Shown here: one piece after another, positions 1 through 64,000 of the stretch
Position numbering within the stretch: the stretch's first letter is position 1
Layout of the letters: every line of letters starts with the position of its first letter
Source: Candidatus Bathyarchaeota archaeon
Lineage (GTDB): Archaea > Thermoproteota > Bathyarchaeia > TCS64
Assembly: GCA_043826455.1 (NCBI GenBank)
Contig: JBDRQD010000015.1
Coordinates: forward strand, 233,353-297,352
Direction of reading: 5' to 3'
Length of the DNA: 64,000 nucleotides
Translations under genes and position numbers: made by a program
The notes under the pieces: model-generated
What the model saw: the letters and a program-made list of their open reading frames with translations, nothing else
Told to the model about the DNA's origin: nothing
The model's database searches: none

Positions 1-60
1 AGTGGCTCCCTGTATCTCCAGGCGCTCGATCTTCCCCGCGGTGTCAGTTATCCACTTCAA
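1..60 (-). CDS. 5' fragment of an eIF-2B-like isomerase (ribose-1,5-bisphosphate / methylthioribose-1-phosphate isomerase family); runs off the window edge
   Basis: Manual translation from TTG at 60 gives MKWITDTAGKIERLEIQGAT; I-x-x-L-E-I-Q-G-A matches the N-terminal motif of this family. Only 20 codons are visible. Confidence 0.6.
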   Translation of the reverse strand, partial: MKWITDTAGKIERLEIQGAT

Positions 61-180
61 GGCCCATCAAATGATCAGGAGCCGCCTCCGTTTTTAAGAC
101 TTGGCGAGACTCCAAATCCACATACATTTTGTTGTGCGTATTATTGAGGGAGAGTTGTCATCTGAGGAGGAATGATGAAG

Positions 181-193
181 GAAACCTTTATAA
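181..193 (+). promoter_or_regulatory. Putative BRE/TATA promoter of tfb
   Basis: GAAACC followed by TTTATAA upstream of the tfb start. Confidence 0.45.
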
Positions 194-268
194 GCGGCCG
201 TTCGGAATCAAACTACAAGAAGTATGGGTAAAATACCCATAATATGTGGTTTTTAACAGCAAACCAAG

Positions 269-1228
269 GTGAATGAGATGAAAAACAACAACATCCAGGA
301 AGAGGAGACTAACTCCTGCCCGTCATGCGGGGGCACGAGGATAGTCAGTGACAGGGTCACAGGCGAGAAGGTGTGCGCACAGTGCGGCATGGTGGTCACA
401 GACACTGAACTGAACACGGGCCCAGAGTACAGGGTATTCAACCTCCAGGAGGAGGACCGCAGAAGAACCGGGACAGGGTACAGCTACACGCTCTACGACA
501 AGGGGCTCTCCACGGTCATCAAGGGCGACAGGGACGCCCAGGGCAACAGGCTCGACTACGAGACCCAGCGGCGGATGAGGCGGCTCCAGCGCCAGGACAA
601 CCGCAGCAAAGTCAACGAGACCCAGGCCAGGAACCTGAGTATAGCCATGTCGGAGCTGGACAGGATGAGTTCAGAGCTCCACCTACCTAATAGCGTTAAG
701 GAGCAGGCCGCCTTCGTGTACAGGAGGGCCCTAAAGAAGGACCTGATCAGGGGTCGGAGCATTGATGCCTTCGTTGCAGCCAGCGTCTACGCGGCGTGTA
801 GAGTCCTGAAGGTGCCCAGACCACTGAAGGTTATAACGGCGGCCAGCCCAAGGGAGCACAGCGAAGTGGCCATGACCTACAGGCTTCTGCTAAAGGAGCT
901 GAAGATACGGCCCCCGGTGGATGGTCCATACAAGTTTGTCCCCAGCATAGCGTCTAAGCTGAACGTTAGGCAGCCTACTGAGAGGCTGGCCGTCGAGATA
1001 CTCCGAAAGGCCGCCGAGAAGAAAGGTCTTACGGGAAAGGACCCGAGAGGCCTGGCAGCAGCCGCCCTCTACATGGCCTGTCAGGAGAACAACGACCGGC
1101 GCGTACAGAGGGTGATAGCTGAGGCCGCGGGCACCACAGAGGTCACCCTGCGCAACAGGTATCGTGGTCTCAAGGAGGTCCTAGACGATCTGCCTGAGCT
1201 GGACGTTCCGGCCCCGGTCGTCCATTAA
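269..1228 (+). CDS. tfb: Transcription initiation factor IIB (TFB)
   Basis: Zn ribbon CPSC...CAQC, GPEYRVF B-reader, DKGLST, two cyclin repeats (LIRGRSI, GKDPRGLAAAALY, TEVTLRNRY). Start may be ATG 272 or 278. Confidence 0.97.
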   Translation: MNEMKNNNIQEEETNSCPSCGGTRIVSDRVTGEKVCAQCGMVVTDTELNTGPEYRVFNLQEEDRRRTGTGYSYTLYDKGLSTVIKGDRDAQGNRLDYETQRRMRRLQRQDNRSKVNETQARNLSIAMSELDRMSSELHLPNSVKEQAAFVYRRALKKDLIRGRSIDAFVAASVYAACRVLKVPRPLKVITAASPREHSEVAMTYRLLLKELKIRPPVDGPYKFVPSIASKLNVRQPTERLAVEILRKAAEKKGLTGKDPRGLAAAALYMACQENNDRRVQRVIAEAAGTTEVTLRNRYRGLKEVLDDLPELDVPAPVVH

Positions 1229-1262
1229 AACATCAAGTTTTTTCATCTAGCCCTTTTCCTAT

Positions 1263-2435
1263 ATGGGTATGCTTCAGGCTCAGTCCAGGGAACGGTCTCT
1301 CCTACTGCTGATGGTAACTCAGCTCTCCACGGGCTTCAGCATGGGCATCATCGAGCCCATTCTGAGTCTCTACGTCAGGAGCCGAGGCCTCACCATCATG
1401 GAGGTGGGCCTCCTAGGGACCGCGTCCATGCTGGGCTGGTTCATTTTCGAGCCCATAATGGGGGTCGTGGCCGACAGCGTCAGGAAACGCACCATGATGG
1501 TGGTAGCAATAATCGGCGCCACAGTCATCTACGCAGTGTACCCATTCGCCACGACCCTGACCCACTTCGCACTACTGGGGTTTGCACGCAGTTCTGTGAT
1601 GTCCGCCTACTCGATCCCCGTCAAGGCACTCACGGCCGAGCTCCTACCCCGCCAGGACCGAGGACGGGCCTACGGACGCTTCATGACTGTGGTGAGCCTG
1701 GGAGGGATGATAGCCCCTTTGATCGGTGGGTTCATCTCCCAGGCGTCAGGCTACCTTGTCCCATTCTACGCCTCGGCCGCCGTCGGCCTCGTCGGGTTGA
1801 CAGCCATAACGGCCATAAGGCACGACGACAGGCCCCAGGAGGGCGGCGCAGCGCTGAGGGGGTGGAGGGATATCCTCACTGCGCCCGTGCTCAGCGTGTT
1901 CAGCGTCAGGGGCATCTTCTTCGTGAACTCCGGGTTCCGCTCCAGCTTCCTCCCCATATACCTCAACGAGTCACCCCTCTTCAACGCCTCCGAGGCACAG
2001 ATAGGGGCCTTCTTCACCCTGGTAAGGCTCTCCGGCGCCGTGAGCAGATCCATGATAGGCGACCTGTGTGACAGGCTCGGCAACAGGCTGATGATAGTGG
2101 CCTCGGTGGCCATGCTCGGGGTGAGCTACGGGGCCCTGCTTATTGGTGGAGGCGTTTGGGTCATGTACGCAGTAGCCTTGGTGCAGGGCGTCTCTATGGC
2201 CGCGGCCGACACGGGCATGATGCTTCACCTCATCTCCGTCATGCCGGCGGGGAGAACCGGGGTGGTCATGGGGATGTACAGCGAGGCCGAGAACATCGGC
2301 GGACTGATCTCGACGCCCACCCTGGGCTACCTTTACGAGAACATCGGGGCAGGCTCATCGCTGGCAGCGGTGGCCGCCGCCATGTGCCTGAACGCGTTAC
2401 TGGCTTATCTGGTGATAAGGAAGAAGGAGGACTAG
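1263..2435 (+). CDS. MFS transporter (DHA1-like)
   Basis: About 12 hydrophobic segments; motif A-like GVVADSVRKR and GDLCDRLGNR. Confidence 0.9.
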   Translation: MGMLQAQSRERSLLLLMVTQLSTGFSMGIIEPILSLYVRSRGLTIMEVGLLGTASMLGWFIFEPIMGVVADSVRKRTMMVVAIIGATVIYAVYPFATTLTHFALLGFARSSVMSAYSIPVKALTAELLPRQDRGRAYGRFMTVVSLGGMIAPLIGGFISQASGYLVPFYASAAVGLVGLTAITAIRHDDRPQEGGAALRGWRDILTAPVLSVFSVRGIFFVNSGFRSSFLPIYLNESPLFNASEAQIGAFFTLVRLSGAVSRSMIGDLCDRLGNRLMIVASVAMLGVSYGALLIGGGVWVMYAVALVQGVSMAAADTGMMLHLISVMPAGRTGVVMGMYSEAENIGGLISTPTLGYLYENIGAGSSLAAVAAAMCLNALLAYLVIRKKED

Positions 2436-3151
2436 GCGCCCTTGGGCAGGTGTATAGCTATCCTGCAGACGTCATCCCCGTGCATCACCGTCTCCAGGAC
2501 CTCCACCTCCACAGGCTCCCCTAAGATGTACTCCCAGATGCCCTTGTAGAACCCTGAGCCGCAGTAGCAGTAGGTCTTGCTCAGGGGCTCACCTCCGTCC
2601 TTGATTATGTCCCTTACCCTGGGGCAGTGACAGTAGTGGAACCTCCTGGCTTCGGGGTCCTCCTCGGCCCAGTAGGCGGGCCAGTCGAAGGGCATCTTGG
2701 TTGCTATGATGGTGCTCCCCTTGCGTACACCCGCCACGCCCCAGCCCCTCTCCTCTATGCCTTCGACCTCCTCGTCGCTCAGATTCAGGAAGCCCTTGGT
2801 GTTCTCCAGGAACTGCTCCTGAAGCATGACGTGGACCCTGTCGATGTCCCCCGTCTCCCGATAGACGCTTCTCATCTCAGCGAGCCGGGGCTTAGGGTAC
2901 TGGCACGCGCACCCGGTCATGACGTCAGCCGCCTTCCCAGGGTCTATCTTCTCAAGGCGGCCCAGTAGGGCTCTCGTCCACTCGATGACCTGGGGGCCGG
3001 TGTCCTCGGGTTGGTGTTCGGCGCCCTCCATGACGCTCTCGGCGTGGTCCGGGAGGCGCTCCTCCAGGCACCTGTTGAGCTTGGCGAGCCACTGTTTCTC
3101 GAATCCGGGACTCGGACCCCCCTTCTCGAAGTCGTACTGGTCTGCTGGCAT
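2432..3151 (-). CDS. Cys-rich V4R-like protein (DUF6144-like)
   Basis: CACQY, YCHCPRV, TYCYCGSGF, VEVEVLETVMHGDDVCRIAI; paralogous to 15074-15649. Confidence 0.7.
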   Translation of the reverse strand: MPADQYDFEKGGPSPGFEKQWLAKLNRCLEERLPDHAESVMEGAEHQPEDTGPQVIEWTRALLGRLEKIDPGKAADVMTGCACQYPKPRLAEMRSVYRETGDIDRVHVMLQEQFLENTKGFLNLSDEEVEGIEERGWGVAGVRKGSTIIATKMPFDWPAYWAEEDPEARRFHYCHCPRVRDIIKDGGEPLSKTYCYCGSGFYKGIWEYILGEPVEVEVLETVMHGDDVCRIAIHLPKGA

Positions 3152-3239
3152 GTGTGCTCCTTACGTCTCCGGTTGTTAAAGTGTTTGTACTGAGGTTTTA
3201 CGTTTTTTCATGATCCTTCTTAGGGCTCATTGAGAGCCC

Positions 3240-4382
3240 TCAAATACCCTTGTTGTCGATGACCGCCACTTGTAGCACAGCCGCAGCCAGGAACCCCACA
3301 AGCCCCAGGGCGAAGATCACGTTCCTCCAGCCCGCAGCCATGAGCAGTAGGCCCCCCAAGCCGGTCCCCAGAGCGTACCCCAGGTTCGTGGCCACACTAC
3401 TCACACTCGTCATGGTCCCCCTCTGGCCCGGGGACTGCTCCAGGATGAGGGCGTTGAAGGCGCTGAACCTGAAGGAGTCAAAGAGGTGCCCGACGAGGAT
3501 GAAGGCCACGCACGTCCACAGGGACGGGGCGGCCCCCATGAGCAAGGTGAAGAGGCTGAAGCCGGCCACCCCCAAGATGGTCACATTCTTCCTACCAAAC
3601 CTGTTCACCAAGCCTCCGGTGACGTAGCTGCCCGGCATGAAGAAGAGAGCGGTGGCCGCGTACACCAGCCCCGTGGTGGCCACGGAGGCGCCGTGCCACT
3701 CCTGCAGGTAGCTAAAGCTGTACAGGTAGAGGCCCTGAATGGAGGCGTTGGCCAGCACCACGGCGAGGAGACAGAACAAGGCTGACGCGCTCCCAGCGAT
3801 CTCCCTGAAGCCGGTTAGTAGGCCAACCTTCTCCGTCCTCAGCGGCGTCGATGGCAGCCACCGCAGGCACGCTATTAGCCCCATGGCCGACATGGTCCCG
3901 GCGAAGGCCAAGAAGGGGAGCCTCCACCCGCCCACGCCTGCTATGAAGCTGGTCAGGGCGCCCCCGATGAGGAAGCCGAAGCCCCCGGCCACGCCCAGGT
4001 ACCCGAGCACGTATCCTCTGCGCTCCAGCGGGTAGTACTCCGCCACCAGCGTGTTGGTCATGGGGAAGACCATGGCGACCCCGAGGCCGCTCAGCCCCAC
4101 TGCCAGCGTCAGAGCCTCCAGGTCCGGGGCCAGGAACCCGCCCAGGCTCGACGCCAGTAGCAGGGCGAGCCCCGCCTGTAGGATGCGCCTTGGCTGGTGC
4201 CTGGTGGCGAGGGCGCCGACGGCCAGCCCCCCGATGATGGCCGCAACACTTGATGCAGTCCTCATCTGGGCGGCTACCGCCACGGGCACTCCCAGGCTCT
4301 GGCTGATCTCCACCAGAAGGACGCTGGTGACTATGATTATGGGGTACGTGCTGAAGCTGGATGCGAGAAGCGCCGGCAACAC
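3240..4382 (-). CDS. MFS transporter
   Basis: Multiple TM segments; GGLVNRFGRK motif; start uncertain. Confidence 0.88.
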   Translation of the reverse strand: MLPALLASSFSTYPIIIVTSVLLVEISQSLGVPVAVAAQMRTASSVAAIIGGLAVGALATRHQPRRILQAGLALLLASSLGGFLAPDLEALTLAVGLSGLGVAMVFPMTNTLVAEYYPLERRGYVLGYLGVAGGFGFLIGGALTSFIAGVGGWRLPFLAFAGTMSAMGLIACLRWLPSTPLRTEKVGLLTGFREIAGSASALFCLLAVVLANASIQGLYLYSFSYLQEWHGASVATTGLVYAATALFFMPGSYVTGGLVNRFGRKNVTILGVAGFSLFTLLMGAAPSLWTCVAFILVGHLFDSFRFSAFNALILEQSPGQRGTMTSVSSVATNLGYALGTGLGGLLLMAAGWRNVIFALGLVGFLAAAVLQVAVIDNKGI

Positions 4383-4581
4383 GAGTTTGTCTTTCTCCGT
4401 GAACTCCGCCCTTCACCTTCATAACATGTTGGCGTTGTTATCATTTTCCTACATCCACCTGTATTGGAAACGTTTTGGTGGGCTATTGGTTTAAACCCAA
4501 TACCGGCTCCTTTTCGGTGAAAGAGGCGTAAAAAGGGATTATCCAGAAAGACGTATATTTCCCCACACACCCCATGGTTGC

Positions 4582-5427
4582 ATGACTCCCCAGTTCATCG
4601 CTGAGGCGCTGCTGATAGCCCTGGGCTCAGGCTTCCTGGGCGCACTCCTGGGTCTGGGCGGCGGCGTGATCATGGTCCCCATCCTGGTGTTCGTCCTGGG
4701 GCTCCCCATCCACATCGCCGCCGGGGCCAGCATAGTGGCGGTGGTTGCAACCAGCAGCGCCTCGGCCAGCGTCTACGTGAGAGACGAGATCACCAACATG
4801 CGGCTGGGCATGTTCCTGGAGCTGGCCACGACCCTGGGAGCCGTCACGGGAGCCGGGCTCATGGCGGGCGCCAGCGAGTCGGCCCTGAAGACGGTGTTCG
4901 GGGCGACCCTCCTCTACGCCTCGGGGGTGATGTGGCACCAGATGAGAAGCACGGGGAGGAGCTGGGTTCCCATGCCCAACGACCATGTGGCCGAGAGGCT
5001 GAAGCTGGGCAGCAGCTACTATGACGCTGCCCGTGGGGAGGAGATCAGCTACGGCGTGTCCAGGTCTCTACCCACCTTTGTCATCAGCTACATAGCCGGG
5101 GTGGTCTCTGGCCTCCTAGGCATCGGGGGAGGAGGCATCAAGGTGCCCGCCATGAACGTGGTTAGTGGTGTGCCCATGAAGGCGGCCGTGGCCACCAGCA
5201 ACTTCATGATAGGGGTCACGGCCGCGGCCAGCGCCCTGGTCTACATCAGGCACGGGTTCGTCGACAGCTTCGTCACGGCGCCGGTGGTGCTGGGGACCCT
5301 GGCCGGGAGCCTAATCGGAGCACGGGTGGCCCTGCGGGTCCGGGGCGTAGTCTTGAAGAGGGTGTTCATAGTCTTGCTGCTGTTGCTGGGACTCAGGATG
5401 ATGGCCTCGGGGGTGGGGCTGATATGA
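4582..5427 (+). CDS. Sulfite exporter TauE/SafE family protein
   Basis: Duplicated GALLGLGGG / SGLLGIGGG motifs; KAAVATSNFMIGVTAA. Confidence 0.93.
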   Translation: MTPQFIAEALLIALGSGFLGALLGLGGGVIMVPILVFVLGLPIHIAAGASIVAVVATSSASASVYVRDEITNMRLGMFLELATTLGAVTGAGLMAGASESALKTVFGATLLYASGVMWHQMRSTGRSWVPMPNDHVAERLKLGSSYYDAARGEEISYGVSRSLPTFVISYIAGVVSGLLGIGGGGIKVPAMNVVSGVPMKAAVATSNFMIGVTAAASALVYIRHGFVDSFVTAPVVLGTLAGSLIGARVALRVRGVVLKRVFIVLLLLLGLRMMASGVGLI

Positions 5428-5765
5428 GCATTCGCAGGATGGAGCTCTTCGTGTCCAGGCTACTCCGCCTCGGCGTCCTCTTGTGCGGAGTCACCATGGC
5501 CCTGGGCCTAGGCCTGCTCTGGTGGTCGGGAGACACCAGCAGCCCCTTCGGCGTCCTGTCCGTTGACTGGGTTCTGCTGGGTGACCCGTTCCTTCAGCCA
5601 AGCCACGTGCTGTTCCTGGGGTTCCTTATCCTGGTGGCGACGCCGGTAATGAGGGTCGCCGCCAGCGTCGCCAACTACGTCTCTGAGGGGGACTGGGTCT
5701 ACGCGGCCATCACGGGGACAGTGCTCGTCATTCTGGTGGCGGGCATGTTCCTGGGTCTAGGATGA
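5424..5765 (+). CDS. DUF1634 family membrane protein (usual TauE partner)
   Basis: LLRLGV...LILVATPVMRVAAS...D..YAAIT; ATGA overlap with tauE. Confidence 0.85.
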   Translation: MSIRRMELFVSRLLRLGVLLCGVTMALGLGLLWWSGDTSSPFGVLSVDWVLLGDPFLQPSHVLFLGFLILVATPVMRVAASVANYVSEGDWVYAAITGTVLVILVAGMFLGLG

Positions 5766-5829
5766 CCGGCTGACAGAGCCAGAACATCTCCTAGTAAAGA
5801 AAGGATGCGTGTAGAAGGTACCTGAAGTG

Positions 5830-6075
5830 TCAGAAGGCTGGAGCCATCCCAATGCCTGGCACGGCCAGAGCATAGCTCTGGGTGGCCGCCTCGTAGATGA
5901 CTGCTCCCTGGGCAACGAGCTCACTGAGGGCCGCCCTTATCTGCCTCCTGGTGAGTGTGACGTGGAACTGGAGGTCCTCGACCCTGGCCCTGCCCTCCTC
6001 AAGGATGAGGGCGAGGGTTACCTTGTCGGAGTTGGTGATCCTGCGGATGTGCTCCATACGATATCGCTGCGACAT
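5830..6075 (-). CDS. Small winged-helix DNA-binding protein
   Basis: HTH/wing pattern VEDLQFHVTLTRRQIRAALSELVAQGAV. Confidence 0.6.
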   Translation of the reverse strand: MSQRYRMEHIRRITNSDKVTLALILEEGRARVEDLQFHVTLTRRQIRAALSELVAQGAVIYEAATQSYALAVPGIGMAPAF

Positions 6076-6185
6076 TGTCTCGCACCTTCAATATAACCTT
6101 AACGCTTTCTGTCGAACCTATGTTCTACGATTGACGAAGTCAGGCTGGTAAACGGTAAAAGCCCCCGGGGCACCTATACCCTGGC

Positions 6186-6650
6186 ATGAGCGAGTACGAG
6201 GCGAAGCTGAAGACCTACATCAGGGAACACGGAATAGACGCCCGGCACCTATCCTTCAACCAGTCCACACACTCAGTTGAGGATGCGTCCAGGGCCGTAG
6301 GCGCAGAGCCGCAGGGCTTCGTCAAGAGCATCTGCATGATCGCCGGGGACGGCGACCTCGTGGTGGCCATCGTGAAGGGGGAGGACCGCGCCAGCACCAG
6401 CAGGGTCTCCAAGGCCCTGGGCGTCGAGGGTGTCAGGGTCGCCAGGCCCGAGGAGATACTGGAGAAGACCGGTTACCCCGTGGGCGGGACCCCCGCCTTC
6501 GGGTATCCGGCCACCTTCCTCATGGACCCCAGGGTCATGGAGTGGAGCCACGTCTACTCTGGGGGAGGCTCCGACACCGCCCTCACGTACATGTCTACTG
6601 GGGAGATGCTGAGAGCCAACGACGGCAAAGTGGTGAGGGTGAGAAAGTAG
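6186..6650 (+). CDS. YbaK/EbsC/ProX aminoacyl-tRNA deacylase family
   Basis: FVKSI conserved Lys; TGYPVGGTPAFG GxxxP loop. Confidence 0.92.
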   Translation: MSEYEAKLKTYIREHGIDARHLSFNQSTHSVEDASRAVGAEPQGFVKSICMIAGDGDLVVAIVKGEDRASTSRVSKALGVEGVRVARPEEILEKTGYPVGGTPAFGYPATFLMDPRVMEWSHVYSGGGSDTALTYMSTGEMLRANDGKVVRVRK

Positions 6651-6665
6651 ACGCCCCGGTCTACC

Positions 6666-7355
6666 TCACTTTTCGTGACTCAAGTTTGACTCTATTTTTC
6701 TGATTCTTGACTCGATGAACTCAACGTAGTATTCATGACCCTTGTCCGGCTTCCTGTTCTTCACATATGACTCATAGATATCTGTGGCTTGCTTATCGTC
6801 CACAGCCTTCAAAGCATCCAGAACGGCTTGTTTGCTGATGCCCTCTGCGCCACTGATCAACGCCATGAGGCGGCACACCTCCCCCGCCACGACGGGTGCC
6901 ATGTCTGGCCTATCCTTGATCAGTTCATCTAACTTGGAGAGGCGCTCCGTCCTCCATCTTATGAGGGCATCCATGTCGTAGCGGGGTAAAAGGTGGGCTA
7001 CCTCCTCTCCGTAGACCACTTCGTGGTTCTCCAGGAAGTCGTGCAGGTATATGGTCAGGAACTTGAAGCCGTAGCCCATGTTCAATGGGTCCCGGAGGTT
7101 CTCCAGCCGCTCCCAGGGCAGGTCGAGGAGCTTGTGCCCGACGCCCTCGACGCAGCCTCCGATGATTTCATGCAGGCGGACCATGTCGGGGGCCTCGTCC
7201 CCTACTATCACCAGGATGTCCAGGTCGCTGAGCCCTGGGACGAAGTCTCCCCTGATGTAGGAGCCGAAGAGCACGAGGGAGTGTATCTTGGACAACTCCG
7301 GATCAACAGTGATCCTCCTCCTGATACATTCCTTGAACGACACGCCGGTCACCAA
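6666..7355 (-). CDS. Pol-beta superfamily nucleotidyltransferase with C-terminal helical domain
   Basis: LVLFGSYIRGDFVPGLSDLDILVIV (hGS...DhD). Confidence 0.85.
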   Translation of the reverse strand: MVTGVSFKECIRRRITVDPELSKIHSLVLFGSYIRGDFVPGLSDLDILVIVGDEAPDMVRLHEIIGGCVEGVGHKLLDLPWERLENLRDPLNMGYGFKFLTIYLHDFLENHEVVYGEEVAHLLPRYDMDALIRWRTERLSKLDELIKDRPDMAPVVAGEVCRLMALISGAEGISKQAVLDALKAVDDKQATDIYESYVKNRKPDKGHEYYVEFIESRIRKIESNLSHEK

Positions 7356-7427
7356 TGCAACAGTGTATTTTTTAAGTCCTTTCTCGGTTCCATGGGCTTC
7401 GGCTTATTGATTATCTCGTCATTTAAT

Positions 7428-7435
7428 AAAAAAAA
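7428..7435 (-). terminator. Putative oligo-U terminator of the four-gene membrane operon
   Basis: A8 on + (T8 on -) about 15 nt after the stop at 7450. Confidence 0.5.
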
Positions 7436-7449
7436 GTGGGTTTAAGTCT

Positions 7450-8127
7450 CTAGCGTCCACTGTACCACTTGATCTTCTTCGTGTAGTAACCGTAGCCTAG
7501 GCCTAGGATCACCAGCAGCAGCATGACGTAAGTGTAGATGGCGACTTCGGGCCTCAGCATGTCCACGAGCCGACCGATTACCAGTTCGAACCTGAAGCTG
7601 ACGGTCTGTCCGTAGGTTACGCCGAAGGCCGCCAGCAGGAATATACGCCCTGTATGGTTAACGTACTTGTAGGGTCCCTCTGTCTGTGCCGTGAAGATGA
7701 AGTAGGCGGCGGCCGTGACCGTCCCGATCACCATCACCAGGTTGTCGAGGCTGGTCAGCGGCAGTATGGTTGCGTTTATCTGCCCCAGGAAGTCCGCCAT
7801 GACGCTCGTCCTTATGGCCAGGCCGAGGCCCGCGCCGACCGTCACAGCTACAGGGTACCTTGACAGCCAGAGCCACTCCGTCTTGAGCCTGGAGAACAGC
7901 ATCACGCAGAGGAGTATGGCTGCTATGTACACGTAGTTGCCTTGGAATACAGTGTTGATGGCGTTGGTCCTGACGTAGTTCCAGTTGGTGGCGAAGATGA
8001 AGCCACCCAGGATGCCCATGTAGAGGTTCTCGGTGAACTTGCTCAGCGGGTTGTCGCCTATCAGCACAGAGTACGCGCCTATGGACACGAAGGAGCCTGC
8101 GATGAGTCCGAGTAAGAAGCTGTCCAT
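7450..8127 (-). CDS. Uncharacterised polytopic membrane protein (operon gene 4)
   Basis: About 7 hydrophobic segments; DNPLSKFTENLYMG, GRIFLLAAFGVTYG; TAATG overlap with the upstream gene. Confidence 0.85.
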   Translation of the reverse strand: MDSFLLGLIAGSFVSIGAYSVLIGDNPLSKFTENLYMGILGGFIFATNWNYVRTNAINTVFQGNYVYIAAILLCVMLFSRLKTEWLWLSRYPVAVTVGAGLGLAIRTSVMADFLGQINATILPLTSLDNLVMVIGTVTAAAYFIFTAQTEGPYKYVNHTGRIFLLAAFGVTYGQTVSFRFELVIGRLVDMLRPEVAIYTYVMLLLVILGLGYGYYTKKIKWYSGR

Positions 8128-8969
8128 TACTTAGCCCCCTCCTCCTTTCTCGCTATGAAGTACAGTACGTTGCCTAGGACCACCAGGAACGCCCAGAGTA
8201 GTCCTCCGAAGTTTGTAGCCATGGCCTGCCCCAGAGCGAGACCAGGCATGCCCATCAGGTACTCGTACTCGGCTGAGCCTCTGACCCCACCGATGATGCC
8301 AACCATCTGGCCCGAGTTGATGTAGGGCGTGTAGTTGGGCACCTCGTTGGTGGTGCACATCCCGGTCATGGGAATGCCGAAGGGCGTGACTATCTGTCTT
8401 ACTCCGAAGGGTATGCTGCCCTCTGAGCCTCCCCACCAGAAGACCGCGGCGAAATCAGATGCCATGTTGATGTTCCTCATAAGAGGTATCTGGTCTATGG
8501 CTGTCCCGAAGTGATCCTCCGTCTTCACACTCCGTATGTCGTTTGCGAAGGCTGCTACGCCTGACTCTCCGCCCGGGACGTAGCCCATGTGGACCCAGTT
8601 CACGCCGTTCTCGGCTGCGACCCCGGAGGGAAGTTTTTCTAGTCCATTATTGATGGCTGTCACGGTCCACGCGGCCGTCTCCGTGCCTATGCTGAAGAAA
8701 ACTAGTTTGACGTCCTTCTTCAGCAGGTGCACGATCTGCACTTCCAGACCTGGGCCGCCCTGAGGGTAGGTGGCTGCTCCTAATCCGCCCTCTATGAGGA
8801 CGACGGAGCCTGCGGGTATGGCGTCGGCGAACTCGAAGGAATCCCGGGAGTACTGCTGAATATCCATGGGGAGTATAATCGGGTTAAGTATTGGGAAGGC
8901 CAGCGCGATGAACATCAACGCGAAGATGATCCTCTGGTCGAGCGCCAGCATCTTATCCATCAGACTCAT
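8127..8969 (-). CDS. Uncharacterised protein with N- and C-terminal TM helices around a soluble alpha/beta domain (operon gene 3)
   Basis: DQRIIFALMF TM, GVNWVHMGYVPGGE, PYINSGQMVGIIGGVRGSAEYE, C-terminal TM; ATGA overlap. Confidence 0.85.
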   Translation of the reverse strand: MSLMDKMLALDQRIIFALMFIALAFPILNPIILPMDIQQYSRDSFEFADAIPAGSVVLIEGGLGAATYPQGGPGLEVQIVHLLKKDVKLVFFSIGTETAAWTVTAINNGLEKLPSGVAAENGVNWVHMGYVPGGESGVAAFANDIRSVKTEDHFGTAIDQIPLMRNINMASDFAAVFWWGGSEGSIPFGVRQIVTPFGIPMTGMCTTNEVPNYTPYINSGQMVGIIGGVRGSAEYEYLMGMPGLALGQAMATNFGGLLWAFLVVLGNVLYFIARKEEGAK

Positions 8970-9619
8970 TCTGATTCCCTCCTCTCTTCCCTGATCCCAA
9001 GGTGCTCCTTCTGTCTACCCATGAACACCCTGACGCCCAGACCCATGATTCCTAGGCTTGTGCCTATGATCATCCCCCTGAACCCGGCTCCACTCGGGAT
9101 GTTCCTTATCCATGTACCTAATGGTAAGACGGGCGGGAACAGTATGGCGCCGATGGGTATGAGCATCAGAAGTATCACCAGGGCACACACGAGCAACACA
9201 GCCGAGTTCCAGTTCCTGGCTCTCAGGACCCTGTAGGCGGCGGACGTGATGTAGAAGGCGGTAAGCGAGTACAGGGCCGCTCCGATGGGCGACGTCATGT
9301 TGTTATAGATCCAAAGGAAAGTAGTGTCCCGTACATCGAGGACGCCTAGCCCCGCGGTTATGACGAAGGCCAGCACGTAGACGATGCTGTAGTACCACTC
9401 GCTTTTCCTTGTCCCTATCTTTTTACTGTGGTATATGGTGAGCACGATGGTGCCCAGGATCAGGGCTGCGGCCGAGATAATGGTCACGAAGGACCGGAGC
9501 GTCACGTTCAAGCTCGTCACGGGTGCGGGCATCGGGAAGAAGAACTCGATGATCATCAACAGCCCGATTATGGCGGTAAGTATTACCGGGATCTGCATTT
9601 TAACTAATCTTTCAGACAC
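8966..9619 (-). CDS. Uncharacterised polytopic membrane protein (operon gene 2)
   Basis: About 6 TM; YSLTAFYITSAAYRVLRARN, PSGAGFRGMIIG; SD GAGGTGA upstream of the GTG start. Confidence 0.85.
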   Translation of the reverse strand: MSERLVKMQIPVILTAIIGLLMIIEFFFPMPAPVTSLNVTLRSFVTIISAAALILGTIVLTIYHSKKIGTRKSEWYYSIVYVLAFVITAGLGVLDVRDTTFLWIYNNMTSPIGAALYSLTAFYITSAAYRVLRARNWNSAVLLVCALVILLMLIPIGAILFPPVLPLGTWIRNIPSGAGFRGMIIGTSLGIMGLGVRVFMGRQKEHLGIREERRESE

Positions 9620-9630
9620 TTCATCTCACC

Positions 9631-10410
9631 TCACATAGAAAACAGGCCCTTGATGCTCATCCCGAGGGTTATGAGGACGGAACCTAGAACAATCAGAATA
9701 GCCGCGATGAATTTGCCGATGTCCTGCCCTGCCAGCGACGAGGACACGGTCGGGTCCTCTGACACGTAGGCTCCGAGAGCGTACAGCTCCTCGCCTATGA
9801 GGCTGTAGTCGCAGATGGCCACCAGGAACGGGATGTTGTGGGTTGTGTCTGTCCCGCCGAGCATCATCGCCCCCACGCGGGCGGCGTTCTCCGTGAAGAT
9901 GACGGCCTTGTGGTACCAGCTTCCGAGAAAGAAGGCGCCTGCCATCTCGTCGCTCCACATGTGGTTGATGATGTACATTCTGTCTGCGCCGTCTGGGAGG
10001 TACATCACCGTCTCGTCCAGCTTCAGCTCATCATGCTTGTTCTCAGCCCTGTAGGCCTCATCCACGATCTCGCTTGCGATGGTGTAAGCCAGACCCTGGG
10101 TAACGGGGACGAAGAACTTTGAGCCCAAGTGAGCAGCTTTTCGAGCCGTGTAGGCCAGGATCTGGAAGGCGGCCACCGTTGGCGCCAGCACGCTGGGGTT
10201 ATCCATGGTCACGGTGTCCATTAGGTAGTAGGCGGGGCGCCCCATCTCCACGCACCTACCAAGGATCTCGTCGATGACATCGACAGCCTGCAGTCTCCTG
10301 AGTTTAGGTATTTTACCTGAGTATGCTCTTTGCATGTAGTAGATGATTGATCCTGCGATAACGACTAGGGTCAGAAGGCCGACGAGTCGGCCCTCAACAA
10401 TTAATACCAA
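9631..10410 (-). CDS. DUF6754-like protein (operon gene 1)
   Basis: LRRLQAVDVIDEILGRCVEMGRP and CDYSLIGEELYALGAYVS...SLAGQD motifs (family from recall); terminal TM helices. Confidence 0.8.
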   Translation of the reverse strand: MVLIVEGRLVGLLTLVVIAGSIIYYMQRAYSGKIPKLRRLQAVDVIDEILGRCVEMGRPAYYLMDTVTMDNPSVLAPTVAAFQILAYTARKAAHLGSKFFVPVTQGLAYTIASEIVDEAYRAENKHDELKLDETVMYLPDGADRMYIINHMWSDEMAGAFFLGSWYHKAVIFTENAARVGAMMLGGTDTTHNIPFLVAICDYSLIGEELYALGAYVSEDPTVSSSLAGQDIGKFIAAILIVLGSVLITLGMSIKGLFSM

Positions 10411-10594
10411 TTGTTTTCCCCAAAATCAACGTGTTCATATTTACTATAAATATTTAATCACTGTTTTCTGTATTTTTAAAGAAATATGTAAAAACATTTG
10501 AGGGCTTCATGATAATATTTATTTTTTCTAAATAAACGGCGTATTTTATGAATAGCGTTAAATATTTTGGAAAAATAGTTTTTCTGATACTAAA

Positions 10595-13156
10595 TTGACG
10601 AAGAAAATTACTTCACCTGAAGAGTTCTTCGGCCATCAACTGGGGGCTGACGGGAAGATCGTCCGGTGGGACAAGATAGTCGAGTACTTCACGAGGCTCC
10701 AGAAGGAGTCCAAGCGGATCAAGATCATGGACATGGGGCCCTCAACCGAGGGCCACCCCTTCCTCATGGTGCTCATCACCAGCGAGGCTAACATGAAGGA
10801 CCTGGACAAGCTCCAGGACATCAACATCACCCTCACCAACCCTGGTGAGCTAACAGAGGAAGATGCCAGGCCCCTGGTGGAGGCCGGCAAGGCCGTGGTC
10901 ATCCAGAGCATGAGCCTCCACGCCACGGAGATCGGGGGCACCCAGATGGCCCCCGAGTTGGCCTACGAGCTCATCACCGGAGAGGACGAGGAGACCCGCC
11001 GCATCAGGGACAACGTGATCAGTGTCATGGTGCCGTGCTTCAACCCCGACGGCCAGGTCATGGTCACCGACTGGTACAACAAATACCTGGGCACAGAGTA
11101 CGAGGGGACGAGCCCGCCCTACCTGTACCACAAGTACACGGGCCACGATAACAACAGGGACGCCTTCGCCACCAACATCGTGGAGTCTCAGTACATGGCC
11201 CGGCTCATGTTCCACGACTGGCCACCTCAGGCTTACCAGGACCACCACCACATGGGCAGCTACGGCGCCCGCCTCTACGTCGCACCATATTCTGATCCAA
11301 TCCACCCCCACGGCGACCCCCTGGTCTGGCGTGAGCTGGCGTGGTATGGGGCCCACATGGCCTACAAGCTGGAGCAGGCGGGTAAGAGCGGCATCGTAAA
11401 CGCAGCCATATTCAGCGGCTGGGCCCACCTGGGCTTCCACTGGATAGGCATCTACCACAACATACCAAGCATGCTCACCGAGTCGGCGTCAGCCAAGCTG
11501 GCCACACCCCTCTTCATCCACCCGGAGCAGCTGAAGGAGGAGACCAAGGCGGGCACCCTTGTGGGCACCAGGATGATGCCCCACTACAAACCCACCACCA
11601 ACTTCCCCAACCCTTGGCCCGGCGGCTGGTGGAGGCTCCGCGACATAGTGGAGCAGCAGAAAATAAGCGCCTGGGCCCTCCTGGACCACATGGCCCGCAA
11701 CAAGGAGACAGTGCTATGGAACGCGTACCAGAAGGCCGTGAGGCAGACCCAGCGGGGCGCCGAGGACCTGGTCACCGCCTACGTGATCCCGGCCTCCCAG
11801 CACGACACCCGCACCATGGAGCTCATGGTGGAGAAGCTCATGGCCCAGAACCTGGAGATGTACAGGGCCAAGAACCCCTTCACAGGGGATGGAGCCGTCT
11901 ACGAGGAGGGCAGCTACGTGATCCCCCTGGCCCAGCCCAAGATGGGGCTGGTGAAGACGCTGCTGAGCCGCACAAGGTTCCCCGACGACAGCTTCACCCG
12001 GATGCCCGACGGCAGCCCCCACCGCCCCTACGACACGGCCACAGACACCATGGCCGAGTTCATGGGCGTGGACGTCTACCCGGTGGGCTACATAACGGAT
12101 GTGGAGTTGGAGCTCCTCCAGGACTACAAGCAACCGGTGGGCGCTGTGGACGAGTCCAGCAAGGTGGGGTACCTCCTGGACACCCGGGAGAACCACGCCT
12201 TCAAGGCCATCAACATGCTCCTGGCTGAGGGAGTCCCTGTGAAACGGGTCACGGAGCCCCTAATGGCAGGGGACTTCGAGCTGCCCTCGGGCTGCTTCAT
12301 AGTGGAGCCAGGCCACGAGGAGAAGCTCACTCGCGCTGCCGAGGCGAACGGTGTCAGCTTCCACGCATTGGCCGAGCTACGGGCCGAGACCAGGCCCGTG
12401 AAGCCCCAGCGGGTGGGCATGTACCAGCGTTACTGGGGTGGCAACATGGACGAGGGCTGGACCCGCCTCTGCCTGGAACAGTACCGCTTCAACTACGCGA
12501 TCCTCATGGACGAGGAAATCAAGAAGGGGGGCCTCAGGGACGGCTACGACGTCATCATCCTGCCCAGCGACCCCCCCGCCATTATCACGGGCGGCGACGA
12601 GCTGAAGAAGTGGTGGAAGGAGAACCGGCAGGGCTGGGAGCTACCCGAGTACCCCCCAGAGTACAGGAGCGGCCTGGGCGACGAGGGCAAGAAGGCGTTG
12701 AAGGAGTTCGTGGAGAAGGGTGGGACCCTGGTGTGCCTCGGAGACTCCAGCATGTACGCCGTGGAGGCCCTGGAGCTGAAGGTGGCCAACGTCCTGGAGA
12801 AGGTGCCCAGCAGGGATTTCCACTGCCCCGGCAGCACCATCCACATAGACGTTGACACTGAGCATCCGGTGGCCTACGGGATGCCGGAGGAGGCCCTGGC
12901 CCTGTTCTGGAACAGCCCTGCCTTCAAGATAATCCCCAGCCCGGATAACCACAAGTACAGCGTCATAGCCAGCTACCCGGAGTCCGACCTCCTGGAGTCG
13001 GGGTGGCTCGTGGGCGAGGAGAGGCTAGCCAACAAGATCGCCGCGCTGCAGGCCGAGTCAGGGCTGGGCAGGGCGATCCTCATCGGTTTCAGGTGCCAGC
13101 ACAGGTGCCAGACCGGCGGCACCTTCAAGCTCCTCTTCAACAGCCTCCTGGACTGA
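10595..13156 (+). CDS. M14 family zinc carboxypeptidase with C-terminal class I GATase-like domain; no signal peptide
   Basis: LHATE (HxxE), FNPDG, GHDNNRD, DHHHMG; C-terminal YDVIILP...FVEKGGTLVCLG. Confidence 0.9.
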   Translation: MTKKITSPEEFFGHQLGADGKIVRWDKIVEYFTRLQKESKRIKIMDMGPSTEGHPFLMVLITSEANMKDLDKLQDINITLTNPGELTEEDARPLVEAGKAVVIQSMSLHATEIGGTQMAPELAYELITGEDEETRRIRDNVISVMVPCFNPDGQVMVTDWYNKYLGTEYEGTSPPYLYHKYTGHDNNRDAFATNIVESQYMARLMFHDWPPQAYQDHHHMGSYGARLYVAPYSDPIHPHGDPLVWRELAWYGAHMAYKLEQAGKSGIVNAAIFSGWAHLGFHWIGIYHNIPSMLTESASAKLATPLFIHPEQLKEETKAGTLVGTRMMPHYKPTTNFPNPWPGGWWRLRDIVEQQKISAWALLDHMARNKETVLWNAYQKAVRQTQRGAEDLVTAYVIPASQHDTRTMELMVEKLMAQNLEMYRAKNPFTGDGAVYEEGSYVIPLAQPKMGLVKTLLSRTRFPDDSFTRMPDGSPHRPYDTATDTMAEFMGVDVYPVGYITDVELELLQDYKQPVGAVDESSKVGYLLDTRENHAFKAINMLLAEGVPVKRVTEPLMAGDFELPSGCFIVEPGHEEKLTRAAEANGVSFHALAELRAETRPVKPQRVGMYQRYWGGNMDEGWTRLCLEQYRFNYAILMDEEIKKGGLRDGYDVIILPSDPPAIITGGDELKKWWKENRQGWELPEYPPEYRSGLGDEGKKALKEFVEKGGTLVCLGDSSMYAVEALELKVANVLEKVPSRDFHCPGSTIHIDVDTEHPVAYGMPEEALALFWNSPAFKIIPSPDNHKYSVIASYPESDLLESGWLVGEERLANKIAALQAESGLGRAILIGFRCQHRCQTGGTFKLLFNSLLD

Positions 13157-14347
13157 AACATCTCTCATTATTTTTCTCTCCAAAACGGAGCTCCAGACGC
13201 TGGACAGCGCCACGGTCAGGATAATGATGATGAGGATCAGGTCCGGCATCATGTAGGCGTACTGGACCCCTGACGAAATAGCCAGCTGAGCCATTACTGC
13301 AGCCGCTATCCCCCTGGGCATCATGGCCACCAAAACGTTTCTCTGCCCCTTCAGTTCCGCGTCACCGATGCTTGTGAGGACCACTGAGATGAATCTGCCA
13401 GCTATCAGAAGCACCGTGATCAACGCACCGTATATGATGATGCTGTAGTTCTCTATGAACAGAATGAGGCCCAGGTACACGAAGAAGTAGGTTCGGATGA
13501 AGAAGCTCATCTGGCTCATGAACTTCCTCATCATGCTGCCGACCTCCACGCTTTCCTGCATCCGCAGCATCCCACCTATCTCCACGCTGTTACCTAGAAC
13601 CAGCCCGAAGACCAGGGAGAAGATGGCGCCGTTCCCGCCCACGATCTCAGTCAAACCGTAGAAGAGTATGGCCACGCTCAAGGTCAGTATGTCGTCGTAG
13701 ACGTTGTCCCTCAGCTTGCCCAGTATCTTGAGCCACAGGACCCCCAGCACCAGCCCGAAGACGACTCCTATGGAGAGGGTGCTGGTGATGCTCTGGGCCA
13801 TCTCGTTCAGGTTCATGACCCTGGTGTTGCTGAGGATGTCTAGGAACATGACACTCACCACGATGACGAGGGCGTCCGTGAACACAGACTCGAGGCTCAG
13901 CAGCGTCACGATCCTGTCAGACACGTTCAGCTTCCTCACCAGGCTGATGACTATGCTTGAGCTCGTGCCCCCGATCATGGCCCCAAGCATGAGCCCGTAG
14001 ATGAGGTCCCACCCCAGGAAGGTCCCCGTGAACAGAGCCGTCAGTACCATGCTGACTACCACGTTGAGGGCCCCGAGAACCATGGCCTTGGGGCTCTCCC
14101 CGAGAACCTTGAAGAGGTTCAGGTTCATGCCACCGTCGAGGAGTATTATAAGCAGCGCGAGGCTGCTGAAGATGGGGGCTATCCCAGCGAAGCTGGACGG
14201 CTCCACCAGGTGAAAAACTGGGCCAAGGAGAAGCCCGAAGAAGATGAGGATGAGGTTGTCCGGGATGCCTTTCCGTTTGAAAAGGTAGTTACCGATAAAG
14301 CCCAGGCTGATTATGACGCCTGTGAGAATGAAGACGAAGTAGCTCAA
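13058..14347 (-). CDS. CPA1/NhaP-type cation:proton antiporter
   Basis: IILLDGG, GTSSSIV, LSLESVFTD, MMPRGIAAAV; the last 99 nt overlap the M14 gene (true end may be about 13168). Confidence 0.92.
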   Translation of the reverse strand: MSYFVFILTGVIISLGFIGNYLFKRKGIPDNLILIFFGLLLGPVFHLVEPSSFAGIAPIFSSLALLIILLDGGMNLNLFKVLGESPKAMVLGALNVVVSMVLTALFTGTFLGWDLIYGLMLGAMIGGTSSSIVISLVRKLNVSDRIVTLLSLESVFTDALVIVVSVMFLDILSNTRVMNLNEMAQSITSTLSIGVVFGLVLGVLWLKILGKLRDNVYDDILTLSVAILFYGLTEIVGGNGAIFSLVFGLVLGNSVEIGGMLRMQESVEVGSMMRKFMSQMSFFIRTYFFVYLGLILFIENYSIIIYGALITVLLIAGRFISVVLTSIGDAELKGQRNVLVAMMPRGIAAAVMAQLAISSGVQYAYMMPDLILIIIILTVALSSVWSSVLERKIMRDVSVQEAVEEELEGAAGLAPVLAPETDEDRPAQP

Positions 14348-14426
14348 ATGGCTCCCCCCTTCAAGTTCTCATGTGTCCCCCTTAAATGGCTTCAAGTTTC
14401 AAAAAATGTGTTGCGGTTAGGGAGTT

Positions 14427-14639
14427 TTACTCTGTTGCGTCCTGCTCCCGTTGAGCTTTCTGCTTCTTTACTCCCTTCAGCTTGTCGAGTTCGCCGGTGA
14501 TCTCTCGCCGAATGGCCACGATCTCCTGGCTCAGCTTCACAACTTTACCCGGGGTGGCCTTCTCCTTCGCTAGCATGGCCTCCTCCACCAGCTTCTCGCT
14601 AAGCTTCCGGTGCAGTTCATGAATTTTCTCAGCGCTCAT
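14427..14639 (-). CDS. Small basic helical/coiled-coil hypothetical protein
   Basis: MSAEKIHELHRKLSEKL...; SD GAGGT just upstream; follows the Zn-finger gene. Confidence 0.55.
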   Translation of the reverse strand: MSAEKIHELHRKLSEKLVEEAMLAKEKATPGKVVKLSQEIVAIRREITGELDKLKGVKKQKAQREQDATE

Positions 14640-14643
14640 AGTT

Positions 14644-14835
14644 TTACCTCGTGACATGTGTCTTGCTGGGCTTCGCCTCATCCATGGGGGGATTCTCCTC
14701 TTCGCCCGAGGTCAGGCAGTCTATGCACAGCTTGTCGGTGAAGCTGCCGCAGTACCTGCAGAACCTTTTACCGCAGACCTTGCAGGTGTAGAGCTTCCCG
14801 GTGCTCTGCCCACAGACCTCGCACTCCTCCAGCAT
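14644..14835 (-). CDS. Small multi-CxxC zinc-finger protein
   Basis: CEVC, CKVC, CRYC, CIDC within 63 aa; ATG at 14835 preceded by GGTGA. Confidence 0.75.
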   Translation of the reverse strand: MLEECEVCGQSTGKLYTCKVCGKRFCRYCGSFTDKLCIDCLTSGEEENPPMDEAKPSKTHVTR

Positions 14836-15073
14836 GAAAACATCACCATGGCGGGTTATTCCAGCATACATCGCAGCATGGACCCCTGACCATAACCTTA
14901 TCATTACGTCAGGGACTCAAAAAATGAGAAATTTATCTCATTTATTTAAATAAACAGTGCAACCTTTTTTTATTTAGTGCATTAGAAAAAATACACTAAA
15001 ATTATTAACGTTCATTTAAAAACGCTGACTATCTTCTTCAATATTTAATTTAAGCGTGAAAAAACGTGTGGGC

Positions 15074-15649
15074 TCACGTGACCCTGAACCTGCAGATAGT
15101 TGAGCCAGTCACAGCCGACTCCAGAAGCTCCACTTTCACGTGCCGCCCCAGCACCTGCTCCCAGTACCTCTCCACGAAGCCCATGCTGCAGTTGCAGTAG
15201 GTGACGGACATGATCTCGCCTGGGGGCAGCCCCTGTACGAGGCCGCAGTAGCACCGCACACCGTACGCGTCGGGGGTGTAACCGAAGATGATGGTGTTCC
15301 CGTCCCTCTCAACCAGCATTCCTCTAGGCGGGCTCCTAGCCTCAGCATTCAGGAAATCCTCCAGCTTCTCGTATCCGGAGCGGCGTTTGAGGGCGCTGGC
15401 CACGGGCCCCGTGTGGCTGTGGTCCGCGCAGTTGCGTCCGCAGCTGCTCATGATCCTCATGCGGGTCTCCAGGTCGAGCAGCCCGTCCATCCTCTCCATG
15501 GCGGCCTTCACCCATTGGGCCACATCCTCCTTCGGGCTGGAGTCCCTCAGGCTGTGTGAGTCCTTCATTATGGCCTCGGATGCCTCTTCTCCCGCCTCCC
15601 TCGCGATGGTTGACTTCAGCTCCCTCAGCGGGCCCCTGATGTTCGGCAT
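15074..15649 (-). CDS. Cys-rich V4R-like protein (DUF6144-like)
   Basis: CGRNC, RCYCGLV, TYCNCSMGF, VKVELLESAVTGSTICRFRV. Confidence 0.72.
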   Translation of the reverse strand: MPNIRGPLRELKSTIAREAGEEASEAIMKDSHSLRDSSPKEDVAQWVKAAMERMDGLLDLETRMRIMSSCGRNCADHSHTGPVASALKRRSGYEKLEDFLNAEARSPPRGMLVERDGNTIIFGYTPDAYGVRCYCGLVQGLPPGEIMSVTYCNCSMGFVERYWEQVLGRHVKVELLESAVTGSTICRFRVT

Positions 15650-15673
15650 GTTCTCACCTTGTAGTGGGTAAGC

Positions 15674-16561
15674 CTACTTACCCTGGAAGTATTGGTAGAC
15701 GTTGAGGCTGACCTGGGCGATGGCTTCCTCCGCGGCGTACACGTCCTCGGCCCCCATGGTGAAGCAGCTCAACGCGTAGCGTTCCCCGGTCTCCTTGATG
15801 GTGACTACCCCAACGTCGTTCCTCACCCCTGGAAGGCTCCCCGTCTTCCTCTCAAGCCTGACCCTCTTAGTGGGCAGGTACTTGGGCATCCTGGCGGGCC
15901 CCGTCTGGCACTTGGCCATGATCCCCAGTATCTGGTCGCAGCTCTCCCTGCCCGCCGCCTCACCTCCGGCTATCAGCTCCAGCAGTCTGGTCATCTCGTC
16001 CGGCGTGGTCACGTCGTTGTCCTCGACCCTCAGGCTCCACGTGGGCCCTCCCTGTTCGGCTTCCTGGGCCTCCTCGAAGCGGCTCAGCGTCATCTCCCCT
16101 GCAGGTAGGCCGCTGAGACCCACTAGGTCGAAGAGGATCTCCCTGCAGTACCTGGTGATGCTGGTCCTGGTTAGGCCCAGCTCCCTGAGGGCCCTGTTCA
16201 CATTGCTGAAGCCGACCCTTGCAGCCACCAGGTCCGTGGCCGTGTTATCGCTCACGATCATCATGAGGCTGAGGAGGTCCCTCATGCTCACCTCCAGGCC
16301 CTCCGACAGCTCCTTGAGGATGCCTGAGCCCGGGACCTTGTCGGCCTCCCTCAGCGTGATCTTATCGTCTAGGCTCAGCAGTCCTCTCTCGTCCTGCCTG
16401 TAGAACTCCACTATGACGGGGACCTTGAAGACGCTGGCCGTGGGGAAAAGTCTGTCACCGTTCAAGCTAGCGGACTCCCCGGTGTCTATGTGTCTCACAG
16501 ATACTCCTAGAGCTCCCTTGAGGCCCTCGGCGGGTCTGGATACAGCTTCTTGAAGACTCAT
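15674..16561 (-). CDS. Class A beta-lactamase-related serine hydrolase, cytosolic
   Basis: ASVFK (SxxK), SDN, KTG motifs; no signal peptide. Confidence 0.9.
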   Translation of the reverse strand: MSLQEAVSRPAEGLKGALGVSVRHIDTGESASLNGDRLFPTASVFKVPVIVEFYRQDERGLLSLDDKITLREADKVPGSGILKELSEGLEVSMRDLLSLMMIVSDNTATDLVAARVGFSNVNRALRELGLTRTSITRYCREILFDLVGLSGLPAGEMTLSRFEEAQEAEQGGPTWSLRVEDNDVTTPDEMTRLLELIAGGEAAGRESCDQILGIMAKCQTGPARMPKYLPTKRVRLERKTGSLPGVRNDVGVVTIKETGERYALSCFTMGAEDVYAAEEAIAQVSLNVYQYFQGK

Positions 16562-16649
16562 GGATGAACAAGAGCGTTAAAGCCCTAAAACTCTAACGAC
16601 TGCCCTCGGGGTAGTTTCATATCGTCGGGCCTCCTAGTATTTGTGGTCA

Positions 16650-16910
16650 ATGATGTCTGAGGAGCCCGTGTACGTCGCCGAGGTCGTGAGCGTCAAGGGG
16701 AAGTGCAGCGCCGGCCACAAGACGGGGGACCGGTTCGAGATCAACACCCACAAGACAGGGGGCATCTGTGGCTACTGCTACCATGATCTGTTTCCCACCA
16801 TGATGAACATGTGCTACGGGGGACAGATACCTTGGATGAGCAACCAGGAGTTCAAGTACGAGTGCCCCGACAGCTGGAACCTGGTCACCTTCAAGGTGAC
16901 GAAGAAGTAA
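16650..16910 (+). CDS. TIGR04076 family small Cys protein
   Basis: GKCSAGHKTGDRF, GICGYCYHDLFP, CPD motifs. Confidence 0.8.
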   Translation: MMSEEPVYVAEVVSVKGKCSAGHKTGDRFEINTHKTGGICGYCYHDLFPTMMNMCYGGQIPWMSNQEFKYECPDSWNLVTFKVTKK

Positions 16911-17018
16911 CCTCTTTTTCTTATCTCAACCTATTTTTATAATCATATTACGGCTGTTAGCGGTTTTTAACATCACAATAAGGTTTATTAGCTCTGCGAT
17001 GCTCCCTGCAGGGATTCC

Positions 17019-18353
17019 TTGAGTGCGAACAATTTGGGGGAGCAACAGAACCGTAGCATGTTCTGGTTCATTCAGGGTAACGTCAAGGTCCTCATGTTCT
17101 GCAGGATCATATGGAGCTTCAGCACCAGCATCATCTACCCCTTTTTCAGCCTCTACATACTGGCATTAGGCGGCTCAAGCACAGAGATCGGGCTAATCAA
17201 CAGCCTCGGCCTCATCGCTGGAATGATCTTGTACCCAGTGGGTGGGTACATAGCGGACAGGGCCGGACGCGTCAAGCTCATCGGGTACAGCACCTTCCTC
17301 TACGCCTTCGCCCACCTCTTCTTCGTCATCGCTAACAACTGGCAGATGCTAGCCATTGGCCAGTTCTTCAGCCAGCTCCTCCTCTTCTACATGCCCGCCA
17401 TGAACGCCCTGGAGTCTGATAGCTTGCCCCCGGGTGTGAGAGGCAAGGGCTTCGCCATCATAATGGCTGTGCCCGGCGCGGTGAGGATCATAGCCCCTGT
17501 TGTGGGTGGCTTCATCATCGAGTGGTTTAAGGCCACTAGCAGTCTCAGCGACGACGCTGCCCTCGTCCAAGCAGTCAGGCTGTGCTGGGCCGTCGCCTTC
17601 GTCACAGGCCTCGTGGTCGCCTGGATAAGGCTCAGGTACCTGAAGGAGACCATCACAGAGGAGGATGGGGGCCGGAGGTTCAGCTTCAGGGAGATTCCGG
17701 GTATGATCGTCCCGGCCTACAGGAGCATCATGGACAGCGTCAGGTGGATGAACAGGAGCCTCCGCGTCATAGTGATCCTGGAGATGTTCGCCAGCTTCTT
17801 CATAGCCATGAGCGCCCCCTTCTACGTGGTCTACGCCAAGCAGATCATCGGCCTGGTGGAGAGCCAGTGGGGCCTGGTCATGTTCGTCAGCGGCCTCGTG
17901 GGCATCGTCCTGGCCTTCCCCCTGGGCAGCGCCACAGACAAGTATGGTGCTAGGAAGATGATTATGCTCGGTATGTTCCTATTGCCCGCCATGATCTTCA
18001 GCTTCCAGTACGCAGGCGGCTTCCTGGGAGTAGCAGCCATCCTGGTCGGCATACAGATATGCAACAACATGATGATCCCAGCCTTCAGCACCATCATCGC
18101 CAACATCATACCCAGAAGCCGCAGAGGCCGCCTCTACAGCCTCATCGGCGAGAGGGGGATATCCATCAACTTCGGCAACTTCTGGGGCGGCGGCTTCCTC
18201 CTATTCCCCCCCGCGGCTCTAGGAGCCTACATCGGCGGCTGGGTCTACAAGATGGACCCCAACATGCCATGGATAATCACTGGCGCCGCCATCCTCATAT
18301 GCGCCATCCTGGTCTATTTCTTCGTCCAGGAGCCCGATGAGGCTCAGCAGTAA
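17019..18353 (+). CDS. MFS transporter (tandem copy 1)
   Basis: GGYIADRAGR motif A; about 12 TM. Confidence 0.92.
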   Translation: MSANNLGEQQNRSMFWFIQGNVKVLMFCRIIWSFSTSIIYPFFSLYILALGGSSTEIGLINSLGLIAGMILYPVGGYIADRAGRVKLIGYSTFLYAFAHLFFVIANNWQMLAIGQFFSQLLLFYMPAMNALESDSLPPGVRGKGFAIIMAVPGAVRIIAPVVGGFIIEWFKATSSLSDDAALVQAVRLCWAVAFVTGLVVAWIRLRYLKETITEEDGGRRFSFREIPGMIVPAYRSIMDSVRWMNRSLRVIVILEMFASFFIAMSAPFYVVYAKQIIGLVESQWGLVMFVSGLVGIVLAFPLGSATDKYGARKMIMLGMFLLPAMIFSFQYAGGFLGVAAILVGIQICNNMMIPAFSTIIANIIPRSRRGRLYSLIGERGISINFGNFWGGGFLLFPPAALGAYIGGWVYKMDPNMPWIITGAAILICAILVYFFVQEPDEAQQ

Positions 18354-18440
18354 GCCCGCGTGAAGCGGCTTAACGTTTTCTTGGGGTAACATATATTACG
18401 GTCCATCCAACATTTTGCATGTTTTTAGGAGAAGCGGTTC

Positions 18441-19763
18441 ATGGAGGCACAGGAGCAGGGAAAACAGGGGATGTTCTGGTTCATCCGAGGCAACATAAGG
18501 ACGCTCATGATCTGCAGGGTGCTCTGGAGCCTGAGCACCAGCATAGTGTACCCCTACTTCAGCCTCTACATCCTCGCCTTAGGGGGAACCGAGGTGGAGG
18601 TGGGCCTGATAAGCAGCATCGGGATCATCGCCGGCATGTTCCTGTACCCTGTCGGTGGGTTCCTGGCCGACAAGGCGGGTCGCGTCAAGCTCATAGGATA
18701 CTCCACTGTCCTCTACGCCCTGGCCCACATACCCTTCGTCATCGCCAACGACTGGCAGGCCCTCGCCCTGGGGCAGTTCATGGCCCAGCTTCTCCTATTC
18801 TACACCCCCGCCATGAACGCCCTCAGCAGCGACAGCCTGCCCCCCGGCGTCAGGGGAAGGGGCTTCGCTATCATGATGGCAGTCCCCCAGGCCATCAGGA
18901 TAATCGCTCCCAGCGTGGGTGGCTGGCTCATAGGATACTTCCAGGAGACAAGCGGGCTCACTGAGGACGCGGCTCTCGTCCAGGCCGTGCGGCTTGCCTG
19001 GGGCATCGCTTTTGTGACGGGGCTGCTGGTGGCCTACCTGAGGCTCCGCTACCTGACGGAGACCATCGAGGAGGATAAGTCCACAAAATACAGCTGGAGG
19101 GACGCCTTCGCCGTCCTCAGGGAGTCCTACGCCAGCATATGGGAGTCGGTGAAGTGGATGGACCGCAGCCTCAGAACCATAGTGGTCATCGAGATGGTGG
19201 CCGCCTTCTTCGTCGCAATGAGCGGCCCCTTCTACGTGATCTTCGCCAAGACCTTCGCGGGCCTCTCGGCCCCCGATTGGGGCTACGTGAACCTTGTGAG
19301 CGGAGTAGTCGCCCTAATCTTCGCGCTGCCCATGGGCCAAGTGGTTGACTCGTGGGGGCCCAAGAGGGCCATACTTGTGGGCATGATGGCCGCACCCGCC
19401 ATAATATTCCTGTTCCAGTACAGCGACGGTTTCTGGGCTGTGGCCGCTGCCATGACCCTCATCAGCCTCTGCAACAAGATCATGATCCCGGGCTTCAGCA
19501 CCCTCATCGCCAACATGATCCCCCGGAGCCGCAGAGGCCGCCTATACAGTCTGCTGGGTGAGCGCGGCGTCCAGATAAGCTGGGGTAACTTCTGGGGCGG
19601 CGGCTTCCTCATCTTCCCGCCGGCTGCCCTCGGCGCCTGGGTGGGCGGCCATGTCTACGCCATAAGCCCAGCTCTTGTCTGGCAGATAACCAGCGTAGCC
19701 CTCCTGGCCGCTGCCCTCATGGTGCTGTTCTTTGTCCACGAGCCGGAGAAGGCCCAGGAGTAG
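18441..19763 (+). CDS. MFS transporter (tandem copy 2)
   Basis: GGFLADKAGR; collinear with copy 1 over its full length. Confidence 0.92.
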   Translation: MEAQEQGKQGMFWFIRGNIRTLMICRVLWSLSTSIVYPYFSLYILALGGTEVEVGLISSIGIIAGMFLYPVGGFLADKAGRVKLIGYSTVLYALAHIPFVIANDWQALALGQFMAQLLLFYTPAMNALSSDSLPPGVRGRGFAIMMAVPQAIRIIAPSVGGWLIGYFQETSGLTEDAALVQAVRLAWGIAFVTGLLVAYLRLRYLTETIEEDKSTKYSWRDAFAVLRESYASIWESVKWMDRSLRTIVVIEMVAAFFVAMSGPFYVIFAKTFAGLSAPDWGYVNLVSGVVALIFALPMGQVVDSWGPKRAILVGMMAAPAIIFLFQYSDGFWAVAAAMTLISLCNKIMIPGFSTLIANMIPRSRRGRLYSLLGERGVQISWGNFWGGGFLIFPPAALGAWVGGHVYAISPALVWQITSVALLAAALMVLFFVHEPEKAQE

Positions 19764-19837
19764 AACCACCGAGAAGGTCTACGCGGAGCCTGGGGGCCGA
19801 TTTCACCTTTTTAAATGAGTTAAACAGATAGTGAACT

Positions 19838-20800
19838 ATGAAGCCGCTGGTTCTCATAAGCTCCGACACCATGAACGTCCCTGAGGACGTCTCAGCCGCT
19901 CTGAAACCCCACGCGGAGGTCGTGTACGTCAAGGGCAACTACGACAAGCTTCTCCATAAGGCTAGGGCCCTCTTGGTTGGCGGCGAGAAGGTGAACGAAG
20001 AGTTCCTCAAGAAGTCCCCCAACTTGGGTGTGGCCGCAAGGTTCGGGGTGGGCTACGACTCTGTCAATGTAGACGCCTGCACCAGGAGGAAGGTGTATGT
20101 AACGCACACCCCCGATGTGCTGTCTGGGGGTGTAGCAGATCACACTTGGGCCCTGATCCTGGGCTTCATGAGGAGGATACCTGAGGCTGACCGAAACGCC
20201 CGGGAGCACTGGGCCAAGAGAGACAGGAGGCTGCCCTTCGGCTGGGACATGGAGGGCAAGACCCTAGGGCTCCTGGGGCTGGGCAGGATAGGGGCCGAGG
20301 TGCTTAAACGAGCCCAGGGCTTCGACCTGGACCTGGCCTACCATGACGTGGTAAGGCGTGAGGACCTGGAGAAGCAGTACGGGGTGAGGTACCTGGGCTT
20401 CGACGAGCTTCTGGGGGCCTCCGATATCCTCAGCATCCACGTCCCACTGCTTCCCTCCACCCGGGGCATCATAGGGGATGAGGCCCTCTCCAAGATGAAG
20501 ACCTCCGCCGTGGTGGTGAACACCAGCCGCGGCCAGGTCATAGACGAGAAGGCCCTGTACAGGGCCCTGAAGAATGGACATATCAGGGGCGCCGCCCTGG
20601 ATGTCTTCGAGGAGGAGCCCACGCCCCTGGACAACCCCCTGCTGACACTGGACAACGTGGTGGTGACCCCCCACTGCGCCTCGGCCACCTGGGAGACTAG
20701 GCGCAAGATGGCTGAGACGGCCGTGGGCAACATCAAGGTCTTCCTGGAGGGCAGGAGGCCCCCCAACGTGGTGCCCGAGCAGAGGGGCGTCAGCTTCTAG
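19838..20800 (+). CDS. D-2-hydroxyacid dehydrogenase (glyoxylate/hydroxypyruvate reductase-like)
   Basis: GVGYD, GLGRIG, NTSRG, LDVFEEEP, TPHCAS. Confidence 0.92.
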   Translation: MKPLVLISSDTMNVPEDVSAALKPHAEVVYVKGNYDKLLHKARALLVGGEKVNEEFLKKSPNLGVAARFGVGYDSVNVDACTRRKVYVTHTPDVLSGGVADHTWALILGFMRRIPEADRNAREHWAKRDRRLPFGWDMEGKTLGLLGLGRIGAEVLKRAQGFDLDLAYHDVVRREDLEKQYGVRYLGFDELLGASDILSIHVPLLPSTRGIIGDEALSKMKTSAVVVNTSRGQVIDEKALYRALKNGHIRGAALDVFEEEPTPLDNPLLTLDNVVVTPHCASATWETRRKMAETAVGNIKVFLEGRRPPNVVPEQRGVSF

Positions 20801-20882
20801 GCTCCACATCTTTAATACCTCCTCGACGAATATCCGTGGACCCGAAAGGTGTAGCATCCATCGCTGCAGGTGAAGTGAAGAC

Positions 20883-21584
20883 TTGGATCTGTGGGCCAAT
20901 GTCCCGGTCATGCTGGCGTGCTACGGCTACATCCTGGCCCTCATATTCGTGTCCGGCAGGATGAGTGACAGTGGCAGAGTATCCAAGAAGACCAGCCGCA
21001 AGTTCCTCCACGCCATGATAGGCAACCTACCTCTCATTATGCCCTTCTTCACCGACAGCCTGTTCCCCTTCCTGGTGGCCTCCCCCTTCATCTTCGTCAC
21101 CCTCCTAGTCTCACCCTACTCGCCCTTCCCCGAGCTGGGAAAGAAGTTCAGCGGCCTCGCCGACATCACTGAGGAGGGCCACCACACGGGCCTGGTGCTC
21201 TACGCCATAAGCTACAGCCTCCTGGCCCTGGTCTACGGCGTCAAACCCTACATAGTGGCTGCCGGCATCTTCCCCATGGCCTACGGTGACAGCTCTGCGG
21301 CCATCATAGGCGAGAGGTTCGGCGTCCACAGGTACAGGGTTTTTGAGCAGAAGAGCTTGGAGGGTAGCCTGGGCATGTTGGCCGGCAGCCTCCTGTCACT
21401 GCTCGTCGGGATGCTTTACTTCAGCCGCCTCTACGGTTTCAGCTTCCAGGCTCAGGTTGCGCCGTGCCTGGCCGTGGCGCTCGTGGCCACCCTGGCTGAA
21501 GCAGTTAGCCCCAGGAGTCTGGACAATCTGAGTGTGCCCCTCCTGGGCGCGCTGACCTTCATTCTGATGGGCGGGGGCGTGTGA
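20883..21584 (+). CDS. SEC59/DGK1/VTE5-family CTP-dependent polyprenol (dolichol/phytol) kinase-like membrane protein
   Basis: SRKFLH, MAYGDSSAAIIGERFG, KSLEGS, LAEAVSPRSLDNLSVP. Confidence 0.88.
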   Translation: MDLWANVPVMLACYGYILALIFVSGRMSDSGRVSKKTSRKFLHAMIGNLPLIMPFFTDSLFPFLVASPFIFVTLLVSPYSPFPELGKKFSGLADITEEGHHTGLVLYAISYSLLALVYGVKPYIVAAGIFPMAYGDSSAAIIGERFGVHRYRVFEQKSLEGSLGMLAGSLLSLLVGMLYFSRLYGFSFQAQVAPCLAVALVATLAEAVSPRSLDNLSVPLLGALTFILMGGGV

Positions 21585-22147
21585 CGGTGTTCATAGTCAT
21601 AGACGGTTTGGACGGCTCGGGGAAGAGCACTCAGGCTCGCCTCATATGCGGCAAGCTAGCCCGGAGAGGCAAGAGCTTCATATTGAGGTCCCACCCATCC
21701 CCGGACAACTTCTTCGGACGGATGGGCCGTGGCTACCTGCTCCTGGAGGGGAAGAGGGCGCGGATCGCCGCCAGCCTGTTCTACCTGGTGGACGTTATCC
21801 GCTCCGTGCTCCTGTACCGGTGGAGGAGGGCGGACTACGTCATCTTCGTCCGTTACCTCATGGGGACCGCCTATCTCCCGCGGCCCCTCCACCGGGTAGC
21901 CTACCTCTTCTTCTACAGGCTCGTCCCCACTAGCAGCCACATGTACTTCATAGACGTACGCCCTGAGGAGGCGTACAGGCGGCTGGAGTCCAGGGCGAGG
22001 AAGGAGATTTTCGAGACCCCTGAGAGGCTTAAGGAGGTCCGTGATAAGGTTCTGGGGCTCACGGTGAACGGCGGCTGGACCATAATAGATGGGAACCGGC
22101 CTTGGAGGGCTATCCACCGGCAGCTCTGCCTGCTCCTGGGTCTCTGA
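21581..22147 (+). CDS. Thymidylate kinase-like P-loop kinase (divergent)
   Basis: IDGLDGSGKSTQ P-loop; the DR(Y/F) motif appears as VRY; GTGA overlap with the upstream gene. Confidence 0.8.
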   Translation: MTVFIVIDGLDGSGKSTQARLICGKLARRGKSFILRSHPSPDNFFGRMGRGYLLLEGKRARIAASLFYLVDVIRSVLLYRWRRADYVIFVRYLMGTAYLPRPLHRVAYLFFYRLVPTSSHMYFIDVRPEEAYRRLESRARKEIFETPERLKEVRDKVLGLTVNGGWTIIDGNRPWRAIHRQLCLLLGL

Positions 22148-23315
22148 GCCTGAGGATCAGGGGCACGGCGAGGCTCAGGGTGGCTATCTGGATGAACAGG
22201 GGCGCTGTGAACCCGTACCTCTCCAGGAGTACGCCTGCGAGCCACGGGGCCGGAATCGCACCTATCCTGCCATAGGCATCCAGCTTACCCATGACGCTGC
22301 TGCGCGTCTCCTTGGGCACGATCTCGGTCAGGAGGCTGGTCCAGCTGGGCATCCAGAAGCAGATGTCCACGGCGCTGATCCCGTTGAAAAGGATGTAGGC
22401 GGCGGGGGACTTGAAGAAGATGAATCCGAGAACCGTGACGTACGCCATTACTATGCTACCCATGAGCATCCGCTTCCTGCCCAGCCTGTCGCTGAGCTTA
22501 CCCAAGGGGATACTGCCCAGGGCCCAGACTAGGTTGAAGCTGGTGCTCATGAACCCCAGCTCCAGGGTGGTGAAGCCCCTGTAGTCGGTGAGGGCCCCGT
22601 AGAAGAGGCTGTAGGCTACTGCGTACCCGAATCCCTGGATGAGCATGATAGTATAGAGGCTAAGGTTGCTTGCCTCCGGTAGCAGGGCGCCCCGCATCAT
22701 CTCGCGGAGGGGCTTAGCCTCAGCCTTCCTCGGGGTGTGGGTCTCCTTAACGAAGAGTAGGAGGATGACGAAGCCCACCAAATCCGCGACTAGGGCCGCG
22801 TAGAGGATGGGCGTGTAGCCCATGGTGAGAGCTATGTAGCCGCCCGCCGAGGCCATCAGGGTGCTGACGCCCTGGCTAATAGTCATCAGGGTACTCAGCG
22901 CCGTGGCCCTCCGGGCGTTGTCCACGCTCTCCGCTATCAGGGCGTTTCTCCCAGGGTTGCCCATCATGAACATAGCGGTGAAACCAATGAGGAAGGCGAA
23001 CACCAGCAACGCCGGGTAGCTCTTAGACACTATGAGGACCAGTATCGCCAGAATCCTGCAGGCGTCAGCCGCAACCACCACTGGCCTGCGCCCGTAGTTG
23101 TCGCTCACGTAGCCCCAGGTGAACAGGCCGAGGCCGGTGCTGACGTTGATCATGGTCTGGACGATGCCCAGCTGGCTCAGCGATATGCCGGTGCTGAGGA
23201 GGTAAGGCTGCCAGACAACGTAGAACATGCCGAAACCTATCTGGCTTATGAGGGTCTGCGCGGCCAGCACCCGGATGTTGCCCTCCAGGGCCAGGAAACG
23301 GCTTAGGGACTTCAA
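22110..23315 (-). CDS. MFS transporter
   Basis: GYVSDNYGRR and GKLSDRLGRK motifs. Confidence 0.92.
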   Translation of the reverse strand: MKSLSRFLALEGNIRVLAAQTLISQIGFGMFYVVWQPYLLSTGISLSQLGIVQTMINVSTGLGLFTWGYVSDNYGRRPVVVAADACRILAILVLIVSKSYPALLVFAFLIGFTAMFMMGNPGRNALIAESVDNARRATALSTLMTISQGVSTLMASAGGYIALTMGYTPILYAALVADLVGFVILLLFVKETHTPRKAEAKPLREMMRGALLPEASNLSLYTIMLIQGFGYAVAYSLFYGALTDYRGFTTLELGFMSTSFNLVWALGSIPLGKLSDRLGRKRMLMGSIVMAYVTVLGFIFFKSPAAYILFNGISAVDICFWMPSWTSLLTEIVPKETRSSVMGKLDAYGRIGAIPAPWLAGVLLERYGFTAPLFIQIATLSLAVPLILRLRDPGAGRAAGG

Positions 23316-23368
23316 GGCTCCGAGAACCTAGCATTAGTCACGTTGTCCAGAATAAAAATGAGGCGGAG

Positions 23369-24187
23369 CTAGCCCAGCGCCTCGCGGAGTAGCCTCAGGT
23401 TCCTCTCCACGTCGTGGGCGTCGTACATGCCGATGTTCCAGGCGTCTATGAACCCGTGGAACTGGAGGACGTACCTTATGGCCTCATCCGCCCTTGCTCT
23501 AAGCTCCCCAGCTTGGAGTATCTTGATGACGTAGACGAACTTGCCGGCGTCGTGCAGGTCTCGGATGGCCTCGATCCTGTCCTCCTGGGAGCCGTCGTCC
23601 ACGTAGGCTCCCGCCATGTTCAGCGTGGTGCAGACCACATCTATCTCGGGGACCTCCAGCACCTGCCTCAGCGTCTCGGTGCTGTGGGTGGATAATGCTG
23701 TGGCTCTCACCCGCCCCGTCTCCTTGGCGTCCAGGAAGGCCCTGAGCGCCCCCATCCTGCTGCTCAGCGGGCCGGAGACGTAGGGGCGATCCGACGCGTC
23801 CAGCTTCTCCACAGGCCTGGGCGGCACAATATGCAGGAACATGATGTCCACGTACTCGGTGCCCAGGTCCCTGAGGCTGAGCTCCACGGCCTTCACCCCC
23901 TCATCATAGGTGTGGGCGTTGGTCTTGTCCGCTACCACCACCTCTCCGCGGGGGACCAGTTTCAGGCCCTCGGCCACGTGGGGGTGGGTACCGTAGTCGT
24001 CGCTGGTGTCCCAGAAGTTGACTCCCAGCCTGTATGCCTTGGCGAGCCTTCTTCCCCCCTCTGGTGGCGGTACGTCGCCCTGGGTCTTGGCGCTCTCGGG
24101 GCCCTTCTTGAAGGTGAAGGGCTCGGTGCCGTAGCACAGCCTCGAGACGGTGAGCCCCGTGTCCCCGAGCCTTGTGGTGAGCCTCAT
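23369..24187 (-). CDS. Aldo/keto reductase family protein
   Basis: LGDTGLTVSRLCYGT, DTSDDYG, K, YVDIMFLH. Confidence 0.9.
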   Translation of the reverse strand: MRLTTRLGDTGLTVSRLCYGTEPFTFKKGPESAKTQGDVPPPEGGRRLAKAYRLGVNFWDTSDDYGTHPHVAEGLKLVPRGEVVVADKTNAHTYDEGVKAVELSLRDLGTEYVDIMFLHIVPPRPVEKLDASDRPYVSGPLSSRMGALRAFLDAKETGRVRATALSTHSTETLRQVLEVPEIDVVCTTLNMAGAYVDDGSQEDRIEAIRDLHDAGKFVYVIKILQAGELRARADEAIRYVLQFHGFIDAWNIGMYDAHDVERNLRLLREALG

Positions 24188-24203
24188 CGCTTCCAGCCCT
24201 GGC

Positions 24204-24581
24204 TCAGTAGTTGGAGAAGTGGGCGTGGGCGATGCGCCAGCCTTCCCCTGCCTTGACGTAGAGGATGGTCACGGGGCCGCGCTGAGTCCTATCTGAGCCC
24301 TTCCTCTGGAAGAGCCAGTCCGCCTTCACCGCCGCGGAGTCAGCGAACTCCTCGATGTCCACGTCCTCCAGCCACAGCCTGTTGCCCGTCTCCTTGCCTC
24401 CTGCCACGAACCCGAACTCCTCGTGGTGCCTGACGAGGCTGTCGATGCCCTTGATGAGCCCCTGCTTCTCGGAACTGAAGTAGGTCACCCGCCCGTCGTC
24501 GAGGAAGAGCCTTTTCACCTGGTTCAGGTCGTAGGTGTTCCAGAGCTTGACCCAATCTTCGACCGCGTCTGTTATGATCAT
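24204..24581 (-). CDS. SnoaL/NTF2-like protein
   Basis: C-terminal GWRIAHAHFS; size 125 aa. Confidence 0.8.
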   Translation of the reverse strand: MIITDAVEDWVKLWNTYDLNQVKRLFLDDGRVTYFSSEKQGLIKGIDSLVRHHEEFGFVAGGKETGNRLWLEDVDIEEFADSAAVKADWLFQRKGSDRTQRGPVTILYVKAGEGWRIAHAHFSNY

Positions 24582-24708
24582 CTTCAGGGAACACTTTACT
24601 CATCTGTGCTCTTAAACTTCTCCGAGCCGGCGCCTGCATGTTTGCGTCGGGAAACGGCTGACAGCCAGAGGCCGTGGGCGCCGCATCCGATCTTTTTTAT
24701 CACTCTCT

Positions 24709-25968
24709 TTGACTAACTACCATATGAGCTCTGAGCGCCCCATGAGGCCGTTCATGATCGTCTTCGCCGGCCAGGCGTTCTCCCTCTTCGGCAGCAGGCT
24801 GGTCCAGTTCTCCCTCGTCTGGTGGATCACCGAGACCACGGGGCTGGCGTCCACCCTGGCCTTCGCCAGCATCGTCGCCATGCTGCCTCAGGTGCTGCTG
24901 GGGCCCTTCGCCGGCGCCTTGGTGGACCGTTGGAACCGTAAGACCGTGATGATGGTCTCGGACTCCTTCATAGCGCTCGTGGTGGTGGCGCTGGCGTTTC
25001 TCTACGGCACCGGCGCCGTACGGCTCTGGCATGTCTTCCTGGCCATGTTCATCCGGTCCCTGGGTGGAGCCTTCCAGTGGCCCGCCATGCAGGCCACGAC
25101 CACCATGATGGTGGACAAGGAGAGCCTCAGCCGGGTCGCCGGGATGAACCAGAGCTTACAGGGATTGGCCGGTATCGTCGCGCCTCCGCTGGGGGCGTTC
25201 CTAATGCAGGTCATACCGATCCAGATAATACTGCTGATCGACGTAGCCACGGCAGTACTCGCGGTGGGGTCCCTTTTCTTCATCAAGGTTCCTCAGCCCA
25301 TCCGCGAGGTGACCGAGGTGCTGGGGCTGAAGACCGTGCTCTCGGACATGAGGGAGGGGGCCAAGTTTGTGTGGAGCTGGAAGGGCCTCAGGATCATCAT
25401 GGGGATGTCTATGATCATCAACTTCCTCATGAGCCCCGCCTTCAGCCTACTTCCACTGGTGGTCACCAACCACTTCGACGGCGGCGCAGTAGAGCTGGGG
25501 TGGCTCCAGTCGGCCAACGGCGTCGGTATGATAGCCGGCGGCCTCCTCCTGGGGGCGTGGGGCGGCTTCAGGAAACGCATAGTCACCGCCATGACGTCGA
25601 TAATCGTAAGCGGCGTCTTCATAGTGGCCTTCAGCTTCATGCCCCCCCAGCTGTTCCTGACGGCAGTGGGCTGCGTCTTCGTGTTCGCCGTCTTCAACGC
25701 CATGGCCAACGGGACCTTCTTCTCTAGCATACAGGCCGTGATCCCGCCCGAGATGCAGGGACGGGTGTTCACAATCCTGATGAGTCTAAGCGGAGGCATG
25801 ACGCCCATCGGCCTCGCCTTCGCGGGGCCCGTCTCGGACAGCCTGGGCCTGTTCATCTGGTTCAGGATCGGAGGGATAGTGTTGGTGTTGATGGGCGCCG
25901 TTGCGTTCCTCTTACCGGCGGTCATGAACCTCGAGGAAGAGTTCGAGCAGCCTCAGGCAGAAGCTTGA
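24709..25968 (+). CDS. MFS transporter (Mef(A)/DHA3-like)
   Basis: GQAFSLFGS, GALVDRWNRK, MQGRVF; start may be ATG 24724. Confidence 0.92.
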   Translation: MTNYHMSSERPMRPFMIVFAGQAFSLFGSRLVQFSLVWWITETTGLASTLAFASIVAMLPQVLLGPFAGALVDRWNRKTVMMVSDSFIALVVVALAFLYGTGAVRLWHVFLAMFIRSLGGAFQWPAMQATTTMMVDKESLSRVAGMNQSLQGLAGIVAPPLGAFLMQVIPIQIILLIDVATAVLAVGSLFFIKVPQPIREVTEVLGLKTVLSDMREGAKFVWSWKGLRIIMGMSMIINFLMSPAFSLLPLVVTNHFDGGAVELGWLQSANGVGMIAGGLLLGAWGGFRKRIVTAMTSIIVSGVFIVAFSFMPPQLFLTAVGCVFVFAVFNAMANGTFFSSIQAVIPPEMQGRVFTILMSLSGGMTPIGLAFAGPVSDSLGLFIWFRIGGIVLVLMGAVAFLLPAVMNLEEEFEQPQAEA

Positions 25969-26015
25969 CCCGTCTCTGGGAAGGCAATTATGTCTGAGGC
26001 GAGGATATACAATAC

Positions 26016-26666
26016 TTGGAGTCCATGCACCCGATAATACTAGTGCGGCACGGTGAGGCGGAGCATAACGTCAGCGACCTCAACGGAGGCTGGTCCCAGA
26101 CAGGTTTAACGGAGCTGGGTGTCAGGCAGACCCGGGCAGTGGCCAGAAGACTGTCCGAGGAGCTGAGGGGCCACAGGGTGAGGCTGGTGGCCAGCGACCT
26201 GAGGAGAACAAGGGAGACGGCTGAGATCATATCTGAGGCCCTCGGGGTTCAACCCGAGTACAACGCCGGGGTCAGGGAGTTCAACAACGGGATAGCCGCC
26301 GACAAGACCAAGCAGGAGGTTCAGGAGTTCTTCGTGGAGCCCCATGAGCCCCTCCTGGACTGGCAGCCTTACCCCGGCTCGGAGACCTGGCGCCTATTCT
26401 ATCGGCGCGTCTCGGAGGCCATGGATGAGCTAACTAGGGGGAACGACAGGGTCATGGTTGTGATCACCCACGGCGGCACAATCGTCCATATACTCTCCTG
26501 GTGGCTCAGGCTCACACCGGAGCAGATGATAAGAACGTCATTTAAGTGCGAGCCCACTGCCCTCACCGTCCTCAAGGTGACCGAGCTTAGGGAGCACATG
26601 GTCGAGCGCCTCAATGACACCCAGCACCTCGTGGAGTTGGGCGGCTACAACCCCCTCAATCTTTAA
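26016..26666 (+). CDS. Histidine phosphatase superfamily protein
   Basis: LVRHGE, SDLRR, E, VITHGG, LNDTQHL. Confidence 0.93.
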   Translation: MESMHPIILVRHGEAEHNVSDLNGGWSQTGLTELGVRQTRAVARRLSEELRGHRVRLVASDLRRTRETAEIISEALGVQPEYNAGVREFNNGIAADKTKQEVQEFFVEPHEPLLDWQPYPGSETWRLFYRRVSEAMDELTRGNDRVMVVITHGGTIVHILSWWLRLTPEQMIRTSFKCEPTALTVLKVTELREHMVERLNDTQHLVELGGYNPLNL

Positions 26667-26775
26667 CGTGAGCCTGATGGCTTCCTCCTGGGGCCTATGA
26701 GGCTGAAACAACGCATCTCTCTCGGAGCCACCCTGGACGGTAAAACAATAAAACCCCCTGTGTCAACCTTAACGT

Positions 26776-27435
26776 GTGGACACCGTCAAGCTCCGGAACC
26801 TATCCGGCCTCATGTTCTTCATATTTGTCTCAGCCTACTTCGCCATGTTTCACATGGACCTGGGGAACACGCTGGTGGTGGTCTTCCTGAAGCTGGTCTC
26901 CGTCATCATCTTACCTGCGACGGTCTGCTTCAGCTGGCTCTACTTCTGGGCTGACAGCCTCGACCCCTTCCGGTACCTGAGCCTGTGGAACTGCGGCACC
27001 CAGGTCATGTTTCTCGCCGTGAACCTCCTCAGGGTGCCCCCCGCCCACTGGGGGGCCGCGGGGTGGCTCTACATAGGGTTATCCGCCGTGATAGTGGCCC
27101 TCTACGTCACCAGGCTCCACAACACCAAGTGGGGCTTCTTCGCCGCTGGGGGACTCATACTGCTGAACGTGGCCCTGGTGTTCATCGTCACCCTCACGAC
27201 TTACGACATGATCCATCCCTTCTTCGCGGCCAGCCAGTTGGAGCCTGTCCGGTACCTGGGGTATTTCATCACGGAACTGGCCGTCATGGGGGCGGTCTAC
27301 TCCTCCAGCAGCCAGCTGTACTGGCACGACATACTCACTAAGCGGCGGGAGGAGGCCCTCGTGGAGCACATGTTCAACCGGCTGGATGAGGAGGCTACCC
27401 GACGGCGGGTATCAGAAACCTCTCAGGCAACCTGA
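26776..27435 (+). CDS. Hypothetical polytopic membrane protein
   Basis: About 6 TM segments plus charged C-terminal tail; coding-like codon bias. Confidence 0.7.
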   Translation: MDTVKLRNLSGLMFFIFVSAYFAMFHMDLGNTLVVVFLKLVSVIILPATVCFSWLYFWADSLDPFRYLSLWNCGTQVMFLAVNLLRVPPAHWGAAGWLYIGLSAVIVALYVTRLHNTKWGFFAAGGLILLNVALVFIVTLTTYDMIHPFFAASQLEPVRYLGYFITELAVMGAVYSSSSQLYWHDILTKRREEALVEHMFNRLDEEATRRRVSETSQAT

Positions 27436-28954
27436 CAGAGTAGTCGTAGGCCTGCTCGCTGGAGCCCGTGAAGACAGCCACCATGTCCTGGTCGGGGAAC
27501 ACGTAGATGAACTGGCCCATGTAGCCGAGGGCCAGGTAGTAGCCGTCGTCGTCCACCCACCACTGGTACCCGTAGCCGTCCTTCAGGTTGGCCTGCAGGT
27601 GCTCCCGCGTCGCGGCCTCCACCCACTGCTCAGAGACTATCCTTCGGCCCTCCCACGCACCCTCTTTGAGGAACAGGTAGCCTATCTTCGCCATGTCGTG
27701 GGGCGTCAGGTACAGGCTGCTGTAGCCCCAGTTGTTCCCCTTGGCGTCTGCTCTCCACTCGTAGTCGCCTATGCCTAGGGGCCCGAAGAGGTGCTCCTCC
27801 GCGAACTCGGCGGCGGTGAGCCCAGTCTTCTCAGTGATCGTGCAGCTTAGGAGGTGGCTGACCCCGTTGGTGTACTCGAACCTGGACCCGGGCTCGAAGC
27901 CCATGGGGTGGCTCATCACGTACAGCACGGGGTCCTCCGAGCTCCTCATGTCGTCCAGGTTCTCCCACTCGTATATCCAGCTGTCTCGGGCGTCGAAGCC
28001 GGCCGACATCATAAGCATGTCCTCCAGGGTTATCTGGCTCTTCCACTCGTGCCTGTTGGCGTACTCCACGTCCGGGAAGATGTCCACCAGTCTGGCGTCG
28101 AGCCCCTCGATGTACCCCTCATCCATGGCTATGCCGATGAGGGTGCTGACCACGCTCTTGGTGCAGCTGTACACGATGTGCCTGTCATCAGCATCATACT
28201 CGCCGAAGTACTCGTCCAGCACAACGTACCCGTTCTTCACCACCAGGGCGCTGTCAACGGCGGTCCCGCTGGCCCTGATGTCCCTCACCATGGCGTCCAG
28301 GGTCTCCGCGTCCAAGCCCACCTCGCTAGGGTGGGCGTACCTCCAGCCGTCTGTGGGCCAGTAGGACTCCAACCTCCTCGGCTTAGTGGGCGGCTGAGTC
28401 TCCAGGCTCCTGAGCATCTTGGCCATCTGGTCCGAGAGCCACTCCCTGTCGCCTCCCAGCTTGATGTTGTAGAGCACAAACATCCGTCCCTCGGGGCTGG
28501 TCCAGCCTGCCATCAGCCCAGGCACAGCCACGCCGCCTGCTCTCAGGTTGAAGCCTCGGACGTAGACCTGTTTATCGCCCAGCTCCACCAGTTCTCCCTC
28601 CTCCACGTCAGTCAACTCGTTCTGCTTTCTCCCCTCCTCTATGATCTGGTCAGAGAACCCCCTCAGGCCACCAGCTTGGCCTGCCCCCCATACAATGCCC
28701 ACTATGTTCGCTGCGTCGCCCTGGGACTCGCCCTGCATGTCTCCCAGCCAGTAGGAAGGCATAATGAAGTACACGACGGCTTCCCTCAACGTGCATTCCC
28801 GGGGGTGAACGAAGCTGAAGCCGTACCCGGTGAACTCGGTGTAGCCCAGCGGCGGGTCGTCTCTGTGCTGCCACAGGTTGAACCCGGTGACCATCAGCAC
28901 CACCACCGTCATGATGAGGGCGTCGCGGTGCCTTGAGAGGAGTGCGGACTTCAT
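27395..28954 (-). CDS. Membrane-anchored class C beta-lactamase/NylB-like serine hydrolase with extra N-terminal domain
   Basis: N-terminal TM; SCTKS (SxxK), FEYTN (YxN), YGYQWW, ALGYMGQ. Confidence 0.88.
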   Translation of the reverse strand: MKSALLSRHRDALIMTVVVLMVTGFNLWQHRDDPPLGYTEFTGYGFSFVHPRECTLREAVVYFIMPSYWLGDMQGESQGDAANIVGIVWGAGQAGGLRGFSDQIIEEGRKQNELTDVEEGELVELGDKQVYVRGFNLRAGGVAVPGLMAGWTSPEGRMFVLYNIKLGGDREWLSDQMAKMLRSLETQPPTKPRRLESYWPTDGWRYAHPSEVGLDAETLDAMVRDIRASGTAVDSALVVKNGYVVLDEYFGEYDADDRHIVYSCTKSVVSTLIGIAMDEGYIEGLDARLVDIFPDVEYANRHEWKSQITLEDMLMMSAGFDARDSWIYEWENLDDMRSSEDPVLYVMSHPMGFEPGSRFEYTNGVSHLLSCTITEKTGLTAAEFAEEHLFGPLGIGDYEWRADAKGNNWGYSSLYLTPHDMAKIGYLFLKEGAWEGRRIVSEQWVEAATREHLQANLKDGYGYQWWVDDDGYYLALGYMGQFIYVFPDQDMVAVFTGSSEQAYDYSVRLPERFLIPAVG

Positions 28955-28963
28955 ACACGATCA

Positions 28964-30139
28964 CTATATGTACTGTAGGATGGGCTTCGGGTACTGACGC
29001 TTCAGCTTCTCGTACCACAGGCACAGCCTCCACAGGACTACCAGGCCCACGACCCAGAAGAGCAGCGTCTCAGGCAGCCCCAGGTAGAAGGGCGGCCTGT
29101 AGGCCCTTGGGGTGAAGTCGGGGAGCTGGGCCCTGTACAGCCAAAGGTGCACCAGGTAGAAGAAGAGGGGGTTCCTGCCGAACGCCAGGATGATACCCGA
29201 GACGCCTCCGTGGAACCAGTCCCGGTCCTGGATGTGGACCCCGAGGGCCAGCATCAGGCACATGCCCCCCAAGGTCCAGATTAGGAAAGCTAGGTCCGGC
29301 GGGTACTTGCTGACGTAGAGCCAGTCCACCAGGGTGTTGCCCATGCGGGGAACCAGGTTACCGTAGCCGTTTAGCCACCGTACTACTATGAAGGCCAAGA
29401 TGGAGACTACGCCGGTCAGCGCCAGGGGCCTCTTAAGGCTCTTAATCTGCTCCTGCGTCTTGCCTTGGAGGTAGTTGCCGAGGCTCCACCCTAAGCCCAT
29501 GACCCCCACCCACGGTATTATGGGGTATAACCCCACGTAGGGCCACCTGTCGAAGTTGGGTTCATGGAGTATTACGCGGAGGTACCAGCCCCAGTTGGGT
29601 TGCGTGGGTATGAAGCCTAGGTCCAGGAAGCCGTGGTTCAGCACTATGAGGAGCGACGCGACAAGGATTATCTTGGTGGGCAGCCTCCTGGCGACGCTAA
29701 AGATGATGAAACAGGCGCCGATGCAGGCTATGACCCCGAAGTAGGTCCACGGGTTGCTGAAGGCCGGAGACACGAGGGCGGCCTCCAGGACCAGAAGCAC
29801 TAGGCCCCTCTTGATGAGGTGATGCGTCACGCTCATCTGACCCTCTCCCTTCTCCAGTCTACGCTTGACCGAGAGGGCGAGGACGGTGCCTGCCAGGAAG
29901 ATGAATATAGGCGCACAGTAGTGGCTAACGAAACGCAGCAGGAACCAGGTGGTATCTATAAAGGGCGGGGCCCTCCCTAGTATCCCCTCGCCACCGTGGT
30001 GGTACTGGTTCCAGAAACCGGATACGTGGTCCCACGCCATAATGGCCATGACTATACCCCTGGCGAAGTCGATGAACTCCAGCCTGGGGAAACCTGAAGA
30101 CGTTTGTTTAGCTTTTTCCTGAAGCGAAGATGAGGCCAT
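28964..30139 (-). CDS. Heparan-alpha-glucosaminide N-acetyltransferase-like (DUF1624) membrane protein
   Basis: RLEFIDFARG..M..DH, SHYCAPIF, KYPP, FGRNPLFFYLVH; ATG 30139 preferred (SD GGAG). Confidence 0.85.
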   Translation of the reverse strand: MASSSLQEKAKQTSSGFPRLEFIDFARGIVMAIMAWDHVSGFWNQYHHGGEGILGRAPPFIDTTWFLLRFVSHYCAPIFIFLAGTVLALSVKRRLEKGEGQMSVTHHLIKRGLVLLVLEAALVSPAFSNPWTYFGVIACIGACFIIFSVARRLPTKIILVASLLIVLNHGFLDLGFIPTQPNWGWYLRVILHEPNFDRWPYVGLYPIIPWVGVMGLGWSLGNYLQGKTQEQIKSLKRPLALTGVVSILAFIVVRWLNGYGNLVPRMGNTLVDWLYVSKYPPDLAFLIWTLGGMCLMLALGVHIQDRDWFHGGVSGIILAFGRNPLFFYLVHLWLYRAQLPDFTPRAYRPPFYLGLPETLLFWVVGLVVLWRLCLWYEKLKRQYPKPILQYI

Positions 30140-30223
30140 TGGACTCCCTTCCAAGATACGTGTTTTCCATACATAAGAAATCTTCAAGCCCGATGATGGG
30201 CGCTCATGATGAATCATGGAGCC

Positions 30224-30469
30224 CTACTTTCCCGGCTTTGAGAGGAGCTCGTTGAACCTTTCTTCACATACGTCGAGCCTCAGAACCCCGCGGGAGCCTC
30301 TAACCACCATGACCCTGCCCTCGACGAACTCGATCTCGCTGATCTCCCCCAGCTCCCCCTCAAGCAGCACCTCGCCGTGGTCCCCTTTAGGTATGGAGAC
30401 TTGGTGTAGGTGGGTCTTCGATTTCATCTCAACGGAGAACGAGTGTCTCATCGATATCCCGTGTAACAT
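30224..30469 (-). CDS. Small conserved-looking hypothetical protein
   Basis: HSFSVEMKSK...VLLEGELG...GVLRLD; beta-rich; coding-like composition. Confidence 0.65.
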   Translation of the reverse strand: MLHGISMRHSFSVEMKSKTHLHQVSIPKGDHGEVLLEGELGEISEIEFVEGRVMVVRGSRGVLRLDVCEERFNELLSKPGK

Positions 30470-30562
30470 GTCTTCGGGTTTTCATAAGGGCTGTTAGTGT
30501 ACGTTACAGGGATTTTAATATCCATGATGGGAAGATAGGATCAAACGTAGACGGCGAGAAGC

Positions 30563-31330
30563 ATGGAGAAGCTATGCGACCTGTTCTTCGAGTTCAGTAA
30601 CGAGGACCGGCTGCGGATACTGTACAGGCTCAGGGACGAGCCGTCCACCGTTACGAGCCTGTCGAGGGACCTAGGCTTGACAACCCAGGAAACCAGCCGC
30701 CACCTATCTCGGCTGGGCGAGATCGGGCTCACCCTGAAGGAGCCGGACGGGTCCCACAGCCTCACCCCCTACGGTGAGCTCTCCCTGGCCCAGATCAGTG
30801 GCTTCCGATTCACCTGCGACCACAGCGAGTACATGAAAAGCCACAGGTTAACTGGGTTACCCCAGGAGTTCATAGCCAGGATAGGTGAGCTGGAGAACAG
30901 CGTCTACACGGACGACGTCATGGTCATATTCCACAGGGTCGAGCAGACCATCAAGGCCGCAGAGGAGTACGTCCTCAGACTCACCGACAGGTACATTATA
31001 ACCGTTGTACCCACGTGGGAGAAGGCCCTCGGCAGAGGCGTCGAGTTCAGGCTGCTGGACCCCAGGAACATCGTCATCCCTCCCGAGTTCAACAGGGGAC
31101 CCGTTCTCACGGAGGCACTAAGAAGTGGCCAGTTCGTGAACAAAACCTTGGAGTCCGTGGACATCTTCCTGGCCCTCTCGGAGAAAGAGGTGGCTGGCAT
31201 ATGTTTCCCTGGCCTGGACGGCAGGATGGACTACAGGGGTTTCCACAGCGACGACCCTGGGGTTCACAAGTGGGCCAAAGACCTCTACGAGTACTTCTGG
31301 GAAAGGTCTAAACCGAGGCCCATACAATGA
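30563..31330 (+). CDS. ArsR-like wHTH transcriptional regulator with C-terminal PLD-like/DUF1724-type domain
   Basis: SNEDRLRIL...TTQETSRHLSRL; C-terminal WAKDLYEYFW. Confidence 0.85.
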   Translation: MEKLCDLFFEFSNEDRLRILYRLRDEPSTVTSLSRDLGLTTQETSRHLSRLGEIGLTLKEPDGSHSLTPYGELSLAQISGFRFTCDHSEYMKSHRLTGLPQEFIARIGELENSVYTDDVMVIFHRVEQTIKAAEEYVLRLTDRYIITVVPTWEKALGRGVEFRLLDPRNIVIPPEFNRGPVLTEALRSGQFVNKTLESVDIFLALSEKEVAGICFPGLDGRMDYRGFHSDDPGVHKWAKDLYEYFWERSKPRPIQ

Positions 31331-31337
31331 ACATTTT

Positions 31338-31410
31338 TGGCGAGTCTCCCTGGCTGGAAGGAAAAACAATGGCAACGCCATGAACCTGATTCATGGCTCC
31401 AGAGAGACTC
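31338..31410 (-). ncRNA. Candidate structured RNA: 12-bp terminal stem plus GCCA, with internal 8-bp hairpin
   Basis: GAGUCUCUCUGG pairs with CCAGGGAGACUC and is followed by GCCA; GCCAUGAA/UUCAUGGC hairpin; TTTAAAT about 25 nt upstream. Confidence 0.3.
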
Positions 31411-31526
31411 TCATCAGGTAATCTTCGGCCCCATTTAAACTCTTAGAAGGCTCCGGCTCCTACTTCCATGAAGCTTCTTGACGCCCCAGCAAAGAAACTA
31501 TGAAAGAGGCGCGGAGCCCAGGGGCG

Positions 31527-33140
31527 TCACGCCGTGTAGACTATCTTTCCGTCGATTACGGCGAGAACCGTCTTCACGTTCTTCAGGTCCTCGGGGTCGA
31601 TGCTAAGCGGGTCCCTGTCCACCACGATGAGGTCAGCCAGCTTGCCCGGCTCAACGCTGCCTTTGACGTTCTCCTCAAAGGCGGCATACGCTCCGTCGAT
31701 ACTGTAGGCCCTGATGGCCTCCAGGGGTGTAGCCGCCTCGGCTTCGTATAGCACCTGTCCGCCGCTGGTCCTCCTCGTCACCATGCCGTAGATGCCGTAC
31801 CAGGGGTTGGGGGTGCATATGCTGGCGTCGCTGTGGCCTGGGGCTGGGATGCCCCTGTCGATGAGGGTCCTGTGGGGCCACATGTACCTCATAGCCTCCC
31901 CGCCCCTGTTGGCCTTGTAGGCGTCCCCCAGGTCGTGGAGGAACCCTGTGGCCGAGGCGTCTATCACCCCAAGCCCGAGGAGCCTGTCCTGAATGGGTGG
32001 CGTCACGAAGCAACAGTGCTCTATCCTGTGTCTGTGGTCGGGCCAGGGCTTCCTCTTCAACGCTTTCTCTATGGCGTCCAGGGCCCTGTCTATGCCCCTG
32101 TCACCGACGCCGTCCAGGCCCACCCTTATCCCCGCGCTGTGGGCCTCCCAGACCCTCCGCTCGATGTCCTCCTGGTCGTAGAGCAGCATCCCCGTGTTCT
32201 CGGGCTCTCCCACGTAGGGCTCGTAGTAGGCCGCCGTCCTTCCGCTGGTGCTGGTGTCGAAGACCCACTCGGCCTCCGTCACCTTGAGCCACTCGTCCCC
32301 GAAGGGTGTCTGAAGCCCCATGGATGCTGCGCCCTCCACCATGCCGGCGTCTCTGCCGCTCAGGTGAACAGCGGTCCTTACCTTGAGCTTGCCTTCACGC
32401 CTGAGGCGCTGCATGGCCCTGAACTCGGCGGGGCTCACCATGCTGGCGTGGATGCTTGTGAGGCCCAGGCTCACGCACTCGTCCACGACTATCTGGAGGC
32501 CCCTGTACAGCTCATCTTCGGTGATCGCTGGTATCCTGTGGTAGACCAGGTCCTTGGCCGCTTCCCTCAGCAGTCCGGTGGGGTCCCTGTTGTGGTCGCG
32601 CTCGATTCTGCCGTGGGGAGGGTCCGGGGTGTCCCTGCCGATCCCTGCTGCCTCCAGGGCCAGGGTGTTGGCTACGCCGTTGTGGCCGTCCCTCCGCTGT
32701 ATGTACAGTGGGTTGCGGGGGGCGGCCTCGTCCAGCTCCTCTAAGGTGGGGTACCGGCCCATCCTGACGTCGTCCATGCTGTACCCCAGTATCCAGTTTC
32801 CCGGTGGAGTATCATCCGCTTTCCGCCTAACGGCCTCCAGCATCTCGTCTACGCCTGTGAAGTCTGGGCCGCAGGCGACGCCCCTCACCAGGTAGGCGCC
32901 CCAGCTGCCCCCGGGGTGCATGTGGCTGTCTATGAGGCCGGGCAGCACCGTGAGGCCCTTGAGGTCGTGGAGGATCGTGGACTCGCCCACCGCCTCCAAC
33001 ACGGTCTCGTTGGAGCCGACCCTGAGAATCTTACCCCACTTGACGGCGACGGCCTCGGCTACCGTGCCATCGTTGTCGACCGTGATAACCTTCCCGTTGA
33101 TGAAGGCCAAGTCAGCGCATAGGTCCCTGGGAACTATCAT
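31527..33140 (-). CDS. Amidohydrolase 3 (YtcJ-like)
   Basis: PGLIDSHMH, RHRIEHC, GHSDA, GSVEPGKLADL; ATG 33140 preferred over TTG 33167. Confidence 0.92.
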   Translation of the reverse strand: MIVPRDLCADLAFINGKVITVDNDGTVAEAVAVKWGKILRVGSNETVLEAVGESTILHDLKGLTVLPGLIDSHMHPGGSWGAYLVRGVACGPDFTGVDEMLEAVRRKADDTPPGNWILGYSMDDVRMGRYPTLEELDEAAPRNPLYIQRRDGHNGVANTLALEAAGIGRDTPDPPHGRIERDHNRDPTGLLREAAKDLVYHRIPAITEDELYRGLQIVVDECVSLGLTSIHASMVSPAEFRAMQRLRREGKLKVRTAVHLSGRDAGMVEGAASMGLQTPFGDEWLKVTEAEWVFDTSTSGRTAAYYEPYVGEPENTGMLLYDQEDIERRVWEAHSAGIRVGLDGVGDRGIDRALDAIEKALKRKPWPDHRHRIEHCCFVTPPIQDRLLGLGVIDASATGFLHDLGDAYKANRGGEAMRYMWPHRTLIDRGIPAPGHSDASICTPNPWYGIYGMVTRRTSGGQVLYEAEAATPLEAIRAYSIDGAYAAFEENVKGSVEPGKLADLIVVDRDPLSIDPEDLKNVKTVLAVIDGKIVYTA

Positions 33141-33394
33141 CTGAACCGAGTAGAATTCTTTCGCCAAGTATTTAATGGGGATGATGCAGCGGGTTCAGGT
33201 CTCTTTGTGCGGAGTTTCCATTACAGGATTTTGTTGTGTTGGTGTGGCTGTGCTGGGTTTCCTCGGCTTCGCTGGGTGGCTTATCCCGTGCCAGCCGTGA
33301 TAAGGCGAAAAAATCCGTCTGATGCTTCATGCTTTTCTTTCGGTGAGATGTTTCAGCGTTCAGCGAACATGAAAAGCGTGGTTTCTTGATATCT

Positions 33395-34342
33395 TCATTG
33401 TTTTACTCTGAGCCGCGGGGACTTGTCTGCAGGAAAGATGACTTTGTCGATATGGCTGAGCTCGTAGCTGTACTCCCCAGCCTCCTCGAGGGGGAGCTGG
33501 AACACGTACACGCCGCTGCCCCCGGCGGTGAGGGGGGTCTCCTTGGTGACTGAGGCCACCGGGGCGTCGTCCCGCAGGAAAACGCATGTAACGTTCTCCC
33601 TCATGCTGTGGAACCTGGTAGGGTTTCTCAGCCTGACTGATACCACTGCCACCTGACCAACCTCCATCTCTGTGACTTCCGAGTCATCGAGGCTTCTCCA
33701 GGTGGAGTCCTCGTAGACGATGAAGGGGGCATCCAGCAGGGGGTACCTGGTGGTGGTGAAGGGCAGCCAGGTCTCAAGGAACCACAGGTGGGCCCGGGCC
33801 CGGCCCCTGATCTGCACCTCCACCTCGCCCCCGTAGGTGTCCGACGCCGCCTCTATCAGCGTCCTCAGCCTAGCCACGTCCTCTATCCTCAGGTTGATGT
33901 CTCTCTTCACGAGGCCTAGGTAGGGCACCTTCTGTTTGGGGAAGCTCAGTGTCTCGGAGACGAGGGTCTCTCCCTCCACAAGCAGCTCCAGCTCCACGTC
34001 TGAGACGCTGGGCTGCCTCACCACGATGGGGCTGAGGGTGACGCTGATGAGCCACCGCCTGGCGTAGTCGGGGACCTGGGTCACCAGCTGCGCCCCGTCC
34101 TCCACGGTGGGCAGTGTGATGGTGATGCCCACGGGGAGGTCTGGTGAGCCCCCCTCCAGGATGCCTCTCAGGTACTTGGACAGCTCCTCCTCCTCTACCC
34201 TGAACAGCACCTTGAGGCTCTTCATCTCCTCGTAGCTGGCGTAGAAGTTGCCTGCCTCCCTGCCTGCCATGACGGATAGGAAGAGGATCACCAGGGTGAG
34301 GGCCCCTATGATCTCGTCCCTCTGAATGGGCTTCTCAGCCAT
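33395..34342 (-). CDS. Hypothetical membrane-anchored beta-rich protein
   Basis: Single N-terminal TM, then alternating beta-strand patterns (Ig/LEA-like). Confidence 0.7.
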   Translation of the reverse strand: MAEKPIQRDEIIGALTLVILFLSVMAGREAGNFYASYEEMKSLKVLFRVEEEELSKYLRGILEGGSPDLPVGITITLPTVEDGAQLVTQVPDYARRWLISVTLSPIVVRQPSVSDVELELLVEGETLVSETLSFPKQKVPYLGLVKRDINLRIEDVARLRTLIEAASDTYGGEVEVQIRGRARAHLWFLETWLPFTTTRYPLLDAPFIVYEDSTWRSLDDSEVTEMEVGQVAVVSVRLRNPTRFHSMRENVTCVFLRDDAPVASVTKETPLTAGGSGVYVFQLPLEEAGEYSYELSHIDKVIFPADKSPRLRVKQ

Positions 34343-34401
34343 CTCAGATCAGCTTAGCAGCCGCAGGATATAGTGTTTACCGGCGCCAACCTGAAACATA
34401 T

Positions 34402-35430
34402 TTGAGCTGGGGGAGCACAGGTTCTGTTGAGACATTGATACTTGGCAAAGTCTCCGTAGACAAGGTGAGGGGGGTGGAGGACCTCAAGAGGAGCCTGAGG
34501 GGCTTCCTCCCAGTGTCCGACACAGTCATCGTCAAACCCAACTGGTACAGCCCCCACCCAGCCAACTACACAGACGCCCACGCCCTCGGCCTCCTCATGG
34601 ACGCAGTGGACGCCCGGTTCATAGTGGCGGAGGGGTACAGCCTGGACAGGCAGGACGGGTCACTGAAGTACACTGTGGACGGGGAGGAGGTGGACTGGAG
34701 GTGGCTCATGAGCCGCCCCGACTGGGACTGGATAATGGAGGGCAGCCGCCTCGAGCTGCTGAGAGCACAGGACCGGTGGTTCCTAGACTCCCATGGCTTC
34801 ACCGACGTCATGCATGAGCACGACGCCGAGTACGTCAGCGTGTCCGAGGAGATATGGATGGGCAGAGCCCTACAACCAACCGATGTAAAGAAGAAAGTGG
34901 AGTCTGTTTATACCCCAGCTAGCACTGACAGGGTTTACGAGTTCATGCCCCGGAAGCTGGCTGTGCACCAGGGCTCCACCCTCATCAGCCTGGGCAGGGT
35001 GAAGGGCTACGGCGGTGCATACCCCAGCCTAGCACTGAAGAACATGTTCGGGTTTATACCTGACCCCATGAGGAGCTGGTGGCACGGACATAAGGATAAC
35101 CGTCTCACGGCTAGTATCCTAGACATAGCTAGGGTGTACGCCTCATACTTCCGGTTGTACGGGGTATGCGAGGCCTTCAGAAGCCTGACCGTCAGCGACC
35201 CCCAGGGCGAGGTGAAGACACCGTGGGGCGGCTATGGCGTCAAGGAGGTGGAGGGCTTCGCCGTCCACGGCTCAAACCTGGTCGACGTCGACGCCGTGAC
35301 CTGCGGCCTCATAGATGTGGACCCTGATAAGGTAGGTTACATAGCCGAGGGGGAGAAGCTGTTCGGCCCCTACAGCAGGGCATCGTATCGTAGAGCAGTG
35401 GAGGAGAGACGCAGATTCATACCCTCCTGA
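34402..35430 (+). CDS. DUF362 domain protein
   Basis: VIVKPNW, LALKNMFG, VDVDAV...YI motifs; start uncertain. Confidence 0.78.
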   Translation: MSWGSTGSVETLILGKVSVDKVRGVEDLKRSLRGFLPVSDTVIVKPNWYSPHPANYTDAHALGLLMDAVDARFIVAEGYSLDRQDGSLKYTVDGEEVDWRWLMSRPDWDWIMEGSRLELLRAQDRWFLDSHGFTDVMHEHDAEYVSVSEEIWMGRALQPTDVKKKVESVYTPASTDRVYEFMPRKLAVHQGSTLISLGRVKGYGGAYPSLALKNMFGFIPDPMRSWWHGHKDNRLTASILDIARVYASYFRLYGVCEAFRSLTVSDPQGEVKTPWGGYGVKEVEGFAVHGSNLVDVDAVTCGLIDVDPDKVGYIAEGEKLFGPYSRASYRRAVEERRRFIPS

Positions 35431-35494
35431 GGGTGTTTAGACCTAAAACTTAAAAAATGGTGTTGAGTATGGAGCCTAATTCGGAGAACCCGGC

Positions 35495-37291
35495 ATGCGG
35501 CAACTGATCCACAACGGCGTCATGGTCCCGCCCCCCTATGAGGCACAAGGGCTGACGGTTAAGATCAAGGGCAGAGAACACAGGCTCACACCGGTACAGG
35601 AGGAGCGGGCGGTTGCCTGGGCCAAGAAGATAGGAACCCCCTACGTGGAGGACCCCGTCTTCGCGGACAACTTCCACAGGGACTTCAGCGATGTTCTCGG
35701 TTTCAAGGTTCGGGCCGGAGATGTTGACTACACGGACATCTACAGGTTGGTCCTGGCTGAGCGCGAGCACCGCCAGAATCTACCCAACGAGGAGAAAAAG
35801 CGGCTCAGGGACCAGCGAAAGGCGGAGCGGGAGGCCAATAAGGAGATGTACGGGTACGCGGTCATCGACGGGGAGCGGTGCGAGTTGGGCAACTACATCG
35901 CGGAGCCCAGCAGCATCTTCATGGGCCGGGGTCAGCACCCCTTCCGGGGCAAGTGGAAGGAGGGGCCCCGTCACAGTGACATAGAGCTGAACCTGAGCCC
36001 CGGCTCGCCCAGGCCGCCGGGCGACTGGAAAACCGTCGTCTGGGACCCGGTGAGCATGTGGATCGCCCGCTGGAAGGACAAGCTCACGGACAAGATGAAG
36101 TACGTGTGGCCCCACGACAGCAGCCCCATCAAGCAGAGGAAGGAAGTAGAGAAGTTCGACAAGGCCATAGAGCTGCGCAGGAACCTGGGCAAGGTCCAGC
36201 GTCACATCATGGAGAACCTCACCAGCCCGGACATTCGCCGCCGCAAGACCGCCACAGTCTGCTACCTCATAGACGAGCTCAATTTCAGGGTGGGCGACGA
36301 GAAGGATGAGGACGAGGCCGACACAGTGGGGGCCAGCAGCCTCCGGACAGAGCACATCACCTTCAACCAGGACGGCACCGTGACCTTCGACTTCTTGGGC
36401 AAGGACAGCGTCCCCCTCAACCTGACGGCCAGGCTGGACCCCCGGGCCACGGCCAACCTCAGGGAGTTTGCGGAGATGAACAGCGGGGGCCCCCTCTTCG
36501 AGGAGGTGAACAGCAGCGTTGTGAGCGAGTTCCTGGACGAGGTCATGGAAGGCGTCACAGCCAAGGTGTTCAGGACCTGCCACGCCACCGAGGCCGTGGA
36601 GAGGCGGCTCCAGCAGCTGGAGGTCAACGCAGATGAGCCCGAGTACAGGAAGAAGCACGTAGCCACCCTGGCCAACCTGGAGGCTGCCGTCACCTGCAAC
36701 CATAAGCGCACCATCCCCAAGACCTGGGAGCAGGGCCTCATACGCCAGGTGGAGCGGCAGGAGCAGAGGAAGCGGAAGGCCAGGGATAACATAGCCAAGT
36801 ACAAGCAGCGCATCCAGGACACCACTAGGAAGTACGAGGAGCGGATAGCCAATTATGAGGCCAAGGTGGAGGAGGACCGGGCCAAGCTCCAAGAGCTCAA
36901 AGAGGAGCTGAAGACTAAGGAGCAGGGCAAGTCCACCAAGGGCATCAGGAGCCGGGTGGAGTCCAAGCAGAAGGGCGTCAGGGCCACCAGGGAGCGCATA
37001 CAGCAGACCAAGAGCAAGCACCGCGAGGCCGTGGAGAAGCTGAAACAGCAGATGGAGGAGCGGCGCCGGAAGGACCAGGAGATGATCGAGAAGTACGGGC
37101 TGCAGCTGGAGGCCAAGGAGCTGACCAGAGACTACAACCTGGGCACCAGCCTGAAGAGCTACGTTGACCCCCGCGTCTACTACGAGTGGGGACACCGAGT
37201 GGGCTACGACTGGAGAAGCTACTACAGCAACACCCTGGTGAAGAAGTTCAGCTGGGTGGACCCGGAGCCCGAGGAAGCCGACGAGAAGTAG
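35495..37291 (+). CDS. top1: Eukaryote-like DNA topoisomerase IB
   Basis: HNGV, EPSSIFMGRGQHPFRGKWK; catalytic pentad FRVG (R), FLGKD (K), KVFRT (R), CNH (H), GTSLKSY (Y); coiled-coil linker. Confidence 0.96.
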   Translation: MRQLIHNGVMVPPPYEAQGLTVKIKGREHRLTPVQEERAVAWAKKIGTPYVEDPVFADNFHRDFSDVLGFKVRAGDVDYTDIYRLVLAEREHRQNLPNEEKKRLRDQRKAEREANKEMYGYAVIDGERCELGNYIAEPSSIFMGRGQHPFRGKWKEGPRHSDIELNLSPGSPRPPGDWKTVVWDPVSMWIARWKDKLTDKMKYVWPHDSSPIKQRKEVEKFDKAIELRRNLGKVQRHIMENLTSPDIRRRKTATVCYLIDELNFRVGDEKDEDEADTVGASSLRTEHITFNQDGTVTFDFLGKDSVPLNLTARLDPRATANLREFAEMNSGGPLFEEVNSSVVSEFLDEVMEGVTAKVFRTCHATEAVERRLQQLEVNADEPEYRKKHVATLANLEAAVTCNHKRTIPKTWEQGLIRQVERQEQRKRKARDNIAKYKQRIQDTTRKYEERIANYEAKVEEDRAKLQELKEELKTKEQGKSTKGIRSRVESKQKGVRATRERIQQTKSKHREAVEKLKQQMEERRRKDQEMIEKYGLQLEAKELTRDYNLGTSLKSYVDPRVYYEWGHRVGYDWRSYYSNTLVKKFSWVDPEPEEADEK

Positions 37292-37576
37292 CTAGCCTCC
37301 CCCGATGGGCGGCATCACCCTCACCGTGTCCCCGTCTCTCAGGGTAGTCTCGAATCCGTCCAGCCCCAGTGTGTTGACGTCGTTGACGCTGAACATGAGG
37401 TAGTCCAGGAGCCGTCCCTCGTCGTCGTAGACGTAGCCCTTGAAGGTGGGGCCGTAGAGGTCTATCAGCACATGGACTAGGTCCAGCACCGTCGAGCCCC
37501 CAGGCAGGGTGACGGCTTCATCCCTCTTGCCGGCAGCGTCCCGGGCCATGGCGTAGTACCGGACCTTGACCCTCAT
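37292..37576 (-). CDS. moaD: MoaD/ThiS/SAMP ubiquitin-like sulfur carrier
   Basis: Beta-grasp size; C-terminal PPIGGG. Confidence 0.92.
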   Translation of the reverse strand: MRVKVRYYAMARDAAGKRDEAVTLPGGSTVLDLVHVLIDLYGPTFKGYVYDDEGRLLDYLMFSVNDVNTLGLDGFETTLRDGDTVRVMPPIGGG

Positions 37577-37624
37577 TACTCCTCAATTATCCCTGCAGGT
37601 TAAAGGGGTTTTTCGATAACGTTA

Positions 37625-39484
37625 TTGGCGTCCAAGCCGACGATATACATGATTACATTGGCCGGTAAACTGAAGGGCTACGCGGGCAGATTCCTTAAGG
37701 TCAACATGACCGATGGAGCCCTCACGGACAGGGTCTTCGACGAGGCAACTCTCAGAGGGTACCTGGGCGGCACAGGCATCGGAGCCAAGATACTGTACGA
37801 CGAGGTGCCTCGGGACATCGAGTGGAGCGACCCCTGGAACATAGTCACTATAGCCAGCGGGCCCCTGGGGGGCACCGCTGTGGGGGGATCAGGCACCATA
37901 AGCGTCGTCACCAAGGGGGCCCTCACAGGGGGCGCCACCAGCGTCCAGGCCAACGGCCTCTTCGGCGCCTACATGAGGTTCAGCGGCTACGACGGCGTAA
38001 TAGTGAAGGGCGCCTCCAAAGACTGGAAGTACCTGGTCCTGAGGGACGGCAAGGCCGAGCTCAGGGATGCTTCAAGCATACTGGGGCTGGACACCTATGA
38101 GGTGACGGACAGGCTCAGGGATACATTGGGGGCCAAGGGCAGGGAGGCCAGCGTCCTCAGCATAGGGCCTGCCGGGGAGAACCTTGTAAGTTTCGCCGGA
38201 GTTTTCGTGGACCACGGTCACAGCGCCAGCCACAACGGCCCGGGCGCAGTGCTGGGCAGTAAGAGACTGAAGGCCATCGTGGCGTTCAGAGGCAAGGGCC
38301 GGGTGGAAGTTCACGACCAGAAAAAGCTGACGGCGGTGGCTCAGGAGATGTACAGCGACGTGGAGTACTTCAGGGGCACCATCGGCGGCGTAGCCAACAT
38401 GTACAAGGGCGGCAAAGGCGACCTGCCTATAAAGAACTACATGACCTATGAGTGGGAGGCATCTCCGGAGGAGGTGGACTCCTTCGCCGAGAAGAGCATC
38501 CGCGACAAGTACCAAGCAGAGAGGATGCCTTGCTGGGGCTGCAGGCTGCTCCACAGCACCATGATGGAGGTGAAGGAGGGCAAGTACAGTTGCCACGTGG
38601 AGGAGCCCGAGTACGAGCAGATGGCGGCCTGGGGCCCCGTCATAGGCAACGCGGATGTGGAGGCAGCCATGATGCTCAGCGGCTTGACCGACCGGCTGGG
38701 ACTGGAGAACAACGAGGCGGGCTGGCTGGTGGGCTGGGTCATGGAGTGCGCCGAGAAGGGCTACATCACGAGGAAACAGCTGGGCTTCAGGACGGGCTGG
38801 GGGGACGTGGAGGGCGCCGAGCGCATCCTCAGGATGCTGTCTATCCGTGAAGGCTTCGGCGATGTGCTGGCTGAGGGCGTTAAAAGGGCCTCAGAGACGG
38901 TCGGGGGCAAGGCAGCCGAGTCAGCCATCTACACGATGAAAGGCAACTCCCCCAGGGGCCACGACCACAGGACTCGTTGGAGTGAGATGTTCGACACCTG
39001 CGTCAGCAACACCGGCACCATCGAGACCCACATGAGCGCCATGAGCCCCCAGTCCCAGGGACCCGCCAACCCCATGGAGGTGAGCAGCGAGGTGGCGCGA
39101 ACCAAGGGCCTCATGCAGTTGGAGGACAGCGTGGGCACATGCCGCTTCAACACCAGGATGAACGCCGAAAGGATCGCAGAGGCAGTCTCAGCGGCTACGG
39201 GTTGGGATATGAGCGCCGAGGAGGCGTGGAACGTGGGCAGGCGAGCCGTGAACCTTCTAAGAGCCTTTAACATCCAGTCGGGGATAGGTCCTGAGCTTGA
39301 TAAGCCCTCAGCCAGGTACGGTTCAACGCCGGTGGATGGCCCCACCGTGGGGATCGGCATCATGCCCCACTGGGACGGGATGCTCAGTAACTACTACTCG
39401 CTGATGGGCTGGGACGAGATGGGTGTCCCCAGGAAGGAGACCCTGGAGAGGCTGGGCATAGGCCACGTCTGGGCCGACCTCTAG
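37625..39484 (+). CDS. aor: Aldehyde:ferredoxin oxidoreductase family (tungstopterin)
   Basis: YLGGTGIG, SIGPAGENLV, GAVLGSKRLKAI, EPEYE, DSVGTCRF, YYSLMGWD; start may be 37649 or 37658. Confidence 0.93.
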   Translation: MASKPTIYMITLAGKLKGYAGRFLKVNMTDGALTDRVFDEATLRGYLGGTGIGAKILYDEVPRDIEWSDPWNIVTIASGPLGGTAVGGSGTISVVTKGALTGGATSVQANGLFGAYMRFSGYDGVIVKGASKDWKYLVLRDGKAELRDASSILGLDTYEVTDRLRDTLGAKGREASVLSIGPAGENLVSFAGVFVDHGHSASHNGPGAVLGSKRLKAIVAFRGKGRVEVHDQKKLTAVAQEMYSDVEYFRGTIGGVANMYKGGKGDLPIKNYMTYEWEASPEEVDSFAEKSIRDKYQAERMPCWGCRLLHSTMMEVKEGKYSCHVEEPEYEQMAAWGPVIGNADVEAAMMLSGLTDRLGLENNEAGWLVGWVMECAEKGYITRKQLGFRTGWGDVEGAERILRMLSIREGFGDVLAEGVKRASETVGGKAAESAIYTMKGNSPRGHDHRTRWSEMFDTCVSNTGTIETHMSAMSPQSQGPANPMEVSSEVARTKGLMQLEDSVGTCRFNTRMNAERIAEAVSAATGWDMSAEEAWNVGRRAVNLLRAFNIQSGIGPELDKPSARYGSTPVDGPTVGIGIMPHWDGMLSNYYSLMGWDEMGVPRKETLERLGIGHVWADL

Positions 39485-39533
39485 CGCCTCTAACCCCTCA
39501 CTGTTTTATTCACCTTCACCCCATCTTCATGGT

Positions 39534-40331
39534 ATGAGGAACCTTGTTAAACGTAAGCTCAAGGCCGGCAAGCCGGCCCTGGGCACCTGGGTGACCATAG
39601 GCCACCCCGACGTCACCATGTACCTGGCCGACATGGGCTGGGACTGGCTGGTCTGCGACATGGAGCACAGCGCCTACGGGCCCGAGACCTACCACTTCAT
39701 GGTCCAGGGGATGCTTTATGCCCGGGAGCGGTGTATGCCCATGGCTCGTATACCGTGGACGGACCTCATCTGGATCAAGAAGGTGATGGACGCCGGGGCA
39801 ACCGGCATCGTTTCTCCTCGCATCGAGACGAAGGAGCAGGCCGAGGAGATGGTCAGGCTCATGAAGTACCCGCCCTGGGGCGAACGCGGGGCCGGGCCTA
39901 GGCTCGCAGCGTTCCGGGACCCTGACTACTTCAAGACGGCCAACGAGGAGACCCTGTGTGTGGTGATGATCGAGACGGCGAAGGGTGTGGAGAACATCCA
40001 CGACATCTTCAGCGTGGAGGGCGTGGACGCCTGCTTCGTGGGGCCCAGCGACTTGAGCCTGGACATGGGCATCCACAACCAGTACACAAACCCATTGTTC
40101 CTGAAGACCCTTGACAGGATAGTGGAGGCCGGCCGAGACCAGGGCGTGGCGCCGGGGATGCACTGCTTCACCACGCCTGGGCCAACGAACATCAACGAGG
40201 CCCTGAGCCGAGGCTTCCTGTTCTGCGCCGTTAACAGCGATACAGCCTACATCCGGAACGGAGTCAACTCTGCGATCAGCTCCATCAAGGGCTGGAAGCC
40301 CGGAGAGACAGGGGACGAAGTCGCCCTCTAA
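39534..40331 (+). CDS. HpcH/HpaI class II aldolase
   Basis: DMEHS, KYPPWGERG, VMIET, FVGPSDLS. Confidence 0.93.
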   Translation: MRNLVKRKLKAGKPALGTWVTIGHPDVTMYLADMGWDWLVCDMEHSAYGPETYHFMVQGMLYARERCMPMARIPWTDLIWIKKVMDAGATGIVSPRIETKEQAEEMVRLMKYPPWGERGAGPRLAAFRDPDYFKTANEETLCVVMIETAKGVENIHDIFSVEGVDACFVGPSDLSLDMGIHNQYTNPLFLKTLDRIVEAGRDQGVAPGMHCFTTPGPTNINEALSRGFLFCAVNSDTAYIRNGVNSAISSIKGWKPGETGDEVAL

Positions 40332-41958
40332 ATATTTTTATCAGGTACAGTCCGATGGCTGCGAGTATCGCAGGCAGGGTGTAGAGGCCGTACTCGTAGT
40401 TCCGTGTGAGGTTGACTGTGATGGGTGTGTCTGTCGTGAGCCCCACGTCGAGCTCCACGGAGGATCGGCCCTCCCCGACGCGCAGCCTAAGGGTGTCTGT
40501 GACGTTGTTCACCTGAATCACCTTTGGAGTGCTGGGAGTTTTGGGAGGGATCACAAAGAAAACGCTGGCGTACCTTATGGGGATGATCGCTGATCCATCC
40601 TCATCGGTCTCGCCGCTCCAGAGCGTCTGGTTCCCCCTGAGCAGAGTCAACTTCGCACCTTCCTTCGGCGCATAATCCTCTGTGACCCTGACATTGTAGA
40701 GGCGGGTGATCAGAGCATACAGGTCAACGGTCGTCTGGTTGATCTGAAATCCGGGGCTGAAATGAATATCACCTGTGATCAAGGCGCCTCCGGAGTCGCC
40801 CCACACGCCGTACCTGAAGCCCATGGAGTCCCTGATGGTCACGTTGCTGAACCTGTAGTAGATGGGGACGGTGTTCCCGAATCCGGGTGTAAAAGAGCCG
40901 ATAACGCTGTCACTAACATTTATACCTGCAGTTAGCGCCCAGTGATTTTCTATCCTGAGAGTTTCTATGGTGCACTCCGTTACTTCTAGGCATACGTTGT
41001 AGAACTCGAGGTCCATCACTCCGATCTGGGAGCGGCTTGTCTTCAAATTGAGGTTGCTTCCTATTCCGGTGCTCAGAACCTGCTTTATTGCGCTTCTATC
41101 GACCGACACATATACGCCTTCTCCGTACACGTAGAGTCTGTTAATGCCCGAGTTTCTCACGGTAAGGCGGGTGCCGTTGTAGACGAGGACGTACGCCAGC
41201 TGGGAGTCCACAAACGTGATGTCCGAGTCGATGAGGTTGACCCACAGCTCCTTGATGTGCACGTTACGGAACACTGTCTTGGAACCGGGGATCACGGAAC
41301 CCCCATCTGCGTTTTTTAAATCTTCCTTTGCGAGCGACAGGCTTCCATTGAAGCCTTCAATGGTCTCCCAGTAGACGTCAACCGTGGAGTCGATGATGGT
41401 TACCTCCTGGCCGTATGGTTCCAAGCCATATGGTCTCACTGTGGTGACCGTGGAGCCCGTGATCTCTGCTTTCGCCCTATCCTTTGTCATTACGCTGCCT
41501 ATTTTGCAGTCATATAATCTCAACTGGGAGTCCTGGTAGGCGTAGACGCCACCGCCCGTGTGATTATAACCGTGGATTGTACAATACCACGATCTGTAGA
41601 GAGTAGAGTCCGTTGCAGTCAGCCTCGCGGAATCATAGACCTGTATCTCGACTCTGTATCTCACGTTGCTCAGAACAATGGTCGAGTTCCCCTCGGCCTT
41701 GAAAACATGCCACAGCTCCTCGTCAGTGTCGATGAACCTTATGTTCACGTTCTCGAGCCTGAGCGTGGCGTTATCCCTCACGTAGATGCCGCCGGTAACC
41801 TCCAGAACGCAGTCACTGATGACGGAGGTCTCGTCGCCCGCCAGGATCAGGTCGCCCTCGTGTCTCAGTACCTCGGCGCAGTAACCCTGATCCAGCTGGG
41901 ATAACGGGGTGAGTAGGAGAGCCGTGAGTAAGGTCAGGCGCAGAAGTGTCCTCGTCAA
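40285..41958 (-). CDS. Secreted, C-terminally anchored right-handed beta-helix-like protein
   Basis: Signal peptide; repeated (V/Y)xDSxxxIxDS beta-solenoid pattern; GETDEDG Ig-like domain; C-terminal TM. Confidence 0.75.
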   Translation of the reverse strand: MTRTLLRLTLLTALLLTPLSQLDQGYCAEVLRHEGDLILAGDETSVISDCVLEVTGGIYVRDNATLRLENVNIRFIDTDEELWHVFKAEGNSTIVLSNVRYRVEIQVYDSARLTATDSTLYRSWYCTIHGYNHTGGGVYAYQDSQLRLYDCKIGSVMTKDRAKAEITGSTVTTVRPYGLEPYGQEVTIIDSTVDVYWETIEGFNGSLSLAKEDLKNADGGSVIPGSKTVFRNVHIKELWVNLIDSDITFVDSQLAYVLVYNGTRLTVRNSGINRLYVYGEGVYVSVDRSAIKQVLSTGIGSNLNLKTSRSQIGVMDLEFYNVCLEVTECTIETLRIENHWALTAGINVSDSVIGSFTPGFGNTVPIYYRFSNVTIRDSMGFRYGVWGDSGGALITGDIHFSPGFQINQTTVDLYALITRLYNVRVTEDYAPKEGAKLTLLRGNQTLWSGETDEDGSAIIPIRYASVFFVIPPKTPSTPKVIQVNNVTDTLRLRVGEGRSSVELDVGLTTDTPITVNLTRNYEYGLYTLPAILAAIGLYLIKIFRGRLRPLSLRASSP

Positions 41959-42008
41959 CCCGCACCAGTTTACATATACATTGATTAGTGATAAAAGTCT
42001 ATTGAAGC

Positions 42009-42323
42009 TTAAGGCTCATGCGGCGGCTGAACTATCTCCAGCCTCCTCCCCTCTGTAAGGGCCTGAGCCACCTTCATCCTGCCGCCATGAAGGAGCCGCC
42101 ACACGGTCCCCCGGCTCACACCCATGCCCTCTCCCGCCTCCTCCTGGGACAGGTTCTCCAGGTCCACTAGGCGTAAAGCCTCGAGCTCCGCGAACTCCAG
42201 GTATACGGGGTCGCCTGTCCCCTTGGGCTCAGGCTGGAAGGCTGTGGCTGTGGGCGGTTTGCCCACTTTAACGGGTAGTGGAAGCCTTCCGTGTCTGCCA
42301 CGTCTCCTCCTTCCACGCATCAT
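42009..42323 (-). CDS. DUF134 family putative DNA-binding regulator
   Basis: ELEALRLVDLENLSQEEAGEGMGVSRGTVWRLL. Confidence 0.92.
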   Translation of the reverse strand: MMRGRRRRGRHGRLPLPVKVGKPPTATAFQPEPKGTGDPVYLEFAELEALRLVDLENLSQEEAGEGMGVSRGTVWRLLHGGRMKVAQALTEGRRLEIVQPPHEP

Positions 42324-42332
42324 GCGTTATTC

Positions 42333-42398
42333 TGTGCATTGGCACAATATTTATATATTTCTGTGCATATGAACACAATGAAAATGTGCATAAGCACA
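42333..42398. promoter_or_regulatory. Three copies of a 14-bp palindromic operator (consensus TGTGCATATGCACA) around a TATA box
   Basis: TGTGCATTGGCACA 42333-46, TGTGCATATGAACA 42362-75, TGTGCATAAGCACA 42385-98; TTTATATA at 42350-57. Confidence 0.75.
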
Positions 42399-42418
42399 GA
42401 AAACGAAGAGGTGAAAAG

Positions 42419-42778
42419 ATGAGACAAGGAAGACGCGGAAGATACCCCGGAAACGGGCCCTTCAGTGACCTGCCCCCGCAGCAGAGACCGGGATGGGTAT
42501 ACGGCTACGGCCGCGGATACGGCCTAGGCTATGGTAGAGCATACTACGCTGGTGACCCCAGCAAGTGCGCCCGGTTCCCATGGCTACCCCGCTGGTGGTG
42601 GACGAACCCCGACTACCAAGGAACAGTCCCAGTGGAACCAGCCACAGGGGATGACCCCACGGCACCCGTGGCCCCGGATGAGCGAGCGTTCCTGCAGGAC
42701 CAGATGAAGTACCTGGACCAGGAACTCGCAGGCATCAGGAAGCGCCTGGACGAGCTAGGGTCCGAGGAAACAGCTTAG
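42419..42778 (+). CDS. DUF5320-like Gly/Arg-rich protein
   Basis: GNGPFSDLPP..RPGW, GYGRGYG, C-terminal coiled coil; SD GAGGTGA before ATG 42419. Confidence 0.75.
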   Translation: MRQGRRGRYPGNGPFSDLPPQQRPGWVYGYGRGYGLGYGRAYYAGDPSKCARFPWLPRWWWTNPDYQGTVPVEPATGDDPTAPVAPDERAFLQDQMKYLDQELAGIRKRLDELGSEETA

Positions 42779-42806
42779 TACCCTAAACCCGTTTTTGGTG
42801 ATCAAG

Positions 42807-43139
42807 ATGAAGATAGCGGTACCCACCGAGGGAGACAAAGGACTACGGGACAAGGTGGCCGATACCTTCTCACGTGCGCCTTACTTCACATTAGTAACAG
42901 TTGAAAATGGGATTATCACCGGTAAGAAGGTGATCCAGAACAAGGCGTCAGAGGTGAAGCAGGGGGCGGGGCCGCTGGCTGCGCGCACCCTGAAAGATAA
43001 CGGCGTCAACGTGCTCCTGTCAGGCGAGATAGGTCCTGGCGCCACAAGCATCCTAGAGACCCTCGGGATAAAAATTGGCAGCGCCTCTCAGAATGAGAAA
43101 GTGAGGGACGCCGTGGAGAGATACCTGGCTCAGCTATAG
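42807..43139 (+). CDS. NifB/NifX family metal-cluster-binding protein
   Basis: MKIAVP, FSRAPYF, GEIGPGA. Confidence 0.88.
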   Translation: MKIAVPTEGDKGLRDKVADTFSRAPYFTLVTVENGIITGKKVIQNKASEVKQGAGPLAARTLKDNGVNVLLSGEIGPGATSILETLGIKIGSASQNEKVRDAVERYLAQL

Positions 43140-43997
43140 GCCTAGGAACGAGCTGAACTCGTCCCAAACCTCCCGTATGGCGAGAGATGCCGGCGAGTCA
43201 GGGCTGAAAACGACCACTGGTTTAGTCTGTACCATGGCCTGGGTGACGTTCTCATCGAAGGGAATCATGCCCAGTACGGGTATCTCGTGCTCCTCGCAGA
43301 AGCCTCTGATGGACGCCGTGTTCTCTAAGTTGAGGTCGTACTTGTTGATTATCACACCAGGTGTTATCTCAAAGTGCTCCAGCAGCTGAAGCGCCCTCTT
43401 CAGGTCATGTATCCCGCTCAGCGTGGGCTCAACTACGGCGACAGCTGCGTCGACGTTGCTGAGGCTGGCGATGACCGGGCACCCGATACCAGGAGAGCCG
43501 TCCACGAGCACGAGTTCCCTGCCAGTCTTCTCGGCGAGCTTGGTGGCGTTCTGACGCACCAGGGTCACAAGTTTGCCGCTGTTCTCCATGCCGGGGGTGA
43601 GGCGCGCGTGGCTCATGGGGCCGTACACTGTCTCACTCAGATAAGCGTGCCCGCAGACGCGTTCATTGAAGCTTATCGCCTCAACGGGGCAGTTAACGAC
43701 GCACACCTTGCAGCCCTCACAGTGGATGGGATCCACGGTGTACTCGTGGATCGCATTGAACCTGCACAGCTGCAAGCAGAGTCCGCACCTGGTGCACTTC
43801 TTCGAGTCGATCTCAGCCAGGTTTAGGCCCTTGAACTCTACGGTCTCCTTTATCTTCGGGTTGAGTATCAGGTGCAGGTTACTTGCGTCCACATCACAGT
43901 CGGCTAGGACGGGCTCCTCCGCCAAGGCCGCGAAGCTCCCCGTGATGGTGGTCTTGCCGGTCCCGCCTTTGCCGCTGAGGATCGTTACCTGCTTCAC
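43134..43997 (-). CDS. MinD-superfamily ATPase with inserted 2x[4Fe-4S] ferredoxin domain
   Basis: SGKGGTGKT; CTRCGLC...C and CEGCKVC...CP; DGSPGIGCP. Confidence 0.93.
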   Translation of the reverse strand: MKQVTILSGKGGTGKTTITGSFAALAEEPVLADCDVDASNLHLILNPKIKETVEFKGLNLAEIDSKKCTRCGLCLQLCRFNAIHEYTVDPIHCEGCKVCVVNCPVEAISFNERVCGHAYLSETVYGPMSHARLTPGMENSGKLVTLVRQNATKLAEKTGRELVLVDGSPGIGCPVIASLSNVDAAVAVVEPTLSGIHDLKRALQLLEHFEITPGVIINKYDLNLENTASIRGFCEEHEIPVLGMIPFDENVTQAMVQTKPVVVFSPDSPASLAIREVWDEFSSFLGL

Positions 43998-44827
43998 CTT
44001 ATCATCTCCTCCACCGTTTCCAGGAGCTCACGGAACCTGCTGCGCCACTCAGTCATCTCAACGGTGAAGGGAACCCCCCTGCTGTACAGCTCCGCGATGC
44101 GCCTGTCATATGGTATCTCCATGATTATTGGCATCCCTTCGCGTTCACAGAACCTGTACACGCCTCGGTCGCCGACTCCTGCGAAGTTCACTACAACGCC
44201 CAGTGGGACACCAAGCCGTTTCACCACCTCGGTCGCTACCTGGAGGTCGTGGAGCCCGAAGGGTGTGGGCTCGGTGACCATGAGACAGAAGTCGGCTCCG
44301 TGCACGGTCTCCACGAGCGGACACGCGGAGCCCGGCGCCGCGTCCAGGACAACCAGGCCATCGTCTTCCGCGTGCTCCTTAACGGCGGATATCACGGGCA
44401 CCGCCAACGCTTCACCTACGTTAAGCTCACCGTAGACGAGGCCCATCCCATGGTACTCTCCAAGGGTTATCGTCCCTATCTGTCTGGGTTTCTCGGTTAT
44501 CGCGCCCTCAGGGCAAACCAGTTTGCACCCACCGCAGCTGTGGCAAAGCTCGGGGAAGACCATTGCGGCCTCACCCGCCACGAACAGGGCGTTGTACTGA
44601 CAGAACTCTGCGCACCTTCGACAGTAGATGCACTTCTCTTCATCGATCTCCGGGACCAGCAGCTCCACCGGCTTCCTCCTTGGGTTCTCCGGCTTGAGGA
44701 ATATGTGGACGTTGGGCTCCTCGACGTCGCAGTCTATTATCTGTCTGGCGCCTGCGCTAAGCGCCAGGTTGACTGCTACGCTGGTCTTACCGGTACCGCC
44801 TTTACCGCTTGCAACCACTATCTTCAT
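43994..44827 (-). CDS. MinD-superfamily ATPase with inserted 2x[4Fe-4S] ferredoxin domain
   Basis: SGKGGTGKT; DCDVEEPN; CIYCRRC...C and CHSCGGC...CP; TEPTPFGLHDL. Confidence 0.93.
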   Translation of the reverse strand: MKIVVASGKGGTGKTSVAVNLALSAGARQIIDCDVEEPNVHIFLKPENPRRKPVELLVPEIDEEKCIYCRRCAEFCQYNALFVAGEAAMVFPELCHSCGGCKLVCPEGAITEKPRQIGTITLGEYHGMGLVYGELNVGEALAVPVISAVKEHAEDDGLVVLDAAPGSACPLVETVHGADFCLMVTEPTPFGLHDLQVATEVVKRLGVPLGVVVNFAGVGDRGVYRFCEREGMPIIMEIPYDRRIAELYSRGVPFTVEMTEWRSRFRELLETVEEMIR

Positions 44828-44833
44828 ATCGGC

Positions 44834-45202
44834 TCAGCTGTCATGGTGCTCCGCGTGGAGGCAACCCTGGGTGAGCTCCTGCAGCTCGCCGCGGATGAAA
44901 GCCTCCACGTTCTCCAAGCTTCTTGGACTGGTTCCCTGCAGTACAGCTATGTCAAAGTCCTGAAACATCTGGATGGCCTTTATACCCATCCCCGAGGAGA
45001 CCACAACCTCTCCTCCGAGGCTCCTGATCTTCTCGGGCGGACTACCCGTACCCCCGAAGTGTTCACTGTCGTTGGGCACAACGCCGCTTTCCATGACCTG
45101 ACCGGACTCCACGACATACCACGCGAAATAAGGCGCACGCCCAAAGTGGGCTGAAAGGGTTTCACCTGTTCTATCTGCGACTGGTATCACTATCTTAACC
45201 AT
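44834..45202 (-). CDS. NifB/NifX family protein
   Basis: HFGRAPYF, GMGIKA, C-terminal CLHAEHH. Confidence 0.9.
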   Translation of the reverse strand: MVKIVIPVADRTGETLSAHFGRAPYFAWYVVESGQVMESGVVPNDSEHFGGTGSPPEKIRSLGGEVVVSSGMGIKAIQMFQDFDIAVLQGTSPRSLENVEAFIRGELQELTQGCLHAEHHDS

Positions 45203-45208
45203 GTTTCT

Positions 45209-45625
45209 TCACTCCATGCCTCTTCGTTTACCTTGGCCCATGCCTCCGCCCTTGCCTCGGCCTCCTTGGCCGAAGTGGCCACCAACCGTCGGAGATGATG
45301 CTTCTCTCAGCTCTCCACGTTTGAACGCCTCTACAGTCTGGCGTACCGTTCCTGAAGCCCCAATGTATGTCTTTACACCTGCCTGACTCAAAGCCATGTG
45401 TGCGTTGGGGCCTACGTGGCCAGTTAGGACGGCTTTGACGCCTGCGCCTGCCACCGCCTGGGACGCGCCGATGCCTGCGCCGTGGGCTGCCCCGATGCTG
45501 CTGTTAGGCATAGCCTCGGCCTGCATGGTCTCGGTGTCTACGACGATGAAGGTGCTGCACCTTCCGAACCTCGGGTCCACCTGTGAGTCTAACTCGTTCC
45601 CTGTTGAACTTACCGCTACTTTCAA
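45209..45625 (-). CDS. NifB/NifX family protein (orange-protein-like)
   Basis: VDPRFGRC, HGAGI, TGHVGPNA, Gly-rich tail. Confidence 0.92.
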   Translation of the reverse strand: MKVAVSSTGNELDSQVDPRFGRCSTFIVVDTETMQAEAMPNSSIGAAHGAGIGASQAVAGAGVKAVLTGHVGPNAHMALSQAGVKTYIGASGTVRQTVEAFKRGELREASSPTVGGHFGQGGRGKGGGMGQGKRRGME

Positions 45626-46461
45626 TCTTCTTTCACCTTTTTCTCGATCTTTTGCACGATCTTCCTGAACGCCTTGGCTGCCGGGGAGTCGGGGTGCCTG
45701 ACTATGAAGGGTGTTCCCTCGTCGCTGTCAGTTGATATCCGGGGGTCCATGGGTATGCTTCCCAGGAGCTCTACCTCCATCTCCTCCGCCACTCTTGCGC
45801 CCCCGTCTCCGCCGAAGACCTCCACGAGCTCCCCGCAGTGGGGGCACACCATGCCGCTCATGTTCTCCACCAGCCCGAAGATGGGTACCTCCATCTTCCG
45901 GGCGAAGGTGATGGCCTTCTTGACCACGGACTGGCTCACCTCGCTTGGGATGGTGACTATTACCACGCCGTCCATGTCGGGGAGAAGCTGCAGTATGCTG
46001 AGGCTCTCGTCACCCGTGCCTGGTGGCAGGTCCACTAAAAGATAGTCTAGGTTGCCCCAGTTCACCTCTCCCAGGAACTGGCGGATCGCACTCATCTTCA
46101 AGGGACCCCTCCAGATGACCGGGGAGTCGTCGCTGGGGAGCAGGAAATCCATGGACACCACCTTGATGCCCATGGGCCCCGTGGCGGGCCCTATTCCTGC
46201 GGGCCCCCCCTCCAATTTGCTGCCTTTGAGCCCCAGCATCTTCGGGACGCATGGTCCTGTAAGGTCGGAGTCAAGTATAGCCACCTTTTTCTCTCCGGCT
46301 AATGCCGCCGCCAGGTTCACAGTGACTAGGCTCTTACCTACACCGCCTTTTCCGCTTATTACGGCTATCTTGTGTTTAACTCTGCTCATCCGCTGCTTGA
46401 TGATCTCATCATCCTTGTTCTTCTTCTCCCACGGGTTTGTGGTATCCATTTTCGTGGCCAA
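45622..46461 (-). CDS. mrp: Mrp/NBP35/ApbC Fe-S carrier ATPase
   Basis: SGKGGVGKS, VIWRGP, DLPPGTGD, ENMS..CPHC. Confidence 0.95.
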   Translation of the reverse strand: MATKMDTTNPWEKKNKDDEIIKQRMSRVKHKIAVISGKGGVGKSLVTVNLAAALAGEKKVAILDSDLTGPCVPKMLGLKGSKLEGGPAGIGPATGPMGIKVVSMDFLLPSDDSPVIWRGPLKMSAIRQFLGEVNWGNLDYLLVDLPPGTGDESLSILQLLPDMDGVVIVTIPSEVSQSVVKKAITFARKMEVPIFGLVENMSGMVCPHCGELVEVFGGDGGARVAEEMEVELLGSIPMDPRISTDSDEGTPFIVRHPDSPAAKAFRKIVQKIEKKVKED

Positions 46462-46471
46462 GACACGTCAC

Positions 46472-46567
46472 TTTAGGCTAGCTTAAATCGTATTTTCTTA
46501 TCGCCACCAATAATAAATCTATCCCTAATCAGCGCACCAATTCGCAACATATTTAGGCATGCCTAAC
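46472..46567. promoter_or_regulatory. Two TTAGG-N4-CCTAA (DtxR/SirR-type) boxes in a divergent promoter region
   Basis: TTAGGCTAGCTTAA 46473-86 (1 mismatch) and perfect palindrome TTAGGCATGCCTAA 46553-66. Confidence 0.6.
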
Positions 46568-46575
46568 ACCCTCAT

Positions 46576-47052
46576 ATGATCCCATTGGTCAAAATAGGTA
46601 TAATAATCTGTGACCGTAACCGCACATGCACTGGAAACAAGTGCTTCAAGTCGATCATTGAGCGCGACGGCGCCTTCGCAAAATACCCGAAGGATGAGCC
46701 CATCGAGGTGGTGGGCTGGATGGCCTGCGGGGGATGCCCAGGGGAGCGCTTGGAATACGCGCCGGCTGACATGAAGAAGTATGGGGCCGAGGAGATATAC
46801 CTGGCCAGCTGTTACATGGCCGGGTACCCAGTGTGCCCCTACATCGAGGACCATAAGAACTACATCGAGACGGTTGTGGGGCTGCCTGTGAAGGTGGGGA
46901 CCCACCCCATGCCGGCTAACTACATCAAGGCTCACACCAAGATAGGGGACTGGAAGCGGGACGCCGCCGACAAGTGGATGGGCCCTATCACAGGTGATAA
47001 GGCTGACGCGGACAAGTACGACTCAACCAACCCCAACTTCCTAAAAAAGTGA
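46576..47052 (+). CDS. CGGC domain protein
   Basis: KIGIIICDR...CTGNKC, ACGGCPG, CPY, VGTH. Confidence 0.9.
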   Translation: MIPLVKIGIIICDRNRTCTGNKCFKSIIERDGAFAKYPKDEPIEVVGWMACGGCPGERLEYAPADMKKYGAEEIYLASCYMAGYPVCPYIEDHKNYIETVVGLPVKVGTHPMPANYIKAHTKIGDWKRDAADKWMGPITGDKADADKYDSTNPNFLKK

Positions 47053-47087
47053 GGCCCTCTCCGAATCTCTTTAACGACGCCCCTTTT

Positions 47088-48821
47088 CTACATGAGCTCC
47101 AGGAGCTTCACCATCATGTCCGTCTCGGTGACCACGCCCAGCAGCCTCATCTTATCCTTACTATCCACCACCCAGACGCATGTGTTGTCCCCCTCCATGA
47201 GCAGGTGGAGGGCGTCCTCTATGCTGTCCTCCTCCGTCAGCACCTCGGGGTGATCCAGGGGAAGCAGCCCTATCTCAAGCCTCTGCTTCTCCTCGGGGAA
47301 GGTGAGAAGGGTCTCCAGGTTGGTCTGGCCGATGATCTTGTTCCGCCTGATAACAGGGTACTCCCTGTTCCTGCAGCCCTGCACGGCCTCCAGGGCCTCC
47401 TTGATTCTCATGTTCTCCCTCAGGACCACGGGGTCAGGGATCATGACGTCCCTGATCTTAATCTCCCTGAACCGTTCCCAGTTCTCCCCCTTCTTGAGCA
47501 GGTGGTAGAGGACGTGGACGGCCTCCTCCTGCTCGCTGAACTCGTCAACGGGCTGCACGTGCTCGTAGAAGCTGATGTCCCTGCTGATGAAATAGCTGGT
47601 GGCCGCCGCTACAAGCGTGAAAATGATGCTGCTGGGCCCCGCCGTCTCTGCCACGAAGGCGACGCTGGTGAGGAGGGTCTTGTTGGCCGCTGCGATTATA
47701 GACGCCATGGCCGCGGCGATGACCACCTCCTCGCCGGGAATAGGGAAGAATCTGATGTAGAGGGCCCCCAGGGCCGCCCCTATGAAGAGGCTGGGGACGA
47801 AGACGCCACCGCTGCCGCCGCTGTTCAGGGTCACGCTGGTGAGAAGCATCTTAAAGATAATCAAGGCCAGCAGCAGCCACACAGACCAGCCGTGGCTCTC
47901 CCCCACCACGATGGCGTGGACTGTCTCGTACCCGACGCCCATGATCTGGGGCAGAAACAGGCCCACAGTCCCCACCATGGCGCCCCCCAGCACAGGGATG
48001 AGGATGGGGTGAACATGGATGCCCTCCTTCACCCTCTTTACCGCCTCGAAGGTCTTCACGAAGAGGGCCCCGAACACAGCCGTCACTATGCCGATGCCGA
48101 AGGCGTGGAGAAGCATCCAGGGTGTAGGCAGCTCAAACACGGGTATCAGCGGCAGAATGCTCTCAGTACCTAGGAAGTTTACGGCCACCAAGTATGCCGA
48201 GATGCTGGCCAGGGTCGCCGGTATGAAGGCCCTCCTGGACAGGTCCCTCTTGTAGGGTATCTCCAAGGCGAACATGATGCCCGTCAGAGGGGCCTTGAAG
48301 ATGGCCGCCACCCCCGCCGCGGCGCCACTGATGAGGAACGTCTGTATCTGGCCCGGCTCCAGGTCCAGCCTCTGAGCTATTAGAGAGCCTATGCCGCCGC
48401 CCAGCAGGAGGCTGGGGCCCTCGAAGCCTGCGCTGCCCCCCAGGCCGATGGTGATGGAGGAGGCCAGGGGCTCGAAGAGGGTGTCCCGGGCCGTCATGAT
48501 GCCCCCCTCATAGTGGTAGGCCTCCAGGAGCCTGTGGCTGCCTCCGCCGCTCTGCTTGGTGGTGGCGTACCTGGTCACCACCACGTAGGCCACGGTGATG
48601 CCCACAACTGGAAGAATGACGGTGAAGACAACGCTGGTGTGGATGAGGGCCTCGAACAGCAGGTGCGAGTACTGGTAGAACTCGTGGACCACCACCGTGG
48701 AGAGCCCTATCACCAGGCCCATGGCTATGCTCACGGTGGCTAGCCTGATATAGTCGTTGAGGAGGCCGGGTGAAAGATACTCCTCAGCAACGTCTCTAAG
48801 CCTGGCCACGTGCCTCAACAT
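47088..48821 (-). CDS. ClC family chloride channel/transporter with CBS pair
   Basis: GGSAGFEGP, AIFKAPLTG, GGSGGVFVPSLFIG; two C-terminal CBS domains. Confidence 0.93.
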   Translation of the reverse strand: MLRHVARLRDVAEEYLSPGLLNDYIRLATVSIAMGLVIGLSTVVVHEFYQYSHLLFEALIHTSVVFTVILPVVGITVAYVVVTRYATTKQSGGGSHRLLEAYHYEGGIMTARDTLFEPLASSITIGLGGSAGFEGPSLLLGGGIGSLIAQRLDLEPGQIQTFLISGAAAGVAAIFKAPLTGIMFALEIPYKRDLSRRAFIPATLASISAYLVAVNFLGTESILPLIPVFELPTPWMLLHAFGIGIVTAVFGALFVKTFEAVKRVKEGIHVHPILIPVLGGAMVGTVGLFLPQIMGVGYETVHAIVVGESHGWSVWLLLALIIFKMLLTSVTLNSGGSGGVFVPSLFIGAALGALYIRFFPIPGEEVVIAAAMASIIAAANKTLLTSVAFVAETAGPSSIIFTLVAAATSYFISRDISFYEHVQPVDEFSEQEEAVHVLYHLLKKGENWERFREIKIRDVMIPDPVVLRENMRIKEALEAVQGCRNREYPVIRRNKIIGQTNLETLLTFPEEKQRLEIGLLPLDHPEVLTEEDSIEDALHLLMEGDNTCVWVVDSKDKMRLLGVVTETDMMVKLLELM

Positions 48822-48909
48822 AAACCGCCAAATATACGAGGTATTGAATAACCTTTTTCCCTCAGCCTAGCCTAAAATCACAACATTTTAGACCAACAAA
48901 CACACCGAT

Positions 48910-49464
48910 TTGACGGGTAACCTTTTGCGTCCCACAGAGAGCCTCGAAAAGCTGGCATCAGGGCTAAGGGCTGGCCCAGACGAAGAAGCCCACGCAGCAG
49001 TAGCTATACTGGTTAAGCCCAACGACGACGACCTGGAGCTCTTCCTGGTGAAGAGGGCCGAGGCGACCGGGGACCCCTGGAGCGGCGACATGGCCTTCCC
49101 CGGGGGCAAAAAGATGCCTGAGGACCGGGGCCTCGTGGACACCGTCGCCAGGGAGGTGCTGGAGGAGACAGGGATAGACCTGCGGGGCGCAGCAGCCATG
49201 GGGTACATGGAGCCACTGTTCAGCTCCGTCCGCAAGACCCTCAGAGTGCAGCCCATAATCTACAGTTTCCAGGAGAAGCCCGAGGTCCACCTGAACTATG
49301 AGCTCACCAGGTACATGTGGGCGCCCCTCAACGCCTTAAGGAAGTCCCGGTGCCAGACAGTGATCAAGGGCTGGGAGGGCCCCGTCTTCCGGATAGACGG
49401 CGAGGTGGTGTGGGGCCTCACCTACAGGATGCTTGAGATGATACTGGAGATGCTGGAGGACTAG
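48910..49464 (+). CDS. Nudix hydrolase (CoA pyrophosphatase-like)
   Basis: PWSGDMAFPGG; REVLEETG; VWGLTYR. Confidence 0.9.
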   Translation: MTGNLLRPTESLEKLASGLRAGPDEEAHAAVAILVKPNDDDLELFLVKRAEATGDPWSGDMAFPGGKKMPEDRGLVDTVAREVLEETGIDLRGAAAMGYMEPLFSSVRKTLRVQPIIYSFQEKPEVHLNYELTRYMWAPLNALRKSRCQTVIKGWEGPVFRIDGEVVWGLTYRMLEMILEMLED

Positions 49465-50330
49465 AGGAGCCTCCTAAGGGCCTCAGCCACCTGGCTGGGC
49501 AGCTCACCCACCTCAACGCCCGCATTCCTCAGAGCGCTCATCTTGCTGTCGGCCGTGCCGCTGCTACCCTGGATGATGGCGCCTGCGTGGCCCATCCTCT
49601 TACCGGGGACCGCTGCTCGTCCCGCAATGTATGCCGCGACGGGCTTGGTGAAGCCGCCCTCCTCTATGAACCTGGCCGCCCTCTCCTCTGCGTCGCCCCC
49701 GATCTCACCGATCAGGGCCACGGCCTCCGTCCCCGAGTCCTCCTCAAACCACTTCAGTACCTCTATGTAGTCAAGGCCCACCACGGGGTCCCCGCCCAGC
49801 CCCACGCAGGTGCTCTGGCCCAGGCCGACGCGGGTTATGTGGGCGGCTATCTCATAGAACAGGGTGCCGCTGCGGCTGATGATGCCAACGCCGCCTTTCT
49901 TGAAGACCTGGGCCGGCATGATGCCCATCTTGCTCTCACCCGCCTTGATGAGACCCGGCGAGTTGGGGCCGACGATGGTGGTGCCCTTGAGCCCAGCCTT
50001 GGCCACCAGCTCTATGCTGTCCCTGACGGGAATGCCCTCCGTTATGACCACCACGGGGTCAAGGCCGGCCTCCACGGCCTCCAGGGCCGCGTCCAAGGCG
50101 TAGGGGGCGGGCACGAATACGATGCTGGCGTCGATCTCGTGCTCCTCCTGGGCCTCGGTGACGGTGTCGTAGACGGGGACGCCCTCGCAGACCTGGCCGC
50201 CTCTGCCCGGGACGCTGCCGGCCACCACCTTGGTGCCGTACTCCTTCATGAGGCGGGCGTGGAACTGGCCCTGGCCGCCCGTCAGGCCCTGAACGATGAC
50301 CCGGGTGTCCTTGTCGATGAACCTGACCAT
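49461..50330 (-). CDS. sucD: Succinyl-CoA synthetase alpha subunit
   Basis: VQGLTG, ITEGIP, GPNSPG, SRSGTL, RMGHAGA (phospho-His). Confidence 0.96.
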
Positions 50331-50331
50331 C

Positions 50332-51474
50332 TCAGGCGCCTCCTGCCAGCCTCACGGCCATGTCAGCCGCCTCCTCCATGGTGTCCAGGGTCTCTATGCC
50401 TGCTTCCCTGAGGATGGCCTTGCCCTCCGCCTCCTTGGTGCCCATCATGCGGACCACTATGGGCTTAGAGACGCCCAGCTCCTTCCTGGCCGCGATTATG
50501 CCCTCCGCGGTGTGGTCGCACCGGGTTATGCCGCCCAGAACGTTCACGAACAGCGCCCTCGTCCGCTGGTCGTCTAGGACGAACTTCACGGCCCTCCCGA
50601 TGCGCTCAGGGGTGGCTCCGCCGCCCAGGTCCAGGAAGTTGGCCGCCTTGCCGCCGTGAAGCATCACCGTGTCCAGGGTTGCCATGGTGAGGCCTGCTCC
50701 GTTGCCTATGACGCCTATGTCGCCGTCCAGCTCCACGTAGGCCAGGTCCATGGCTCGTGCCTCCATCTCCCGCTCCGTCAGCTCCCCCTGGTAGCTGTGG
50801 AGGAGCTTCTCCTCCAGCTCCTTGTGCCTGTAGAGGGCGTTGTTGTCCACGTTGAGCCTGGCGTCTGCCGCGATGAACCCGTCCTCCACCTCGGCCAGGG
50901 GGTTAATCTCCGTCAGCTCCGCGTCCATCTCCAAAGCCAGGGCGTAGAGCTTGTAGACGAAGACCGCGAAGGCGCGCATCTTCCTGTCGCCGTATCCGAG
51001 ACGCTTGGCCATCAGGTTACAGTGGTAGCTCCGGAGGCCCAGCACGGGGTCAACCCTGTGGCGCACTATTCTTTCAGGGGTCCTGGCGGCCACTTCCTCT
51101 ATGTCCATGCCGCCCTCCCCTGAGGCCAGGATGACGTAGCACCTGTTGCCGCGGTCCACCGTGACCCCCAGGTACACCTCGTTTACGATCCTGATCTTCT
51201 CCTCCACGTAGAGCTTCTCCACTGTGAGGCCCTTGATGCTCATGCCCAGAAGCTGAGATGCGGCCAGCTCTGCCTCAGCCGGGGTGTCGGCGAACTTCAC
51301 GCCTCCAGCCTTTCCTCTACCGCCTACGGGTAGCTGGACCTTGATTACGGCGGGCCGCCCCAGCTCCTTGACGGCGTCCGCCGCCGCCTTGGGGGTGGTC
51401 ACCATCCGGCCCCAGGGCGTGGGGATGCCGTACTTCTTGAAATATTCCTTTGCTTCGTACTCCAATAGCTTCAA
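50332..51474 (-). CDS. sucC: Succinyl-CoA synthetase beta subunit
   Basis: Start at TTG 51474 (MKLLEYEAK); GGRGKAGGV, EINPL, GNGAGLTMATLD, NFLDLGGG, GGITRCD. Confidence 0.96.
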   Translation of the reverse strand: MKLLEYEAKEYFKKYGIPTPWGRMVTTPKAAADAVKELGRPAVIKVQLPVGGRGKAGGVKFADTPAEAELAASQLLGMSIKGLTVEKLYVEEKIRIVNEVYLGVTVDRGNRCYVILASGEGGMDIEEVAARTPERIVRHRVDPVLGLRSYHCNLMAKRLGYGDRKMRAFAVFVYKLYALALEMDAELTEINPLAEVEDGFIAADARLNVDNNALYRHKELEEKLLHSYQGELTEREMEARAMDLAYVELDGDIGVIGNGAGLTMATLDTVMLHGGKAANFLDLGGGATPERIGRAVKFVLDDQRTRALFVNVLGGITRCDHTAEGIIAARKELGVSKPIVVRMMGTKEAEGKAILREAGIETLDTMEEAADMAVRLAGGA

Positions 51475-51641
51475 AGCATATTCGCCTAACTGAAAAGAGG
51501 CGCCTGCTAATATTGGTTCTGGGCGGAGGCTGGGGCCCGGGGATAGGGATGCGCGGGCCGCAGCTCCAGTCAAGTCGCATGTCCGAGGATGCACCGCTGG
51601 TAGGTTTATACACGCAGCGTCTGAGTATGGGTCTGATCCGG

Positions 51642-52178
51642 ATGAGGTACAGCACCAGACAGCTCTCAATGATCATGGTATTCAGCGCCCTGGGCGCCGT
51701 CCTCAGCGTACCCATCGGGCACATAGGCAACTACATGAAGACGATCCCCGCGTTGCCGTTGGGCACAGGCCAGGCCCTGTCGGGGCTCCACCTAGTGACG
51801 GTGGTGCTAGCCGCCCTATTGATCCGGAGAACAGGGACGGCCACCATGACCGCCACGGTGAAGGGCCTAGTAGAGGCAGCCCTGTTCAGCTTCCACGGCC
51901 TCCCGGTGATCCTTATCAGCGGGGCCCAGGGATTGATAGTCGATGCCGCGCTGCACGTGTCCGGGTACGAGTCCCCATTGCTGCTCAGCCTGGGGTGTGG
52001 GCTGGCAGCGGTCAGCAACGTGGCCTTTCAGCAGTTCGTCCTCCTCATGCCTTTCCCGCCGGAGGTCTTCGCCTTCATGTATGGGGTCGCCTTCCTGTCT
52101 GGGGCGCTCGGCGGAGCGCTGACGGGGAGACTTTACCTGATGGTGGAGACCAGAATCCCCGTGGCTAAAGGCTTGTGA
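51642..52178 (+). CDS. Solitary ECF transporter S-component-like membrane protein
   Basis: About 5-6 TM in about 180 aa; RRTGTAT..A..KGLVE, QGLIVD pattern; TTTATA at 51605. Confidence 0.65.
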   Translation: MRYSTRQLSMIMVFSALGAVLSVPIGHIGNYMKTIPALPLGTGQALSGLHLVTVVLAALLIRRTGTATMTATVKGLVEAALFSFHGLPVILISGAQGLIVDAALHVSGYESPLLLSLGCGLAAVSNVAFQQFVLLMPFPPEVFAFMYGVAFLSGALGGALTGRLYLMVETRIPVAKGL

Positions 52179-52239
52179 AGGGCTCGTTTTTAGGGCCGTA
52201 ATGTCTTATATCTGCTTCTACTATTTTTTCATGATAACC

Positions 52240-53538
52240 ATGGACAAGGCAGAGCTCAAAGCAAAGGCCCTGGCCGAGATAGATGCAAGGGTGGACGAGA
52301 TAATCGAGTACGCCACAGCTATCTGGAAGCACCCTGAGCTGGGCTTCAAGGAGTTCAAGACCGCGGAGCTCACCGAGAAGAAATACAAGAAGATGGGCTG
52401 GCGGTATAAGAGCAAGATAGCCATCACGGGCAGCAAGGCGTACCTCAAGGGAGACGGCTCAAAGCCGAGCGTAGGCATAGTAGGGGAGCTGGACTCCCTC
52501 CACATACCCGCTCACCCTGAGAGCCACCCTGAGACCGGGAACGTCCACGCCTGCGGCCACCACAGCCAGATGGCCGCCATGCTGGGAGCCGGCCTCGGCC
52601 TCGACGCGGTGAAGAAGCACCTGACCGGAGAGGTTGTCATGGTGGCCGTCCCAGCCGAGGAGTACATAGAGATCGATTACAGGAACAGGCTCCGGGAGGA
52701 GGGCAAGCTAGAGTTCTTCGGAGGCAAACAGGAGTTCATACGCCTCGGCGAGATGGACGACATTAACATCTGCATCGGCAGCCACAGCGCCTTCGACCAG
52801 ACTGAGCTCATCGGCGTCGGGGGCACCAACAACGGGTTCATAGGCAAACTCGTCCACTACATCGGCAAGGAGGCCCACGCCGGGGGCTCACCCCACGAGG
52901 GCATCAACGCCCTGAACGCGGCCATGATGGGCCTCATGGGAATCCACGCCAACAGGGAGACCTTCAAGGACGAGGACACCATCCGTGTCCACCCCATAAT
53001 AACCAAGGGCGGCGAGATAGTGAACAACGTCCCCGCCGACGTCAGGATGGAGAGCTACGTCCGGGGCAAGACCGTGGAGGCCATCATAGACGCCAACAGG
53101 AAAGTGAACAAGGCCCTCCGGGCGGGGGCCATGGCAGTGGGCGCCGAGGTGGATATACACGACCACCCAGGCTATATGCCCTACACCAGGAACTCGAACC
53201 TGGAGAAGGTCGTGGTCGCATCCTGCACGGAGCTGGTGGGCGCCAAGGAGATCAAGCACCGGGAGCACAGCACCGGCAGCACCGACATGGGGGACTACAG
53301 CTGCATAATGCCCACCACCAGCGTGGGGATGGCAGGCACCGAGGGCTCCGGCCACAGCAGACACATGAAGGTTACCGACCCCGTGAAGCAGTACATCTGG
53401 CCCGCTAAAGCCATAGCCGTCGCGGTCATCGACCTACTCAGCGATGACGCCAAGGCCGCAAAGAAGGTCATCAAAGGATTCAAGCCTACTATAAAAAGGG
53501 AAGAGTACACCGAGTTCATGAAGAAGCTCGTCCAGTGA
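52240..53538 (+). CDS. M20 family amidohydrolase (Acy1-like)
   Basis: HPELGFKEFKT, ELD, HACGH, PAEE, GSTDMGD; ATG 52240 preferred. Confidence 0.93.
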   Translation: MDKAELKAKALAEIDARVDEIIEYATAIWKHPELGFKEFKTAELTEKKYKKMGWRYKSKIAITGSKAYLKGDGSKPSVGIVGELDSLHIPAHPESHPETGNVHACGHHSQMAAMLGAGLGLDAVKKHLTGEVVMVAVPAEEYIEIDYRNRLREEGKLEFFGGKQEFIRLGEMDDINICIGSHSAFDQTELIGVGGTNNGFIGKLVHYIGKEAHAGGSPHEGINALNAAMMGLMGIHANRETFKDEDTIRVHPIITKGGEIVNNVPADVRMESYVRGKTVEAIIDANRKVNKALRAGAMAVGAEVDIHDHPGYMPYTRNSNLEKVVVASCTELVGAKEIKHREHSTGSTDMGDYSCIMPTTSVGMAGTEGSGHSRHMKVTDPVKQYIWPAKAIAVAVIDLLSDDAKAAKKVIKGFKPTIKREEYTEFMKKLVQ

Positions 53539-53705
53539 GACACCTATACGTATCAAAACCTTTTTCTCACTTACACACCAGTTAACTGATCTCTATCAAA
53601 AAACTGGTTGAACATATGGATCACAAAAAAGGAATGTTTAAAATCATGCTCCCTTGAAACCACACAGAACCATGACCAGGGTTCCGGGAACGCGAAGAGA
53701 ACACC

Positions 53706-54962
53706 ATGAAAGCCACGCAGGAACTCAGGAGCTTCTACAGCGGGCTGTCCAAGGACCTGAAGGTCATCTTCGCCAGGTCCAGCATAGCTAACTTCGCGTA
53801 CAACATCAACCCCTACAACAGCATATTCATAGTCGCCCTGGGTGCTAGTGGCACCCAGCTTGGCCTCCTCACCAGCCTCAGCCTGGGGCTAACAGCTGTC
53901 GCAGCCATGCTCACCGGGTGGCTCTCCGACAGACTCAACAGGAAGCACATGTTCCTCATGGGCGCCTTCATCGGGGCGCTGGTCCCCCTCACATACTTCA
54001 CGGCGGGCGGCCTCTACTGGCTCGTACCCGCCTTCGTCTTCGCCGGCTTCGCCGAGGGCATCATCTCTCCGGCGTGGACAGCCATGTACGCCAACAGCAT
54101 CAAGAACAAGCAGAGGGGCACCGTCTACGGTCTGGCCAACGTGTTCATCCTGACGCCCATGCTCTTCGCGGGCCTCGTAGGCGGCCAGATAGTCAGCGTG
54201 AGCGGAGGCCTAAATGTGCCCGGCATCCGCCCCGTGTACCTGGTTCAGGCCGTCCTCCTGGTCTCCGCTCTACTCATTGTCTGGAGGTTCCTCGGGGACA
54301 GGAACCCTACGCAGCCCAAGCGGAAGCTGAACCTAAGAACCATGGTGGACGACTACGGTAACGTCCTGGGCCGGAAAGGGGTAAGGTCATGGGTGGGGAT
54401 GAAGAGCCTGGGCAGCCTCAGCATCGGCCTCGCCGGCCCCTTCTGGATGCTGTACGCCGCCACGGTCCACGGGGCATCCGCCATGGGCATCGCCTACATG
54501 GTCACCGCCCGCAGCCTCACCAACATACTGTCATCGCCGGCCGCGGGCAGGCTCACCGACACTGTGGGCAGGAAGAAGATGATCATAGGTGGCCGAGTCA
54601 TCATGTATGTTGCCACCGCCATCTTCCTGCTGCTGGGCGGGCAGGAGGCCTTCCTCATAGCAGCCTGGGTCCTCATGGGCCTCAGCGACGCCACAGGCGT
54701 GGCCTGGCAGGCCGAGGAGGCCGAGCTGGTGAACCACAACCAGAGGGCCAGGATGACCGCCATGAGCGTCGCCGCCTTCAACCTCCTGGCCGTCCCAGCC
54801 AGCATCCTGGGCGGATGGCTGTGGGACAGCGTCAGCAAGGTGGCCCCCTTCATAGTCATGGCCGCCGTGGACGGCCTCGTCAGGATGCCCATCATATACC
54901 TCTACGTGCCGGAGGGGAAGAACATACAGCACGAGGCCGAGCCGGACGAGGCCTGCATCTAA
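53706..54962 (+). CDS. MFS transporter
   Basis: GWLSDRLNRK; GRLTDTVGRK. Confidence 0.92.
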   Translation: MKATQELRSFYSGLSKDLKVIFARSSIANFAYNINPYNSIFIVALGASGTQLGLLTSLSLGLTAVAAMLTGWLSDRLNRKHMFLMGAFIGALVPLTYFTAGGLYWLVPAFVFAGFAEGIISPAWTAMYANSIKNKQRGTVYGLANVFILTPMLFAGLVGGQIVSVSGGLNVPGIRPVYLVQAVLLVSALLIVWRFLGDRNPTQPKRKLNLRTMVDDYGNVLGRKGVRSWVGMKSLGSLSIGLAGPFWMLYAATVHGASAMGIAYMVTARSLTNILSSPAAGRLTDTVGRKKMIIGGRVIMYVATAIFLLLGGQEAFLIAAWVLMGLSDATGVAWQAEEAELVNHNQRARMTAMSVAAFNLLAVPASILGGWLWDSVSKVAPFIVMAAVDGLVRMPIIYLYVPEGKNIQHEAEPDEACI

Positions 54963-55010
54963 CCCAAAACCCTATTCCCTCCACCGCTCAATTACAGCTG
55001 AGAGCCCTTG

Positions 55011-55835
55011 ATGGAGTACCATGAGATAGCCCCCGGGGTGGAGATCCCCGTCCTGGGCCTGGGCACATGGGGGATGGGCGGCCGACAGATCGAGGACCAC
55101 CGATGGGACGAAGAGCACATAACAGCCATCAGGATGGCCATAGAGCTGGGCCTCACCCACATAGACACAGCCGAGTACTACGGGGCTGGCCACGCGGAGG
55201 AGCTGGTGGGGGAGGCCGCGGAGCCCTACGAGCGGAGCAGCCTCTTCATCACCACCAAGGTGTGGAGAACCAACCTGAGAAGCAAGGACTTCCTGAACAG
55301 CGTGAAGCGGAGCCTCAGGAGGCTCAACATGGACTACGTGGACCTCCTCCTAGTCCACTGGCCCAACCCGGAGATACCCCTGAGGGAGACCATGGCGGCC
55401 CTGGAGCACTGCGCCAAGGAGGGCTACATCAGGCACATAGGCGTCAGCAACTTCAGCTGGGAGCTTATGCTGGAGGCCCAGGGATACCTCAGGGACAGCC
55501 ACCTGGTGGCCAACCAGGTGGAGTACAGCCTAGTGGACCAGAAGCCCAAGGTCAGCCTCCTGCCCTACATGCAGCAGGAGGGCGCCACCCTCATCGCCTA
55601 CAGCCCCCTGGGAAAGGGAGCCCTGTCCAGGCCCGGGAACAGGGTCCTGGACGAGGTGGCGGAGCGGTACAAGAAGACTCAGACCCAGGTAGCCCTCAAC
55701 TGGCTGATAACCCAATGCAACGTGGTGGCCATCCCCAAGTCCAGCAACCCCGTGCATCTATTGGACATAATGGGTGCGGTCGGCTGGAGGCTTAACCTGG
55801 AAGACGCCCTGACGCTGGCCGACGCCTTCATCTAG
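55011..55835 (+). CDS. Aldo/keto reductase
   Basis: LGLGTW, IDTAEYYG, TKVW, LVHWP, IGVSNF, AYSPLG, IPKS. Confidence 0.95.
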   Translation: MEYHEIAPGVEIPVLGLGTWGMGGRQIEDHRWDEEHITAIRMAIELGLTHIDTAEYYGAGHAEELVGEAAEPYERSSLFITTKVWRTNLRSKDFLNSVKRSLRRLNMDYVDLLLVHWPNPEIPLRETMAALEHCAKEGYIRHIGVSNFSWELMLEAQGYLRDSHLVANQVEYSLVDQKPKVSLLPYMQQEGATLIAYSPLGKGALSRPGNRVLDEVAERYKKTQTQVALNWLITQCNVVAIPKSSNPVHLLDIMGAVGWRLNLEDALTLADAFI

Positions 55836-57922
55836 GTGCCGCGGGAGCTCCGCCGGCGATAGGTGGAGGTCTCCTTAGCGGGCTCCCCCGTATCTTCACC
55901 GTTAACATCCTCAGACGCCTCCTCTTCCTTCACGGCACTCTTCCCGTTCTTGAGGACGCCCTTTATGAGCCCCGTCTTGACCCCCACCCCGGCCACTGTG
56001 GCAACCACCAGGCCGGCTGGAAGATAGACGAGAGGAGGCTGCGTGAACTCAGCAGCCTTGAGCATGACGATCTCAGGGATGGTCAGGGGCACGACCTCGA
56101 AGCTTATCAGAGCACCCTGCGAGGCCTCACTGTAACCCGTGGATAGGGTCTGGGGCAGTATCTCCCAGGCGCCCAGAGAGTCGGTGGTGATGGTGGTGGT
56201 GAAGGTGCCGCTGCCGCTGGTGGTGAGGCTCTCCACGAGGCTGGTGGTGGGAGACACTATCACCAGGTTCACAGGTATCCCGCCCATGGCGGGGGAGACT
56301 GACCCCGATATGGTCAAAGGCTGCGTCTCCTTTCCGGGGTTTATGCTGAGGCTGCACGTGACCGTCAGCGCCTGCTTGGTGACCGTGAACTCCTGAGGAA
56401 TGGACGAGGCCGGGTGGTTGACGGCGTCACCCAGGTACAGCAGGGTGGCCGTGTAGGAGCCCGCCGCCGGAGGCTTGTATGTGTACTCTACGCGGCCCAC
56501 CGTGTCAACCTTGACAGTGATGTCCTTAGACTGTCCGCCGCCCTGCACCCTGAGGACGTGGTCCCTGTTGGCCAGGTTGGAGACACAGTAGAATGTGAGG
56601 GACTCGCCGCCGCTGAGGCTTATCCTGTTGAGGCTGAGCTCGGGGGTGACGCGGTCCTTCGTCTCATAGGAGCCGCTGGCTTGGCCCTGGTTCTCTATCT
56701 GGTCCTTGGCGTAGACCCGGTACTTCACCATCTTGTTGAGTAACTGTTTGGGTATGTTGCCGTAGTAGACGTCGCCGTCCTTCTGCATGTCTACCGTGCT
56801 CTGGGTCACCCAGTCGTTGGTGGTGTAGTTGATCCAGACGCTGTCCAGGGGGTTGTAGGCGATGACCTTGGCCTCTATCCTGGTGTTCCTGTCAGTGTAG
56901 CCCAGCACTTTGGGGTCAACAAGGGTCACAGTGGGGTTTCTGGAGTCTGTCTTCAGGTAGAACTGGATGGTTCCCTGGTCGTACTCGGCCATTAGCACCA
57001 GGTAGTAGAACACGGTCCTGTCATCGAGCACAAGCTCCGTCTCGTTGTGGAGGGGGGCGCCGAAGGTGACCCTCATGTCGTAGCCGTTGCGCTCGCAGCT
57101 GGCCGTCCACTGGGGAAACCTGAACTTCTCGTACTTGTAGTTGTAGCCACCGTAGCTGCCTGAGGGTGCCTCGCTGGTTAGCAAGTCGCCTGTCGGGACC
57201 CCTATGCCTCTGATGTAGTAGCCCACCTGGGCGGCGGGGTGTGCCATGGGGTATACTCTGGCCTCGTACATGTCCAGACTATCGGGGACGTTGACGAAGA
57301 GCTCAAAGTCCTCGGATGCGGTGTCGAACTCGAAGGTGTGGTAAGCCTTTGATGTGTACTGGTCGTTGGGGTTGTACTTACCTATGAGTTCCAGGGTGTA
57401 TCTCCTGTTCATCTCGATGTGCTGGATGACCATGAAGACGGCGGGGTCTGCGCCTCCGCTGTCCTTGGGGTCGTTGATGATCCTGAAGGTGTAGTCCCCT
57501 GTCTCAGGGGGTAGAAAGTACTGGTTCTTGGCGTCGTTGCCCACCTGCTCGGGGAGGCCGGCTGACTCCGTGTGCCTTGACATTATCCCGTTCTTGTTGT
57601 AGACCCAGATGTCGTAGTCCGTGGCGTCCGTCTCGTTGGATATCCAGCCACCCACCAGGAATATGTGGTACTTGTTACCGGCCTCAAGCTTGTATGTGAG
57701 GTCGAGAGACCTTGGCCGGGTCTGATCGAGAGGGATCTCGTTCTCGGCTATGATCCTCGGCTCATAGATGACGTACCTGTACTCACAGTACGCAGGTTGA
57801 AGCGCTGTGAACAGGACCTGAGTGACAATTATTGCTGTCAACAGGACTAGGGAGTACTTAAGCAGCCTCTTACCTGAGGCGGTTTGCGCCTCTACGGCAT
57901 CACCAATTTTAATTTTTCTCAT
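55832..57922 (-). CDS. Large cell-surface protein with beta-sandwich/Ig-like domains and C-terminal TM anchor
   Basis: N-terminal hydrophobic signal; Thr/Ser/Tyr-rich beta domains; C-terminal TM plus charged tail. Confidence 0.78.
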   Translation of the reverse strand: MRKIKIGDAVEAQTASGKRLLKYSLVLLTAIIVTQVLFTALQPAYCEYRYVIYEPRIIAENEIPLDQTRPRSLDLTYKLEAGNKYHIFLVGGWISNETDATDYDIWVYNKNGIMSRHTESAGLPEQVGNDAKNQYFLPPETGDYTFRIINDPKDSGGADPAVFMVIQHIEMNRRYTLELIGKYNPNDQYTSKAYHTFEFDTASEDFELFVNVPDSLDMYEARVYPMAHPAAQVGYYIRGIGVPTGDLLTSEAPSGSYGGYNYKYEKFRFPQWTASCERNGYDMRVTFGAPLHNETELVLDDRTVFYYLVLMAEYDQGTIQFYLKTDSRNPTVTLVDPKVLGYTDRNTRIEAKVIAYNPLDSVWINYTTNDWVTQSTVDMQKDGDVYYGNIPKQLLNKMVKYRVYAKDQIENQGQASGSYETKDRVTPELSLNRISLSGGESLTFYCVSNLANRDHVLRVQGGGQSKDITVKVDTVGRVEYTYKPPAAGSYTATLLYLGDAVNHPASSIPQEFTVTKQALTVTCSLSINPGKETQPLTISGSVSPAMGGIPVNLVIVSPTTSLVESLTTSGSGTFTTTITTDSLGAWEILPQTLSTGYSEASQGALISFEVVPLTIPEIVMLKAAEFTQPPLVYLPAGLVVATVAGVGVKTGLIKGVLKNGKSAVKEEEASEDVNGEDTGEPAKETSTYRRRSSRGT

Positions 57923-58150
57923 ATTCTCCCCGTATCCACTACTTCATCCCATGTGAACTGGATACTTACCGGTAACTGGGTCACAGTTATTCTTTGATCC
58001 GTTCATTGAGATTCCTTAAGGCGTGCTTTAACAGAGCTCCAATTAATAAAGGGATTATGAAGTAGCCGTCTGTTTTTACATTCTTGTTCAAGCTGGGGCA
58101 TAACCGCCATCGACATGAATAAAAGGTGTGAATACATGATTCATAGGGCT

Positions 58151-58891
58151 TTAAGCGTAGACCCATAACACTGATGGGCCGTTGGGCCAATTCATCATTA
58201 AGTCTTCCTCGTCGTGTATTATAGTAGACCCTCTTTTAACAACAACCCTAAACTCGCCATTCCCGTAGTTTGAGATATCAAAGGGCTTGAACGCTGAGCC
58301 TCCTATCTTCCACACCTGGGCCCAGTCCTTCTGGACCCAATTGGGGTCCTCCCACTTGGATAGATATATTTTGAACACCACACCTGAGTCTGAAACCACT
58401 ACATTGATCATCTTGGACTCGACGACCCAGCCGTCTGTGCCATATTCCAACAACCCTGAGCCGCACTCGAAAATGTTCCCGCGTTCTGTCGTAACTCTGA
58501 CATCGAATGTGTCTCCAGGTTGAGGATCTACATCATATTGACCTATCTCGACTTCCTCTAAAGGATTTAAGGTCACTGAAATAGGTTCAGGAACATTGTT
58601 TATCCAGACCCTAACCATTTTAACGCTTAATGCACACTCGTTCTTTACTCTCACAGTTATATACTCTGATGTCTCTCCGTTTGGATAGGCGTAAACAAGT
58701 ATACTCTCTCTGGATCGATCCTCATCTAGTATTGTTGCTTCATGTTTTCTTTGCTCAAAAATTGTGTCAGCTTGGTTCATTACCAGATACATAGGTATAA
58801 CTGCCGTGAACAGAATCCCTATGAAAATTAGGGTGCCAAAGATAGATGCTGAACCTTCCCTTCCTCTAAGTGTAGTAAGTGTAATATGCAC
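58151..58891 (-). CDS. Minor type IV pilin-like protein
   Basis: Class III-like signal RGREG/SASIFGTLIFIGILF; RVWIN and VTTERGNIF motifs; GTG 58891 preferred. Confidence 0.72.
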   Translation of the reverse strand: MHITLTTLRGREGSASIFGTLIFIGILFTAVIPMYLVMNQADTIFEQRKHEATILDEDRSRESILVYAYPNGETSEYITVRVKNECALSVKMVRVWINNVPEPISVTLNPLEEVEIGQYDVDPQPGDTFDVRVTTERGNIFECGSGLLEYGTDGWVVESKMINVVVSDSGVVFKIYLSKWEDPNWVQKDWAQVWKIGGSAFKPFDISNYGNGEFRVVVKRGSTIIHDEEDLMMNWPNGPSVLWVYA

Positions 58892-59300
58892 TGTTTCCCC
58901 TCCCACTATAAACTTTTACAGTTACTTCGTTGTCCACGCCAAGGGCACTATTCATTGTGACCTCTACATATCCTATATCTCCATTCATAATCTCCTTATC
59001 CCAGTACTGGCCAGCGTTACCTGTGTTCACAGTGACGTATATATCTATGATAATATCGACATCGCCATAATTATACACCCAAATATAGACCTTCAAATTG
59101 TCTGAGCTATGGCTCATATACTCAACAGTAAATCTCTCAGTGATCTCGTCCACTAGGCTGAGTGTCCCGTTAACATAGTTATTGGCTATCACCGTCGTGG
59201 CTCCAACCGAGTATGACCATATTGCACCTCCTACTGCTAAGACAACGCCTGATAGTATGATAGCTGATACGACATCTGACAAGGCCGCTCTTTTCCTCAT
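58866..59300 (-). CDS. Type IV pilin-like protein
   Basis: MRKRAA/LSDVVSAIIL class III signal; VYNYG, VYSGRGN. Confidence 0.8.
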   Translation of the reverse strand: MRKRAALSDVVSAIILSGVVLAVGGAIWSYSVGATTVIANNYVNGTLSLVDEITERFTVEYMSHSSDNLKVYIWVYNYGDVDIIIDIYVTVNTGNAGQYWDKEIMNGDIGYVEVTMNSALGVDNEVTVKVYSGRGNSAYYTYYT

Positions 59301-61081
59301 ATTAATCCTCCTCCCATGCCCATGTTAGAGATCAACCAGATCCCCCCCAGTGACACCAAGCTCAGGAGTATCGAGTGCTTGAAGCCTGCAGACACTCTCC
59401 CGGCGGTGATTTTTCCGGTTACCAGGCCGAGTGTGAACGAGTGTATGGCCAACGGCGTCAGCAGGGTTTTGAACAACATTATGGTAGGTACGCTGATCCC
59501 GAGGTTTGAGCCTGTGAAAAATCCCAGGAACATCACCGTTGTTCCTGTGAGTAGGGCTGCTCCGATGTATGGCACTATCACCAGGGGCATCAGCACGGCC
59601 CTCTTCTCGGCTTCTAACTGCTTCGTGGACTCCGAGAACTCGGCCAGGCTCTCTACGCTTCTCTCCGTTCCTCCGCCCACCTCTATGGTGTCGATGAGCA
59701 GGTAGATGTTCACCAGCGCGATCCAGTTCTTCACCTTGGAGGCGAACTCGTCGTATATCTGCCTAAGAGGATAGCCCCAGTTAATCTTGGTGCTGATGTT
59801 TCTCAGATGCCTGCTGAAAACCTTATAGTCTCTTCGGCTCAGGGCCTCGATGCTCCTCTCGGGGCTCAGGCCGCTCTTCCTCACTTCAACCAGGTCTCTG
59901 AGAAACTGGGTTACCCCATCCAGTATCTTGGCGTCCCGCCCAGCCGTCAAGTAGTCGGCTACACAGGCCGGGATGGATACGAAGATGAGGGTAAACGTTA
60001 CACCTATCGCGGCCTCCGTGCCCTCAGAGCAGTTAAGGATGACCCTGAACCATCTCATAAGCTCAGGAAGAGCCCGGATTATTGTGAACTTGTCATCGAA
60101 GAAGGGTAGCACCGTCTGGGATGCCAGGAATAGCGCGAATGGAATGGTGCCCAAGAACACGTAGTAGGGCTTCCAATTTGATATGGGGTAGTTGAACTGG
60201 GTTGCGTCCCCCGCGAATATGAAGACTACTGAGATGAAGGGCATCACGATAAAGCTGAAGAAGAAGAACTGCTCCGGACTAATGCTGGCACCTGCTGTGG
60301 GGAGGCTCATGCCTACTACGAATACGAGGAAGAGGCCCAGGACCCCCAGGATGCCTATGATGGTGTAGGCCTCCATCAGCATGGCTGCGCTCTCACCTTT
60401 GGCCTTCACCTTGGTTGTCAGTCCCCTGAACATGCTGTGAGTCTGGTTGAACAGGTAGTGGAGGGTGTCGCCCCCCGTCCTGACGCTTGACGCGTAGCCC
60501 AGCAGCAACTCATTATAATCCTTCAGGTTTACCTCCTTTCCAGCCTGCTCCATCGCTGAGACCGGGTCGGCACCCGTTGACATTACTATGGTTTGGATTC
60601 TTGAGACCTCGTCCTGCATGTTGGGTAGCAAGTTCATCTTCCGCATCCTCAGGAAGCTCTCGAAGGGAGACAGGCCGCCGCTCACCATGACACTAATGTA
60701 CATGGAGGCGTAGGGTATCTCGATCTGCAGGTTGGACATTCTACTGCTGGAAATCATCTTGGGAATGATGAACCCGAAGGCTATCACCAGCAGGGGGGCC
60801 ACCAGGCTAGCCGGTATTAGCACCAACCCATTCATGGGCAAGGCGGGGTTTCCTTTCCAGACCCCTGTGACGAAGAGAAGTGATAATCCTATTGGGATCG
60901 ATAACGAGACGACCGAAAGGAACCCCACTATGCTGAAGTAGACCTCGGGGTGGATCTTCATGTTGGCTGAGTCCATGTCTGAGCCGATGCTCTTGAAGAT
61001 GGAGGCGTACACGCTCCCCATCCAACCGAAGTAGGCGAAGCAAAAGTCCCTGAACGACTCCTTGAGCTTGACCTGGATTAT
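59297..61081 (-). CDS. Type II/IV secretion membrane platform protein (PilC/ArlJ/TadC-like, two T2SSF domains)
   Basis: SGGLSPFES and FLRDLVEVRKSGLSPE domains, multiple TM; first ATG at 61021, probable ATA start at 61081. Confidence 0.9.
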   Translation of the reverse strand: MIQVKLKESFRDFCFAYFGWMGSVYASIFKSIGSDMDSANMKIHPEVYFSIVGFLSVVSLSIPIGLSLLFVTGVWKGNPALPMNGLVLIPASLVAPLLVIAFGFIIPKMISSSRMSNLQIEIPYASMYISVMVSGGLSPFESFLRMRKMNLLPNMQDEVSRIQTIVMSTGADPVSAMEQAGKEVNLKDYNELLLGYASSVRTGGDTLHYLFNQTHSMFRGLTTKVKAKGESAAMLMEAYTIIGILGVLGLFLVFVVGMSLPTAGASISPEQFFFFSFIVMPFISVVFIFAGDATQFNYPISNWKPYYVFLGTIPFALFLASQTVLPFFDDKFTIIRALPELMRWFRVILNCSEGTEAAIGVTFTLIFVSIPACVADYLTAGRDAKILDGVTQFLRDLVEVRKSGLSPERSIEALSRRDYKVFSRHLRNISTKINWGYPLRQIYDEFASKVKNWIALVNIYLLIDTIEVGGGTERSVESLAEFSESTKQLEAEKRAVLMPLVIVPYIGAALLTGTTVMFLGFFTGSNLGISVPTIMLFKTLLTPLAIHSFTLGLVTGKITAGRVSAGFKHSILLSLVSLGGIWLISNMGMGGGLI

Positions 61082-63033
61082 GCCTCTTTCACCTCCTCAG
61101 CCTCGGCGTCGGTGAGGCTATCGAGAGGCACCTTCTCTTTCACTAGTAGCTTCGTGGCGTCGTCGGCTATCTGCCACAGCACCTTGGTCGCCAGGTCCAG
61201 CTCTGACTCATCTCCTTCGGGCTCAGGGTGTGATTTCGTATCTTTTTCGGCGAACGTCTGCTGCAGGAACCCTAACATGTCGTGGGTGAACTCGAGGCTA
61301 GGTTCAACTGTCTTTTTCTTAGGAGCTGCCTTTTCCTTCGGAGCCGCTATCACCTTGGATTCCTCTTCTGGGGCGATCTCCTTCAGGAAGGATGATGAGG
61401 CATCTTTGAGAAGCTCAATGACCTCCTTGGAGGACTCCTCATTGACGACTGCCTGGACCTCTGGCTTTACGACCAGTTTGGCTTCCTCCTTATCCTCCCG
61501 CTGCCTCTCATTATAGAACAGCACCTTCTCAGCCACATCACGCTGGGCTCTCACGCCGCTCTCCACAATGTTGTGGATGTACTGTTCCCGTTTGTCTATC
61601 TCCTCGAGAAGCTCATCCATAGACCTGCCGCTCGTGGCGGATATCTGTTGGAGGATGAAGCTGTCCTTGAACCAGGTGGAGAAGACGTCCTTCCTGGGGT
61701 CCCACCTGGCTACCTCAATATAGTTATCATGCTCCGCTATCTCGGAGACGGTCCTCACACGTCTACCGAAGCTGATGCCGTCCCTCTTCCCCGGGAGCTC
61801 AACCCTCTGAACGTAGAGGGCTATGTTCATCAGCGGGATGTAGACCTCGCTGACGTTCATAGGCGGCGACGTGAGCCTCTTCACGACGCGGTCGATGCTG
61901 TCGGCGTGCATCGTACAGAGGCCGCCGTGGCCTGTGGCTAGGGCCTGGAAAAGGACGTAGGCCTCCTCGCCTCTGATCTCACCGACGATGACGTAGTCGG
62001 GTCTGTACCTGAGGCTCACCTTGATGAGGTCGAAGAGGCTGATGCTGCCGCTTGGTCCGTCCCCGAAGTTGAAGCTTTCGCGGCTTTGGAGCTGGGTCCA
62101 GTTGGCCACAGGCGGGCTTAGCTCTGGCACCTCCTCGACAGTGACGATCTTGTCGTTCTGGCTCATGAGACTCAGCAGCGAGTTCAGCATAGTGGTCTTC
62201 CCTGAGCCGGTTCCGCCCACTATCATGAAGCTCTTCTTGTGCTCTAGGATGAGCCAGAAGTAGGCGGCAATTCGCTCACTGATGGTCCCTATCTTGATGA
62301 GATCCACTACGCTGTAGGGCTCGGCTCTAAACTTCCTGATGCAGAAGGTGCTGCCCTTCATGCTCACCTCCTTCATGAAGGTGGCCGCAAGCCTGTGTTT
62401 CTCGGGCAGCATGGCGTCCAGCAGGGGCTGGGCGCTGCTGATGTGCTTGGAGCCCCTGTGGGCCATCTTCACTAGGAAGTCGTTGAGGGACTGCTCGCTG
62501 GTGAAGGTGATGTTGGTGGGTATGCTCTCGTAGCGGCGGTGCCATACGTAGACTGGCATGTCTACTCCGTTGCAGCTTATGTCCTCGATGTCGGGGTCCC
62601 CCATTATGGCTTGGAGGGGCCCGTACCCGATGAGGTCCCGTACCACGTAGTAGAAGACCTGGTCCCACTGCTCCATGGAGAACTTGCCCAGGCTCCTGTG
62701 GTACTTCTCGGCGATGATCTCCGCTTGCTCAAAGACGTAGTCCTTGGGGTCGACGTGCTCCTCTGTGGGGGACTCGAACTCCTTGCTCAGTATTCGTACG
62801 ATCTTCTCGTAGGTCTCGTACTGCTCGGGGGACAGCGGGGCCTCTTCTACGTAGTAGTGGAGTCCCTCACCCAGCTCGGGTGAGGATAGAATCTTGATCT
62901 TGGAGTTCGGTTCCTCTATAAAGTAATCAGTTATTATCTCGTACTCGGGCTTAGCCTCAAGAATGTTAACACCTTTATCAACCTTGACGCGGTCCTCAGG
63001 GACCTTTTTCTTGAACCTACTTAGTATTTCCAA
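61078..63033 (-). CDS. Type II/IV secretion ATPase (PilB/ArlI/VirB11-like) with charged C-terminal extension
   Basis: DPDIEDISCNG, GGTGSGKTT, LRYRPDYVIVGEIRGEE, TGHGGLCTMHA. Confidence 0.95.
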   Translation of the reverse strand: MEILSRFKKKVPEDRVKVDKGVNILEAKPEYEIITDYFIEEPNSKIKILSSPELGEGLHYYVEEAPLSPEQYETYEKIVRILSKEFESPTEEHVDPKDYVFEQAEIIAEKYHRSLGKFSMEQWDQVFYYVVRDLIGYGPLQAIMGDPDIEDISCNGVDMPVYVWHRRYESIPTNITFTSEQSLNDFLVKMAHRGSKHISSAQPLLDAMLPEKHRLAATFMKEVSMKGSTFCIRKFRAEPYSVVDLIKIGTISERIAAYFWLILEHKKSFMIVGGTGSGKTTMLNSLLSLMSQNDKIVTVEEVPELSPPVANWTQLQSRESFNFGDGPSGSISLFDLIKVSLRYRPDYVIVGEIRGEEAYVLFQALATGHGGLCTMHADSIDRVVKRLTSPPMNVSEVYIPLMNIALYVQRVELPGKRDGISFGRRVRTVSEIAEHDNYIEVARWDPRKDVFSTWFKDSFILQQISATSGRSMDELLEEIDKREQYIHNIVESGVRAQRDVAEKVLFYNERQREDKEEAKLVVKPEVQAVVNEESSKEVIELLKDASSSFLKEIAPEEESKVIAAPKEKAAPKKKTVEPSLEFTHDMLGFLQQTFAEKDTKSHPEPEGDESELDLATKVLWQIADDATKLLVKEKVPLDSLTDAEAEEVKEA

Positions 63034-63082
63034 GGCTAAGCCTCCTGAAAATTAAAAGAAGAGAAGGGGGGGTTCGACAGGC

Positions 63083-63559
63083 TTATGGTAGTTTAACCAG
63101 TTTGATGTAGTCCATGCCACCAGCGCTGTGAGCTCTTAAGTTTACGGTCGTACCGGAGCTTAGTGTCCCATAGTTTAAGCCAATCCATACAGTAACATCA
63201 TTGTTATCTCCAGGTGTCAATGACCAAGCTGTTACTGTCGTGAGATCGGTTGTGATTGTAGCTACTGCAGCTACAGGAGCGATCGAGTCTGGCGTTGCTT
63301 CCGCTTCGTTCACGTATACTCCAGTTATAGTACAGGTAGCAGTGCCTGAGTTTTTCAGTGTAAGAACGACTGCCCAATTACCGAAGGCGTCAGTTGAGCA
63401 TTCCCAGCTTCTAATTTCTATGTTTTCGAACTGTGTGTACTGGCTGCTGATGCCTCCCATCCAGTAGCTTACGCCGACTGCGACGGTGATGGCGACTGCC
63501 ACCAGAATAACTGTTGCTATCACTGGGCTAATGGCTTTTCTCTCTCTCATGAAGGTCAT
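63083..63559 (-). CDS. Archaeal type IV major pilin
   Basis: RERKA/ISPVIATVILVAVAITVAV class III signal; LKNSG...VYVN; SD GGAGGT. Confidence 0.9.
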   Translation of the reverse strand: MTFMRERKAISPVIATVILVAVAITVAVGVSYWMGGISSQYTQFENIEIRSWECSTDAFGNWAVVLTLKNSGTATCTITGVYVNEAEATPDSIAPVAAVATITTDLTTVTAWSLTPGDNNDVTVWIGLNYGTLSSGTTVNLRAHSAGGMDYIKLVKLP

Positions 63560-63898
63560 CCCATTTTTACCTCCTTGACCAAGCAACATCCATCTGTTTA
63601 TAAAGAGATTATGCATGCATATTTTATATCGGCTGTAAGTAACAATAACATAGTGTTATAGACACCATATTACTGTCATCATGTTAACGATATAGATCAA
63701 TGATGCATTTTAATTAGTGGAATACTATGTTTTTTAGCTATACGCACCACAACAACCAATACATTAATCAGAAAACGCACTAACACCTAGGTCCGAAGCC
63801 GTCACGCGACTCGGCTGACAGAGGATCATACTCACCATGGAAGCATGGTGAAACACAATGAAGAATAGCACGTAATAAAAGATGGAATTTTTTTCCGC

Positions 63899-63923
63899 CT
63901 TATACCCTCTAGGAGGGTATAAG
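63899..63923. repeat. Perfect 11-bp inverted repeat
   Basis: CTTATACCCTC-TAG-GAGGGTATAAG. Confidence 0.8.
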
Positions 63924-64000
63924 ACACCCAGCGAAACGATACACGCACCACGCCAGCGCAGAAGCCCCAGAGAGGGGGGAGGGGGTAGAGCAAGAAAAAC

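Follow-up and report, generated by a model that had tools for sequence, protein, structure and literature searches.

A conserved four-gene membrane module containing DUF6754 tracks a MutL-like protein and its partner in archaea and bacteria and is a candidate multi-subunit importer

Introduction

What kind of machine is encoded by four adjacent membrane-protein genes, of which just one belongs to a named protein family? This question is raised by a short operon in a 64,000-nucleotide stretch of a Bathyarchaeota genome, hereafter called the window. An earlier note on this DNA had proposed a self-contained, ATP-independent complex of four subunits for uptake or sensing. The analysis presented here indicates that the operon is real and undescribed and probably part of a new kind of membrane machine, of which the earlier note found the membrane half and probably missed the motor. 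The four open reading frames were named A, B, C and D in order of transcription, A being the DUF6754 gene. The features of the locus are as follows:

10410-9631, minus strand: gene A, DUF6754 protein, 259 aa, TTG start
9619-8966, minus strand: gene B, polytopic membrane protein, 217 aa, GTG start, without family
8969-8127, minus strand: gene C, helix, predicted extracytoplasmic alpha/beta domain, helix; candidate substrate-recognition subunit, 280 aa, without family
8127-7450, minus strand: gene D, polytopic membrane protein, 225 aa, without family
10443..10451, minus strand: TATA-like box with TTTATA core in the AT-rich spacer 10411-10594, from alignment conservation
7429..7436, minus strand: T8 tract, candidate archaeal terminator, from sequence; one RNA contig ends at 7436
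10595..13156, plus strand: M14 zinc carboxypeptidase-like protein, 853 aa, divergently transcribed neighbour that is not a fixed part of the module, from Pfam

Results

Gene layout, transcription and selection

The layout described in the earlier note, namely four co-oriented genes of the lengths given, an 11-nt gap between A and B, ATGA and TAATG overlaps at the B/C and C/D joints, an AT-rich spacer upstream and a T8 tract downstream, proved exact on re-inspection. The spacer measures 184 nt with a GC content of 22.8%, and runs of A8 or T8 are scarce in the genome (109 in 2.95 Mb). Orthologues of the window copy were found in 11 of the 31 other genomes of the genus, and an alignment of these 11 with the window copy revealed conservation of the TTTATA box about 35 nt upstream of A and none of the flanking spacer. 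A homologue of C with 90% identity carries the label Candidatus Bathyarchaeia. The window ABCD copy is under purifying selection, with dN/dS values of about 0.06-0.16 for A, B and C in comparison to six orthologues.

In four metatranscriptomes from four studies, the operon is covered by RNA contigs, most of them 90-99% alike, with cover that reaches 7436-7462 at the low end (two runs) and 10382-10414 at the high end; one contig comprises 8521-10411 (A, B and half of C), another 7550-8573, and upstream RNA contig ends fall at 10411-10414. The runs were picked together with the operon stretch and derive from relatives, DNA may occur in RNA libraries, and the contigs are no proof of a single transcript. 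Given this choice of runs, the absence of cover at 5462-7231 and 10418-10771 ranks nothing. A sigma-70/terminator scan, which is ill-suited to an archaeon, returned 0 promoters and 3 terminators versus 2.2 expected.

Subunit families and predicted topology

Gene A matched PF20539 (DUF6754) over model positions 10-251 of 257 (E 1.6e-56, 191.8 bits against a cut-off of 27), in agreement with the family named in the earlier note; its nearest Atlas clusters are DUF6754 proteins, and beyond these the Atlas yielded clusters of hypothetical proteins and no structure. B, C and D had no Pfam match over the cut-off and no NCBIfam match, and scanning family members singly (84 B, 149 C and 75 D proteins) revealed no consistent family. 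The commonest match among the B proteins was TMD0_ABC (18 of 84, best E 5e-5), and BPD_transp_1 matched just 4 of 149 C proteins with E 0.003 or worse. Sequence searches of the PDB with A, C, E and F (E and F being the partner proteins described below), using shallow and deep alignments, yielded nothing significant; glutamate racemase as a relative of C was discarded, its three PDB matches at E 0.3-0.9 being at chance level. A motif scan found no Walker A, LSGGQ, CxxC or CxxCH motif in A, B, C or D, as the note had stated for Walker A, ABC signature and cysteine motifs.

Hydropathy likewise agrees with two polytopic proteins and two proteins in which a soluble domain lies between membrane helices: A and C have two terminal helices each, B and D five clear helices each, and a sixth, less hydrophobic helix is likely in both B and D. 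Conserved charged residues within helices are few. In the A alignment, 4.7 lysine and arginine residues follow helix 1 and 1.0 precede it, and the positive-inside count thus predicts a cytoplasmic central alpha/beta domain. For C, with 2.7 such residues before helix 1 and 3.1 after helix 2, an extracytoplasmic central alpha/beta domain is predicted. The N-terminus is predicted to be inside in B and outside in D.

A module of fixed order in archaea and bacteria

The window genome holds eight complete A-B-C-D copies with 23-35% identity among them. In 72 of 80 loci (the best 80 of 425 in GTDB) the order A-B-C-D was found, and the remaining 8 end within 1604 nt of A. These loci come from Bathyarchaeia and other archaea, from Bacillota, from records titled Ignavibacteria, WOR-3, Eisenbacteria and Muiribacterium, and from others. 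In the full collection of loci, 235 of 285 A genes open an A-B-C-D run, 45 are cut by ends and 5 are arranged otherwise, so that the co-occurrence of the four families in set order, which the note had put forward for checking, holds across archaea and bacteria. A profile search with C retrieved 4657 protein clusters at 50% identity and no match in 72,556 plasmids. In some bacteria, A is much extended at its N-terminus (open frames of 400-540 aa). Across 100 modules, the pairwise distances of any one subunit correlate with those of the others (rho 0.51-0.68), as expected of any operon.

A is the most conserved subunit of the family and is divergent in the window copy. At least 88% conservation was found in 35 columns of A versus 9, 9 and 11 columns of B, C and D, and in a subsample of 79 modules the inner domain of A is 47% identical, compared with 32% for the outer domain of C. 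Among the paralogues of three genomes, the inner domain of A is always best conserved and the outer domain of C is among the least. The window A keeps 35 of 54 family-conserved columns against a median of 51, which comes from loci selected for likeness to another copy than that of the window; one paralogue keeps 30.

Covariation between subunits was calculated from 235 paired modules (effective number about 148), and the signal was weak overall. A helix ladder of B residues 77/80/84 on D residues 27/31/35 scored 19.0, and none of the re-paired controls (n = 78) exceeded 17.4 in any subunit pair by this ladder statistic, which is post hoc, having been devised after the cluster was seen. Ladder covariation clearly above controls was absent in the other five of the six subunit pairs; A-D was borderline (3 of 78 controls), and A-B, A-C and C-D were at control level. 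The best B-C pair reached z 10.9, above its own 78 controls, where controls of other pairs reached 12.7. These results constitute modest evidence for a predicted B-D contact and fall short of proving a four-chain complex.

The module tracks a separately encoded protein pair

At genome level, the module tracks almost perfectly two separately encoded proteins, the actin-fold ATPase-like E (about 610 aa, with actin/ASKHA-type nucleotide motifs) and F (about 385 aa). Both were found in the identical 37 of 111 archaeal genomes of the class; A was detected at the cut-off in 35 of those 37 and in 0 of the other 74, and in the two apparent exceptions diverged A genes were found by hand, one of them in a single E-F-A-B-C-D-G run. 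Of 301 Bacillota genomes, 25 hold A and 25 hold F; 24 of these 26 positive genomes have both, usually with fewer copies of F than of the module. All 71 genomes of the bacterial class of G131 contain A, with 2-6 matches each, and 69 of the 71 contain F, most often as a single match. As kin are not independent, the nominal P values of this co-occurrence were given no weight. The attribute 'ATP-independent' in the earlier note thereby becomes doubtful, and a module that tracks a separately encoded pair does not match the note's picture of a self-contained four-subunit complex. The co-occurrence itself fits an enzyme or a regulator as well as an energiser.

Physical linkage is looser: E and F lie within 10 kb of the module in 19 of 80 loci, always as a pair, and the other 61 have no adjoining E/F. 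The window genome contains three E/F pairs and eight modules, and two of the eight copies lie beside such a pair (E 611-627 aa, F 381-391 aa); module to E/F ratios are 15:3 in G086 and about 5:1 in the class of G131. Deviating genomes are the single-contig Bacillota genome G303, with A-B-C-D, no F and only short MutL proteins, whose A aligns with the profile from position 58 onwards only, and the Bacillota genome G216, with F, an E devoid of about 130 internal residues, and no C. The window copy lies away from any E/F and has a divergent A, hence it may couple differently. That it is paired with the divergent third E/F pair of its genome was considered and rejected, because G007 holds an orthologue of the window module together with a single, canonical F, and G017, G010, G100 and G014 possess the short F and lack the orthologue.

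E proteins (590-660 aa family-wide) match PF13941/MutL (E 7e-117) and bear the database label 'glutamate mutase L'. The motif DxGSTTTK was found in 30 of 31 locus copies when T/S variation was allowed, and a second motif reads DIGGATT in bacteria and GLGGATT in most archaea; we take these to be phosphate motifs of the actin/ASKHA type. In the two main E proteins of the window genome, Gly replaces Asp of the second motif. F has no family; RnfC_N and biotin-lipoyl-like matches, each in 13 of 19 members, indicate a barrel-sandwich-hybrid domain. Neither E nor F matched an ABC family.

MutL acts as a reactivase in B12-dependent mutases. Such a role of E was tested against the mutase families: PF09043, for lysine/ornithine aminomutase, was found in 0 of 111 genomes (the positive control matched in G132) and PF06368, for glutamate mutase, in 0 of 111 (no positive control). 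In the complete Bacillota genome G132, a short MutL lies beside ornithine aminomutase and five long E copies each lie beside F. As neither mutase family was found in the 111 genomes and G132 shows this gene arrangement, we conclude that E is not a mutase accessory protein.

Catabolic neighbours

Genes for peptidases, amidohydrolases, aminotransferases/PLP enzymes and amino-acid racemases make up 38 of the 114 genes that come first or second on either side of a module, and 8 of the 94 genes at a distance of at least five places (Fisher P 2e-5). The genes were counted by hand in 37 chosen archaeal loci, near-duplicates left out and some orthologous; the categories were set after seeing the data, and two entries are halves of one gene. 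An enrichment of adjacent peptidases, suggested for checking in the earlier note, is observed for these broader amide-catabolic classes. All 8 copies in the window genome adjoin such a gene, of several different families, as do 8 of 13 module regions in G132. The neighbouring M14 peptidase, from which the note had read the substrate, is not a fixed or dedicated partner: it is adjacent in 2 of 11 orthologous loci, two of the 11 being cut short upstream. A paralogue adjoins another module copy in the window genome. The substrate class is thus assigned only tentatively.

Discussion

Relation to known systems

The note had proposed a candidate new class of transporter, and checks with Pfam and NCBIfam, and with the PDB for A and C, matched no characterised complex. 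The Pfam family DUF6754 covers one of the four subunits, A, and has no assigned function. A search of the main text of openly accessible papers found no mention of DUF6754 or TIGR01319, and one of the same scope on the glutamate mutase MutL reactivating factor and related topics found nothing relevant.

As far as sequence can test, the module does not belong to the ECF, ABC, TRAP, MFS, Rnf/Nqr/Mrp or decarboxylase-pump systems. By analogy, its genomic logic appears organised like that of group II ECF transporters, which, in the available part of a published account, comprise many scattered membrane units and few shared energising units (PMC4245157): module copies outnumber E/F pairs, which would be shared. 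Group II ECF systems have the ABC ATPases EcfA/A', EcfT and single S-components, whereas the module has four subunits and a candidate actin-fold ATPase, and no Pfam or NCBIfam match to the ECF families (EcfA/A', EcfT, S-component) was found in the module or in E. With TRAP/TTT and binding-protein ABC importers the module shares an outer soluble domain and polytopic partners beside catabolic genes, but two helices anchor C in the membrane, and the inner domain of A is just as large as the outer one of C; DctP/DctM, TctA/C and SBP families had no match in the module, A to D contain no NBD, and members of B, C and D gave no consistent SBP or BPD_transp match. MFS proteins have 12 helices compared with 5-6 in B and D, and the best MFS-like score was 12.8 bits against a cut-off of 170. 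The RnfC_N-like barrel-sandwich-hybrid domain of F resembles Rnf/Nqr, but A to D matched no subunit of Rnf/Nqr, Mrp or Na+-pumping decarboxylases and have no Fe-S, flavin or heme motifs. E shares PF13941 with GlmL/MutL/OraF (PF13941, TIGR01319), accessory to B12-dependent glutamate mutase and ornithine aminomutase, from which it differs by its length of 590-660 aa, its pairing with F and the mutases not found in 111 genomes. Of the two phosphate motifs and the ATP hydrolysis that mark ASKHA/actin-fold ATPases, E has a candidate first motif and a candidate second one with Gly for Asp in most archaea.

Favoured reading and its alternatives

The reading we favour, about evenly poised between true and false, is that of a multi-subunit importer for peptides, amino acids or amides, powered by a shared non-ABC E/F pair. 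In such an importer, the variable outer domain of C would bind the solute, B and D would form its path, and the conserved cytoplasmic domain of A would be the dock on which E/F converts the binding or hydrolysis of ATP into motion; a large number of modules with differing specificity would draw on one to a few E/F pairs. Its parts differ in strength: A, B, C and D very probably form one membrane complex, a functional link of the module to E/F is likely, and E as active ATPase on A, import and the substrate class lean slightly to the probable side. Against this reading speak the genomes G303 and G216, the divergent A and distant E/F of the window copy, the Gly in the second motif of many archaeal E proteins, and the scarcity of conserved charged residues in the helices.

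It is unlikely that ABCD is instead a self-contained ion-driven or facilitated transporter of two oppositely oriented halves (A-B and C-D), with E/F as a regulator or downstream enzyme. Inverted-repeat secondary transporters have two homologous halves in opposite orientation; A and C are opposite in predicted orientation and have weak profile similarity (29.4, where 30 block shuffles gave 23.3 or less and unrelated slices 12-19; probability 59% in a second comparison), but B and D gave no signal of homology (18.0 versus 18.8 for shuffles). G303, which holds the module without E/F, and the 61 of 80 modules not beside E/F fit such a transporter; the almost perfect tracking of E/F at genome level in two groups of patchy distribution and the concentration of conservation in the cytoplasmic domain of A, not in helices, speak against it.

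A further alternative, rather improbable in our estimate, makes ABCD and E/F a membrane enzyme or group-translocation machine in which E would phosphorylate or activate the incoming amide and F would be a mobile carrier arm. ASKHA kinases and hydantoinase/oxoprolinase-type ATPases phosphorylate or activate substrates with ATP. The actin-fold phosphate motifs of E, the RnfC_N and biotin-lipoyl-like matches in F, the amide hydrolases among the neighbours, and two loci in which the module follows a biotin carrier and carboxylase-domain gene are all in line with this idea. One or two E/F pairs per up to 10-15 diverged modules with differing neighbour enzymes are better explained by a generic energiser, and A to D are free of redox and cofactor motifs.

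Inside and outside alpha/beta domains joined through the membrane, many paralogues per genome and the long N-terminal extensions of some bacterial A proteins would suit a receptor or signalling complex, in which C would sense an outside ligand and A relay it to E/F for control of catabolic genes or enzymes. We consider this improbable: A to F have no HTH, kinase or cyclase output domain, no regulator family recurs among the neighbours beyond a few loci, and two polytopic subunits exceed the need of a receptor. An export or envelope-biogenesis machine could be indicated by three observations: A occurs in all 71 of the 71 genomes of one bacterial class, most of them with a constant 4-6 matches; in one locus a gene for a secreted thermolysin-like protein separates F from A; and in another a Tol-Pal-like cluster, recognised by eye, lies beside F. 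Such a machine is very improbable given the same module in archaea, monoderm and diderm bacteria, its 1-15 copies per genome in archaea and Bacillota and the cytoplasmic-type catabolic neighbours there.

Significance

On the favoured reading of an importer powered by E/F, the module would tentatively, at somewhat less than an even chance, represent a new class of primary active transporters whose motor is an actin-fold ATPase and not of the ABC, P-type or AAA kind, with one energiser serving up to 15 interchangeable modules. Even if it is no transporter, a conserved six-protein machine of unknown kind is at hand, and the soluble E and F and the domains of A and C make the system directly testable. 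A complete Bacillota genome with 13 module regions has been described by means of transporter-database searches, and these regions go unmentioned in the available part of that report (PMC10215811).

If true, the proposal would add a new way to couple ATP to membrane transport and explain thousands of mis-annotated genes (4657 clusters at 50% identity for C alone). It would also reveal a main route by which Bathyarchaeia, and with them many uncultured anaerobic bacteria, take up peptides and amino-acid derivatives, concealed so far by the name 'glutamate mutase L', and a whole uptake system would then be missing from genome-based metabolic models of microbes that abound in sediments and digesters.

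Module turnover and E/F pairs

Incomplete forms of the four-gene membrane module A-B-C-D (A-B only, a truncated A, a lone D remnant) were found at loci L117 and L219 of genome G069 and at L146 and L135 of the complete Bacillota genome G132. As both genomes keep intact modules besides these broken or partial ones, modules turn over. The module at L257:6514-9269 lies in a genome (G303) which has neither F nor a long E, the actin-fold protein of the MutL family that F partners, and its A is devoid of the conserved N-terminal motif. Whether an uncoupled variant exists could be examined naturally in this module.

Bacillota genomes carry up to five E/F pairs. Longer F variants of 435-490 aa occur in this phylum (L111:9442-10794; L132-L134 of G132), each with a repeated barrel-sandwich segment and adjoining its own E. 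In the archaeal genome that holds the window (G000), a third, divergent E/F pair (C47:16824-19465, corresponding to L114:8825-11457) has no adjoining module. Its E shows an altered first phosphate motif and its F is short (~290 aa), lacking the C-terminal domain; this short type was seen again in ~12 related genomes. In one bacterial genome, a Tol-Pal-like cluster identified by eye directly adjoins F and E (L110:1030-5639).

Genes adjoining the module

The following genes were located in the window and beside modules elsewhere:

Window 13058-14347 and 13146-13156: Na+/H+ antiporter ORF and end of the M14 peptidase gene
Window 17019-19763: two MFS transporter genes, tandem paralogues (444 and 440 aa)
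L021:10853-11711, L022:6691-7573, L023:12463-13114, L118:4096-4455: recurrent small genes G/H
L037:8000-9893, L040:7855-9808: biotin-carrier and carboxylase-type genes with module
L023:510-2135 and 14469-15575, L045, L058:2224-2928, L060:12990-14711, L141, L143: neighbour enzymes

The last ~100 nt of the convergent peptidase gene also fall within the antiporter ORF in its listed extent. In loci L123-L125, three orthologues of the window's locus, the gene immediately upstream of the module is one MFS paralogue or the following dehydrogenase gene, so that the block which separates these genes from the module in the window is variable.

Gene G, encoding a conserved protein of ~130 aa without family assignment, adjoins modules in 21 of 87 loci from archaea and bacteria, and gene H, encoding a conserved membrane protein of ~140 aa with weak likeness to DUF3792, accompanies archaeal modules. 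Both are possibly accessory subunits; neither is present at the window's module copy. In two archaeal loci, the module comes immediately after two genes on its own strand, one for a biotin carrier and one of the pyruvate-carboxylase/oxaloacetate-decarboxylase type.

Many neighbours encode Amidohydro_3 (~540 aa), S58, M19, M81, Asp/Glu racemase and serine beta-lactamase-like proteins, families which we take to include enzymes acting on D-amino acids or cell-wall peptides. That so many neighbours belong to such families, with their presumed D-specificity, hints at scavenging of D-amino-acid peptides.
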